Below, piece by piece: positions 1 to 64,000 of a DNA stretch of 64,000 bases. The first letter of the stretch is position 1; each line of letters starts with the position of its first letter. The DNA comes from Podarcis cretensis (taxonomy: Eukaryota): assembly GCA_951804945.1 (NCBI GenBank), contig OX638150.1, positions 39,060,001 to 39,124,000 of the forward strand. The letters run 5' to 3'. The position numbers were made by a program, and so were the translations under genes. The notes under the pieces are model-generated. The model was given only the letters and a program-made list of their open reading frames with translations. It made no database searches and was not told the origin of the DNA.

Positions 1-2222
1 AAATGACATGCTGCTGAACTCTCCCTGCGTGACACACACAATCTTGGGGCAAAAGGGTCGTCTACATCCAGGGCCCTCTGAGATGCTCTTCTTCAACTGT
101 ATTTATTTCTTTGTCCCTTTTCTGCTCTTCCGTGGCTCAATTAGTGCCCTCCAATTCTTGCTCTAGGGATTCTTTCCTCTCTTCATCTGTTCTGACCAGT
201 TCTCTTTCCAAATCATCTAAGTTCATAATAATTTTTGCTGCCCCCTGTGCACCTCCTAATCTTTTCATATTGTTCTGTTTTTCATCTAATCTACTTTTAA
301 ATCTGCTCTGCAATAAAACCTTAACCTATATAGGATATTGGATAAGCATTGTTGTATAGGAGCTTCGGAATTAGCAAACCTATTGCAGTATCAGTGTCAT
401 CAGTCGGGTAAGGGTGGATGGAGTCACAGGGATAATCAGCATCCCTGTGTATTTTTGGCTTATCTAGAGGGATATTGCTTTTATATCTCTTTCCATGATA
501 TACCTGATGCTATCTCTTAAATTCAATTAGTTAACCAAACCAGGCATTACTCTTGTTTACGGTACAGGCAAAACCAGATGTGACTTGTTTCAGATTTCTC
601 TCTTTAGACCTGGGACAACATCTGGGGAAATGCTTCTGTAATTACTCTCTAAGCTAGAAGTCATTACCTCAGTTGATCTATATGAGCTCACAAGATTAGA
701 CATTAAGGGGAAATTAGACCAGAGTTGACCACATCAAACAACAACTGAAAGGTTGAGCATCTGTACATGTTTCTCTCCCCTCTGACCACTGATTGCCTCA
801 TGATCCAGTCAGCACAGCAATTTCCAAACAATGTGAGACTACGAACTCAACCATATAGCAGCCATTGAGAACAAGAGCCGTCAGCTGTGGAAGGAACATA
901 AAATACAGTTTGGGGGAAGAGAATTGGGGGGGGACGGACGCATAAATGAAATTCGAAGCTGTTATGATCTATTTAACCCAGTATTGAATCCTCTAACATC
1001 AGGATCACCAATCTCTTTGGGCAAGTGGGCACATTGGAATTTTGAGGAGTGTCACAAAATGGATGCAATGGGGGCATAAAACTGCTGGTGGTGTAGCATA
1101 ACACAAAATAGCTGTCACACCTGAAAGAACAGAAAAAGAGACAGGATCAAAAAATTGTGTATGTGGTGTGTGTGTGTGTGTGTGAAAACATCTATATCAG
1201 CCACTGCTGCGCTCACTCACAGAAATAAGCTCTGTGCACTTCTCCTGAATTCAGAATGGAAGGGACAATGGTGTCCAATTCTGGCTTTCAACTGAATGGG
1301 GTTATGTTTAAGAGGGAGTGTTCAATGCAGGACATACTGGGACACTGGAAGGAATTCATTGTCATACTCTTCTGATTGTTTTTGTCAGTGCAAATGAAGC
1401 AACCCCCCCTTCCCTCCACCAGTGTGCCAGTCTGGGGGTTATCCCAATCCTCCTGAGTCAATTTAAGGGGGCGCAGGGGTACACTCAGAGAGAGGAGGAA
1501 GGAAAGCCCCATTACACAAGCAGAAGTCCTTTGTGCAGGGCTTCCACCTATGAGACTCATTAGGTGAATCCCACCCGCTGCAAATAGGAGCTGAGCAGGA
1601 AAAACAAACAGCGTTCTTTAAATTTACGGAGACTTTTGCAGATGTCATGTGCTGGTGACCCTCTTAGAGTCTCTCCAAGGTCTTAGGCGAAGCATTTTCC
1701 AGCCCTCCTACCTGAGATCCGTTAAGGGTGAAGACAGACGTACAGTACATAATTTTGGTAGTGAGCCTGATCTGGAAGTGCAATTACCTTGTATTTTTAA
1801 AAGTCATAGCTATGGTGTTAATTTCAGATTTCTTGGCTGGCACATAGCCCACATAAACTGGACATGTAAATAATCCTGACTCTATGATTCTATATGTCTC
1901 CACAGTGGGGGTGCAGGAACGATTTGTAGCTGTACCAGTTTTCCAGAATCCCTGTTTTGGTCGGCCACTGGAGGGCAGTGAGATGACTGCAAGAAGTGAT
2001 GCTTCATGCAGGCTTTTTTTTTTTATACAAAGTCTATTGCTGTTGGCAGCAGGAAGACAATACTGTATAGATGGCAGAGTACCTTTTCTATCCTGTTTTC
2101 TAACATTCCAACATATCTCCTAAAATTCTGGCAAGACCGAGAACAGAAACTCGGAAGCAGCTGGGCAGGAGCAGGCCATATTCTTAATGGCTGAGGTCGG
2201 AAGGACTACAAATACATTGTAG

Positions 2223-2347
2223 CTGAAGAAGTGTGCATGCACACGAAAGCTCATACCAATAACAAACTTAGTTGGTCTGTAAGGTGCTACTGGAAGGAAT
2301 TCTTTTATTTTGTTTCAACTACGGCAGACCAACACGGCTACCTACCT
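2223..2347 (+). mobile_element. Short Penelope 3' remnant containing a second hammerhead core (2223-2256)
   Basis: Near-identical to 6083-6212; CTGAAGA-A-GTGTGCATGCACAC-GAAAGCTC-ATAC. Confidence 0.8.
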
Positions 2348-3149
2348 TACCTTATACAGACACACTGTTCCTGTGAACAAGCTGTTATTTGTTCCTATGA
2401 GAGGAAAGCCCAGCACTGCACTTGGGGGCAATGGTTCAGTGCCACAGTGCCAGACTGCTGACGCAGGCAGAAATTCCACTGGAAGAGCAGCAGCAATTCC
2501 TTTCCCGTCTGAAGGAAGTTTTGGGCTTGTAGGGTGAGGGGGTAGTTATGTTCCTGATGCCCCCTCCCAAATCAGGTGCTTGGTTTGGGAGAGAAAGCTG
2601 CAATGGAGAAGGTTGATTCTTTCTCACTGAGCACAGCTTCTGGTTTGAAAGGGGGGCTGTTTTCCTTACTCCTCATAACCAGGAGGCCATGTTTGCTTGA
2701 GGGGAAATGTGATTGGGGAGCAGCAGAGCCCACAATAGATGAAGGCCGGAGAAAGGAGGCAGGTAGTTTATGTTGGAGTTCATGGCACAGCAGCAACTAA
2801 GATATCATTATCATGCCCCGAGGTATTTGCTCGAGTGTGAACACTAAGCAGCCCACACTCCTACTTGCATTTTCATAACGTGAGCCTGGAATACATGGCT
2901 TGCGAATGGTGCTGATAAATGGGGGCGGGAAGCAGAAGAGAGCCATTTTAGGTATGCAGCCTGCCTAACCAGAATAAGTTTGGGAAATTATAGCTGCAGC
3001 AGGAAATGCAAAAGCCGATTTTTGCGTTGTTTACAAAAACAGCTTTGAAACGTCCCAGCCTAATTCTCACTGGGTTTTTTTAATGTCCTTTTTATCCCAT
3101 CTCGTTGCTGTAATCCCCAGCCGCAGTCTGTAAAATGTGATTCGATGGG

Positions 3150-3990
3150 TTAAAATTGAGGCGCGCTCCATCTAGTGGCTTGTTTTTAAAATGCTATCTC
3201 TCTAGTGCCCGTGTGAGCATAAGGGAGGGGGCGGAGTGCGGGGGGAGTCAGTCCAAAGCAGGGCGGGGGGGGGGGAATCAGGTTGACGAACTACAAATAC
3301 CAGAAGCTCTCAGGGCAGCGTCGGAAGGCCTCGGAAAGTAGGCCGGTCGACCCCGTTGGATTGCAGCAAATTTAATGTTATTTAATTTGCTTTATTGCAC
3401 GGTTACCCCTTGTAGATGAGAACAGCATTTTGCAGAATAATATCCCCGAATTTCTCTCCCCGCTTATTCATACTGTGCATCCCCCTCCACCCGCCCCGCT
3501 TGCTTCGCGTCAGCTCCGCTTGCCTTTTGCCGCAAAGGCTGCTGAGACCCGCATAAAGCTGCAGGCGGAGGGAAGGCGCGCAGCGGCCGCGGCCAGCACT
3601 TCAGAGCCATGGAAAAACTGCTGAAATCCGAACTGAAAACCACCGCGCTGAAGGCGTTTGGGAGCTCGGGAGGAGGGTGCATAAGCCAAGGGCAGAGCTA
3701 TGAAACCGACCACGGGCGAGTGTTCGTTAAAATCAACAACAAGCCTCAGGTTCACGGCGATATTGATAGAGCTCCCTAAATACTAATATATGGCTGCAGT
3801 TGGGGATGAGGGGAGACTGGGAGGGGGCGTAACTTGGCAACAGACGGTGATTGGCTAGTTGAAAGCTCGTATGTTGGGCGAATTCTGGGGAGAGGTCTGC
3901 AGCACTGTATTCCAATCTGCGCCACAATCAAACTCGTTCGAAAAGAGTTTCCAACTCTTGACTGCACAGGGGGCGCGATAAGTTTTCTAT
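3150..3990 (+). promoter_or_regulatory. FN3K CpG-island promoter
   Basis: CpG-rich span over exon 1; GC boxes (GGGGCGG near 3227 and 3261); ZNF143-associated ACTACAAATACCAGAAG at about 3290; CTCF-like motif at 3165-3179. Confidence 0.75.
3609..3749 (+). CDS. FN3K: Fructosamine-3-kinase coding exon 1 ([47 protein letters not shown])
   Basis: Kozak gccATGG at 3609; 141 nt; P-loop GGGCISQG with Cys24 and FVK lysine; donor CAG|GTTCAC. The six exons join to 930 nt = 309 aa, the length I recall for human FN3K. Confidence 0.95.
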
Positions 3991-4661
3991 AGCTGCATCA
4001 TCGAGTGTAATCTTTAGAAGATATATAGCTATGCAGCGATTTTAACGGGTGTGTATGTCTGAAATAAGAATCCAATTAGGGCTGCCTCAAACTTCAGAGC
4101 ACTTGCCCTAAAAGCCCCATGTTTTTTGCCTCTAGAAATTTGCAGCCAAAGCGAAATACTGTGTTGCAAACATTCACCGTAGATGTAATGTTGTAATCTG
4201 CATGCCTGTATGGTGGTGGATACCAGCCTCCTCCTTTAACCAGCCTCAGCTCTTTCCAAGCATTTTTCATGGTGCGAATTTTGACGTGGGAAATCAAGCA
4301 GAATAAACATACGTAGATTCGTTTGTCCAAAGTGAGAAAGGCCTACTGTATTGTGCTGATTTCCCCGTAGATGTGCAAATGAATGTGCAGATCTATTCAA
4401 AGAGAATGTTCAGGTCAACGTTATGCTGATCAGCCAAATGAATTCAAACTGCAGCAGATGTTATCTCACTTTGTACACAAGGCTTAATAATTCTCTCATT
4501 GGCCTACTTTCCCCATGTACATTTCTCTCTCTCTCTGTGTGTGTGTGTAGATATATATTTTCTTGGCGTAGGACAAGACACAAATCTAAATAACTGATGC
4601 ACACACAGTCCTAATGCACAGCCAAATAAGTGTTCTCAGTAACGTTATTCTTTCTGACCAG

Positions 4662-4813
4662 GCTAGGACAATGTTTGAGGGTGAAATGGCAAGCTTAATA
4701 GCTATTCAGCAAACCAACACTCTGCGGGTTCCCCAGCCCATTAAAGTGATAGATCTTCCAGGAGGTGGAGCAGCATTTGCCATGGAGTACCTCAAAATGA
4801 AGAGTCTCAGCAA
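4662..4813 (+). CDS. FN3K: FN3K coding exon 2 ([12 protein letters not shown]...[11 protein letters not shown])
   Basis: AG at 4660-4661, GTAAG at 4814; 152 nt; [20 protein letters not shown] is typical of FN3K. Confidence 0.96.
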
Positions 4814-5650
4814 GTAAGACAGTGCCACACGGCTGTCCCCTTGTTAAAATATTGGCCACTTGGATTTATAGTTCTGCTCTGTTGTCTCTGAGTTCTGAAA
4901 AGTGTCTGTTTTACTGTCTTTAAATAACATGTCTCTGGAAGTGAATTTAAGGGAATTAACAAGCGCACATCCACATTGCATTATGTGATGCCTTCAGTGA
5001 AGTTATGCCAGCGGGGGACTTCTCTCTTCACTTGCTTCGGCAACTTGTATGCTGTATCTTGACAATTATATGCATCTGTCAGAAGTCTGAGAATGTCCAT
5101 ACTATGTTATCTGTCTTATATGGAATGTTTTGGCTAGATTGGCCTCCTGAGGTTTACTGGGCCAACTGCTAGCATTCAGACTTCACAGGACTTTAAAAAA
5201 AAAATCTATAAAATGTTAAAGTTTGATCATGTTATTTGGTCTTGACTGAAGTGTGGATACAGCTATCCAAAGGCCAGCGATGCACAAGTCATAGCTACGT
5301 AAGGCTTTTCTCACTCAGAAGTTTGCAGCCCTTCCACTTTGGCAGTTCAGCTCAAAATTAAAAGTAGATGTAGCACCTAAAACAAAATTAATGCCATTCC
5401 CATAAGGTTTTGGCTTTGAGTTACCTCAAGAGTGCCATGCAAAGACACTCCAGGTTCTGTTGTTTAGAGATAGTGATGCTTTAGCTGAGATTCCTGCATT
5501 GCAGGGGATTGGAGTAGAATGACTCTTTGGGTTCCTTCCAACTCTTTGATTCTATACGTTAGTGTGAAATGTTTGGTTTGTATATAAAATCAAGCTGGTT
5601 TTGAAATTTCCTGATACATAATATTGGGATATGTTTCTTTGTTCTTCTAG

Positions 5651-5742
5651 ATATTCTGCAAAACTTGGAGAGCAAGTAGCAGATCTTCACTTTTACAACC
5701 AAAAACTTGGAGAAAAAATAAAGAAGGAAGAAAACACAGTTG
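5651..5742 (+). CDS. FN3K: FN3K coding exon 3 (YSAKLGEQVADLHFYNQKLGEKIKKEENTVG)
   Basis: ttcttctag acceptor, GTAAAG donor, 92 nt, phase-compatible. Confidence 0.96.
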
Positions 5743-5785
5743 GTAAAGTATAGTTTCTATGCACCAACATAACTTTGTAATAGTA

Positions 5786-6216
5786 TCATTACAAAAGAAT
5801 TGCAGAAACAGACCTGAAAGAGAAGTTGCTGAATTGCAACTGAAAACTATGGAGGGACCTGGTCTTAATAGAGATATTGGATTCCTGTCTCATTACATAT
5901 GCTAATCATCTGCATACTATCCCTTGCTTTTTCCTGTAGGTCTAATTGCAGTCTTTAACAGTCGTCCACAGGTTTACCATACCCATTGAGTCAATCACCC
6001 ATCTACTACTACCCTCCTGAGGAAAACCCCACCCCACCCTCCCACTATATATAAGGGTCTGGTGACTTCTGTTTCAGTGTATCTGAAGAAGTGTGCATGC
6101 ACACGAAAGCTTATACCCAGAACAAACTTAGTTGGTCTCTAAGGTGCTACTGGACAAATTTTTATTTTTATATATATATTTTGACTGCGTCAGACCAACA
6201 CGGCTACCTACCTGAA
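5786..6216 (+). mobile_element. 5'-truncated Penelope-like element in FN3K intron 3
   Basis: Encodes SLQKNCRNRPEREVAELQLKTMEGPGLNRDIGFLSHYIC*, resembling a GIY-YIG C-terminus; 12-bp TSD TTTGTAATAGTA at 5774-5785 and 6217-6228; 3' end shared with 2223-2347. Confidence 0.85.
6067..6122 (+). ncRNA. Minimal type I hammerhead ribozyme motif (Penelope-associated)
   Basis: GTAT-CTGAAGA-A-GTGTG(CATG)CACAC-GAAA-GC-TT-ATAC; distal stem I TTCTG/CAGAA. Confidence 0.75.
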
Positions 6217-6578
6217 TTTGTAATAGTAGTTCCTACTTTGGTTGGTGACATCCCAAGAAAGTTGGTTGTTGCACTTAAGTGCTTCTTGAATTAGCAGGAC
6301 TTGCACACAGCTGTTGGTTTTTTTTTCTGGATGAAAGTTGAGGTGTTTGTTAGGTACAATGGTGTTAAGAGCAATTTGAACAGCATGCAGCTAGGGATAG
6401 TGGTACAAATAATTTGCTGCTTATTTCGAGTTTAAGGTTTTATCACGTACTACAACGTCAATAACACTTTTGCAGATATAATGATGATACAAAAAGTAGC
6501 CACTTTCTGCATCAAGAGGGATTGGCTGCTTTTACATTTTGCACCCTTGCTTTGATTAGTTTTGTTGTTGTTGAACAG

Positions 6579-6661
6579 GGAAAGGTGCAGGCCAGACAGA
6601 ATCTCATCATGTGGATAAGTTTGGATTCCACATTGTCACCTGCTGTGGCTATATAGCTCAG
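6579..6661 (+). CDS. FN3K: FN3K coding exon 4 (KGAGQTESHHVDKFGFHIVTCCGYIAQ)
   Basis: aacag acceptor, CAG|GTAAG donor, 83 nt, FGF...TCCG motif. Confidence 0.96.
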
Positions 6662-6779
6662 GTAAGCTCCTCCTTTTATTTATTAAAAAGAAAGAGAAGT
6701 TGGAATGTCACTGCATTGAAAGGTGGCATGTACACTGGTCACTGTTTTGAAGGGGAGTGAAGAACACACACACACACAA

Positions 6780-6964
6780 AGGTAACTTGTTAATTTAACG
6801 TTTATTTCTATGAGGAGGAGTAATTCTGAGGGGTCAAACAAAGAAATAATAAAGAAGTGACAAAAAAGTTATTTTTATAATGACGAGTTTTGCGGCTCCC
6901 AGTTTTTTTTCCTTCGGAAACGGGTCCAAGTGGCTCTTTTTGTCTTAAAGGTTGCAGACCCCTA
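6780..6964. mobile_element. hAT-type DNA transposon end fragment
   Basis: ttttgcggctccc...aaaggttgcagacccct terminus; only one end seen. Confidence 0.55.
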
Positions 6965-7001
6965 ATCTAGACCAACCCCCTGGCATATTTTTGCTTTGTA
7001 G

Positions 7002-7124
7002 GTGAATGAATGGCAAAGTGACTGGCCCACTTTCTTCATACGTCACCGTCTCCAAGCCCAAATGGATTTGATTGAGAGAGATTACGGAGACAGAGAAGCA
7101 AGGGAATTGTGGTCTCAGTTAAAG
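7002..7124 (+). CDS. FN3K: FN3K coding exon 5 (VNEWQSDWPTFFIRHRLQAQMDLIERDYGDREARELWSQLK)
   Basis: tttgtag acceptor, AAG|GTAGG donor, 123 nt. Confidence 0.96.
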
Positions 7125-7667
7125 GTAGGTGAGAGATGCTAGACTGCCACAATATGAGAAAGAGAGAGTGAGAGAGAAGGCACTGAGGCTAACCTGGAAC
7201 CATGCTTGCATCTCCAACTTGCCACCTCACTCTGACAGAATTTTACTATAGATGTGAGGTTTCCTTCCTATCCAGCCTGCTTTCTCAAGCAAGTGCCCAG
7301 TCTATACATTTGCACTTTAGTTTGTCTGCTGCTCCCCATCAAGGATGGTATTATTTAGTTCCATTTGTGGGATCAGGAACTTTTGGAGCTTGACTAGCAT
7401 GCCAGTGGGGTTTTGTTTATTTAAATCTTGGACCATCTTTCAAGTAGATACAAGCCAGGGCTGAGCCAAGTTTCCCAGAAGGATGGGCCTAAACTTTGCT
7501 GGACTTAAAACCCACGGTCTCCATTGGGTTCCTCTACCTCAAACCCCTGTTCCCTGCCGTTTTCATAATTTAGAATTGCATTCACACATGACTGTATTAA
7601 CTTTTATTGTATTTGTGTAGCCCTGTTTCCAAATTTGTTGTAATAGAAGAATGAGGGGGGGGGCTGG

Positions 7668-8105
7668 TTTATTTTTTTATTTTTAAAGTTTGTTTATTCA
7701 AAATTAAAACAAGACATATTATCCAAAAGCATACCATCCTTGTTTTCCCCCAATTTTCCCTCCCTCCCTCCCCCCACCCTCCCAAACCGCCCCCCCCCCC
7801 CGACTTCCCTCAGTTCCAGTCTTTGGTTTCTCTGAGACTGCTGTTTTCTGCATGTTACAAAGTTGTATAGATCCTCAAACTATTTAGCTGATTATTATCA
7901 ATAAAAAGTTTGTGAATGTTTATTCAAAACCTGCCAAGGAGTCCAGTTCTCTTTACTGTGCCTTCAAATACTTTGTAAAGGGTTCCCATTCATCTTTAAA
8001 GTCACAGTTATCCTTGTCCCGTAGCTTATATGTCAGTTTTGCCAGTTCTGCATAGTCCGTCATTTTTTCTTGCCATGTTTCTTTAGTTGGGGCCTGGTTT
8101 ATTTA
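7668..8105 (-). mobile_element. L1-type LINE 3' fragment
   Basis: Minus strand reads PTKETWQEKMTDYAELAKLTYKLRDKDNCDFKDEWEPFTKYLK* (ORF2 C-terminus), then G-rich UTR, AATAAA and A-rich tail. Confidence 0.75.
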
Positions 8106-8120
8106 AACGTATTTCTTCTC

Positions 8121-8943
8121 TACCATAATGGGCCTAATTGCAGGCGGAGATGAAACAGCGTACAAGGGGGAGGTTCAAAAAGTATCTACATGGTGCTTAG
8201 AGAATAACTTGCACCTAAATATTAGTAAGACAAAGGGGATGGTGTTGGACTTCCAGAGGAAGAGAGGGGAACCTGCCCCGTTGTATATTGGTGGGGGGCT
8301 GTATGGAGATAGTCTCCTCCTTTAAATTCCTGGGAGTTTACCTTAGTGAGGACCTCACTTGGAAAATCAACATAACTCAGATGGTCAGAAAGGCCCAACA
8401 GAAACTCCATTTCCTCAGGGTCTTGCGAAAGAATAATGTTGAACAACAATTGATGAACTCTTTTTACTGGTCCACAATAGAAAGTGTCCTTTCATATTGT
8501 ATTACAGTGTGGTCTGCTGGCCTGACAGCCACGGACAGAAAGTCTCTACAGAGGGTGGTGAAAACAGCACATGATATCAGCACATGATATCATGCGCTGT
8601 CCCTTGAGTCCGCTAGATGACATCGCAAGGGATCGTTGCCTTAGGAGAGAGAGAAAAATTCTCAGGGACGACCCACACCCCAGCCATCACCTCTTTAATC
8701 TTCTACCCTCAGGCAGGAAATATAGAAGTATAATCAGCCGTACCAACAGGCTAAAAAATAGCTTCTATCCGTGGGCTGTTAGGCTGTTGAACGGAAAATA
8801 ACATAATGAAATTGACTTGCAAGGTGGTGTGTTGTTTGATAAGAGATTGGGGGGGGGGGGAGAGGGAGGCTCGTTTAATTTCATTGTACACAGGTTGTAC
8901 AATGACAATAAAAGTATAATTAATTAATTAATTAATTAATTAT
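8121..8943 (+). mobile_element. Rex1/Babar-clade LINE 3' fragment (frameshifted RT C-terminus)
   Basis: GLI..GDETAY, WC.ENNL.LN.SKTK, FKFLGV.LSEDLTW, IESVLSYCITVW, LLPSGRKYRS, RLKNSFYP.AVRLLN; AATAAA and (ATTA)n tail; 13-bp duplication at 8565-8590. Confidence 0.85.
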
Positions 8944-9038
8944 TGCTCATTCCATTAGGGAGGCTAACAAAAACGCATTGATATTTGCTCCCCATTTTCA
9001 CTAGTGGTGAGAATTCCATGGATTTTCCATTTTATTTT

Positions 9039-9154
9039 CTTTCACTGAGCAAGCATAAAAACCTTATGGTGTCTTTGCAATATTTGTTGTATATTTGTAT
9101 ATAAAATAAATATTACAAAGACACCATAAGGTCTTTATGCTTGCTCAATGAAAG
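9039..9154. repeat. 116-nt near-perfect inverted repeat (hairpin) in FN3K intron 5
   Basis: CTTTCACTGAGCAAGCATAAAAACCTTATGGTGTCTTTGCAATATTTG pairs with TAAATATTACAAAGACACCATAAGGTCTTTATGCTTGCTCAATGAAAG. Confidence 0.92.
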
Positions 9155-9425
9155 CAGAGAATGTTGGAGGCAAATAGGCACTCCTACAGGATGCAGGAAA
9201 ACTGATGATCCAGTAGTGGATTCTCAAGAGGGATTTCTTGGCATACTGCAGGCTCCCTCTCAGCTGCTTCTAATTCAGCTAAAAGCAGAGCTGTTGACCT
9301 TCTGATTCTAAATTCTTATGCCACATTTTTCTGCCACTGCCCCTGGCTCTGATCAGTGTCACATTCCAAAGTCAGGTGATAGATTCCCAATTCATCAAGA
9401 AAAATATCCTGGTCATTACCCATTA

Positions 9426-9667
9426 CAGTGGTACCTCAGGTTACATACGCTTCAGGTTACATACTCTTCAGGTTACAGACTCCGCTAACCCAGAAATAGT
9501 GCTTCAGGTTAAGAACTTTGCTTCAGGATGAGAACAGAAATTGTGCTCTGGCGGCGCGGCAGCAGCAGGAGGCCTCATTAGCTAAAGTGGTGCTTCAGGT
9601 TAAGAACAGTTTCAGGTTAAGTATGTACCTCCGGAACAAATTAAGTACTTAACCCGAGGTACCACTG
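9426..9667 (+). mobile_element. Tc1/mariner-pogo (Tigger-like) MITE
   Basis: TIR CAGTGGTACCTC...GAGGTACCACTG, TA duplication. Confidence 0.9.
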
Positions 9668-9906
9668 TAGTCCATCAGGCAAAATCATAGTGATAGGTTA
9701 AATCATGTTATTCAAAACAGCAAAACTCATAGTATATATATAAAATGTAAAAATTATGCTAAAAGCAAATAAAAAGACACAACATTCAGGACTTCATATA
9801 CATTCTGATTTATATGTTTTGAGGCCTTATATTTGTCTTATTAAGCAATGTTCTACTTCTTTTCTTTAGACAGTTTTAAAGGTTTTTTGTTTATGCTTTT
9901 TTACAG

Positions 9907-10245
9907 CCAAAGATTCCGGAGATGTTTTGTGACCTGGAGATAATTCCTGCCCTCCTACATGGGGACCTGTGGGCAGGAAATGTAGCTGAAGATGACTCCG
10001 GTCCAATTCTTTTTGACCCTGCTTGTTTCTACGGTCATTCAGAATTTGAACTTGCAATTTCTATGATGTTTGGTGGCTTTAGCAGTTCTTTCTTCTCTGC
10101 TTATCACAGCAAAATCCCCAAAGCTCCAGGCTTTGAAAAGCGCAACAAACTTTACCAGCTATTTAACTATATTAACCACTGGAACCATTTTGGGACAGGA
10201 TACCGGGGGCCCACTCTTAATGTTATGCGAAAGCTTTTAAAGTAA
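9907..10245 (+). CDS. FN3K: FN3K coding exon 6, last ([25 protein letters not shown]...RKLLK*)
   Basis: ttacag acceptor; LLHGDLW catalytic loop, FDPA and HWNHFG motifs; TAA at 10243-10245. Confidence 0.97.
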
Positions 10246-10897
10246 CCCTCAAACATGGTCATCCTGAGTAAGTGATCTCCTGTTTGATGTTAGAACAACA
10301 TCTGCTACAATGTTTTAAAGAGGATGGGAAGTCACCTGAAAGTTACAAAAGGCAAGAGCTAAGGTGACATTTGTACACATTTAATTCCTCACAAAATGCT
10401 TGCAGTGGTTTTGTATTTTTTGCATTCTCTTAATTGTCAACCAGCATATTAATGACCACTTTGATAAGGTAGGAAAACTGTGTGGTGCTGTTTGTTGTTC
10501 CAGGGAGTGAACTCTGTAGCAAAGTGTACAAGCAGGATAAATGAGAGTTCCAGAATAGTAGATTTCAAAAACAGCATTTGCAGAAATGCAGTGGAGAAGA
10601 TCCAGTCTCTGTGCCAGTGGATGTGATGTTATTCTCCTTCCTCTCCTTCCTCCTGCATTCTTTACTCTGCTCAGGAGGGTCCCACAACTTTATTTTATGG
10701 GGATACAGGAGCAGAAGGGTGGGGGAGGGGAGAATGATGGAGTCATTCCGTTTGCACAAATGGAAGACTGTTGGGCAAGTGGGATGTCACAACTGGATAT
10801 CAACAAAGACTGCAAACCTGAGAGCCCATGTAAACATGTACACCAGCTTGTGTGGATGTAATGACTCCCTTGCTCAAACAGTTTAAAACAAATAGCA

Positions 10898-10901
<4 letters not shown>

Positions 10902-10941
<40 letters not shown>

Positions 10942-11150
10942 TTATACCCCGCCCATCTGGCAGGGCCTCCCCAGCCACTCTGGGTGGCTTCCAACAGGAT
11001 ATTAAAAACACAAGAAAACATCAAACATTAAAAACTTCCCTAAACAGGGCTGCCTTCAGATGTCTTCTAAAAGTCAGATAGTTGTTTATTTCCTTGACAT
11101 CTGGTGAGAGGGTGTTCTACAGGGTGGGCGCCACTACCAAGAAGGCCCTC
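10902..11150 (-). mobile_element. L2-type LINE 3' end with (TTA)n tail
   Basis: (AAT)n followed by ttataccccgcccatctggc; the same terminus recurs at 59640-59688. Confidence 0.7.
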
Positions 11151-11717
11151 GGTACATTCGTGATTAAAATAGACAACAAAACAAATAATTAAACAGAAAA
11201 CAGTTAAAGCAATAAAATATCAACTTTAATTCAAGGGAATCCTTGCCTAAACAGGTATGTTTTCAGGAGCCAGCAGATTGCCAACACTGCAGCTGTAGTC
11301 CTAGTAATATAACACTAATTTCTTCTTCCTTTTTAAAAACCAGTTTAATACGGATAAGGCTGCAGGTTGACAACAGTGATGGGGAACCCACTGTGGCCTT
11401 CCAGAGGGTGCTGAACTACAACTTCCATCATCCTTGATCACTAGCTGTGCTGGCTGGGTCTAATGGGAACTGGAATCTAGTATCACCAAACACAGTGGGA
11501 GTTACTGCTGAATTAAAAAATGGGATTGCATTACACGGATAAACTCATAAATGTTAAAAGGATTGGGTCAATAAATTGCATTCCTTACATACAACTGCAA
11601 GTGACTGAAACATGTTAGAAGTATTTCGAAGCGTGCTTATTTTGTTTTAGTGTTAGGGTTGTCTGCCCTGGTTATTGTACATACCAGTAATGAAATAATA
11701 AAGAAAGTGAGTGAGTA

Positions 11718-11850
11718 CAGGCATACCTCAGAGATATTGCTGGTTCGGTTCCAGCCCACCACAATAAAGCGAATATTGCAATAAAGTGAGCCGCTTTTTT
11801 GTTTGTTTCCCTGTGAAAAGTTACCTTTTCACTATAGTGTAGTCTATTGA
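11718..11850 (+). mobile_element. Tigger-like element, partial
   Basis: TA-CAGGCATACCTCAGAGATATTGC...GGTTCGGTTCCAG start; second end not found. Confidence 0.6.
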
Positions 11851-13299
11851 CCCAGCCCCTCCCCCCTTGGCTGCATGGGTGGGAGGGGAGAAACCCAGCT
11901 CCAGTCCTAGCAGCTCCATTATCGTGGCCAGAAGAGGGTTGATGGCAGCAGGGGGCTTGCTTCCTAATTTTTTAAAAGAGCAATACTGTATCTGCGACGT
12001 GCAATAAAATGAGGTATGCATGTACTAAAATAAACATTAGGTATCATTGTTTGGCATGCTTTACCCATGATGTGCATTTTCATGTAGCATGTAGCATGTA
12101 GAACAGGACATGTAGCATGTAGAATTTTAAAGTAATTTTTTTTCAATTTTGTGATAGTGTGAGAATCATCATTCTGGGTTAAATGGAATGTTTGAGCAAT
12201 CGTCATTTATGATAGGAAAGTGGAAATTAAAGCTGTCAAGTGATCGAAGGCTTAGCAAGCTCACTTTTTAAGTATACAGAATTTGAATGAAAATTGCTGT
12301 GCTACACTTACTATGTCTGTAATATGCAATCCAAATAAAATGTTGTCATTGCACACAGAATTTGTAACTATAATTGCCATCAGCAAATAAGTGAGAGTGG
12401 GTTCAACATAGTTGTGAGACTGGAAAAATAATTATGAGCATGTATCCCCTCACCATTGACAATTGCAGATTGCAACCAAACCATCCTTTCTCTAGCCATG
12501 AAGCTCACTTTATGGGTGATCTCAAGCCAATTAACATATCTATATCTCAGGGTTGTTCTGTAGATGAAAAGTGGTGTGGGAAGAGAATGATGCATATTGT
12601 CCTGAGTTTCTTGGAGGATAAGCAGGATAAAAAACATGGAAACAATAGTCTCAAATCTGTTTACAGATAAGCATAGGGACCTGCAGGACACCTGATGGCA
12701 GTATGGTTTACATTAGTTAAGCACAGGGGCTACAATTGAGTACCACAAAATGTGATTCTTAGCATTGGTAATGATGCAAACGACCCGGTTCCTTAGAGAA
12801 CAAGTAAATAGATATTTTTGGCCAGATAAGGCATGATTTTAAAAGGACATAACAGACACACACCAATGCAGGGATTTTTATTACTGAAACAGTCAACACC
12901 TGTCCAAACACTGATTTCTTTTTCCCGCCTGCTAACCTCAAGAAACTGGACTTTCACCGGGAATTGTGATTTCGATGGATTAGAAGTCTGAGGTCATTTT
13001 CAGATCTGAGGTACATGATTATGACTGGCAGTATTTTTTTATTGTTTTCCTTTTTCACCGTTGTTTTTGCTGCAAAAGTTATGCGATCAACAACAACAAT
13101 AAATGACAATGTCGTTCTACTGCGGGGTCTTCCTTTCCTGCACCTCAACAGTGCTTCCAATCCGGCACATTTATATCCTGCACATCTGTTTTAAAAACTC
13201 CCAGGGCGGCTCATGCACCTTTTATGCTTTTTACAGGCTCTTATTGTTATTATTTCGCGGTTTATAACCAGCGCTCTAGCATCCAAGGAAACGCCTCCT

Positions 13300-13950
13300 G
13301 CACAGCCCAGCTCTTCTTTGCCTTGGCGTTTAAAGCAAGACTTTCCCGCTATGTAGCTCCACCAGAAAAAGACACACACCTACATCCCGTCCCTGCCACA
13401 GAAAGAAAAAACGCACACAGCCGGGCGCTTTCCTCCTTCCCAGCCAATCCCCTTTCCCCTTCCTCGCCCGCCCTCCCTCTGCTGCCGGGCTCCTCCCCTT
13501 TTCGCAGCCCAGGCGCGAACGTCCACCGAGCCCTTCTGTCCCGCGCGAGGAGCCGTACCTGGAGAGGCCTCTTCTGAGCGCAGGCGCCAACGACGAAAGG
13601 TAAATCTTGCAAGCGGCGAGCTGCTGTGGGAGAGGCGCTGAGCTTGGCTCGGGCTTTCCGTGGTTCGCAGGAGCTTGGGCGAGGCGAGGGTAGGGCCAGG
13701 GCCTTCAGGGCGAGATGGCGAGCCGCCTTGGGAAACGGGGAGAGGCTCTCTCGCGATAAGGTCGCCCGGGGGGTGTCTTGGACGCCAGGCCCCGGGGAAG
13801 GAGGGCGGTGCGCGGCTCGGCTGCAAATGTTAAAAAACCGCCCTCAGCCTCAGCCTTGCACCTCAATTAAGGCGGCAAAAGGCGGAATTCTCATGCTTTT
13901 GAGTTCGTGCGAAGTGCTTTCCCCTGCCTCAGCCCTGAAAAACGAATGCA
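13300..13950 (+). promoter_or_regulatory. TBCD CpG-island promoter with probable non-coding first exon ending at 13599
   Basis: Strong CpG/GC enrichment, CCAAT box (cagccaatc 13441-13449), GC box, donor AAG|GTAAAT at 13599/13600; the ATG exon has its own acceptor (ttgcctag, 14598). Confidence 0.65.
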
Positions 13951-14622
13951 CAGTATTAACTCTCTTTCAGTATGGCAACAAAAGCCCTGGTAATAGGTCG
14001 GGGGTTAAAGGGAAGGATTCCAGGTTCAGGGGTGTAGCTTCCCCGCTGGGCTTGAACGCAGCTTCAATCGCTATACATTTTTATTTGCAAAGGAACAGTG
14101 CATTCCCGAGCAATCCTCATGGCATGCATACGGCTATACTGCATCAAGGCCTTATTTATATTTTAAAAGCTGAACTAACCTTCTTTCCATCCCTGTCAAG
14201 ATAGAAACGTATCCTCTGGAAGCGGATAGGATTTGGAAGAGATGGGAGAACTGGCTCTTGTTAAATTGCGTGTGGAACAAGAGATGTATATAGCAAGGGA
14301 AGGAAATCCCTTTTATACACTGTCCTGTTATTTTTCTATGGGGAAAGAACGGACACAGGCCAGCACAGATTTAAGCCCACTGAAAATAATTGAGCTTAAG
14401 TGCAGTTCTCTTATGTGCACTTGGATTGCCTCCATCATGCAAGGCAAATTTGCAGCGTAGTTGTACACAAGTCTACTTGGAAGAATTCCCCATTGAATTC
14501 AATGGGTCTTGCTTTCAGGAAGCTCAGTATAGGGTTGTAACATTAATTGTGGGATTTAACTGTAATGGTAAATGCTGGTTTGCTGTGCCTTTGCCTAGAG
14601 AAGAATTTTTCACGAGCTGAAG

Positions 14623-14815
14623 ATGGTTTTAAATGAGATGAACGGAGATGGGTCTGAGCAAGAGGATAGCAGATGCCTGGAGTCTGATGTCATCGCCAAG
14701 GGAAACATACTTGAGACCTTTTCAGAGAGTCAGGAAATACAGGAGTTGATTAATTCTCTCAGATCAATGCATGGAGACCTATCATTGAGAGAGACGGTGC
14801 TTGAAAAATTTAAAG
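14623..14815 (+). CDS. TBCD: Tubulin-specific chaperone D coding exon 1 (MVLNEMNGDG...LEKFK)
   Basis: aagATGG start, donor AAG|GTATGA, phase 1 joins exon 2; resembles the TBCD N-terminus. Confidence 0.88.
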
Positions 14816-16303
14816 GTATGAGCTCTTCCTTTTAGTATGTACAACTGATGATTGGGATGTTGTCACCAGATCCTACTAAGTGTAATGGTTAAGCATTTGA
14901 ATTGTGAATTAAGACAACTCTTGTTCACCTTATCCATTAACTCTATAGGCCTACAATCCTCAACACACTAAAGAGTAAGTTCCACTGGATACAATGGAAC
15001 TTATTCTGAGTAAAAGATTGATCAATATTGCCTTGTAGATGACTATAGGAAAGCAATAGCAATTTACAATATGCAAACAGTAATGCTTATTTGAAATTTT
15101 TCAAGTTTTGATAATATTCTCAAAATGTTAATCTCTTTATTGCTGAAATAAATTGCTGAAGTGGACTGGTTGCTCTCTAAAAATGCCATTGTTACCATTC
15201 TCTCTGAGGTTCTAAATAAAACCACAAAGGAAAGTTGGGATACAGGCTTTTGTGATTACAGACATGGTTGCAATAAAACATTTTTGACTAGTCTCGTGGT
15301 CTGTTATAGAATATGGCAGATGATTGTCTCCTATAACTCTCCAACAGTTGCATTTGGTAGTTCAACATTACTGAATAATAGAACGTTTAAAATGACTTAC
15401 TGACCTGCTTCACATGTCACACTGAGCCAAATCATGGCATAGTGCAAATGTGCAAACACTTGGAGAAGAGATCCCAGCCACTTCTCTCCCACCCAGTTTT
15501 GTTGCTGTGCTGACCTGTGCCATGGTTTGACCAGTGGTTTAGCTCTCACCATAGGTTTTATCCAAGAATGAATGCAGGTTCAGATGGCTTAGCTCAACAT
15601 TGCGCAGTAGCAAAGTGGCTGGGTTTCCTTGTCCAGGAGATTACACACTCCTGTGTTCACATTAAACCATGGTGTGACATGCAAACTAGTCCATTGTGGA
15701 AATGCAATAAAAAACAGTGAAGCAATAATAACAGAGCAAAGCGGCTAAATGGGGTTGTTAAATTTATACAAAAAATGAATATCCTCTAGCACAGTAGTGG
15801 GGAACTTCCATCCCGTGGGCCTAATTAGTTATCTGATTTTGGCTTGTGGGCCATATTCGCAAACCACATCCACCTGGTAGTTACTCAGTGTCAAATGATG
15901 TCAGGTGCTGTGATCTGTTAAATCCAATTCAAGCACTTAGTTATAGGTAAGCCTCTGCTGCCACCTTGTACTCTCAAGGAGCAAGCACATAATAGCTCTA
16001 GTATTGGAGATAAGCCTGTTCCTGCAGCCTGAGTTTAGTGTTGCCTGATGTCAGGTGATTGTCAGGTGGATGGATCCCCCCCCCAAATGTCTCAGAAGTG
16101 GCACCTTGGAGAGTGGGCCACTTCTGGATCCAGTCCTATGACTCAGTCTAGTTCCTCACCCCTGCTATACCAATAACACCTTTAGAAGGTTCAAAAGAGC
16201 ATTTCACCAATATTATTATTTATTCATAGATCAAGAACAGGATACAGTCAGAAAATGAGTGTATCTTTTTAGGCATTTTGGTGTAAGCTGCAGTTTTGAT
16301 TAT

Positions 16304-16660
16304 TAAAGGTAAAGGTAAAGGTACCCCTGCCCATACGGGCCAGTCTTGACAGACTATGGGGTTGTGCGCCCATCTCACTCAAGAGGCCAGGGGCCAGCGC
16401 TGTCCGGAGACACTTCCGGGTCACGTGGCCAGCGTGACATCGCTGCTCTGGCGAGCCAGAGCCGCACACGGAAACACCGTTTACCTTCCCACTGGTAAGC
16501 GGTCCCTATTTATCTACTTGCACCCGGAGGTGCTTTCGAACTGCTAGGTTGGCAGGCGCTGGGACCGAGCAGCGGGAGCGCACCCCGCCGCAGGGATTCG
16601 AACTGCCGACCTTTCGATCGGCAAGTCCTAGGCGCTGAGGCTTTAACCCACAGCGCCACC
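16304..16660 (-). mobile_element. Sauria SINE
   Basis: tRNA-like head GGTGGCGCTGTGGGTTAAA...GGTTCGAATCCC and (ACCTTT)n tail on the minus strand. Confidence 0.9.
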
Positions 16661-16672
16661 TTTTTTCAAATA

Positions 16673-16893
16673 CAGTGGTAGCTCGGGTTACATACGCTTC
16701 AGGTTACAGACTCCGCTAACCCAGAAATATTACCTTGGGTTAAGAACTTTGCTTCAGGATGAGAACAGAAATCGTGCTCCAATGGCGCGGCGGCGGCAGC
16801 TGGAGGCCCCATTAGCTAAAGTGGTGTCTCAGGTTAAGAACAGTTTCAGGTTAAGAACGGAACGAATTAAGTACTTAACCCGAGGTACCACTG
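16673..16893 (+). mobile_element. Tigger-like MITE
   Basis: CAGTGGTA TIRs, TA TSD, same family as 9426. Confidence 0.9.
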
Positions 16894-17147
16894 TACAGTA
16901 TTTAGTTGGCCTTGGACTGCCACCTAGTGATGATTTAGTGTAGCATCATTGAAGTGTATGTATTATGAATGAATGAACTCCTTTACAGGAAAATTTTTAA
17001 AACATTTCTATTTACCCAGGCATTTGGTGGCTGAAGGAAGGCCATGGCAACTTTGAAATTAGTAACTGTGAGGGTATATAATTTCTAGATGGCTTTTAAA
17101 TTGTTTTGAAATGTTTTGAATATGTTGTTATTTTATTTTAAATAGTG

Positions 17148-17338
17148 CAGTGGTACCATGGTTTAAGAACAGCCCAGTTTAAGAATGATTTGGTTTACAA
17201 ACTCCGCAAAACCGGAAATAGTGTCTTGGTTTGAGAACTTTACCTTGGTCTAAGAATGGAATCCAAACAGTGGAAGGGCACCGGCCGCGGGAGGCCTCAT
17301 TAGGGAAAGCGCGCCTCAGTTTAAGAACGGTTTTGGTT
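17148..17338 (+). mobile_element. Truncated Tigger-like MITE abutting the TBCD exon 2 acceptor
   Basis: CAGTGGTACC start, ggaggcctcattag and ttaagaac blocks shared with the family; right TIR absent. Confidence 0.75.
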
Positions 17339-17350
17339 TTTATCTTTCAG

Positions 17351-17401
17351 TTATATTGAACAATTATCAGGAACAGCCTCACCTTTTGGATCCACATTTA
17401 G
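17351..17401 (+). CDS. TBCD: TBCD coding exon 2 (VILNNYQEQPHLLDPHL)
   Basis: YQEQPHLLDPHL signature, 51 nt, AG/GTAAG boundaries. Confidence 0.96.
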
Positions 17402-18416
17402 GTAAGTTTTGTTGTGCTGTTTTTGAAGATTTTGATAGAATCTTAGAATACTGGTCAGCATGGACAACAGGTGAAGAAGCTTTGCTTTGTTTAAGTATGG
17501 GGAGGGGCAGATTCTCTTTGGTGAGAGTGTGTTGTGTTTCACCACACTTCCCCCAGCAGCTTTATCATATTTAATCTAGCAGGCTTCCCTGAAAAGTGAG
17601 AAGCAGACTGGGGTAGTTTTGTGTTATTTCGAAACTCACAGGTTTCTGTCCTGGAAAAGGAGAGTTCATCTTGGGGGAGCTTCTGTAAAGATGCATATCT
17701 CCTGGGCAATTGAAAGCAGCCTACAGTTCTCTGGGGTGACCTCCTTATTTCTCAGGAAGTGCACCTGCAAAGTAAGAAATAGTGCATTACTCTCTTCTAG
17801 GCCTTTTCTGTCTTGCATTTCTTACCTTGCATTTCTCCTGGGTTATACAATAGTTAGTCAAAATGGTTTGAGAGTGTGAGGTGCTGCAGTTGTTCTTATC
17901 TTGCTGACACATGAACTTTGAAATGAAGGAACTGCTGTCAGGTAAGACATATAGTAATAGTAAAATAAACTATATTACTACATTGCTAATATATACTTAG
18001 CATATAGTACTATACTAAGAATTTAGTATATTTAAACTGAAATGAGACAACAGAATATAGCAAGAGCATATTTGCCTTTAATGGGAGCTATAGTAATCTC
18101 TTGCTGTCCTCTGGCCTTATAAAACCTAACCATTACATTTTGTAGAATCGTTCTTCCATATTTTATTAGACCGAAGGATATCTTAAATGTATTTATCTTG
18201 ATTTAAAGGAGGCTGTATTATGATAACTTTGCAAAAAGGAGACAAAGTCCCAGTGAATGATTCAGCAGTATGAGCCAATGACTGCAGATCAAGTCTCTGG
18301 CAAGTCTAGTGCCTTAGTCCCCTTGAAATAGATGAGCCAGGACTAAGGGGGCAACCCTTGGCATCTCCCCAATTATAATGTGTATGTCGCTCATTTTCTC
18401 ACAAATATGTTCCTGA

Positions 18417-18623
<207 letters not shown>

Positions 18624-19843
18624 TAGAAATGGGATTCTCCACCCCAGGGGATATGTTTCAGTAAGCTCTAGAAATATTTGGTGTTTAATCTGGATTTGTT
18701 AATAATTTGGGTTCCACTTTCACAGTTTATTATCGGGAAGTCAGTACTTCATGTTTTCTGAACAAATGTTGGTAATAAGAATATTGTTTACAAGCTTGTT
18801 GCTTGTAATACTACATACGCAAAATGACTCTAATTGTGGGTTATTCCCCAGTTTTTTGCCTTGTGTATTAGACTGTGAAATACAGAAAGACGAGCTTGTG
18901 ACTGTTGGCACAGGGAAGTGCAAACAGGAAAAGAAAGGAAATGAGACAATGAACAATGGCATGGACATTGGTTGCCATAGTCCTAAAATGGTTCCCTATT
19001 CTTTTATGAAAGCAGTTGCATTAAATTCTCAGCACAGCATGACTGATTTGTTAATATCAAATAGTCATACTATCTTTGTTCTGCTGTAATGGCAGAATGC
19101 TAACCACTAATTGTTCTGATTTTTCCCCCTCCCCTTGATCTATGTGCCTGACAAAACAAAAAGTAGTGTGAGATTACAGATAATTTTATGTTTTGTTGAT
19201 CATATATTTATACATTCTCAAGGGCTCTGGGTTTCCAAAAGTCTAGGTTGGGCCCCCACTGGGATTTCCGATGGAGAGAAACTAAATGGCAAGTCCTTGA
19301 TTGCTACAATCCTTTTTACCTTTTAGAAAACAAAGTGGTACAGAGAAGGTGTTGGTTGGAGTTAGGGAGGGAAGAGGTGGTAACAGGATGACTGTGAAAT
19401 AGTTTTGGGGAGTATGTAGGAGCTTGGTAGGTACCATAATACCTAATGAAACTGATTTCTTAATGATTGTGAGCTACTGCCATCAATCAGAAATAAGCCA
19501 GAATGTTTTGCAATCCAGTTTCTGGAGTTCCAGCAAAGAGAAACATGCAGAGTTACTTGTCTTGTACAAGTGCTGCAACCATCACAGGCTGGTATTTTTA
19601 AGAACATGGCTTCGTGGTGGAAAAACATACGGAGGAAAATGTGGATATTGATTGCTGTTGAGGACTTTTCCTGCTACCCTTGTTAAAGTGATACTTAGGT
19701 ATTATACTTTACCAAGCTCAAATTAAAGTCACATAGCTTAAGTGGCCAAAGAGATCCCAGTATCTACCAGCTACTGATTGAGGGGCACATAAATGGCAGG
19801 CGTGAGAGACAGAAGAACTAGAAACAGAACATGCTTCTAAAAA

Positions 19844-19844
<1 letters not shown>

Positions 19845-19889
<45 letters not shown>
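19845..19889. repeat. (TTA)n microsatellite
   Basis: About 15 perfect units. Confidence 0.95.
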
Positions 19890-19891
<2 letters not shown>

Positions 19892-20639
19892 AGAGCGGCT
19901 ATACTAGAAGCTGAATGGCTGTGATCCAGACAGCATACCATGTGTTGTCTACACATCTCATCACGCCCTCTCAGTTTCCACAAGTGCTCATAAATCACTC
20001 TTTATATGCCTCTGAGTATACAAAAAATGTTTTGGGATTTGATGCAAGATCTCTTTTTACAGGGAATGTCGCTAGTGTGGGTTTCTGTTTTCCAGAATGG
20101 TTTGCTGCCAAGTCTCATTGCCACAGATGCTGTTCCTCTGCACTCTTCCTGCATATGTGGGGCCTGATGGCATCAATTATGGGGGTGGATTTTGCCAGGG
20201 GACGGGGGACAGACCATTTGCTATCTCTTTTGTCTTCCTTGATGTTATCTTAGCATTCTCTTACTTTGTTTTCATTGTTACAGAGGTGGTAATCCTTTGA
20301 TTTGCACCACTTCGGATGCAGGTGCCAGCTTACACAGACAACTAGTATATTAGGAAGAATCGTTATAGCCTAGCCTTCTCCATGATATGATAATTTTTTG
20401 TAGGAATGTTGATTCATGGAAGATTACCCTATTGTGTGAATCCCTATCCACAGCCCAAAATGGTGTTGTCTAGACACAAGTTGACCACCTCAGTGAAAAC
20501 TAGGCCTAGTATACCATAAATTAAACCTGGTACCTCAGGGGGTTTTTTGGGGGGGAGGGGGGAATACTGCACAACCTCATTTTTATAGTACTATAACTGG
20601 AAATGAATTATTTACTCAAGAAACTCTCTTTTTTGCTAG

Positions 20640-20843
<204 letters not shown>

Positions 20844-21319
20844 TAGACCAGGAACGGGGAAGCTTTTTCTCCCCACCTCATAGGCTAACTTTGAATTACA
20901 TGAGGTAATTAGGATGTTACATGACTGACAAGCGGGTTGTCCTGCTCACCTGCCCAAATCCCCACATCAGAGGTTGAAAGGGGCAGTGTGAGAAGGGTTG
21001 CACAAGGCAGGCTTTTCAACTTTTTGTGATCCTTCTCCTTTCCACTTTCCCCACTGACATCAGGCGTGCAGAAGACTGCCATTTCACCCACCCCCACGCC
21101 TCACCAAAACCTCTGTATGTAAATGAAAGAGACTGATAGGGGAATGCTATTAAAATTTACAGTGCTTGTATCAAATGTTAATCCTACTCGGGAGAGAACA
21201 ACTGAAAGTAATAAACCTGACTTAGATCCATGCATTTCAGTGGATCTACTCTGAGTTGGACTAGCACATTGCCAGTTTCATGTGGAACATGTGCAAATAT
21301 GATTGCATGTGTTCTGGAT

Positions 21320-21510
21320 GGGGCCATAGCTTAGTAGTGCAGCTCATACATTGTATGCAGAAGCTCCTAGTTTCAGCTCCTAGCGTTTTCAGGTAAGGCT
21401 TGGAAGGAACCCCATTTGAAACCTTGGGCGAATTGCTGCCAGTCCATGTGATTTACACTAAATGGAAGGAGGGGGGCAGTGGTCTGTTTTGCTAAAAGAC
21501 AGTTTTGTAT
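21320..21510 (+). mobile_element. Degenerate tRNA-derived SINE (Squam3-like)
   Basis: GGGCCATAGCTTAGTAG A-box head and gaaaccttgg...gctgccagtc body. Confidence 0.5.
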
Positions 21511-22085
21511 GTTCACAAGTGTGCTTTCACTCACACTGTTTTGAAACTGCTGTTATATCTGCATGCTTTATATACCCTTTTAGCAAGAGTTGTTGCTTAC
21601 CTTGTATTCTAAGGAGGCAATTGCATTCTCACTTATTTTTTAAAGGTCCAGGGAACTGCACTTTGAAAATTTCAAGCTGTTATCTTGATAAAAAGATATG
21701 GGAATGAGTAAACTACTTCTGGAGCGTTCAATCTATGAGCTTTTTCAAAATAATGAAATTCCTATCTTATATTTGCACATGTCTTCAGGAGCCATGATTT
21801 GTTTGGCAGGGTTCATGAAGTTGGGGCTTAGGCTTGTGTGTGAATAAAGTATTCTAGCTGAACCATGTTCCATTTAAATTTGTGTAACTGTCCTTCCATA
21901 GTCAATTAAAACTAAATCTTGGAGGTCCTATTTCATTCCTACATCTTTCCTATTTTTTGTAATAGTGGTCTACATTTTGCATATGGAGATGGTTTTCACA
22001 AGTGTGTGCTGAAAACTTTCTGGGGGCACAAACTATTTTTGAAAACGACTTTTATGATAAATATTTTTTTTCTGTGTTTCGTTAG

Positions 22086-22427
<342 letters not shown>

Positions 22428-22552
22428 TGAGTATCTCATCTGTCAAATGGTAAAACAATAACTTGTATTATTATTTATTTATTACATTTCTACAGTGCCC
22501 TTCAACTGAGGATCACAGGGCAGTTTAGAATATAAAAACACAAAAATACGTA

Positions 22553-22760
22553 ACATATCATTTACAAATAAATTAAACAGTGCAGGAGCTAGGATACAAC
22601 CTTGCTTAACTTCCTTTGTAGCTGGTACGGATCCTGTGAGCTGCCCATTTGTAGAGCAGTGCACCTTCAGCACAGTGCTTTTATATAGATGTTTAATCAA
22701 GAACAATAATCTTTTATCTGTACTGGAAGAGTTTAAACTTATCAGAACATAACATATAAA
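22553..22760 (-). mobile_element. LINE RT fragment, related to the element at 45.5-47.1 kb
   Basis: VKQGCILAPALFNLFVND RT motif. Confidence 0.75.
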
Positions 22761-23207
22761 AATATATTTTAGACAAAACAAGATACTTTCCAAAAATACC
22801 CCAATATAAAAATACAGTATAAATTCCTCATAATGTTGTTTATATTAAGAAAATGTGTAGTTGGAATCTTATTCATCTGTAAACTTGAATTCTTGTGAAT
22901 ATATTATATTTATTGTGAATTTATTATATTTATTAAATATACCAATATTTAATTTTCACTTTGAATAAGATGAAACTGAGGGTGTTTGCAAAAGGGCTTC
23001 CAACAGCCCTATACTGCACTTTGAAGTCCCAACCATTTGCACTTCAGTTAACTCTCTGTATGAAGTCCATACTTTTATATCCCTTCTGTAGTTTGTCCCC
23101 GTTCTGACTTGCATAGATACTTAGGTGAAGGGTTTGCATACAAACATTGTGCACATTTGGTTTTAATGTTGCAAACTCCTCTAACTCAATTTTGTTTTTG
23201 TTTTTAG

Positions 23208-23263
23208 TCCTATTTGATTGTAAGTGACAAAGCTCGAGATGCAGCTGCAGTTTTGGTCTCAAA
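23208..23263 (+). CDS. TBCD: TBCD coding exon 6 (SYLIVSDKARDAAAVLVSK)
   Basis: 56 nt, tttttag acceptor, GTAAGT donor. Confidence 0.96.
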
Positions 23264-24928
23264 GTAAGTCACTTAAGCTGATATTGACAGAAAATGTACT
23301 GTCTCATTACTGTTGGTGTATGTACAAGAATATCCTCACTGCCTAATGGGAGGACTCCTGTTCAGGGTTCTAGCTAGCCATGCTCTCACCCCACGACACA
23401 TAAGCTGTAATAAGCTCAAGCAGTTCAGCTGAAGCTAGCTTCCCACCAAACTTTCCATTTCTCTTTTTCAATGGACACTCAACGCTCATTGGTTCCTTGA
23501 AACCACTGAGCTGTTCACACTGGGCCATGTGCGTGTGTGTCTCTCCTTTTTGTGTTATTTTGAAAAACGTTTTGTTCAGCTGAGCATCACTTGAACCTGC
23601 TAATACTTTCCTCTTGTTTCTTATGGCTGGAACCCAAACAAGGACACTATCAGCACTCAGCCACCTAAATTTGCAGTTTGTGGGGAACAAAATTACACAT
23701 CTAAACTGAAGCCTCTTAGCATCCTGGGTCATTGAGAATTGCCTTCTTCTTTTCCCTGTCTGGAATAAATGGAGAGTTGCAATATTTCTGCCATAGGTGC
23801 TGACTTTAAGGAACCAATCTCTTTTTCACAGTATAATCTTATGAAGTGATGCAACAATTTATAAGTGAAATGAGGGTTTCCTTATGTTAATGGTGTGCAA
23901 ACATATCCAGATATCTTCCATCACTTTTAAATACTGCCCCAACATTTGTACAAAACCTCCCATTGAATTCAGTGATGAGATCCCCTCCCTCCTCCTGCCC
24001 AGCACCGATTTGTCAAATGGACTTGTGAAATCCATGGTAAAAATTAAAAAGTTATCCTTCTGGCAATGTCTGGCGCCTATCACACTTTTTTAATGCTGGT
24101 TTTATGGTGGCAAAATTGTTTGGAAGTTAAGAATTAACAATATTATCATGGGCTCTATTGTAAGAATGTGGTTATGGAATATCACCTGTAGCAAAAGGCT
24201 TTTCAGGCGTAACAGAAAATGCATTGTATTATGAAACTGGCCTCAGAGCATTGGAGTAAAGTACCGTACATGTAGATTTCTAGTGACATCTAGTGGGAGT
24301 TCTAAGCAAACTGACTAACATTTTATTTTGGATTGGTCAATGGTACATAGTGACAGATGAACCTTTTGACAGCAGTGCATGTTGGTATATATGTTTGTTG
24401 TTTGTTTGTTTAAAAAATATCGCTATAAAGCACTTGTCATTCCAGTTCTGTTTTTGGTAAAAAAAGAAGTGGGGATATATACCTTTCTTGATAAGAATGG
24501 TGGAAACTAATACTGTTGTTTTCTGCTAATATTAGCATGTAAGAAGAATAGAAGTTGTCTTCTGCTCCTAAGATTGTTCTGCTACCTTTCTGGTTATTTG
24601 CAGTTTTCCTTAGTGACTAAGTATTCACTCTATCTCCTGATTTGCTTCTAGCTTTTCAGATAGTAAGGCAAAACACACAACATATTATTCCCTTTATGTA
24701 AATAAAGTTTCCAACTCTAATTTTAAGACAATTTGGCTGTTAACTGTGACAGTATAAATTGTTGGGTTATAAGCTTCTTTAGGAAAAGACAGGGTTATAT
24801 TGCTGACAGTTGGAATGTTCCCATCCAAAATATGTTGGAAAGCATCCATTGGCCAGTTGCCTTTAGGAACAAAAAAACCAGTTTGTGTAACAGGAAAAAT
24901 GAGTTACCAACTGAACTGCTGTGAATAG

Positions 24929-25291
<363 letters not shown>

Positions 25292-27074
25292 TAGCAGAGA
25301 GTGATACAGATACAGGTTTTTTCATCTTGACAACACTGTGGCAGGAGAAGTTGCAGCTGCGAAAGCTATGTAAGTATTAAATATACAGAAAACCTGTTTT
25401 CCAGTATTATATGCACCATCCCCAGAAGACTTGCATGTTGCCAGTCATACCATTAATGCATTGTGCAACTGAAGGACACATAATTTGCCACTGAAAATGG
25501 ATTGATAACATTAGTTTTAATTGATCATATTTGCGGCTTTATTTATTACCAATTTGGTTGTGACTGAAATGAATTTGATAATTGCAAATCAACTAAGATA
25601 AACATTCTGGATTGTATCCAATGTAGTACAGGGCACGTTGCTGCATGGTAGGTCACACAATATTTTGCTCAACAAATTTTCGCTTTCCCTCCTTCCCTCA
25701 TTCAATCCACTCATGCACTCAACTTTGGTACTTCTGTTCTGATTTGTTAAACTACATAGGTTCCCTTGACATCTAAATCAGGAAGCTGCATTTAATTGTT
25801 GCTTGTAAACCAGCATCTTAAACCGAGATCTAATCTGGGTTGTGTTATAACTGGGCCAACATTAGGCTTGGCAAATTTTATGTGCAGGCTACGTTCCTTA
25901 CACACCCATTCTGTATGTGGGCAAGCTGGCCTAACTGCCCATTGCTCTTTGCTGCAATGAACTCAACAGTACAAGGGATTAAAAGGAAGGGTGGATGAAA
26001 AATTCTTCCTCTGCTCCACTACTCTCTGGTTCATCACTAAAACCATTGCCCTCAAATGCTTTGCTTTTCTACATAGTAATGAATGTCAAGCATTTACTTT
26101 TATTGAGGAAAGTAAATGGTTGTATTCACAGGCATTACTCAAGCAGTTCTCCCCCCACCACAAATATTAGCCCATATTGTAGTCCATTAATTTCCCCCCA
26201 GTAGCATTAATAGTAAACACTAAAGTTTATATTCAACTCATTTATATTCATAGTAGGCTCATTGAAACCAGTAGGCTTATACTATTTGGGTCCATTGATT
26301 TCAGTGGATCTAATTTTGTATGGATTGGTTGGATATAGCTCCCAAACCCCACTGGCTTCTATATGGATAGCTCTTTGCCTCCATCTGTAAATACCTGCCC
26401 AGGTTTCATTGTTTGGTTGAACTATAGTGTAACACTAGTGGAGTTTCACAGACATTTTGCTATTAGTAGTAGAAAAAGCTTTTATATGCAATTCTTTCCC
26501 TTTCCCTTTCTTACCCTATCAGATTCCTGTTTTGCAAGTTTTAAGGGTTAAATGCCATCTTCATCCACTTAACAAAGGCTGCTGCTGGTGCATGATGAAA
26601 CATGTAGGACACAAAATGTGCATCATAATTCCTTTGTTCCGTGTGGTTTTATTTCTCCTGTTATTAGTGTCTGTTAAACGAAACAGGTGAAAACTTAACA
26701 AGTTGAATCGAAACTGGAATGATTTATAATTTTCTTGAAACCAGGAACCTTAAGCCTGTCCGTCTATGTATGGGTTTTGCTTCCTCTTAAGGAGCGGCAT
26801 ACATATTATATTGAGCAACTTCATTGATTAGGTTGCCCTTTTGGTTATATCTCTCTGCTGTTGATAGATTGACTGCTTGCAGCATAATCCTATGCATGTC
26901 TATTCAGAAGTAAGTCTCATTAAATTCAATGGGGTTTACTTCCAGTTTATGATTGCAGCCACACACCCAGGGGGCTAATATTAGTTGCCCAATATATTCA
27001 GTGGCTCTTCTCCTTTTACAATGAAAGGTAAAGTTACAGGTGACAGGCAAATTATATTATGGAGTAGGTGAGTA

Positions 27075-27300
27075 CAGTGGTACCTCGGGTTAAGTACTTA
27101 ATTCGTTCCGGAGGTCTGTACTTAACCTGAAACTGTTCATAACTTGAGACACCACTTTAGCTAATGGGGCCTCCAGCTGCCGCCGCGCCATTGGAGCACG
27201 ATTTCTGTTCTCATCCTGAAGCAAAGTTCTTAACCCAAGGTAATATTTCTGGGTTAGCGGAGTCTGTAACGTGAAGCGTATGTAACCCGAGGTACTACTG
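27075..27300 (-). mobile_element. Tigger-like MITE, inverted near-copy of 16673-16893
   Basis: TIRs, TA TSD, shared diagnostic substitutions. Confidence 0.9.
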
Positions 27301-28054
27301 TATTATGAATGTTGAATGGTGTTTATATAAATATATTACATTTGATATATTTGCTCACGTTGTATTTGCATAGTTGTAGAATTTGCATTGGTTACTCTAC
27401 ACATTTTAGTCTCATTGCTTAGCAGGGTTTTTTTTTTTAAAATAGATGTCCCTCCCTAAAATAATTAAGCCTGCCCAAGTAGGATAACATTCAAGTTCTT
27501 CCACTTTTGACATGCCCCAATAGGATAGGATACTAGCCCAATTACATCTGGGAAGGGTATAGAAAGCAGACACTGCCTACACAGAACACTCCAATCTTGG
27601 CCTATCTAGATAGACAGTAGAAAACAGGACTGGAGCAAGGATAGTGATAATATGCAAGATCTGATGCAGAAATAGCTGGAACCCTCCTTCCCTACCTTAT
27701 ACACACAACCACTTTCCATAAACCCATCCATGAAATTCCATGGGCACTTTGCTAGTGGTAGTGAGTAGTGCTTGAAAAAAGTAGTGTGTTTTTCCTTTTA
27801 GCGTTCAGGCTTCTTAAAGCATTACATATGGTGTCCTTACACAAACCTTGTAAGAGATGTAGCTGGTAGTGTGAAGGAAGATGGAACTAAGGCTGAGAAG
27901 GCAAGGCTTGAGGGAGTGTGGCGTACCTAAGATAATCTTCTTAGTCCAGGTTCAACATCTCCAGCTAAAGATGACTCAAAATATCAGGTCTGAGGAAAAA
28001 GGTTTGTATGGTATCTTGAAAACAGTAGATACAGTTTATTGTATCAATGGACTA

Positions 28055-28272
28055 CAGTGGTACCTCTTGATGCGAACGGGATCCGTTCCGGAGCCCCGTT
28101 CGCATCCTGAAGCAAACGTAAGACGTGTGTCGCATTTTGCTGCTTCCGCGCATGCGCGCGACATCATTTTGAGCGCATGCGCGAGCGGCGAAACCCGGAA
28201 GTAACACGCTCCTTTTCAGAGCACAACCTGAAAATATTCATCCCGAAGCTACTTCAACTCAAGGTATGACTG
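28055..28272. mobile_element. Tigger-like MITE, different subfamily
   Basis: TA-CAGTGGTACCTC...AGGTATGACTG-TA. Confidence 0.8.
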
Positions 28273-31200
28273 TACCAGTAGTCTGTCTCTGTGTAAAGTA
28301 AGATTTGGCTTGGGGGTGCCATTTACAGCAGTTATTTCACATTAATGAATACAACTCCCTGAAGCCTTTGACCTATATTGGAGATTATGAAGCGACATAA
28401 CTTGCTGAAATGGCATAACAAAATGGAAGAGGGCTTCATTTCTGGATTTAGCCATGTAAAAATAGGTGATAAACAGCTACATCCTCGTGACTTCATCAGA
28501 GCAGATTCAGTGGCCAAGTTATCTTGGTAATCTTTATATCAAAGTGGTTCAGCTTTTGTGGAAAGATGCGGGCTCTTAGAGCTTGTTCAGTTGCTATTTC
28601 TTGTGCAAAGGTGGATATGAATCTTGGGTTTGTGAGCTGCACCCCTGACACCTCACAACGCATGGAAAGTAATGGCTGTATTTAAATGAATGCTATATCT
28701 TTCTCCTCAAACCTTGTGATATAGAAGCCACTAGAAAAGCAGGTTCTACCTCAGGGAATCAGGGTCGTACATTTAAATAAACATAGCACTGTACAGATGA
28801 AATATTCTAACTAAAATGCAGCAGTAGCTGCTGAACATAGGCTCCAGCTGCTGAGAAGGTGGGGATTGTGCTTGCATTGCTAAGACACACACTCAGTTTC
28901 ACCATGTGTTGAAGTTTCACAGGGAGGGGTAGAGTGGGGAGAGAAGTAGCATCTGAACAGTTCCTGAGCTTTGAAATGCTTCTTCCTGAATCGGTCTGAG
29001 CAGACAGGAATGCTGCTGTTTAATTTGTAATTTAATGCATAGTGTTTAACACTGACATAGATCTTGTTGAAACATGCATTGCATATTGCACAATTTGATT
29101 CCACTTATGGGCTTGCTTTTCTGCACCTGTTGATAGCGCACCTGTTGTGAAATGATGGATTGCCAACAGGTAGCACTACTTGATTTCTTTCAGATACACT
29201 TTTGAAATAAGGCATGTCTGTATTGAATGTAAAACGCAGCATTGGCTGCTGAATGTACTCTCCTGTTGACAGACAATATTTGCTTTATGTGCCTTTGTCG
29301 GCTGTGTGTTCTGTGAGCCTGTGCTGGTTGCCAGCATGACACTGACGGAGTCTAGGAAAAGTGTAGCATGAGGACCTATGTGATACTTTTCTGGTTTGGG
29401 AAACCTTAGTTAACCTTAGTTAAAGATTTGATGACCAAACGAGATAAGACTTTTAAAAATGCAAATTGCATGGGGGGGGTCATTAGTACACTAATGGGAG
29501 ATGTTCTCTCAGTAACACTAGCTCAGAAAAGGGGTTTTGCTCAGGATTGCAGCAGGCAAAGGAAAGGTTAAATTCCCTCTGCATGTCTTTGATCCCATTG
29601 GTTTTCAGCCTCCCCTCCCATTGATTAATTTGCTTTAATCTGCACATTAGGTGCAGTGATGCCTTTAAAGATAAGGTGTAGCTTGGTCCTGAGGCTCTGA
29701 TGAGGCATGTTGACTTATGGATACGTTTGAAATAGTTTGTGGCAAAGCTCCTGCAATTGGTCTATAACTACGAGAAGCTTCTACTGAATAACTTCACAAT
29801 ATAAACGCTCTGTGTTGGCAGGCTTGCTTCTAAACCTGCCCCTGTGTAACCAGCAACTTTTTTTGTTAGCCCTGCAGGGCGTAGCACACCAAGTTCTTGC
29901 GTGACAGCGATGTCCTCATCTTGAAGTAGCCTGGGGCATAGAAACTTATTAAGTTGTGCTTAATTTCTTTTCATAAGAGATACAGTACACAAATGTGAGT
30001 AATGACTTTAAAATAAAGTATCCTAGGCAGCAAGTTAGTGAAAAGAAGTCCCTTAAGAACTATTTTTATTTGCGTCTTAAGAAAAGGGCATTTCTCTGAG
30101 AATTGTCCCTGCTCTCAAGCATTGTTTGGTAAATACTGCTGTGCTGTGGTAGACTGTGCCCCAGGTTAGAGATAGCCCTGCTATGCAGTTCTTTAGTCCC
30201 AGGGGCACAAAAAACAGAAGTGTAGCTATGAGGGTTGCCCATATACCTATGTTTGATGTCTCTAATTGTGAAGAGCCTTTAACCTAGATTTTTAGACACA
30301 TTGATGTGGAGGTTTGCTGCCTGTCTTTGGCTGACATGTCTCTTAGATGGGTGGAGGGTAGGTTCTAAGCTGATTCCCTTCTTTGTCCCTTCCCTTTCTT
30401 CTTGGAAGAAAGTGACAAGAAGTGCATTATCCTGCCCCCCACCCTCACTCACCACCAGACCATTTTGGAGGTTCAATTCCAGTTTGGTTTTAATCCTACT
30501 TACAGCTTTTCAGTTTGGGCTCAAATCAAGTTCATTCAAAAATTTATGTGAATTGCTAAGTCCCTGATTTGTATGCTCATTTAAATTGGGTACAAAGAAA
30601 GTTGTTTTATTCCGTGTTGTACCATTGATCTAACCATCTCTGTATGATCTACTCTGACTGGCAATATCTGTGCAGGGTTTCAGCAAGGTTTTCCCCTCCA
30701 GCCCTACTTGGAGAATCTGAGGATGAAGTCTGGAGCATTTTGTGCTATACAGCTGTTCTGTGGTTCCTCCCCTAAATTGTGTCAAGCAACTATTATTTAT
30801 AGAACAATGTTATCGATCCTGTGAACAGAAGAAAGTTCACCGAAGGGGCCTTGTAGTCCCTTCCTCTCCCCTGTGTTCCCTTAAAGAGGGAAGTGAGGGA
30901 GTGGGAAGCTGGTCAGAACTGGATGAAGGTTGCTTGTAGCAGTGGGGTTCTGCTTGCACAAAGTACTTGCCTAAGTTTGGTCACTTTCCCCCTTTCCTAG
31001 CAACATCATGGCCCATCCCATGCTCTTCATGGGGGTTCCCCAGTCCTTTGGACAAGATTTTCAGGTGGTGCAGGGGGCTGCAGAGTGAAGGAGGGAATGG
31101 GAAGTTCCCTTCATGTAAGAAAACCAAAGCTGAGAGCCTCCGGATTCTAATAGTAGCCAGCCCAAGTGCATGCTTCCTGTGGCTTATATGAAACTTGTCC

Positions 31201-32189
31201 TAATTTGGGTATAGGCTCCTCCTTGACCCAGGTGATTTCCTCTTGAAATCATTCCTCAGCTGTTATACTCTCCTTCACTTTTAGTAATGTGTGGTGGGCA
31301 AATGGGACTAGAGACGGTGAATTGCTTGTCTGACCTGTGAGGGGTGCTGAAGAGCAATTGACTGTGCTCTCTTCAATCTTCCCTTAAGGTTGGGCACAGC
31401 CCATTGCTCATAGTTTACTGGAGCCAGAGGGTAACTGCAAATTCCCATCTGTTCGGCAGCAAGATGTACCTGCTGCCAAGCAGTCATGCCAGTCTTAAAT
31501 AGTGATGATTTGTATAGCTTGGGGAAGATTTCCCAGAGGTAATGCTGATTCTTACATCTTACAAAGGCAAAACCAAAGTGGGTTATGCAGACAACTAGGA
31601 GGTGTGTCAGGTTTTACCCTGATTACTAAGAAACTAGTTCTTGTTTGTACCTTGCACCATGTTATTTCAAAAGCAACAAAACCAGATCTGACACTTCTGT
31701 CGCTAGGATACGCCAATGGTTTTCTTTAATTTGTAGGTGGTGTAATTATTTAAAAGAGAGAGAGCTGCATTCCTCTCAGCAGGCTGGTTAGTTTGGCACA
31801 TGTTATGCACCCCCATTAATATGGAAGGAACGTGGTGTAACTTTGGACTGCCCAAGGCATATAATAGACACCTTCCCCTGCTTTGAACATAATGTGCTGT
31901 GGCCTTTTAAAGTTCCTGAAGACAAGACAAAGCAAACATATTATTGGCTTCCTAATTAGAAATAGGTTTCTTCAGCTGAGACCTTTGCACACCTTTTGTT
32001 GCTTCAGGAGAGAGTCAGTATGAAAGCACCACCTCTCTCTCATCTATGCTATAAAATGAGTTCCAAGTCTCATTGAACTTGGTGGAATGTAGTTTGAATG
32101 CACCTGGATAGGATCTTACAAGCAAATAATCTAGATATATCCCCATGTGATAGTTTTCCACCATGACTCTTTCACCCATCTCTGCTTTA

Positions 32190-32415
32190 CAGTGGTACCT
32201 CAAGTTAAGAACTTACTTCGTTCTGGAGGTCCGTTCTTAACCTGAAACTGTTCTTAACCTGAGGTACCACTTTAGCTAATGGGGCTTCCCACTGCTGCCA
32301 CGCTGCTGCCGTGTGATTTCTGTTCTCATCCTGAAGCAAAGTTCTTAACCCGAGGTACTATTCCTGGGTTAGCGGAGTCTGTAACCTGAAGCGTCTGTAA
32401 CCTGAAGTACCACTG
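32190..32415 (-). mobile_element. Tigger-like MITE
   Basis: CAGTGGTAC TIRs, same family as 9426 in reverse orientation. Confidence 0.88.
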
Positions 32416-32755
32416 TGTTGTCATTATTCATCCAAACTCTAAAACACATCTATGTTGTAACTAAGTAAAGAACTCCTGATCTGTAGTTATTGTCAAAGAT
32501 AACCAACTATTTTATGTATGTGCTTTAGGAACTTTATTGGGTTTTTCTTTATAACAATTCTATGAATTTGAGAAGTACTACCATGTTACAGATGTGGAGG
32601 TAGGGGAGAGAGTGAGTCACCTAGCCAGTAAAAATTTCCTCCAGAGAAGCCACGGTGCTAAAAAGACAAGCGAGTCCTAAAACATTTGGGAAGAAATTAA
32701 AATCAAATGAAATGACTTCTAAAAAGGATATATATTTTTTTTACGCTGCTGCAAA

Positions 32756-32991
32756 GATTTATACGATCTGAAGAGAAACCAGAGTATATCCCCCAAAATC
32801 TGAGGGATTTGAATTGCGGTTGACATAGAGGGAGCTTATTGTGTATAGTTTACTTAATTGAAGTAAAATTGGTTTTATAGGGGTGTTTTAACTTGGAACT
32901 GTTTAAATTGTATTGTTTATGGATAAATTTTGATGTATTGTTTTTAGATATGGGCCAATGGCCATAATAAACCAATCAATCAATCAATCAA
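32756..32991 (+). mobile_element. 5'-truncated LINE 3' end with (CAAT)n tail
   Basis: Perfect 15-bp TSD TTACGCTGCTGCAAA at 32741-32755 and 32992-33006; terminal hairpin tatgggccaatggccata, AATAAA, (CAAT)n. Confidence 0.85.
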
Positions 32992-33393
32992 TTACGCTGC
33001 TGCAAAATACCATTGCAGAGTGCAATGGAGGCTGCCTTAGCAGGGAACCTAGGCCTGGCCACAGAAAAGATCCTCTCCCGTGTCTGTTCCAAGTGCAGAT
33101 CAGATGTTAGGGGGACACATTGTTTAGCCTTAACTGATGATCTCAATGAGAGAGTAAGCCTGCAATGTGAAAAGACTATATCTCTATTCTGATAAACTGT
33201 TCTGCACTTGGCTCATGTTAAGTTGATACTTCAGCATGTGATTCTTAGCCCTATAGTTGATTCACTTCGTGTTGGGAATGAAAGGACACGTTGGGAGGTC
33301 CTAAGGGACTTTAGATCTGGCCTTGAGTCCTGTGTACATATTGCCATCTTAACTGACGGAATGTGGAACTAGTTCCAACTCCTTTTAGGTGAT

Positions 33394-33543
33394 TAGAATC
33401 ATAGAATGGTAGAGCTGGAAGGGACAGTGAGGGTCATCTAGTCCAGTCCCCTTCAATGCTGGAATATGTCACCCAATGTGGGGCTTGAAGACACAGCTCT
33501 GAGATTGAGAGTCTCATGGTCTACTGAGTGAGCTATCCCAGAC
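33394..33543 (-). mobile_element. tRNA-Lys-derived SINE with CR1-derived 3' tail
   Basis: Minus strand GGATAGCTCACTCAGTAGACCATGAGACTCTCAATCTCAG...CAAGCCCCACATTGGG followed by CR1 end (CCTTCCAGCTCTACCATTCTATGATTCTA). Confidence 0.75.
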
Positions 33544-35892
33544 TTAAGAAGAGTCCTGACAATGACTTGCAGCCAGCCAAGGCCTTATGTTTATGTACAC
33601 TGACAAACCAAAAGGTATTCTGAATCAGAAAGATCCAGCTATGTCTATGATAACATCTTTTATGCAGTCAAGCCTATTGGTTTAACCTCTTTTCATGGAT
33701 TTATGTCACAGGTGCAAATCCCTATATAGTTTGGTGATTGCTCAACAATGTTTATGATGTGAACATCTCTCTAAAAGCTCCGTCAAGATCTTGAGTTAGC
33801 GCTCTGAAAGATTTAAGTAATATTACATATATCTCTGCAAGGCTCCTGATTTTGGGGGGGGACACCCTTCTTTCTGGCACAAATATAGCTGGCATTTTTA
33901 ACATTGTTAGCAGGGAAGTGTCAAGATCTGTTGAAAGTCCTCTGCTACTAGCATCCTTTTTATTTAAAAGCCTTAAACTGATCCTAATCCTCAAGGTGTT
34001 CTCTGTACGTTGCAATGTAGTCTTCATTAATGCTACTTTTAAGATCATGAAATGCTGTTCATTAAAACCTAAAACAAAGCAGGTGCATAGCCTCGGGGAG
34101 TTATTGTTGCATATGCACTGTAGTTGAAATTACTTAAGTCTGTAAATAGTTGTTCCATAGGAGGAAATACTTCTAGGGTTGGGCTATGTTCCTTTAATTT
34201 TAACTCCTGGCCATATTTATCTGGAAGGCTTCCTACTGGAGTGACAAAACAGGCTAAAATAAAGTACCCAGTCTGGAGTCTCTGAATGTTTAAATGAATG
34301 GGTAAAAATGAATAACTCATAGGGATATTCTTTGGGTTGCTTTAGTCATTGCTCTTTTAGTTTAAGAAACCTCTGGCACGATCCAGCCCACACTTTCATA
34401 ATTAAATACAACACTATCATTCAGACTGCAACACTGACTTGCACAGTTTCCCTTGTGAAATGCTTTCTCCTCAGCTCCAATAGAGCTTGTTTTTGTGTCC
34501 TATTGAGCCATACCCATGGTGACTTGTATGATTCGATGGTGGATGCTACTGCTAGGGAAAAAAATGTGGTGTTCACTTGCAGTAGTATAAAATTTCAGGA
34601 TATCCATACATATAAGTGTCTCTTGTTCCATGTACATATTTACATATAATAACTTAGAGAAGGAGAAAAGTTCTTTCTTTCTTTTGATATACATTCTAAG
34701 GCTAGTTTAGATTGCATTGCAAATGACTGTATCCTCAGTGCATTTGGTTAAACAAACTAAACCTGCTACCAGTCCAAAATCCCAGATAGCAGCCATGATT
34801 ATTATTTTGTTTCTCAGTTAATTCATGTTGTGCAAGAGCACTGGGAGTAGCCAGAAATGTGCAGTTTGGGTGGACATTGGCTAGTGTGTGTCATAGCTTC
34901 ACAGTCTTGAGGCTTACATTTGATGACAGGTTTACTGACTAAAACAGGTGAAGATTGCGAAATTGCTTAAATCATAACAATGTATAACAATATATTGTAG
35001 ACTCAGATTGCATCTGGCCCCTGAGCAGTAGAGAATAAAACCCAAGCGAGAGCCATCAAAATGTTAACATTCTGCTTCTCATATTTTCTTTGCTATCTTG
35101 AACATTTTGGTCATGTCTAGTTTTTTCTTCTTTTATGGTGATTCCCATTTTGGCATCCTAAAGCTGTCAACATTTGTTGCCTGTATGTTGGACTCCAAAT
35201 AAGCATATTTTTGTATTGCTCCCTCCATCCGTTTCTTATGTGGTGAAGATGCATCATAGAGATTTGCAAAGCCATGAGGGCTTTTAAGTCCTACAGAACT
35301 AGCAGGGTGGCAGAGCTCTCTGCCAAAGTAGAGAGTGGGTAAATATGAGACTAAACCAGTTTACACAGTTTCCTTTTGGCTAGGCTGAATGATTACGCGT
35401 CCGGAAATTGCTAAGGCAAGAACGGAGAAGATAGAAAGGCTTTCAGCATAGAAGTTCTTATCTGTAGCAAACTAAGCTGCTTAGGTTATAGGATTACTTT
35501 ACATCTTGCATTTCCCCAAATTTGGGATATGTTTTGAAAATGCAACAAGGTCCCATAGGAACAGGGATTTATCTGAAGCAAGACAGATCAAAAGCCTGAA
35601 TTTGGAGACATGCTGAGCCAAACCATGGTTTGGCCATTGGAAATGTGACAGGAGCAGGACCAGGGGAGGAGTGAAGTGGCTACATTCTCATCTCTGGAAA
35701 CACACGTTTGTGCTAATACATGGTTTTGCTTGGTGTTCCGTGCGAACCAGACTATATTCTACTTACAGCTTCTGTATCAAGCCTGAAAAATGGATTCTTT
35801 TAAAAAAACAAAAACAAAAAATCCTGTCTTTTAGGATTGTCTCTTCCTGTTCCATCATTTTTAGTAACACATTTTTTTCTTTCACTTTTCAG

Positions 35893-35938
35893 GCACAACT
35901 TTTTAAACACGGCAAAAGGGAAGACTGTTTGCCGTATG
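35893..35938 (+). CDS. TBCD: TBCD coding exon 8 (AQLFKHGKREDCLPY)
   Basis: 46 nt, AG/GTAAG boundaries, FKHGKREDCLPY motif. Confidence 0.96.
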
Positions 35939-37373
35939 GTAAGACACTTCGTAATATTATAAATATCTTAATTCCCGTTACGGGAATGACAATGATCGTA
36001 AGGCAGCCAAAGTTACTTGTTTATTTTATTCATTTATCCAAAGATCGCAGTGCAGCTCGCAACATAAAAATACAAAATAAGAACACAAAATACATAATAA
36101 AACAAAAACATTGTTAAGTCCTGTTGGTTTCACAGAGAGAGTTTTGAAGCATCTGCTTGGATTCTGAGAACTGTGAACTGGAAAGGTTAACCCCCTGGGT
36201 CCCCAAAAGCTTTGGTGGAGGTTGTGGGCCCCTGTTGAACAACATGGGATGGAGTGTGGGGTGCTGTTGGGAAGAAAAAATCACCCAGAATTGGATAGAG
36301 GCAACATGTTTGGGCAAGTTTGGTCCAATATGAGGCAATTTCTTCTATGTCTCATCCTATGCTGTTCTAGGGGAGCTTTTGTTGGGAGGAGTGTGGAAGG
36401 GGGGAAGTCAGTTTCTATGGACTTTTGCTGATGGTTCTTCAAATCCAAGTCAATGAACTTAAGTGCTACCCTTTGGTGGAAATGTGCCCAACTTTTTTCA
36501 CTTTTATAGTGAATTTGGGCATGACTTACAATAGCTAAATTGCTTTATTTTTCTGTACATATTAGCCCATCTCTCACATTGTTTCCTACATAAACATATG
36601 TATGTGAGTATGACAGTTGCTGAAAGAGTACCTCTGTTGACCAGTGACATTTTATCACTACTGAATAACACAGATTGACACTAGCCATAAGCATCAATGT
36701 ATTTATACAGATAGAGGAAAATAGTGGCTGAATTCAGATGATCGTATCGCAGCTTAATAAACTGACATAAAAATGAGCCCTTTTTGCATGAGCTGACAAA
36801 CAAACCAGTAAAGCTTTCATCAATTTTAGTTTTCCATTTTGTCTGAACTAGAAAGCTGTCATTAACAGCTTCAAAGCAAGCTAGGATATGCAGCCATCTT
36901 CATATCTGAATGAGATCCACAGCACCTTTTAAAATCGGCATATTTACTATGTATTCTGGAAGAATGCTAACTGAATTACAGAGCTATGCAGGTTTTCTGG
37001 TTCTTCTATTAATATGGTAGCCTTAGGGACATTCTTTAACATAGTTAAGCATTGCTTCAGGTGACAAATATAACCAGCCTTTCCCCCCTCTTCCTTTGGC
37101 TATTAGTAGTATCATCTTCACTTCAAGTATATTTTCATTCTCTTATGTATAAGAAGGATTCTAGAGAGATAGTAAAGAAAGTACTTTTTTTTTCTATTCA
37201 CGTTGTAACAACACACTCAGTATGTATCTCTGGTAATAATAAAATATATTCTTAATATCCGTCTAACTAGAGATAGGCGAAAATATATTTATGTTTACTT
37301 CAAAAGCCCTCTCAAGGTGGTCCACATTCAGTATCATACAAACCAAAAATATAAAATATGTAAGGTTTTAAAC

Positions 37374-37509
37374 CAGGCATAGGCAAACGTGGCTCTCCAG
37401 ATGTTTTGGGACTACAGCTCCCACCATCCCTGACCACTGATCCTGTTAGCTAGGGATGATGGGAGTTGTAGTCCCAAAACATCTGGAGGGCCGAGTTTGC
37501 CTATGCCTG
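37374..37509. mobile_element. hAT (Charlie/MER5-like) palindromic MITE
   Basis: TIR CAGGCATAGGCAAAC/GTTTGCCTATGCCTG; 8-bp TSD TTTTAAAC/TTTCAAAC. Confidence 0.9.
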
Positions 37510-38213
37510 TTTCAAACTAAAACAGTAGCATAAAACTGGAAATAATTATCCTGAGGGAAAGCTATAACAACGGGTGAAATCCAGTGGCCACCGGTGGAAT
37601 GGGCATCTACTTGTGAAATGCAGCTTGCCCTTCCTCTCTTCCCTGCATTCCTGTGCACCCACAAATCTGTTTTGGAAGGTTGCTATGTCTTCTGGAACAG
37701 ATTGGGGGGGTGTGCGCGCGCAACAAGTAGAGAGGAAAGGCAAGTGCCATTGTATGAGTGGCAAGATTTTGGAGATCACCCAGTATGTTTAAGGATTAAA
37801 AAAAGAGAAGATATTGTTTAATGAGAACAACTCAAATACTTCTCAACGTTAGTTCCCTTCAGAATTAATCACTCATTTAGAAAAGGGGTGGGTAAGGGAG
37901 GGAAAGGTTAGTTAAGCCTTCTACAAAATGTATGGATTTGCTCCTCTGAAGCAACTTTAGGCACAGGTTGCCTAAAGTTTATAGCTAAATGTTTTCCTTC
38001 AAAATATGCTTTGAATTTTTTTAATCTTTCAGCCTGATCCTAATTGGGGCCAATAGAGTTTATAACACACATGCATGTTCACTGAGTTGTGACTACTATA
38101 CTGAAAGCTGTAAATATCATAACTAACACTTTATAAAGGAATATAGATAAAAGTCTTGCTAGACTTGGAGTTAGAACTTCCCAGAACCTTGTGTCTATCA
38201 TGGATTAAAGTAA

Positions 38214-38483
<270 letters not shown>

Positions 38484-39868
38484 TAGGGGCGGATGAGTAA
38501 TAGATCACCACATGTTCATTTGGTGATCAGAAGTTATGTTTTAAATATACATGGGTATTCCAGAGATAGAAGCGACTGCTTCCCTGTATTACGTTATATT
38601 TGTATTTTTGTATTACATTATCAGTTCAGTATTTTGCATATTTTGTTCTGGATTTAAATAATCTTTCCACGGATAAATTCAGGTCAACGTGGAAACTAAA
38701 ATCCAAGGTGATACGGTGTTCCTGCCCCCCACCTTCAAAAGCAAAACAAAATAAAGTTAGGAATTAGATGTGTGCAGTGTAATCCAACCAGTTTACAGAA
38801 TTTCCAGTCTTATTCACACTTTGCTTACATTTAAAAAGTCACAATCTCATGGAAATTTATATTCTCAGCCAATTATTGCTTTCTTCATTTTGCTTATTAC
38901 TTGGGGGGGGGGCTCCCTCCCCTTTTATATCTCTTTTCATTAATGTGTTACTATTTTTAGCTTTTTCTGTTGTGTTAGCTGGAAAAAGACATAGGAAACA
39001 GCTTCAAATGAAGTCCAAGCTGTCTATTTCCCTTTTGTCAAAACTGACTAGCAACAGTTTTCCAGTGTTTCAGGTGGGAATGTTTACTAGCCCTACGAGC
39101 TCATACTGGGGATTGATCTTGAGACACCTGTGCAGGCAAAGCATTTGCTTGGCAGCCCAGCTACAGTCCTACCAGTACAACAAAGCATGTTGTACCTTGT
39201 CCTGGTATCACTGTTGATGATACAGTCCACTTTTTATCCTTAGTTGAGCTGAATATTTTACCTTTAAGAGTTACCTTAAGAAAAGTGTTTATTGTTGCAA
39301 ATTGCGATCTTTTTACTGCAAAACCCAGATCCTAGTTTGGCATCTTAAATGCATTTTGTGTTGCTGTAATTTGCTGTTGTTTTTAATTTTTCAAAATTTA
39401 AACATAAGGTTTTCTTCAAACACTTGAGTTGGAGAGCTTTATTTTCTATGGCTGATCTAAAGAAGTGCACTAGTTCTCTATGCCTAGAGGTGGTAACATT
39501 CGAACTTTTCTCAAACGATCGCCCATCTGTTGCCACGTGTGAAACCTTTTTGAAACTCCCATTTGAAGGGGCGAATATCAAAAATTCCATGGGGCACACC
39601 CTAGATGTTGAGTATGCCTAAAGTATATATTTTGGGGTCTGAAAGATTCTCACAGTCCTAATAAACAAAATGAGTACTTATCTCATGAGGACACAAAAGG
39701 GATTTTTTTAAAAAGAGTTATGTTTTACATATTGCTTGTATGAATCCCCTGATATTTATGCCATTAGGCATATGAGCAGTCATTGCTTGAATTAATATGC
39801 TGTATTCCTTTGGAAATAAACAGATGAGTGTTTTTGTTATTTAAAGTGTTTTATTATTTTAATAAGTG

Positions 39869-40238
39869 GGATGCGGGTGGCGCTGTGGGTAAAACCTAAG
39901 TGCCTAGGACTTGCCGATGGTATGGTCGGCGGTTCGAATCCCCGCGGCGGGGTTAGCTCCCGTCGTTCGGTCCCAGCTCCTGCCCACCTAGCAGTTCGAA
40001 AGCACCCCTAAGTGCAAGTAGATAAATAGGGACCGCTTTATAGCGGGAAGGTAAATGGCGTTTCCGTGTGCTGCGCTGGTGCTGGCTTGCCAGCTGCAGC
40101 TTTGTCACTCTGGCCACATGACCCGGAAGTGTCTTCGGACGGCGCTGGCTCACGGCCTCTAGAGCGAGATGAGCACGCAACCCTAGAGTCGGACACGACT
40201 GGCCCGTACGGGCAGGGGTACCTTTACCTTTACTTTAC
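39869..40238 (+). mobile_element. Full-length Sauria SINE
   Basis: A/B boxes, (ACCTTT)n tail, perfect 19-bp TSD TTTATTATTTTAATAAGTG at 39850-39868 and 40239-40257. Confidence 0.93.
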
Positions 40239-40498
40239 TTTATTATTTTAATAAGTGATGTAACAGTAAGCAAGCAGCAACTGACCACAGGCAACTTCCC
40301 TGAGGAACATTGAAGAAGCCTTCTTAAGTTGTGGCTGCTAGGTGCTATTCCCTACAGAAGAGAAATGCATTTGAAAGTTAATATCTTACATTTTTGAAGT
40401 ACACTACATTAATGTTTTTGAAGGGGATACACATAATGTATGAGAAAACTCTTTGACCTTTTCGGAATATAATAAATATTCCAAGTTTCTCTTTCTAG

Positions 40499-40647
40499 GT
40501 ATCAACGGGGTTTCCGATCTTTAGCTGCAAATTTGCAGTTTTCTGCAAGTAGTCCTGCTGTACAGGAAGCAATAAATGCAACGGCTGTCAAGGAGGAGGA
40601 GGAAGAAGAGGAATATGACATCCCAGGAGAGGTTGAAAATGTTATAG
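40499..40647 (+). CDS. TBCD: TBCD coding exon 10 ([13 protein letters not shown]...[18 protein letters not shown])
   Basis: 149 nt, YQRG.RSLAANL motif plus acidic linker, AG/GT boundaries. Confidence 0.95.
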
Positions 40648-41459
40648 GTGTGTTTGATGAAAATGGGAAGCAGTGTAAAGTCTGATACCATAGCCAGTGT
40701 GAACATGGGGTTGTATCCCATTAGTGTAAGGACTTCTGGCTGTATAGCAGGCCTTTATTTTTTCTTCCTGCAAACCCCCTCCCCCCATCTAATCTAGGGG
40801 AAACCTGCAGAACAGATTTGGGTAAGGTGTGTGTGGGGGGGCACACAGGGAGAGAAGAGGATGAGGAAATCACTTTGTGCAGGCTTATCTCTTCAGATGG
40901 GATGGCTTCACTAAATACAGCTGTGGTTTCTTTGTTTGCTTCTAAGGATCTCCTTCCTCCTTATGGTTAACCTGCAAAGCAAGAATATAAATGATTTAAG
41001 CCAAGGTCTCTTTTAACATTTAAGGGGTAATGGTGCTATAATTCTTGTAGGTGCTCTTGACTTTTGCTTTTCTCTCTGCCTCCCTTTCCTGTCGGTGGTT
41101 GCTGATAGCGTCACTTTGTGCTGCGTTGTGCATCCTTTCCTGCCTTCTTACAATGTTTTGAATGTTCTATCATTCTTAAAAAGATATATTTTCCCCTCAC
41201 TTTTTTGAATAAAAAGGTGTCTGTTCACTGTCCATTGTATTCTCTTCAGCAAAGATAAATAAAAGCTTTTATTTCCTTCCAATGCCACCCTCAGGAGGAA
41301 GGCACCACAAATACCTTTCATTGAGACGGGTTTGAGGATATCTCTTGATGTGGCTAGAACTAGTGAAGCGGTGAATGAAGGCCACTTATTTTCCCCAGGA
41401 TAAGGAGCCTGATCTAGAAAGGGCCTGTGAACAAAATATAGACCTATGGATGCTTTTAG

Positions 41460-41603
<144 letters not shown>

Positions 41604-42708
41604 TAAATATCCATTAACTAAAGCCACATGGTTGGTTGGTTATTTGAATTCAGTGCCAGCTCTTACTACCACCTACCTCCTGTTTTCTAGGCTCCCAAGT
41701 CCACAGATCTTCCCTTTGTACTAATTAATTACTGGACTTTTTGGGAGGTTTGTCCTCAAGCAGCCATATTGGGCAGCTGATTCTAGAGGCAGTACTGTAT
41801 TCTTTAAAGTATTCTTAAACACTTTAAAGGAAAATGAGCTCCAGTTCAGAGTAAGGAAGCATCATCTTTATTTTTTATGTCAGGGCAAATGTCTGTTGAG
41901 ACCTGTAGCATGCAGTGGCTAGGGATGCTGGGAGTTGTGGTTTTCAGCATCTGAAGGGCCACTGATTAGCCCTGGATCTCTGGCCTGGATGTTACACAAA
42001 GCAGGTATGGGGGGGGGGGTGGACAAGGAAAACAGAAGCAGAAAATCCAAAGACTGGGTGTTGAAGTGAGTTCTGCACTTCAGTCTCAGTCTGAAAATGG
42101 AGACTACAGATCAGTTTAGATTCTACTAGGTGCCTTCAGGTATCGGGCTACACCTAGGATGAGATGAAGAAGCAATGGCTGATCCCCATCTTTGAAAATC
42201 AGATGTGTCTCATGCCTTAAGCAAAACACACAGGTTCCTGATAAATCAGACAGCAGATGTAAAGTGACGCATAACAGTATTTATATTATTAAAGCCAGAT
42301 ATTAATTTTGGGCGGTGTACTAGGTAAGAGCAAATTGAAGCCAAATAAGTTTTACCTAGTGGTTGGAGGACAGGCACCAAAATGCAAAATTCCTCTTTAG
42401 GTAGTAGAAAATCATCTTCCTTTGGTTGCACTTTCCTCCTTGAATGGCTAAATAGGGCTATTATTCAAGGTACATAAAAAAGCAAAAGTAATCATGCTGG
42501 TCTACGAGGAAAGAACTCCACAGTTGGGCAAAATCTTTATTAGGACCACCCAAAAAGCTGTGTAAACAAGAACCTGCCAGAATAGAGGGGCCACAAGTTC
42601 TGTTCCTAGAACTCTGGAAGGTCTAAAAGAATGCACAGGATGATACCAGCTTCATTGTAGCATGTGACCAATAACAATTTGTGCATTGTTGAATCTAAGC
42701 CTTCATGA

Positions 42709-42873
<165 letters not shown>

Positions 42874-43096
42874 TAGTAAGGTGGATATGGATACAACAAT
42901 TAGAGCAGATGCATATGAGTGGAAACTCTCATTGAAAACACTAGCTTTTTTAAAAAAACTGGCATGAAGAATGGAAATAAGAATATCCTTTACATTGGTT
43001 TCTGATGTTTAAAAATTGCGCAATAAATAGAATATCATCATATTAAATAAGTTTGGTATCCCTTGAATATTAATTTTAGTAGAAAGTCCCATTGAA

Positions 43097-43440
43097 TGGG
43101 TTGTGCTGTGGGTTAAACCACAGAGCCTAGGGCTTGGTGATAAGAAGGTTGGCGGTTCAAATCCCTGCAGCAGGGTGAGCTCCTGTTGCTCAGTTCCTGC
43201 TCCTGCCAACCTAGCAGATCAAAAGCACGAAGTGCAAGTAGTTAAATAGGTACTGCCCCGGCAGGAAAGTAAACGGCATTTCCATGCGCTGCTCTGGTTT
43301 CGCCAGAAGCGGCTTAGTCATGCTGGCCACATGACCCAGAAGTTGTATGCTGGTTCCCTAGGCCAGTAAAGCGAGATGAGTGCTGCAACCCCAGAGTCAT
43401 CCATGACTGGACCTAACGGTCAGGGGTCCCTTTACCTTTA
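43097..43440 (+). mobile_element. Sauria SINE (more diverged)
   Basis: Homologous to 39869; TSD CCCATTGAA at 43088-43096 and 43441-43449. Confidence 0.9.
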
Positions 43441-43723
43441 CCCATTGAACATAATGGGGATTATTTCTCAGTATAAAAGTGCTTAGGCTTGGGTTGCACA
43501 TTTTTTAAATGGGGGTCAAAAGAAACAGTTTGGGAGAAATTGTTTTGCAGTTAGGGGAAAAATTAATATATTACTGTTACTGTTTGATGCCTGAAATATT
43601 TAGTTGCTATTGTCATGCTTTTGAAAGCATGCAATTACTGTGTACAACCAGCTTTCAGACAATAATATATCATCTTATTAAATTCAGAAAAATTAGTTTG
43701 AATGCAATCCTTACGTTTTCTAA

Positions 43724-43843
<120 letters not shown>

Positions 43844-44081
43844 TAACTAGGTCCTATCCATACTGCTTAACAAAAACAAAACAAAATAGATGACTTGTAC
43901 AATACAAGGTAATAAGCACAATCAAATGCATGAAAGATTTGATAGACTTTTGTCAGCTTCTGCTCTTGAGAATTTCTTACAGACTGGCAAGTATATTTTT
44001 CTTCCCTTAGTATCTTTCTCCCCCCCCCCCTTTATATATCTTGCTGACTTTGCTTTTATCTCCTGCTATTTCACAGGATTA

Positions 44082-44336
44082 CAGTCATACCTTGGGTTGC
44101 AGACGCTTCAGGTTCTGTTTTTTCGGGTTACGGACCCGCCAAAACCTGGAAGTACCAGAATGGGTTACTTCCGGGTTTTGGGGGTTGCGCATGCGCAGAA
44201 ATGCTAAATCGCGCTATGCGCAGAAGCGCTGAATCACAACCCGCGCGTGTGCAGACGCACCAATGTGGGTTGTGAACACTGCGGGTTGCAAACGTGCATC
44301 CTGCACAGATCACGTTCACAACCCAAGCGTCCACTG
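44082..44336. mobile_element. Tigger-like MITE, different subfamily
   Basis: TA-CAGTCATACCTTGGGTTG...CAACCCAAGCGTCCACTG-TA. Confidence 0.8.
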
Positions 44337-44927
44337 TACAAACTTGCTTTACTTTTTGGATCTTGTTTTCTTCTCCCATATTCTAAGTATTGCCAGACTC
44401 TGTTACCTCCCCCCCGCCAGCAATGCCTTTGATACGCTGCAGTATTCTTTGTGAGTGCTTCCTTTGGAATGTATTTGAAAAAGTCAGTTAGTCCACAGTG
44501 CTGCACTTGAACAGTGTATAAGGAGCATGTGGTTCCCTTGCCAACAACAGTTACATTAGATACCAGTTGGTTTCCAAACCCAATTCAAATGCTGGTTTTG
44601 ACCTTCATAGCCCTCATTGGCTTTGGACCAGGATACCTGAAGGATGTCTGCTCCAATACGAACTGCCTGGTTATTTAAATCTGCAAGTGGACTCTGTGTC
44701 CTGTGAAGTTAGATATCAGTTTAGTGAGAATGTGCAAGAGGGCCTTTTCAATGACTAAATAAATTTTGAAAATGTGTTTGTGTGTGTATAAGAATGTGCA
44801 ATAAACTACAAGAAGAAGTGCAATATCTCTATACTTGAACAAATGTAAGCTTTCTTTTTTGTAGTCTTGTTTTGGATTCTGTTTTTGATCACAAGACACA
44901 TAATAAAACAAAAGCGATGTAAACACT

Positions 44928-44938
44928 TTTATTTTAAT
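44928..44938 (-). terminator. Candidate ZNF750 polyadenylation signal
   Basis: Minus strand reads ATTAAAATAAA (overlapping ATTAAA and AATAAA), followed by a U/GU-rich tract (TTTTGTTTTATTATGTGTCTTGTG). Confidence 0.5.
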
Positions 44939-45474
44939 TTGCAAGTATAATACAAAGCATTTTACTGCAAGAGTAGAAAAGTTGTCATGGTAAAACTCAT
45001 GAAATAGAAAATTGCTCTCACCAGGTTTGCAAAACAGCCCCCCCCCCAAGCTTAGCATGCCATTATTTCATTGCTTACAAATTAGTATGGATGAAAAGTA
45101 CAGAAATAACTCCTTCACCACAGTGTACTTTCTTATATGAACTAAAATAAATATCCCCTTGGTCTTGTGTTCAGCAGGTGCTTGGTGTCTAAGGATATGC
45201 TCTTACAAGCATGAAAGCATTTGTGCGGGAGCATCACTCCACCTCTGTCATTTCAAACTCCTTTGAAAATCCCAACCTCGAGATTTGAATTAGTTTAATT
45301 TAAGGTGTGGTTTAAGTAATCCATTTGTTAAAGATGTGAAAGGCTGCATGGTAGCCCAGTCATATGAGTGAGGTACAAATAGTAAAATTATTAATTAATT
45401 AATTAAGATCACAGTTCAGTTGCAATGCTGTAATGCCAGTAACATCAATTCTAGTTCATAAGCTTACTGTTCTA

Positions 45475-47150
45475 GCCAAAGGCCATAACAAACTTGTAGC
45501 AATAGTATTACTAAAACAATACAGAACATATATCCATAATATGTCAACATCTGTGTTGTAAGAGAGAGAAAGAAGATACCAGAGACGCCAACAAGCTTAA
45601 ATCTAGCTTGATTTTGGTTTAAACCTCCGAATCAGCACAACATGTAGCTATTTTATTTAACTTTTTTCCTGATTTGTCTTGCAGCCAGTGCATTGAGGGC
45701 CACTCTGTGTTAGAAAGCTATTATTCTCACTCGAAAGAAGCTGAACCATTTCTGCCGGAATGTTCCCCATTGCTTGTGTAAACAAAGGTTTCAGAAAGCG
45801 ATCTCTTTGGTTTCTGTATAAGGGGCAGGCTAACAGATAAGGGGCAGGCTAACAGTGATGTCTCCCACCTGAGGTTGACCACAGATATGAAATCTGCATA
45901 CAGGAAACATGACTTGGAAACACAGCTCAATATAGGCTTCTCTTAAGGAAACTGGTGTTTCTAATTAGTTGTAGGTGCCTTCTAGATTCTGTGCAGAAGA
46001 GCTAATCCTTTAGTTAGCACTTATTCAGGGTCAGCACAGAGCCCAGTTCTGGAAAGTAAAAATAGTCTAAAACAACTTGGCAGGCTGCTTTCCAGTGTTG
46101 GTTATCACCCAGTTCCATAACAGAACAGAGCAGGAAAATGCTCCATTGGCATAGTAGCAATTCCTTTAATAACCTTTTAGCTGAGCGCAATCTGCTCTTG
46201 CCTTGATTGTTGGCTACCTGAGTTTGGTATGAAGAACAGCTGCTGATATTTCTAATGCTAGAGTGTATAGTTTCTGAAAAAAAATATACCGTATTCTGCA
46301 CTGTTTCCAAAGCTTTAATGGAGTTTGAATCAGATCCCCAGATTTCAATGCCATAGAGCATTTGAGTAAAAACTTTGCTACTAAATACCTTTAGGGCAGT
46401 TTCAATCAGCTGCTCTCCCTTGTCGTAACAGAACTTCATCAATGACCCAATATTTTTCTGCCTCCAAGAGGACATTTCCAAGAGAGGGCTTCACAAAAGA
46501 GTACACTCTTAATGAGTAAGTTTGTTCTATAGGTGGCAGATCTAAATATCATTTATACCTAGGACTCTATTAGCCAAGAATTATAATCTTGTCTTAGAGT
46601 AATTTATAGATAGGCTTTCTTATAAATAGACTTTCTTGTTTGCAGTATGTGCTGAACACCTGCAAGAGAATTTTGAGGCTCAATCGGGAAAGAGAGAAGA
46701 GCACTAAATCATCTGCATACATCATGATTGAGATATTTCTGTTCCTAATTACTGAAGAGGGGCAGTTTTTACTGGTTAAATATGGTACCAGATCATTAAT
46801 ATAAATAGCTAAAAAGATCGGGAGCCAGAATACAACCTTGCTTGACTCTCTGCAATGTTTTGAAGGCATAGCACCATTTAAACCTACTCTGACCCTCATT
46901 TTTGTGCTGCTTTATAGTTCTTGGATGAATAGCAGAAGTCTGCAGTCAATATTGGAAATTTGAAATTTCTCCCACAGTCTATTTCAATTAATAGAGTTGA
47001 ATGCAGCAGAAAGATTAATAAAGGCTTCATAAAGATTATTCATAATATTCTTAGTGTATTTTTTTTAGTATGTTTCAGAGTAGAATGTTGATCAGTGGTA
47101 CAGTGTCCTTCTTTGAACCCCGCTTGTTCTTCACAAATAATGTTATCTGT
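45475..47150 (-). mobile_element. Degenerate 5'-truncated LINE (RTE-X-like by motif recall; 3' boundary approximate)
   Basis: IICEEQAGF, IYINDL, YADDLVL, LYGIEIWG, LETVQN motifs with frameshifts and stops. Confidence 0.8.
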
Positions 47151-47938
47151 CCACGAATAATGTTATCTGTAACATCAGTGAAATCAAACTATTGTAGGTA
47201 TTGCTGAACTGACAAATGAGTTTTAGGATAGTGTATTAGTGCTGTCCAACATTGCTTCACACATTTCTACACACTAGATTAAGAAGGATTTACGGTAGGA
47301 TTATAAAAAGACATGACAGCACAGTTTAGATTTTGATTCATGGATGGCATCTTTGCTTTGTGCTGTTTGATTTTGGATAAAACTGACACAAATCTGTATG
47401 TTAGCAAGAATTAATATGAAGACTTCCAGGTCCAGAACTCAGCAACTACTAAGCTTTAAAAGCAAATGGAAATTGTCACAATTAGTTAAATTATAGAATA
47501 ATCAACAAAAGCATGTTGAATAACAAAAACTAAACTAAAAAGATTTGAGAACATTATGTGAGTCACAAGCAACGTATGATACTCCAATGTCATGGATAAG
47601 ATATTCTTAATTTTATAGTTTACACCTTTGGTAATAAAGGTGGATGTAAAAGTCATTCCACCATAGTGCATTTTAGAAACATATCATTAGCTTCAGTTTA
47701 CTTTTAAACGTTCACTCAGAAAATCAGGATACAGTCAGAAAATATTCAGGATGCTTTAAAACATAAATACAAAATTAAGAACAGTTTATATTTACATGTT
47801 TCAACCTATATGGATCAAATGAGTCTGCCTGATTGGAAAAATAGGAATTGTTACTGGAAACTTGTCTTTGCTTCCTGGTGGACAGCGTGCTTGTCAACTG
47901 CTCTTGTATGTAGTTGGTAGTGGATTAAACGTGAAGTA

Positions 47939-48641
47939 TTAAGATACTCTGGTTCTTTTTCTCAGAGTAAATACCCTACTGCAGTCATTTGTTTGTACTC
48001 GCTTTGTTCCTTGTTGCAGTTTTGCCACTTGTCTTTGATTGGTCCTTTTTTGTCCTTTTCCTTTTTGACTACTGTGACAGTCCTGAGTATCTGATGGTTC
48101 AGGAGCTGAATCTGTATACTGAGAATTGCTGTCCTGATTACTTTTCTGTGCAGTCTCTATTTGGACTTTACTAGGACTATAGGCAGCTAACTGACAAAGA
48201 GCAACAGCTGCAGTTTGTTTCTGCTCATCACAATGGTCAATTGTCCTAACTTCCTGAACTTCTTTCCTCTGCATCACGGTAGGGACCTTATCACAAGAAC
48301 CTTTCTCCATATGATCCTTAGGGCTGCAGTCCTCAGCTTCCAAATGTCCATTTTCAGTTTTTTGAGGTTCACTGTCTTCAGCTTCATAAGATGACCTCTG
48401 GAGGGGTTGTTTTATGTTGCAGTTGTCTTTTACGGAGAGATTCAGAGGCATTTCCTGAAGTTCCATAAAGTTTTGGTTTTCCACATGGAGAGCGTTTTTG
48501 TACATATGTTCATTAACAACATCTGGCTTCTTGGAAAGATTAAGTGGTACTATCCCCGTGTCGTCATCAGAATTGGACAGAGGGTCATCGTTCTCATTAC
48601 TTTCATGCTGTATATTTTCATTTTCATTAGTGACATCACTA
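47939..48641 (-). CDS. ZNF750: ZNF750 last coding exon (total 702 aa)
   Basis: Acceptor ttccccag; two PLNLS CtBP-binding motifs, KQTAAVALCQL, C-terminal basic NLS LRKRTRVS*. Confidence 0.96.
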
Positions 48642-50747
48642 CTGGGGAAGAAAAGAAAAGAAAAATCATTGAAAAATTCCATTATGTAATTAAAATCCGA
48701 TGTAGGACTAGTATGATATTTTGATTTACATACTGTGGCAGTAAAAGCAATGCAATGAATTGATTTAAAAGGTAACAGAATAAATTGTGCTAGTTTTAAA
48801 TCTCTATAGATTTAAAACCTAGTTTTAAATCTCTATAGAGATGAGCAATTTTTACATTTTTACTGCGATAAATTAAAATAATTTGTTGCAGCCAACCTAT
48901 TCTCCTGGAACATATTGAGAAGGAAATATCAACAATGTTTGAGGTCTATGAGAGCAGGACACAATAAATTGTATGCTCTACAGGTATTTTATATTGCAAT
49001 ACAAACAGCTGTTTAAGAGTGACATTAACCCATTTGACCATCCTTCTGTAATGAAAATGGTCCCAGGCTGATCCATCACAGGACTTATGAGATCAAGTTT
49101 GTTACACTTCTCTGCCTCGGAGGCCTAGTCTGGATATAAATTCAAAAGTAAAATAAAATAATAAATCTTAGTGTTTATTGGAAAGCTGGCAGGTCGCTGC
49201 AGTGGTCCAGTCTGCACATCATTGTAAACCATAGTTAATGATTGACTGTGTATATGTCAATCTCATCCACTTTGCTTCTCTCTGTTAGTGCACAGGAGAA
49301 ACAGACAATGACTCCTGGCTTAGTGTTACATTTGGACCAGGGATTTTGGTTTGTTCTGTCCAAAGAGACTATGATCTGTAGCCAAGGTTTGTTCTTGGGC
49401 TTTCTGGTTATGATTTATTGAAGTGAAACAAACCATAACCCATGGTTTGAGTATAATACGATGGTGCGAATCATGATTTGATCCTCGTGTGTGCAAACAG
49501 AGAAGAGTAAAGTGGGCAAAATTGGCAGTTCACTATGTTGTACCATATCAGGAGACCATTACCTTCTATCCTTCTTTAAAGATTGGGAAAATAATGAGAG
49601 AGAGAGCTCACCATATCCTTCAGTCTTGTTGCATGGGAAAGCAAAAAGGCTTATTTCATATTAAATGGCCTTCCCACTGAGATCATCAGCAGAGGTCTTC
49701 CTCTATATCCCACCACTGTCATGAATGCAGGTGTTAGGGACATAAGCAGGCCTTTGCTGTTGTAGCTCTTGAACTCAATTCCCTCAGGAGATTAGCTCAG
49801 TCCTCTTCCACAATAAGAGTTACATTTGCCATGCCTATGGCTTTATTTTTTTTTCTGCCTGGTATGTTGCTTTGACATGGCTTACTTTGTGCTACTGTCT
49901 TGGTTTCTTCCTGGTTGGTATTTTATCATTTTAATAGGTCTCCATTTTTATTATTACAGAATTTTAATCTTTTTTTAAAAAATCATATTCAATAGATGAA
50001 TGTCTGCCTCTACCTGAAAAACAATAATCTAAGGCTATACTATGCATTCTTTACTCAGGAACAAGCCCCGTTTAGTTCAGTGGAACTTCGTTCTGAGTAA
50101 AAGTGCATAACATTAGGTTGTGAATAGCAACATTCAGATTCAAATAGGAAAAACAGCAGAGATGTTAAACGCAACAATGATCAGTATAAAAATTAATAGA
50201 GCAAATACCATTTTACTATAATTCTGAATAACCACAATAATTACACCATCTCCAAGCATATTTCATCCACCCTTTGTCCACTTCCATATTTTTTTAAAAA
50301 ACCCAGCTGTATGGAACCTATGCCCGCCCCAGATGTTGCTGAACCCATCACCTCTGGCTGTTGGCCATATTTGCTGGGACTGAATGGAATTGTAGTTCAG
50401 CAACATCTGCAGGGCCAAATGTTTCTCACAACCTACTCTAAACTGATAAGGCAATCCTAACAAAGTTTACTCAGAAGTAAGCCTTACTGAATTCAGTTAT
50501 ATTTACTTGCAGGTAGTGGGGCTAAACATAAGTCTCATTCAATTTGATAGGACTTACTTCTGAGTAGACATGGCTAGGCTTGTACTGCTTGCCACTTGCA
50601 TATGTCCTATCTGCCTTGGGTTTACAAGTTTGACATGTAATAAAAACTGTCCCGGGAGTACTTGTGTGATGTAACCTAAGGGCATGTTTGTTCTCTCTCT
50701 CTCTTTAGTGTTTTGAAGAAACCCCACACAGATTAGAAATATTTTTA

Positions 50748-52187
<1,440 letters not shown>

Positions 52188-52884
52188 TCAATGATTAGAC
52201 TTTTTTGTTTTCCTTGCCCTAATTTATAAAATGTGGTTGATATCTTAAGTTTTCCAGATTTACTCCTAACTTTGAGGAGACTCTCAAAAATAATTATTTG
52301 AAGCCATTTCTTCTGGAGACATCAGAACAAAACAGCACGCAACAGGAAACTGGAAAACAGAAATTGTAATATTAGAATTTGAGAACTGAAACAAATACAT
52401 ATGTCAAATGCTTTATTCAAATGCACATTGTGAGAAACCTTCTGGTTCAAACAAAAAAGTCAATTTCCAACTTGGAAGCCTATGAGCAGGGCATGATGCT
52501 GATGACTATTTTCTGTTTCATGTCTCTGGCATCTGGTATTTTTAGGTTTACTGTCTTGTGAACATGAAGGTCTCATGAGCTGTCATCTAAGAGTCATTAT
52601 TTGACCTGTCCTCTACAAATTTGTAAACCCATCTAAGTTAGAAGCCATTACCCCACCCTATGCACTGTGTGAAATAAATTATATTTCAAAGAATTAGACT
52701 ACCAATGTTGTAATTTCAATTCCTTATCCTAACATTTAGAATTCATTTTTTCCCTCTATTACTGCTTATTGAGTTAACAATGTTCAGTGAGTTGTCCACC
52801 TAAATACCAGGTGGTTGGTTTTTTTTGGGGGGGGTGGGGGTTAGTCATAACCAATTAAGACCACATTGGTTTATGGGTGAATCT

Positions 52885-53050
52885 AGGACTCTTGCCCTAG
52901 TGTGCATTACTTTGCACTCACATTGAATTTCATTTGCCATTTTGTTGCCCATTCACCCACGATGGAGAGTTATTCACCATCTGCTTTAGATTTCACCATC
53001 CTGAATAACATGGCACCCTCAGCAAACTTGACAGTCTCATTGCTCACCTA
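52885..53050 (-). mobile_element. Old CR1 RT fragment
   Basis: Degenerate KFADD-like and NKCKV(M)HLG-like coding remnants on the minus strand. Confidence 0.55.
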
Positions 53051-56000
53051 AATTCATGAATTACAAGCATGAGAAAAGTGAAGCAAATGTAGAAGACTCT
53101 TAGATGCCTTTGCAAACATGATTATCCTCAGGGAAAGCACACATGTCTGTAGGTAGAGCTCTAATTAACTAGCCTGAAGTTCAGGGGTGCCTACTACCTG
53201 AAATTCCTGTTGGATTAATTAGAGAGAACGCATTCAAACAACAGTGGTGGAACATCCACTTAGGATGTGACAGGGAAAGATGAAAGCAAAGTGAGAGAGA
53301 GAACTGTAGGTGGAGGAGACGAGGAGGGAGGGCGGTGCTTGGTAATAGTAGAAGCTTGAGTGCAATCCAGTCCAGCCTGTTGGGGAAAGAGGAAGAGATT
53401 CCTTGATGGGGAGAAGTAGGGTGGAGTAGGATTGACTCCATCCTGGAGAGCTGACCTAGCTCTGCTATAGAGCAAGCAAGCTTTTAAGCAGCCTAAACAA
53501 ATATTTAAGTACTAACTAGTGTGAGTAACTTTCAACACACTACAGCAAGCCAAATTCTGAATGCTTAGAAGAGCGCACTCTCCCAAATCTCTTCTTCTAA
53601 AGTTTGAGTGTGTTGCTGTTGAAATGACCTTGCATTCTTTGTTGCACAGCTACTTATAAGTATGTGTGTGTGTGTGTGTTCCCGTATGGCCAGGTATAAA
53701 TCTGAGTCAAGCATCCACTGATTTATAGGGGCACGATCAACTTGCTTTCCCTTAGAAACTGAAACAAGTGGATACTTTTAATACAGGCTGGTGATTTTCT
53801 CGGCAGATAAGTCAGATGGGCTTGTATTGACTTGTTCCATTATGTTCGCTGATTCTGAAGGCGTGAGAATCTCTCAGAGTCATGTTCTCATGATTTTATA
53901 GGATGTGTTATGGCAAAGATCTAAAAAGTGATGATTTCATCATGAACTGTAAGCACCATTATCAAAATGATGACTGTTGCAAAACCACATACAGTATCTT
54001 GAGTTACCCGAAACTACACTAATACCACTTGTTAGTTTAATAGGGAAGTCTGATGGCTTTTTATTTTTATTTATTTTTTAAAAAACAAACCTTACTTACA
54101 TTGCTGTTTGAATTAGAAATTAAATTAAAACATTAAATGAATTAATGGGAAATATTCAAATGAGGGGACTGTAAGTAATGATAAAAACAAGAGACCAATA
54201 GCATGTCAAAATAAACAAATTTATTACAGTTTGAGCTTTCGTCTTTAATCTCATTAGATTTACATAGAAGGCAGCTTCATATATCTGATAAAAAGCTCAT
54301 GCCATGAAGGTCTGACATGACTCTTCAGCAGGTAATTATATAAGCAGTTGAGTTTTTGTTTAAAATAATAAGAGATATATAGCATTTTAGATTATTTTGT
54401 TTGCATTTTTATTATATTATTCAACTAATAATGCATGGATTTATCATTGGTTTAGATTATTAAAAGAAAAGCACACTGTTTAGTCTTTGTAAAGTACTAA
54501 GGGACTAATTTTAGTGATTTCTGAGGAGTCTGGGATCCAAAGGACTACTTAAAGGATGCTCAAGAGGGATTTTTATCTGTTTATCAGCAGGTCTAAGAAA
54601 CAAGCAGCCATTTAGTGTTGCTGGTAGGAAAACATTGGATCCCACCCATAGAAATACAAACAAAATAGAATCACGGTTTGGGAAATTCTAAATTCAAATA
54701 AGTGTGTCGCAGAGTTAATGAATTTAATTATTTTGTTTCTATACATGCACAGTTTTATTTAGATAGTATTGTTAGAAAATCAACACATTACTTATTATGA
54801 AATGAGATTCAGCAACAAGAAACAAACCAGTTTTTGGAGAGTGCAGGTTGAATTTTGAGTAATGGCGTAGAACCAAAGATGGAAGAATTGTAACAGACTT
54901 GGTGAGTTCAGTTTGTACCAGTTATACCTTTGTGCTAGCTTGTAAGTCCCAGAGCAAATAATGCTTTAAGTTACTGTTGTCACAACAAACTATTCCCCAG
55001 GATTACCAAGTTAATAGACTTCGACTGTTTGAATTATACAAATATGTTATATAAGCACAATGTTGATATTGCTAGATAAATATATTTATTCATTTTCCTA
55101 GTGTGCAGAATGCTATATTATTTTATGGAGGTAGATTCACATTTTAATAAATTAACATTTGCACTGTATGATCTCTCCGTGAGAAGGAGAAAGCAGTATG
55201 GAACTATATATGTTTGCTAAAGTGCATTAAAAGCAATCCTGGATTTTTATTTTTATTTGCAGGAAAAGTTGTTTTTAGAGGAAAAGCATGCTCCCTTATA
55301 TCTGAGTTTCCCAGACTAGATTGAGGTATATCATTCCAACTCAGAAAATTCAGTAACCAAACTTATTTCTGGAAGTATCGGTTTCACCAGTTGTTCCAAG
55401 TGGTAATGGGAAACACTGGATACAAAGTAACTTTGTTTGCTTAGATAGTTAGGATTTATTTACATTATGTTTAGAATTGCAACAATAAGCATTCCTATTA
55501 CTGTACACATTTAACTGGAAGTAGGGAAGTTTATTAGAATTTTGTGGGGAGGTGTTTAAAGCAAACTGCAGTTGTTTTTGCAAGGCAAATCACTGTGCAC
55601 TGCAAAATGCCACTTGGTGGCTTTTGGATAGGTGTAAAAAGATATTTCCTGCGCTCTACTCATACCCTCCTGGTTGCAGTTTCTTTCATATTGTGCTAAG
55701 CTAGGCTGTACTTTACTATTATCATTGAACCCAGCAATTGCAGCAAAGATCAACATCACCAGAAAAAAGTACGCAGTTTTATTTGTCTGTCAGTTCTTTT
55801 TTGTTTCTTTAAAGATGCAAAACCGGCAACATATGGCTATTACAGGTCACATAAAATGAGGAATATTTTTCAGTGAATAAATGTAATTGTTGCTTTTTCC
55901 TTCTGTGTAGTAGCTTACTTTTTTAAAAATACAAAGGGACAGCTCCGATTTTATTTTTTTATTGCAGACAATGGTGTAATTATCTTGCTTAATAGTTCAA

Positions 56001-57068
56001 TGCTATGAATGGCTGCGCAACCATTTTTGAAGAACATTAATACGCAAACGCTTGGCTGCTGTTGCAGCATTCTTTTTGGTGATATTGATCTGGCTGACGA
56101 GTCCTCACTGGGGTGGAGCATTTTGAAGGGCACGCTGTGATTAAAATATTGTGATGTGGCATTATTGCATAACTCCAGATCATGCCATTGTCACCTATCC
56201 AGCGTTTTGCAAGAACAAGACTTCTGAGTTTTATTTCACTTTAGATTTTACAGTGGTCGACTGCTCTTCCCTTCTGGGCTTTTAATCTTTAAAACTAAAA
56301 TATCTACTCTTACAAAAATATCAATTTGTGCATGATAGAGGACAACAAAAGGACAGACATGCTATAGAGGTCAAGATGGACTGTGAGGAAGAGTCATTAA
56401 GATTCAGATATATCAGTGTAGCAAACATCTGGTCCCAATATTAAAAATAAAATTCTTTAAAAATAGCTTAAAACCATTTTGAGCTAGTAAGAATAAGCCC
56501 TTAATCATTTCTGAATGTCTAATAGACATTCAGTGTAAATTCATTCTCAAACTATGTTTTCCCCCTCTTTGGTCCACCTCTGTATATAAAATAAGTATTT
56601 CCATTAACTGAAGACCATTAACTAGGACAAATGTAGCAGTTGAATTCTATCTGAGTAAAAGTTAGAAACCTTGGAAATAGTCCCTCCCTTTTTATTTATT
56701 AGAAGTAAATACTCCAGTAGAACACAACATAATAAGCTGAACATAATAAGTTAAGCAAGGAACCTAAAATACGTACTTTTAACTTGAAAATAAAGCATGG
56801 TTTCTTAATCAAGCTTTCAACCTCAAGACTGCCATAGTAGTACAAAAAACAAGATTCTTTTTAGGTAGAGAGTAAAATAGTATTTTTTTGCTTTTTAATT
56901 TAAACTTGCTGAAGAAATGCACCTGCTCGTAGAGGAGTTGCCTTTCTTGAGAGGACAGTAAAACACAAGCACAGGCTAACAACTTAGCTAAACATTCCTT
57001 CAGTTAGTTGATGGCTTTTCCTTTTAAATCTCTTGTTTTTTTGGTTGCTGGTTTTAAAGTCCACTCAC

Positions 57069-57170
57069 CTGTGAGTTTGGGAACTGAGGTCCAAGATGTT
57101 CCGAGTTGCTAAACTGTTGCTGTCAGTGTTGAGAGAGAAGTACCTGTTTGCTGCTTGATTAAGTGAAACT
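57069..57170 (-). other. ZNF750: Probable ZNF750 non-coding exon 1 (TSS approximate)
   Basis: Strong donor CAG|GTGAGT at 57069/57068 on the minus strand; TATA-like TTTTAAG near 57197-57203; ZNF750 is known to have a non-coding first exon. Confidence 0.6.
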
Positions 57171-57907
57171 GAAGGAGGCTGTTTCAATGGGAGGGACTTA
57201 AAAGTGTAGGAGTCGAGCCCTGCGGGTGTAGAGATGCACCTGATATTACTTCAGCCTGAAGCTACAGTTCATGTGTTTCCATCTACTCTTTTCATTTGAT
57301 GTTACCTCAGCATCTCAGCTATCGAGCAGCAGAACTCTTGTCATGTTTGTGCCCTCTAACAAGCAAGTTTTTGTTTCTCCCACTGAGTTAATAATCTCCT
57401 GTCAAGGGGAACGGAACACGGTACAGACACGTTTCCCAGTTTAAGATCTTTTAAACCATTTCTGAGTGAGAAGCAGATCATCACAAAGGCTTTAAAAGGT
57501 TATAAAACAGTAGTAGAAATTGTAGGCTGCTGCATGGGACGTTTTTTGGTTTGGTTTTGTGTGTGTGTGGTGGATTGTGAGAATACTTGAATGCTGCAAG
57601 ATTCCTCCTCCTCTCCCCCCTCCCCCCGCAGTTGTCCTCATGATAACTTCTGCCTGGGAACGGCGAGACAGAACTAACTCAAAGCCTACTTTGCTGTAGA
57701 AACCTGCCAAAGCTTGCCAGGAATCGGCAGCCAATTGCATTATAATGGAAAGGAGTTACCTCTGTAGGAAACTGAATATTTGCTTAGTTTCTCTGTTCAG
57801 TAGTTCAACTTCTCAGCCACTGAACACACTGCATGGCAATTGTACTATTATTGTTTGATAACTCTCCACCACATGTGAGAGAAGGGGGGTGTTAGTACAC
57901 CATTGTA

Positions 57908-57941
<34 letters not shown>
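57908..57941. repeat. (AAT)n microsatellite upstream of ZNF750
   Basis: About 11 perfect units. Confidence 0.95.
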
Positions 57942-58180
57942 GGCTGCAGATTGAGCTTCCTTACTCTGCCCCATTCAGTCATGCTGTTTCTCCTTGTCAT
58001 TGACTTTTCTCTTCCCCCGTTTGTGGGCTCTGGGCTATCCTAGTTGCCTTTTTAACACTGGGATAGAGCCACAAGCAACACTGTTGTACAGGGCAACATT
58101 ATGGAGGCTACCTGAAAGACTCTCTTAACCTTCTAAGATCCAGTACCATTGTAAGTAAAATGAGAGAGCCATGTAGTACA

Positions 58181-58253
58181 GTGTAGAATTGTAGAATTGG
58201 TAATGTGCTTTGGTAGAATTGGCAATGTGCTTGTAGAATTGGTAGTGTGCTTT
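58181..58253. repeat. Short imperfect tandem repeat, about 20-bp unit GTAGAATTGGTAATGTGCTT x3
   Basis: Read directly from the sequence. Confidence 0.85.
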
Positions 58254-59536
58254 GTGGCTTGCATACAGTTATAACATGGTTAGCTGACTAAGTAAGTACT
58301 AAATTACAAAGCTATAGCTGTGAATGAGTAAGTCTAAGGGTTTTTATTTTATTTTATATGGTTTTTAGATCAGTCTATACCCAAAGTGAAGGCACAATCT
58401 ATTTTGCTAACCATGCACAATGTATAATCTGAAAATTGTTTGTTTCAAATTGCATAATTTGAAAGTGTTTGTTGTTAATTATATATAAAACACTGTGTTG
58501 TTTAGTATTATAATTTTTTTTGCAAAATCTCCTCTCCATACACATGAAAGGTGCTGCCTACAGCAGTGTTTGTAAGGGGTGTGAGAGAGAGACAGTGAGA
58601 GAGAGAGAGAGAGAGCGCATTCTGGTTACTGAAACAAATGAGCCAATGCTACCTGGCCTCTGTTTAGTGCATAGGTGATTAGCTGTGGCAGGATGGAGAT
58701 GTGCACTTGGAAGCCCATCAAATTTCCCATCCTGTTGAAAGTAATGAAATGTGGGTGGACAACACTTGCAGCAGGATGCAGTTGCCATCCATCTGTAGGA
58801 TGTGCATCTATATTCTGTCTCAACTAGTTACGTGCAGGGCGGTCAAGAGGCAAGTAGAGAGGGTACTGATTCACAGCCAACAGAAGCACAGACTTTCATT
58901 AAGTTTTTGTGTAAATTTTCTTGCGGCACTAGTTATGGGACTGGAAACGGAAGTGTCAACTTCATCCCTTGTGGTCTATCACAGTGGACACTAAGGCAAA
59001 ATGTGCCCTCTACTTTAAAAGCAACTCAAGATGAATTGTACATTTATGAGTACATTTATGAATTTTGCATTCTGTGCAGCATTCAGATATGCCGGTTCCA
59101 GCTCACTGGCTTCTCTTATTTTGCCAGATGTTTTGCACACGCTTTTTAAAATTTAGCATTGGAGCCATAAGTAGTATGTGTATGGTTTTTAAAGGATGAG
59201 TGAAATTCTTATGAAGCCGAAGTTAATGTCCAATACACCATTTTGTATTTGTCCATCCCACACTAGAACTGTCAAGAAGAGGGGAAGCTGCTTTTATTCC
59301 AAATGAGATCTCCCTCGGTTCCTTAATTTCTCTCCTTTACAAGTAAAAAGGTGCATCGTCACAGGTCTCTGAGAAGGTTGCCACTGAAAGCTAAAATTAA
59401 GTTTCTTTGTCACAATGGGAGAACCATACATACACAGATCTATTCCAAGGAATTACAGGGTGTTAAGGATCAGAAGGATAATGCACATGGCCAAAACATC
59501 AACCGGAGGTCAGGCACCAGATCAGATGTTCAAGGT

Positions 59537-60218
59537 TCATAGAGTCATAGAATCGTAGAGTTGGAAGGGACCCCAGGGGTCATCTAGTCCACCCCCTGCA
59601 ATGCAGGAATCTCAGTTAAATTATACATGGCAGCTGGCCAGCCAGATGGGCGGGGTATAAATAATAAATTGTTGTTGTTGTTGTTGTTAAAAAACATCCA
59701 AGGAAGCAGAACCCACTACCTCTCGTGGAAGTCTGTCCCACTATTGAACAGCTGTTACTGTCAGGAAGTTATTCCTTGTGTGTAGTTGGAATCTCCTTTC
59801 TTGTAACTTGAAGCCATTGGTTCAGGTCCTACCCTCCAGAGCAGAAGAATGCAAACTTGCTCCATCTTCCATGTGGTAGCCCTTTAGATATTTGAAGATT
59901 ACTATCATGCCTTCTCTCAGTCTCCCCTTTTCCAGGGTAACATACCAAACTATTCCTCATAATGCTTGGTTTCCAGACCCTTGATCATCTTGGTTGTCCC
60001 CCTTTGCACACGTTCCAGCTTGTCAATATCCTTCTTAAATTGTGGTGTCCAGAACTGGACACAGTACACCAGGTTGGGTCTGACCAAAGCAGAATAGACA
60101 CTAGACTTCTGCAGGGTCTTAGCAATCGCAGTATCCTTTTCTAAGTGTTCACAGACCGACTGTTTAATTTTCTGTTCTAGGACATTTCCTGGTATCAGTG
60201 TCAAGCTCACTGGTCATA
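59537..60218 (-). mobile_element. CR1 LINE 3' fragment with large internal deletion
   Basis: SLTLIPG.VLEQ.IKQ fused to YSALVRP.L.YCVQFW...LERVQR; CR1 terminus (ATTCTATG-like repeats). Confidence 0.88.
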
Positions 60219-61299
60219 GGCGAGTGCAGAGTAAGAGCCAGGCAGAAGATTTAGTTTGAAGGAAGCAGTAGAGGGCTTGATGGGTGATCATGATCTGAAG
60301 GAGCAGGAGAATATGTAGAATGCTTGTGCTCAAAGAGAAGATGGATGGACTAATGGGCTGACCTAGCCTGCTGATTCACTCGGAGAGTCAGGTGACAGTA
60401 GGCTAGGAGGTCTGCTGCTTCTTTTCAGGTTGGAATGACAGCCTAGAGGCCCGCCTTTTCCTTCAGGTCTTGTCTGTGTGGCCTGTTAAGGACCCAAAGT
60501 GCTGGAGGTGCAGAAGGTAAGCTGCTGAAGGCCCTGGTTTGAGATCCCCTGCTGTGCCTTACACAGTGTAGGCTTGTGAACATCCCCTAATAATATAGGG
60601 TGGGATTTAACTAATGAGCCCCATCAGCAGAAACCCATGCAAGGACTTCCTCTAGTGCAGCTGTGCTTTCTCCCGTCTCATGTGCCCCATTGGCTGTGGG
60701 GGGGGGGTTGAGAGAACCCCCAGAACAGCATGGGAGGAAGGAGAGGGCAGATTGTTTGTTCCATCAAGTAAGCAGACATGTTTGTGTTAAGAGGGCATTC
60801 TGCTGAGTGAATTCCTCCCCACTGTATTGTCAGTTCCCTTCTTGTTATGGATGGGAACAAGGATATGATCTGTTGTTGTTTTTAACAATACATTCTAGCA
60901 TCTACTTTCTACATGATATAAATAAATTCTAAGGTGTTTTCACAGCAGACTGTCAACTGAGAGTCCCCAGAGTTTTTAAGGTGGATATACCGTTGATATA
61001 CAGGTGACGATTATTTTAGGTGTGTCCAGTTGACATGCAGTCACCAATGAAAAGGTGGTTTTGGATTCAGAAGAAGGCAGAACAGGGATGGGGGGTTTGC
61101 TTATACGTGCTCCGCCGATGCACGCGGGGCTGGGAACAGAACCCCTGCACAAAATGGTCACTGCCTGTACTATCAAGCCCACAAAATCTTGCACGATCAT
61201 CCCATCCAACAAATACATTTCCCAGAGCCCATGCTCATAATCCCCCTCCCCATAAATAAATATATAAAACCTATGGTTTGATGGGGGATAGGGCTGATA

Positions 61300-61511
61300 C
61301 AGTGGTACCTCGGGTTACAGACGCTTCAGGTTACAGACTCCGCTAACCCAGAAATACTACCTCGGGTTAAGAACTTTGCTTCAGGATGAGAACAGAAATC
61401 GTGCAGCGGCGGGAGGCCCCATTAGCTAAAGTAGTACCTCAGGTTAAGAACAGTTTCAGGTTAAGAATGGACCTCCAGAATGAATTAAGTTCTTAACCCG
61501 AGGTACCATTG
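61300..61511 (+). mobile_element. Tigger-like MITE
   Basis: CAGTGGTACCTCGGG TIR, TA TSD. Confidence 0.9.
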
Positions 61512-64000
61512 TAGTAGGATCTGTAGTAAACATCTAAATATACTCGTCACTAATCAACATCGGAATGCCATTGTTCTACACCTTGCCTTTCAAAATTTCT
61601 TCATTAGCCTTACTGCAGACCACAGTTGTCAGCTCTAAGCCTGAGCATCCACTGCAGCTTTCTTTCATCCTAAGCGCCTTTCCCACTGTTTACCTTCTAA
61701 AATCCTCTTGCATGTAAAAAAGGGTTGCTTGCCTCATCCTGTCACCTTCATTAATCCTATTATCCATTTGTCCTTTTCCATTGACTAAGGGCACCCCACC
61801 ATTCCCCCCTCTCCCCTTTTGACTCCTTGCTGTTAATTTTAAATGGCCTGGAGAAGGGACTGATGCTTAGAAAATCAGTAGTTGATGATAGTAGGTCAAT
61901 CTTTGCCCTGTCTTGTTCTTGACCTGAAGATGGTTCAGTATTTTTTTTGGGGGGGGGGATATGATTGGGCAGATGTGGCTTGTGCTTGGGACCCCAAAGG
62001 ACCTGATGAGGCTTGACAACCCTTGTTGTATACTCTGTAAGTTTGTCTTAGTTTTCTTTGTTTCTTGTGGTGTTGAATCAGAGGGAAGCCAGGGGAGTGA
62101 TGTTGGCCTCTGGGCATGATCCTAGCGCAGCAAAGAGCTTATTAAAAGCCAGCCACTCCCTGGAAGTCGTAGCTGCTAGGCAGACCTGCTCAACTGGGCT
62201 GTAGCTGAAGTAGAGCAGAATGTGCAGGTGCAGCAGAGATTGTATTAAACTGGAGGCAATAGAGCAAAATACCTGGATATGCAAGTTCAGGGAGTAGAGC
62301 CTTGGAGACAGGATGCTTCTTGTTTTCTTCACTAATGAATATAACTGGTCCTGGTCAAATTGATACTGGCAGCTGTTTTTCCATTGTTGGGGTGAATTTA
62401 TTGTCCTCTCATCTAGTGTTGTATAATTATTATAAGCATGTAGACCAGTCACCTAATAGGTGACACCCATTAAAAGAAGATGAACGCAATAGTCATATTG
62501 GAGGCGATATAATTCCAGGCTTGATGCAACGCTGATTGTTATCATTGTTATTCTCCTAACAATGCGGCACTTGGGATGAATTAATGCCAGCACATTTGGA
62601 GTGTCATTTGGAAAAGTGGTGTCTGTCTTTCTTCTTCTTTTTAATCAAAGCTGCTGTGCTTAAAAGTACACAGGTTCCACTATGTAGCTAAGGACCTGTA
62701 TCACTTTAAAACAAACTTTAGCTTCTGGGATTCAGTGTGCTTTGAGGAAAGGGATTCAGAATGTTTTGGTAGTCTCTGTTCTTCTCAGATGTGTCTGAGA
62801 AACTGCATCCTCTCGGAGAAAGAGTATTTTCATTAGTATAAATTCTGGAGACATGTGAAATATATTGGAAGTTCAGTTTTACAGAAGAAAATAATATTAT
62901 CACAGGCATGGGACTTCTTTAGAAGAATGTAGCCATATTTCAGCTTGTTGTCTGTTCCCATGTATAATCTCTTGATGGTACTTTCTTACACCTTCAGGAG
63001 GTCCATTTTATACGACAGTATTACCTTGGATAAATAGCAGAAACCAGTTTAAGAACTAGCTGTACCCCTAAACTTGCAAAAAAAATAATACACAATCTCT
63101 CTTCAAGTGTCCTCTCTCAGTCCTGTTTGCATAATTGCTGACTTACATTTAACACCTTTTGAGACACTCTTTTGTCCTTCCTAATGACTTCTAATCTCCA
63201 AATTTGGTGGCATGTTACAAGTCAGAGCAAGTTGGCTAGATAATACCCTTAGTTTCTAGGTAGTACAAAGGTTTTCTATGGGGGGGGGGAAATAAAAGAA
63301 TGTTTACATCTTGAGTCATCTTAAATTTTCTGACATGGAACATAAGAATTAAATTGTGGATCACTTGTAGCTGGGGCTTGCTGCTGGCTGATTTGAGACT
63401 CAGTATGTTGGTCTGTTAGTGTTTTTCCTATTTAACATTAGTTAGTAGGGTGCTTTATGCTGGAAGGACACTGGATAGGATCACTGAATTTCTTAGCCAT
63501 GAAACTTGGAGATGGAGTGTTAAGAGATGCTTTGTCTCTGAAGCATGATGCTAGAGATGGCCCCTACTTCTCTTGTTGTCATGTTGGCACAGAATAGGCA
63601 CAGAATATTGAACATACAGAAAAAGAAAGCAGACAGATGAAAGAACCACAGAGCAGGTGATAACCAGATGTTGTTGGACTACAGCTCAGCCAGCATGACC
63701 AGTGGTCCAAGACTATTTGACTTGCACAGCTAATGATCAGCAGACAAAGCTAACCAAGTTAGTCGTGTTGGTGAGGATTCTTTGCTTCCAGACTTAATTT
63801 ATTCCACATGTACTGATCAGTAAGCATTGATACACCACACTACCTATTTATGTATATGTCCTGCTCCCAATTCCTGCTAATTACCGTACTTAGATTGGTT
63901 TCTATGTTCCATGGAAGAGGTGAAAGGAGTTGTATGTTCCCCGTAATTTCAGAACTTTTACAAAGAGTGGGTGTGCATTTCTGCCACTTCATTAGGATAA

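Follow-up and report, generated by a model that had tools for sequence, protein, structure and literature searches.

The window analyzed here, a 64,000-nt stretch of Podarcis cretensis contig OX638150.1 (forward strand, positions 39,060,001 to 39,124,000), carries on its plus strand the exons of a fructosamine kinase gene, whose start codon is located at position 3609. Exons 2 and 6 match the Pfam family PF03881, and the best PDB matches of exon 6 are fructosamine-3-kinase structures (E 5e-58). A TBCD-like exon (PDB match, E 4e-4) lies downstream, and this gene order is taken by us to mark the host as FN3K, not its paralogue. Introns 2 and 4 contain other high-copy repeats at approximately 5475-5550 and 6700-6975, respectively (very high contig depth). 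Literature searches by title or abstract start, with queries not aimed at FN3K itself, found no paper on this locus. Features of intron 3 and its surroundings are summarized in Table 1.

Table 1. Coordinates (window numbering) of the FN3K exons, the Penelope-like insertion and its hammerhead motif
Feature	Position	Strand	Basis and remarks
Second short copy, C17 form	2215..2347	+	29-mer match at 2223; 1.4 kb upstream of FN3K start; without 5′ strand of stem I
FN3K exon 3	5651..5742	+	AG/GT ends and translation
FN3K intron 3	5743-6578	+	Sequence; length 836 nt
Left TSD, 12 bp	5774..5785	+	Direct repeat
Penelope ORF end, decayed	5786..5905	+	ORF translation; last 39 codons and stop (end of GIY-YIG endonuclease)
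TATA-like box and initiator-like site	6046..6078	+	Sequence; box 6046-6055, 30 nt upstream of A at 6076
Distal helix UUCUG / CAGAA	6067-6071 / 6118-6122	+	Sequence
Core-blocking hairpin, predicted	6072..6088	+	Pair probability from folding; 6072-6077 with 6083-6088
Minimal type I hammerhead	6079..6116	+ (sense to FN3K)	Sequence; cut site 6112/6113 predicted
Stem I, 4 bp	GUAU 6079-6082 / AUAC 6113-6116	+	Sequence, pairs checked
Core CUGAAGA	6083-6089	+	Sequence
Extra A between A9 and G10.1	6090	+	Sequence
Stem II, 5 bp, loop CAUG	GUGUG 6091-6095 / CACAC 6100-6104	+	Sequence; G6091-C6104 is G10.1-C11.1
GAAA	6105-6108	+	Sequence; G12 at 6105
Palindrome AGCU	6108-6111	+	Sequence
U17	6112	+	Sequence
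Remaining pLTR and Penelope tail	6117..6217	+	3′ ends of family copies lie near 6154 or 6217
Right TSD, 12 bp	6217..6228	+	Direct repeat; first base shared with element end
FN3K exon 4	6579..6661	+	Sequence and translation

Intron 3 harbours a 5′-truncated copy of a Penelope-like element (PLE), a stump of 432 nt (5786-6217). An earlier note on this DNA had described the element as bounded by a perfect 12-bp TSD and starting shortly after the exon 3 donor; the TSD was confirmed, and the element begins 43 nt past the donor GT (5743). Such a repeat is above chance, as 1,595 random pairs of junctions drawn from the window gave none, and flanking repeats of at least 8 bp were present in five of 10 simple full-tail sister copies. 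Reverse transcription of a read-through element RNA, beginning at the tail (6217) and ending at 5786, would have produced the copy. Two sense pyrimidine runs ending in AG are located inside the element (5916-5940 and 6067-6077) and represent possible cryptic splice acceptors.

The ORF stump is approximately 75% identical to the ORF ends of sister copies. The nearest long relative among those compared (L056) is 91.2% identical to this copy, i.e. about 9% diverged, and the alignment of the two revealed a 12-nt deletion in the stump. No Pfam match was obtained for the 39-aa ORF piece alone. The ORF of sister copy L009 matches the GIY-YIG domain (PF01541; 25.8 bits, above the cut-off), and this domain is preceded by a CX4CXXC linker, seen in the translations of L008/L009, L127 and L112. 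The linker in the sister copies suggests that the element is probably of the Neptune type; the preference for Neptune over Nematis follows from the linker plus what we take to be the host range of these groups. The overall layout is that of PLE (EN+), in which an ORF with a C-terminal GIY-YIG domain is followed by a hammerhead-bearing pLTR and a tail. A CX2-5CxxC linker between the reverse transcriptase and the endonuclease is given as a mark of Neptune/Nematis, and its position before the C-terminal GIY-YIG in a sister copy, the pLTR, the tail and the frequent inverted 5′-truncated partners are all features shared with the Neptune-clade elements described by Craig et al. (2021; PMC8557442), whereas the FN3K copy is just a 432-nt stump.

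The earlier note had proposed that the element carries a minimal hammerhead ribozyme, sense to FN3K, with stem III reduced to a palindrome. This proposal is supported, and the letters, stems, core, extra A and palindrome were each found at the position given for them. The motif has all of the conserved letters of PLE minimal type I hammerheads, i.e. C3-U4-G5-A6-N7-G8-A9, G12-A13-A14, A15.1-U16.1 and H17 (6083-6089, 6105-6108, 6111 and 6112), together with further traits of this group: the extra base between A9 and G10.1, the G10.1-C11.1 pair and a palindrome at positions 15-16. Since A15.1 and U16.1 are two bases apart, stem III is unable to close within one molecule. Stem II and its loop (6091-6104) form a perfect 14-nt palindrome.

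Cervera and De la Pena (2014, PMC4209133) described minimal hammerheads in fish Neptune elements as well as in turtle and snakes, and this kind of motif is already published for reptile Penelope elements. The Podarcis motif resembles the metazoan PLE hammerheads of that report in being of type I, with a short stem I, an extra base between A9 and G10.1, a G10.1-C11.1 pair and a palindromic stem III region, as well as in its pLTR location and its occurrence in thousands of mostly single copies. It differs in the length of stem II (5 bp versus 7-8 bp in the Schistosoma families), in the great uniformity of the family and in the presence of a U17 subfamily beside a C17 majority. Another reptile PLE, PAc Poseidon of the green anole (Frangieh et al. 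2024, PMC11167929), also has a hammerhead in its pLTR and two 3′ ends (tail), and its uncleaved RNA likewise appears to be the template, but it belongs to a different clade and its ORF begins inside the ribozyme.

The search with hammerhead models that the earlier note had suggested gave no match above threshold: Rfam hammerhead families were not detected at the gathering threshold in the window, nor at E values up to 10 in the region 5700-6300. This silence is expected, because the motif lacks stem III. The 29-nt core was matched twice in the window and never in 100 shuffles, while the loose core pattern by itself does not exceed chance (19 window matches; eight of 100 shuffles reach 19). The one other copy in the window is located 3.9 kb away, outside the coding span. 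The locus does not fit a non-LTR retrozyme, as it holds a single copy with a coding stump and not non-coding tandem units each with a hammerhead.

Within the 1.5-Gb genome the 29-nt core has 8,485 exact matches (reversed control, 0). When stem I is included, C17 is present in 6,322 copies and U17, the form found in FN3K, in 272. The idea that U17 is a private decay of the FN3K copy was rejected in view of these 272 exact copies and the linkage of U17 to other diagnostic sites; because U17 travels together with these sites, it defines a subfamily. Cleavage of a U17 triplet is probably slower than that of a C17 triplet; no sourced literature value was found for the rate of CUU versus CUC. When sister families with different stems were sought, 50 matches were returned, of which 48 are variants of the same family. 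Two rare diverged hammerhead elements, L204 and L210, have the same core, AGCU and U17 with different stems. In L210 the core and palindrome are kept with different, paired stems I and II, and in L204 less well (two loci only). They are likely to be older Penelope families.

The folding of the motif was modelled in several RNA contexts, with energies that leave out tertiary contacts and proteins. In six read-through contexts the core-blocking hairpin has a pair probability of 0.35-0.78 and stem I one of 0.02-0.20; the hairpin falls to 0 if the RNA starts at 6076. In short RNAs starting at 6076 or 6079 the probability of stem I is 0.51-0.64, and it drops to 0.14 once the RNA is extended to 6216. 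The earlier note had read the distal UUCUG/CAGAA pairing as an extension of stem I; its letters are present, but the helix is predicted to form alongside the blocked core, not with stem I. The hexamer UUUCAG at the presumed start site (6072-6077) is complementary to the catalytic core, may act as a switch silencing read-through RNA, and is predicted to pair with the core in FN3K pre-mRNA.

The active dimer is predicted to be unfavourable. The active double hammerhead, held by only one 4-bp stem III and two 4-bp stems I, has an energy of -14.3 kcal/mol, versus -22.6 kcal/mol for two monomers and -39.6 kcal/mol for the best dimer. The latter is a 14-bp stem II duplex, owing to the perfect palindrome formed by stem II and its loop. 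Thus, the stem II palindrome is predicted to dimerize the RNAs far more strongly than AGCU does, and in a non-catalytic form.

The 5′ ends of family copies bear on whether the RNA templates were cut. They were mapped in 93 distinct copies, taken from the first 100 listed of 9,882 matches to an anchor motif downstream of the cut site; all of these copies come from one contig arm, no gaps were allowed in the mapping, and at least one long copy was wrongly scored as short. Twenty-eight of the 93 copies begin at 6075-6081 and only three around the cut site (6110-6116), while 26 are spread over 6083-6109 and the remainder extend further upstream. Loose contig ends at 6079 were also present in sequencing run X5. 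The preferred region contains a TATA-like box and an initiator-like site, recognizable from the consensus motifs of these promoter elements, and the interval 6046-6078 is likely to be the element's own transcription start, as judged from its sequence and the 5′ ends. The initiator-like site abuts stem I (6046-6082). These features suggest a Neptune family with a TATA-type promoter, unlike the TATA-less Penelope of Drosophila (PMC2377424). In the source element the RNA would open with the motif, directly behind this start, and this placement is predicted to favour the formation of stem I; the distal helix lies upstream of the likely start, so an element-initiated RNA would be devoid of it.

Since the 5′ ends peak at the start-like site and not at the cut site, most templates appear to have been uncut at the ribozyme site, a result that concerns templates and not all RNA, as cut RNA may go uncopied. 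At the family level this agrees with the anole in vitro result: the Poseidon ribozyme is described as inactive without protein, insertion does not require cleavage, and RNA-seq reads ending at the cut site are given as absent (PMC11167929).

The start-like site could also affect FN3K without any catalysis, by giving rise to an internal transcript, as could a cryptic exon formed through the AG acceptors at 5939-5940 and 6076-6077. Both sequence features are present, the distribution of family 5′ ends suggests that source elements have a functional start site, and the insertion lies 43 nt from the donor. The same features occur, however, in every read-through copy (the upstream heptamer is kept in 27 of 90 U17 copies) and the insertion has been tolerated in four organisms. 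Such an effect is judged very unlikely.

The catalytic base G12 lies in a CpG (C11.1/G12). Genome-wide, G12 was lost in 826 copies and C11.1 changed in 723, so that the ribozyme CpG is mutated in 1,549 of 10,034 copies (15.4%), compared with 1,237 of 7,993 (15.5%) for a control CpG in the tail, the latter count taking in double changes and the former not. The equal decay rates indicate that, on balance, selection neither favours nor disfavours the catalytic base once a copy has inserted, although genome-wide neutrality can mask selection at a single locus. An excess of mutations at the ribozyme CpG in a small sample (16/73 versus 1/39) was gone in the whole-genome counts.

The genome-wide sense/antisense bias that the earlier note had suggested looking for was not seen with a weak proxy, namely the transcription-linked strand skew of the flanks, used without annotation (window bins 0.027-0.050). 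The mean over 75 of the 90 U17 loci, the other 15 having been dropped because both orientations are present, was -0.0007 ± 0.0029. The 52 loci with 10-kb flanks leaned antisense (13 versus 6 beyond 0.02; Wilcoxon p 0.31) and the 23 with 3-kb flanks leaned sense. Complete removal of sense copies would be expected to shift the mean to roughly -0.02, and a mild bias stays compatible with these values.

The earlier note had also inferred that FN3K pre-mRNA could be cleaved by the motif and that dispersed copies might form an RNA-cleavage network. Our data do not support this: a blocked core and an unfavourable dimer are predicted, G12 decays at the neutral CpG rate, 5′ ends are not enriched at the cut site, no orientation bias was detected with the weak proxy, and minimal motifs are poor cutters in the published account, where a single metazoan motif showed no cleavage and dimers cut weakly (PMC4209133). 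Cleavage of FN3K pre-mRNA at 6112/6113 is therefore considered unlikely, as far as the models can tell.

The motif might nevertheless be activated in trans, if an element RNA partner or the Penelope protein (likely in the germ line) folded it, in which case FN3K and many sense-intronic copies would be cut. The core and the AGCU palindrome are intact, there are thousands of potential partner copies, and this copy retains its tail, while the anole ribozyme is protein-assisted (PMC11167929). The related retrozymes of Xenopus are somewhat under-represented in introns, yet 42-44% of them are intronic (10.64898/2026.07.22.740005). Against this, the active dimer is predicted to be less stable than the monomers or the stem II duplex, G12 decays neutrally, the 5′ ends do not peak at the cut site, and no orientation bias was seen; moreover, splicing can still proceed across an intron that has been cut (Dye 2006 as cited in PMC4410947). 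We regard trans activation as a very unlikely explanation. If true, a transposon able to cut many host pre-mRNAs would be new. Much the same low credence is given to a model-based variant, in which sense-intronic Neptune copies would be latent ribozymes whose own start-site sequence blocks the core until element protein or partner RNA unlocks it; a transposon burst would then lead to the simultaneous cleavage of FN3K and many further pre-mRNAs.

The insertion was looked for in sequencing runs of four organisms. The 5′ junction (from unique flank into the element) is crossed by contigs of single-copy depth in all four runs, and the 3′ junction by one contig; sharing is thus shown for the junction, as the contigs break in the repeat before the orthologous motif. 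No empty insertion site was found among the 15 of 82 joints shown. The common junction indicates that the insertion is older than the split of these organisms, which are close relatives (0.53-0.70 of words shared, few flank substitutions).

Amniote intronic hammerheads and the CPEB3 ribozyme are single-copy and deeply conserved. The FN3K motif could, by analogy, be a conserved intronic ribozyme adopted by the host, and its sense orientation, intact core and junction common to four organisms fit such a role. However, the four organisms are closely related by sequence, stem III is impossible in the monomer (2-nt loop), and the core is identical to that of thousands of passengers, so its intactness needs no selection. 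The likeness to the amniote hammerheads and the HDV-like CPEB3 ribozyme (PMC6765202, PMC10274809) lies in the sense location within an intron of a protein-coding gene, while the FN3K motif belongs to a transposon with thousands of copies and has no stem III in the monomer. Adoption by the host is accordingly judged extremely unlikely.

The reading that we favour, with a probability of roughly 0.85, is that the motif in FN3K intron 3 is the built-in hammerhead of a truncated Neptune-type copy and a silent passenger, removed uncut by splicing. In FN3K pre-mRNA stem III would need a second molecule, and there is no second copy within the transcript; with a core predicted to be blocked, an open stem III and no partner copy, an 836-nt intron would seldom be cut before it is gone. 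The intactness of the motif probably reflects a fairly recent spread of the family and not host retention. Several points count against the passenger reading: all conserved core letters are intact despite about 9% divergence, the insertion has lasted in four organisms, and even element-initiated RNA extended to 6216 has a stem I probability of only 0.14. In addition, the anole ribozyme cuts once the element protein is added (PMC11167929). As one of thousands of passengers, the FN3K locus itself matters little; the results of wider use are those on the family, i.e. the neutral decay of the catalytic base after insertion and the origin of copies from RNA uncut at the ribozyme site.

Finally, at 15 of the 90 U17 loci the ribozyme is present in both orientations (inverted insertions), so that in any transcript of these the motif would be paired to its complement. 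In two inverted insertions (L072 and L076; G000:C1 near 767,600 and 957,000) G12 is lost in both arms, which hints that donors without catalytic activity were still copied or that the arms were converted.
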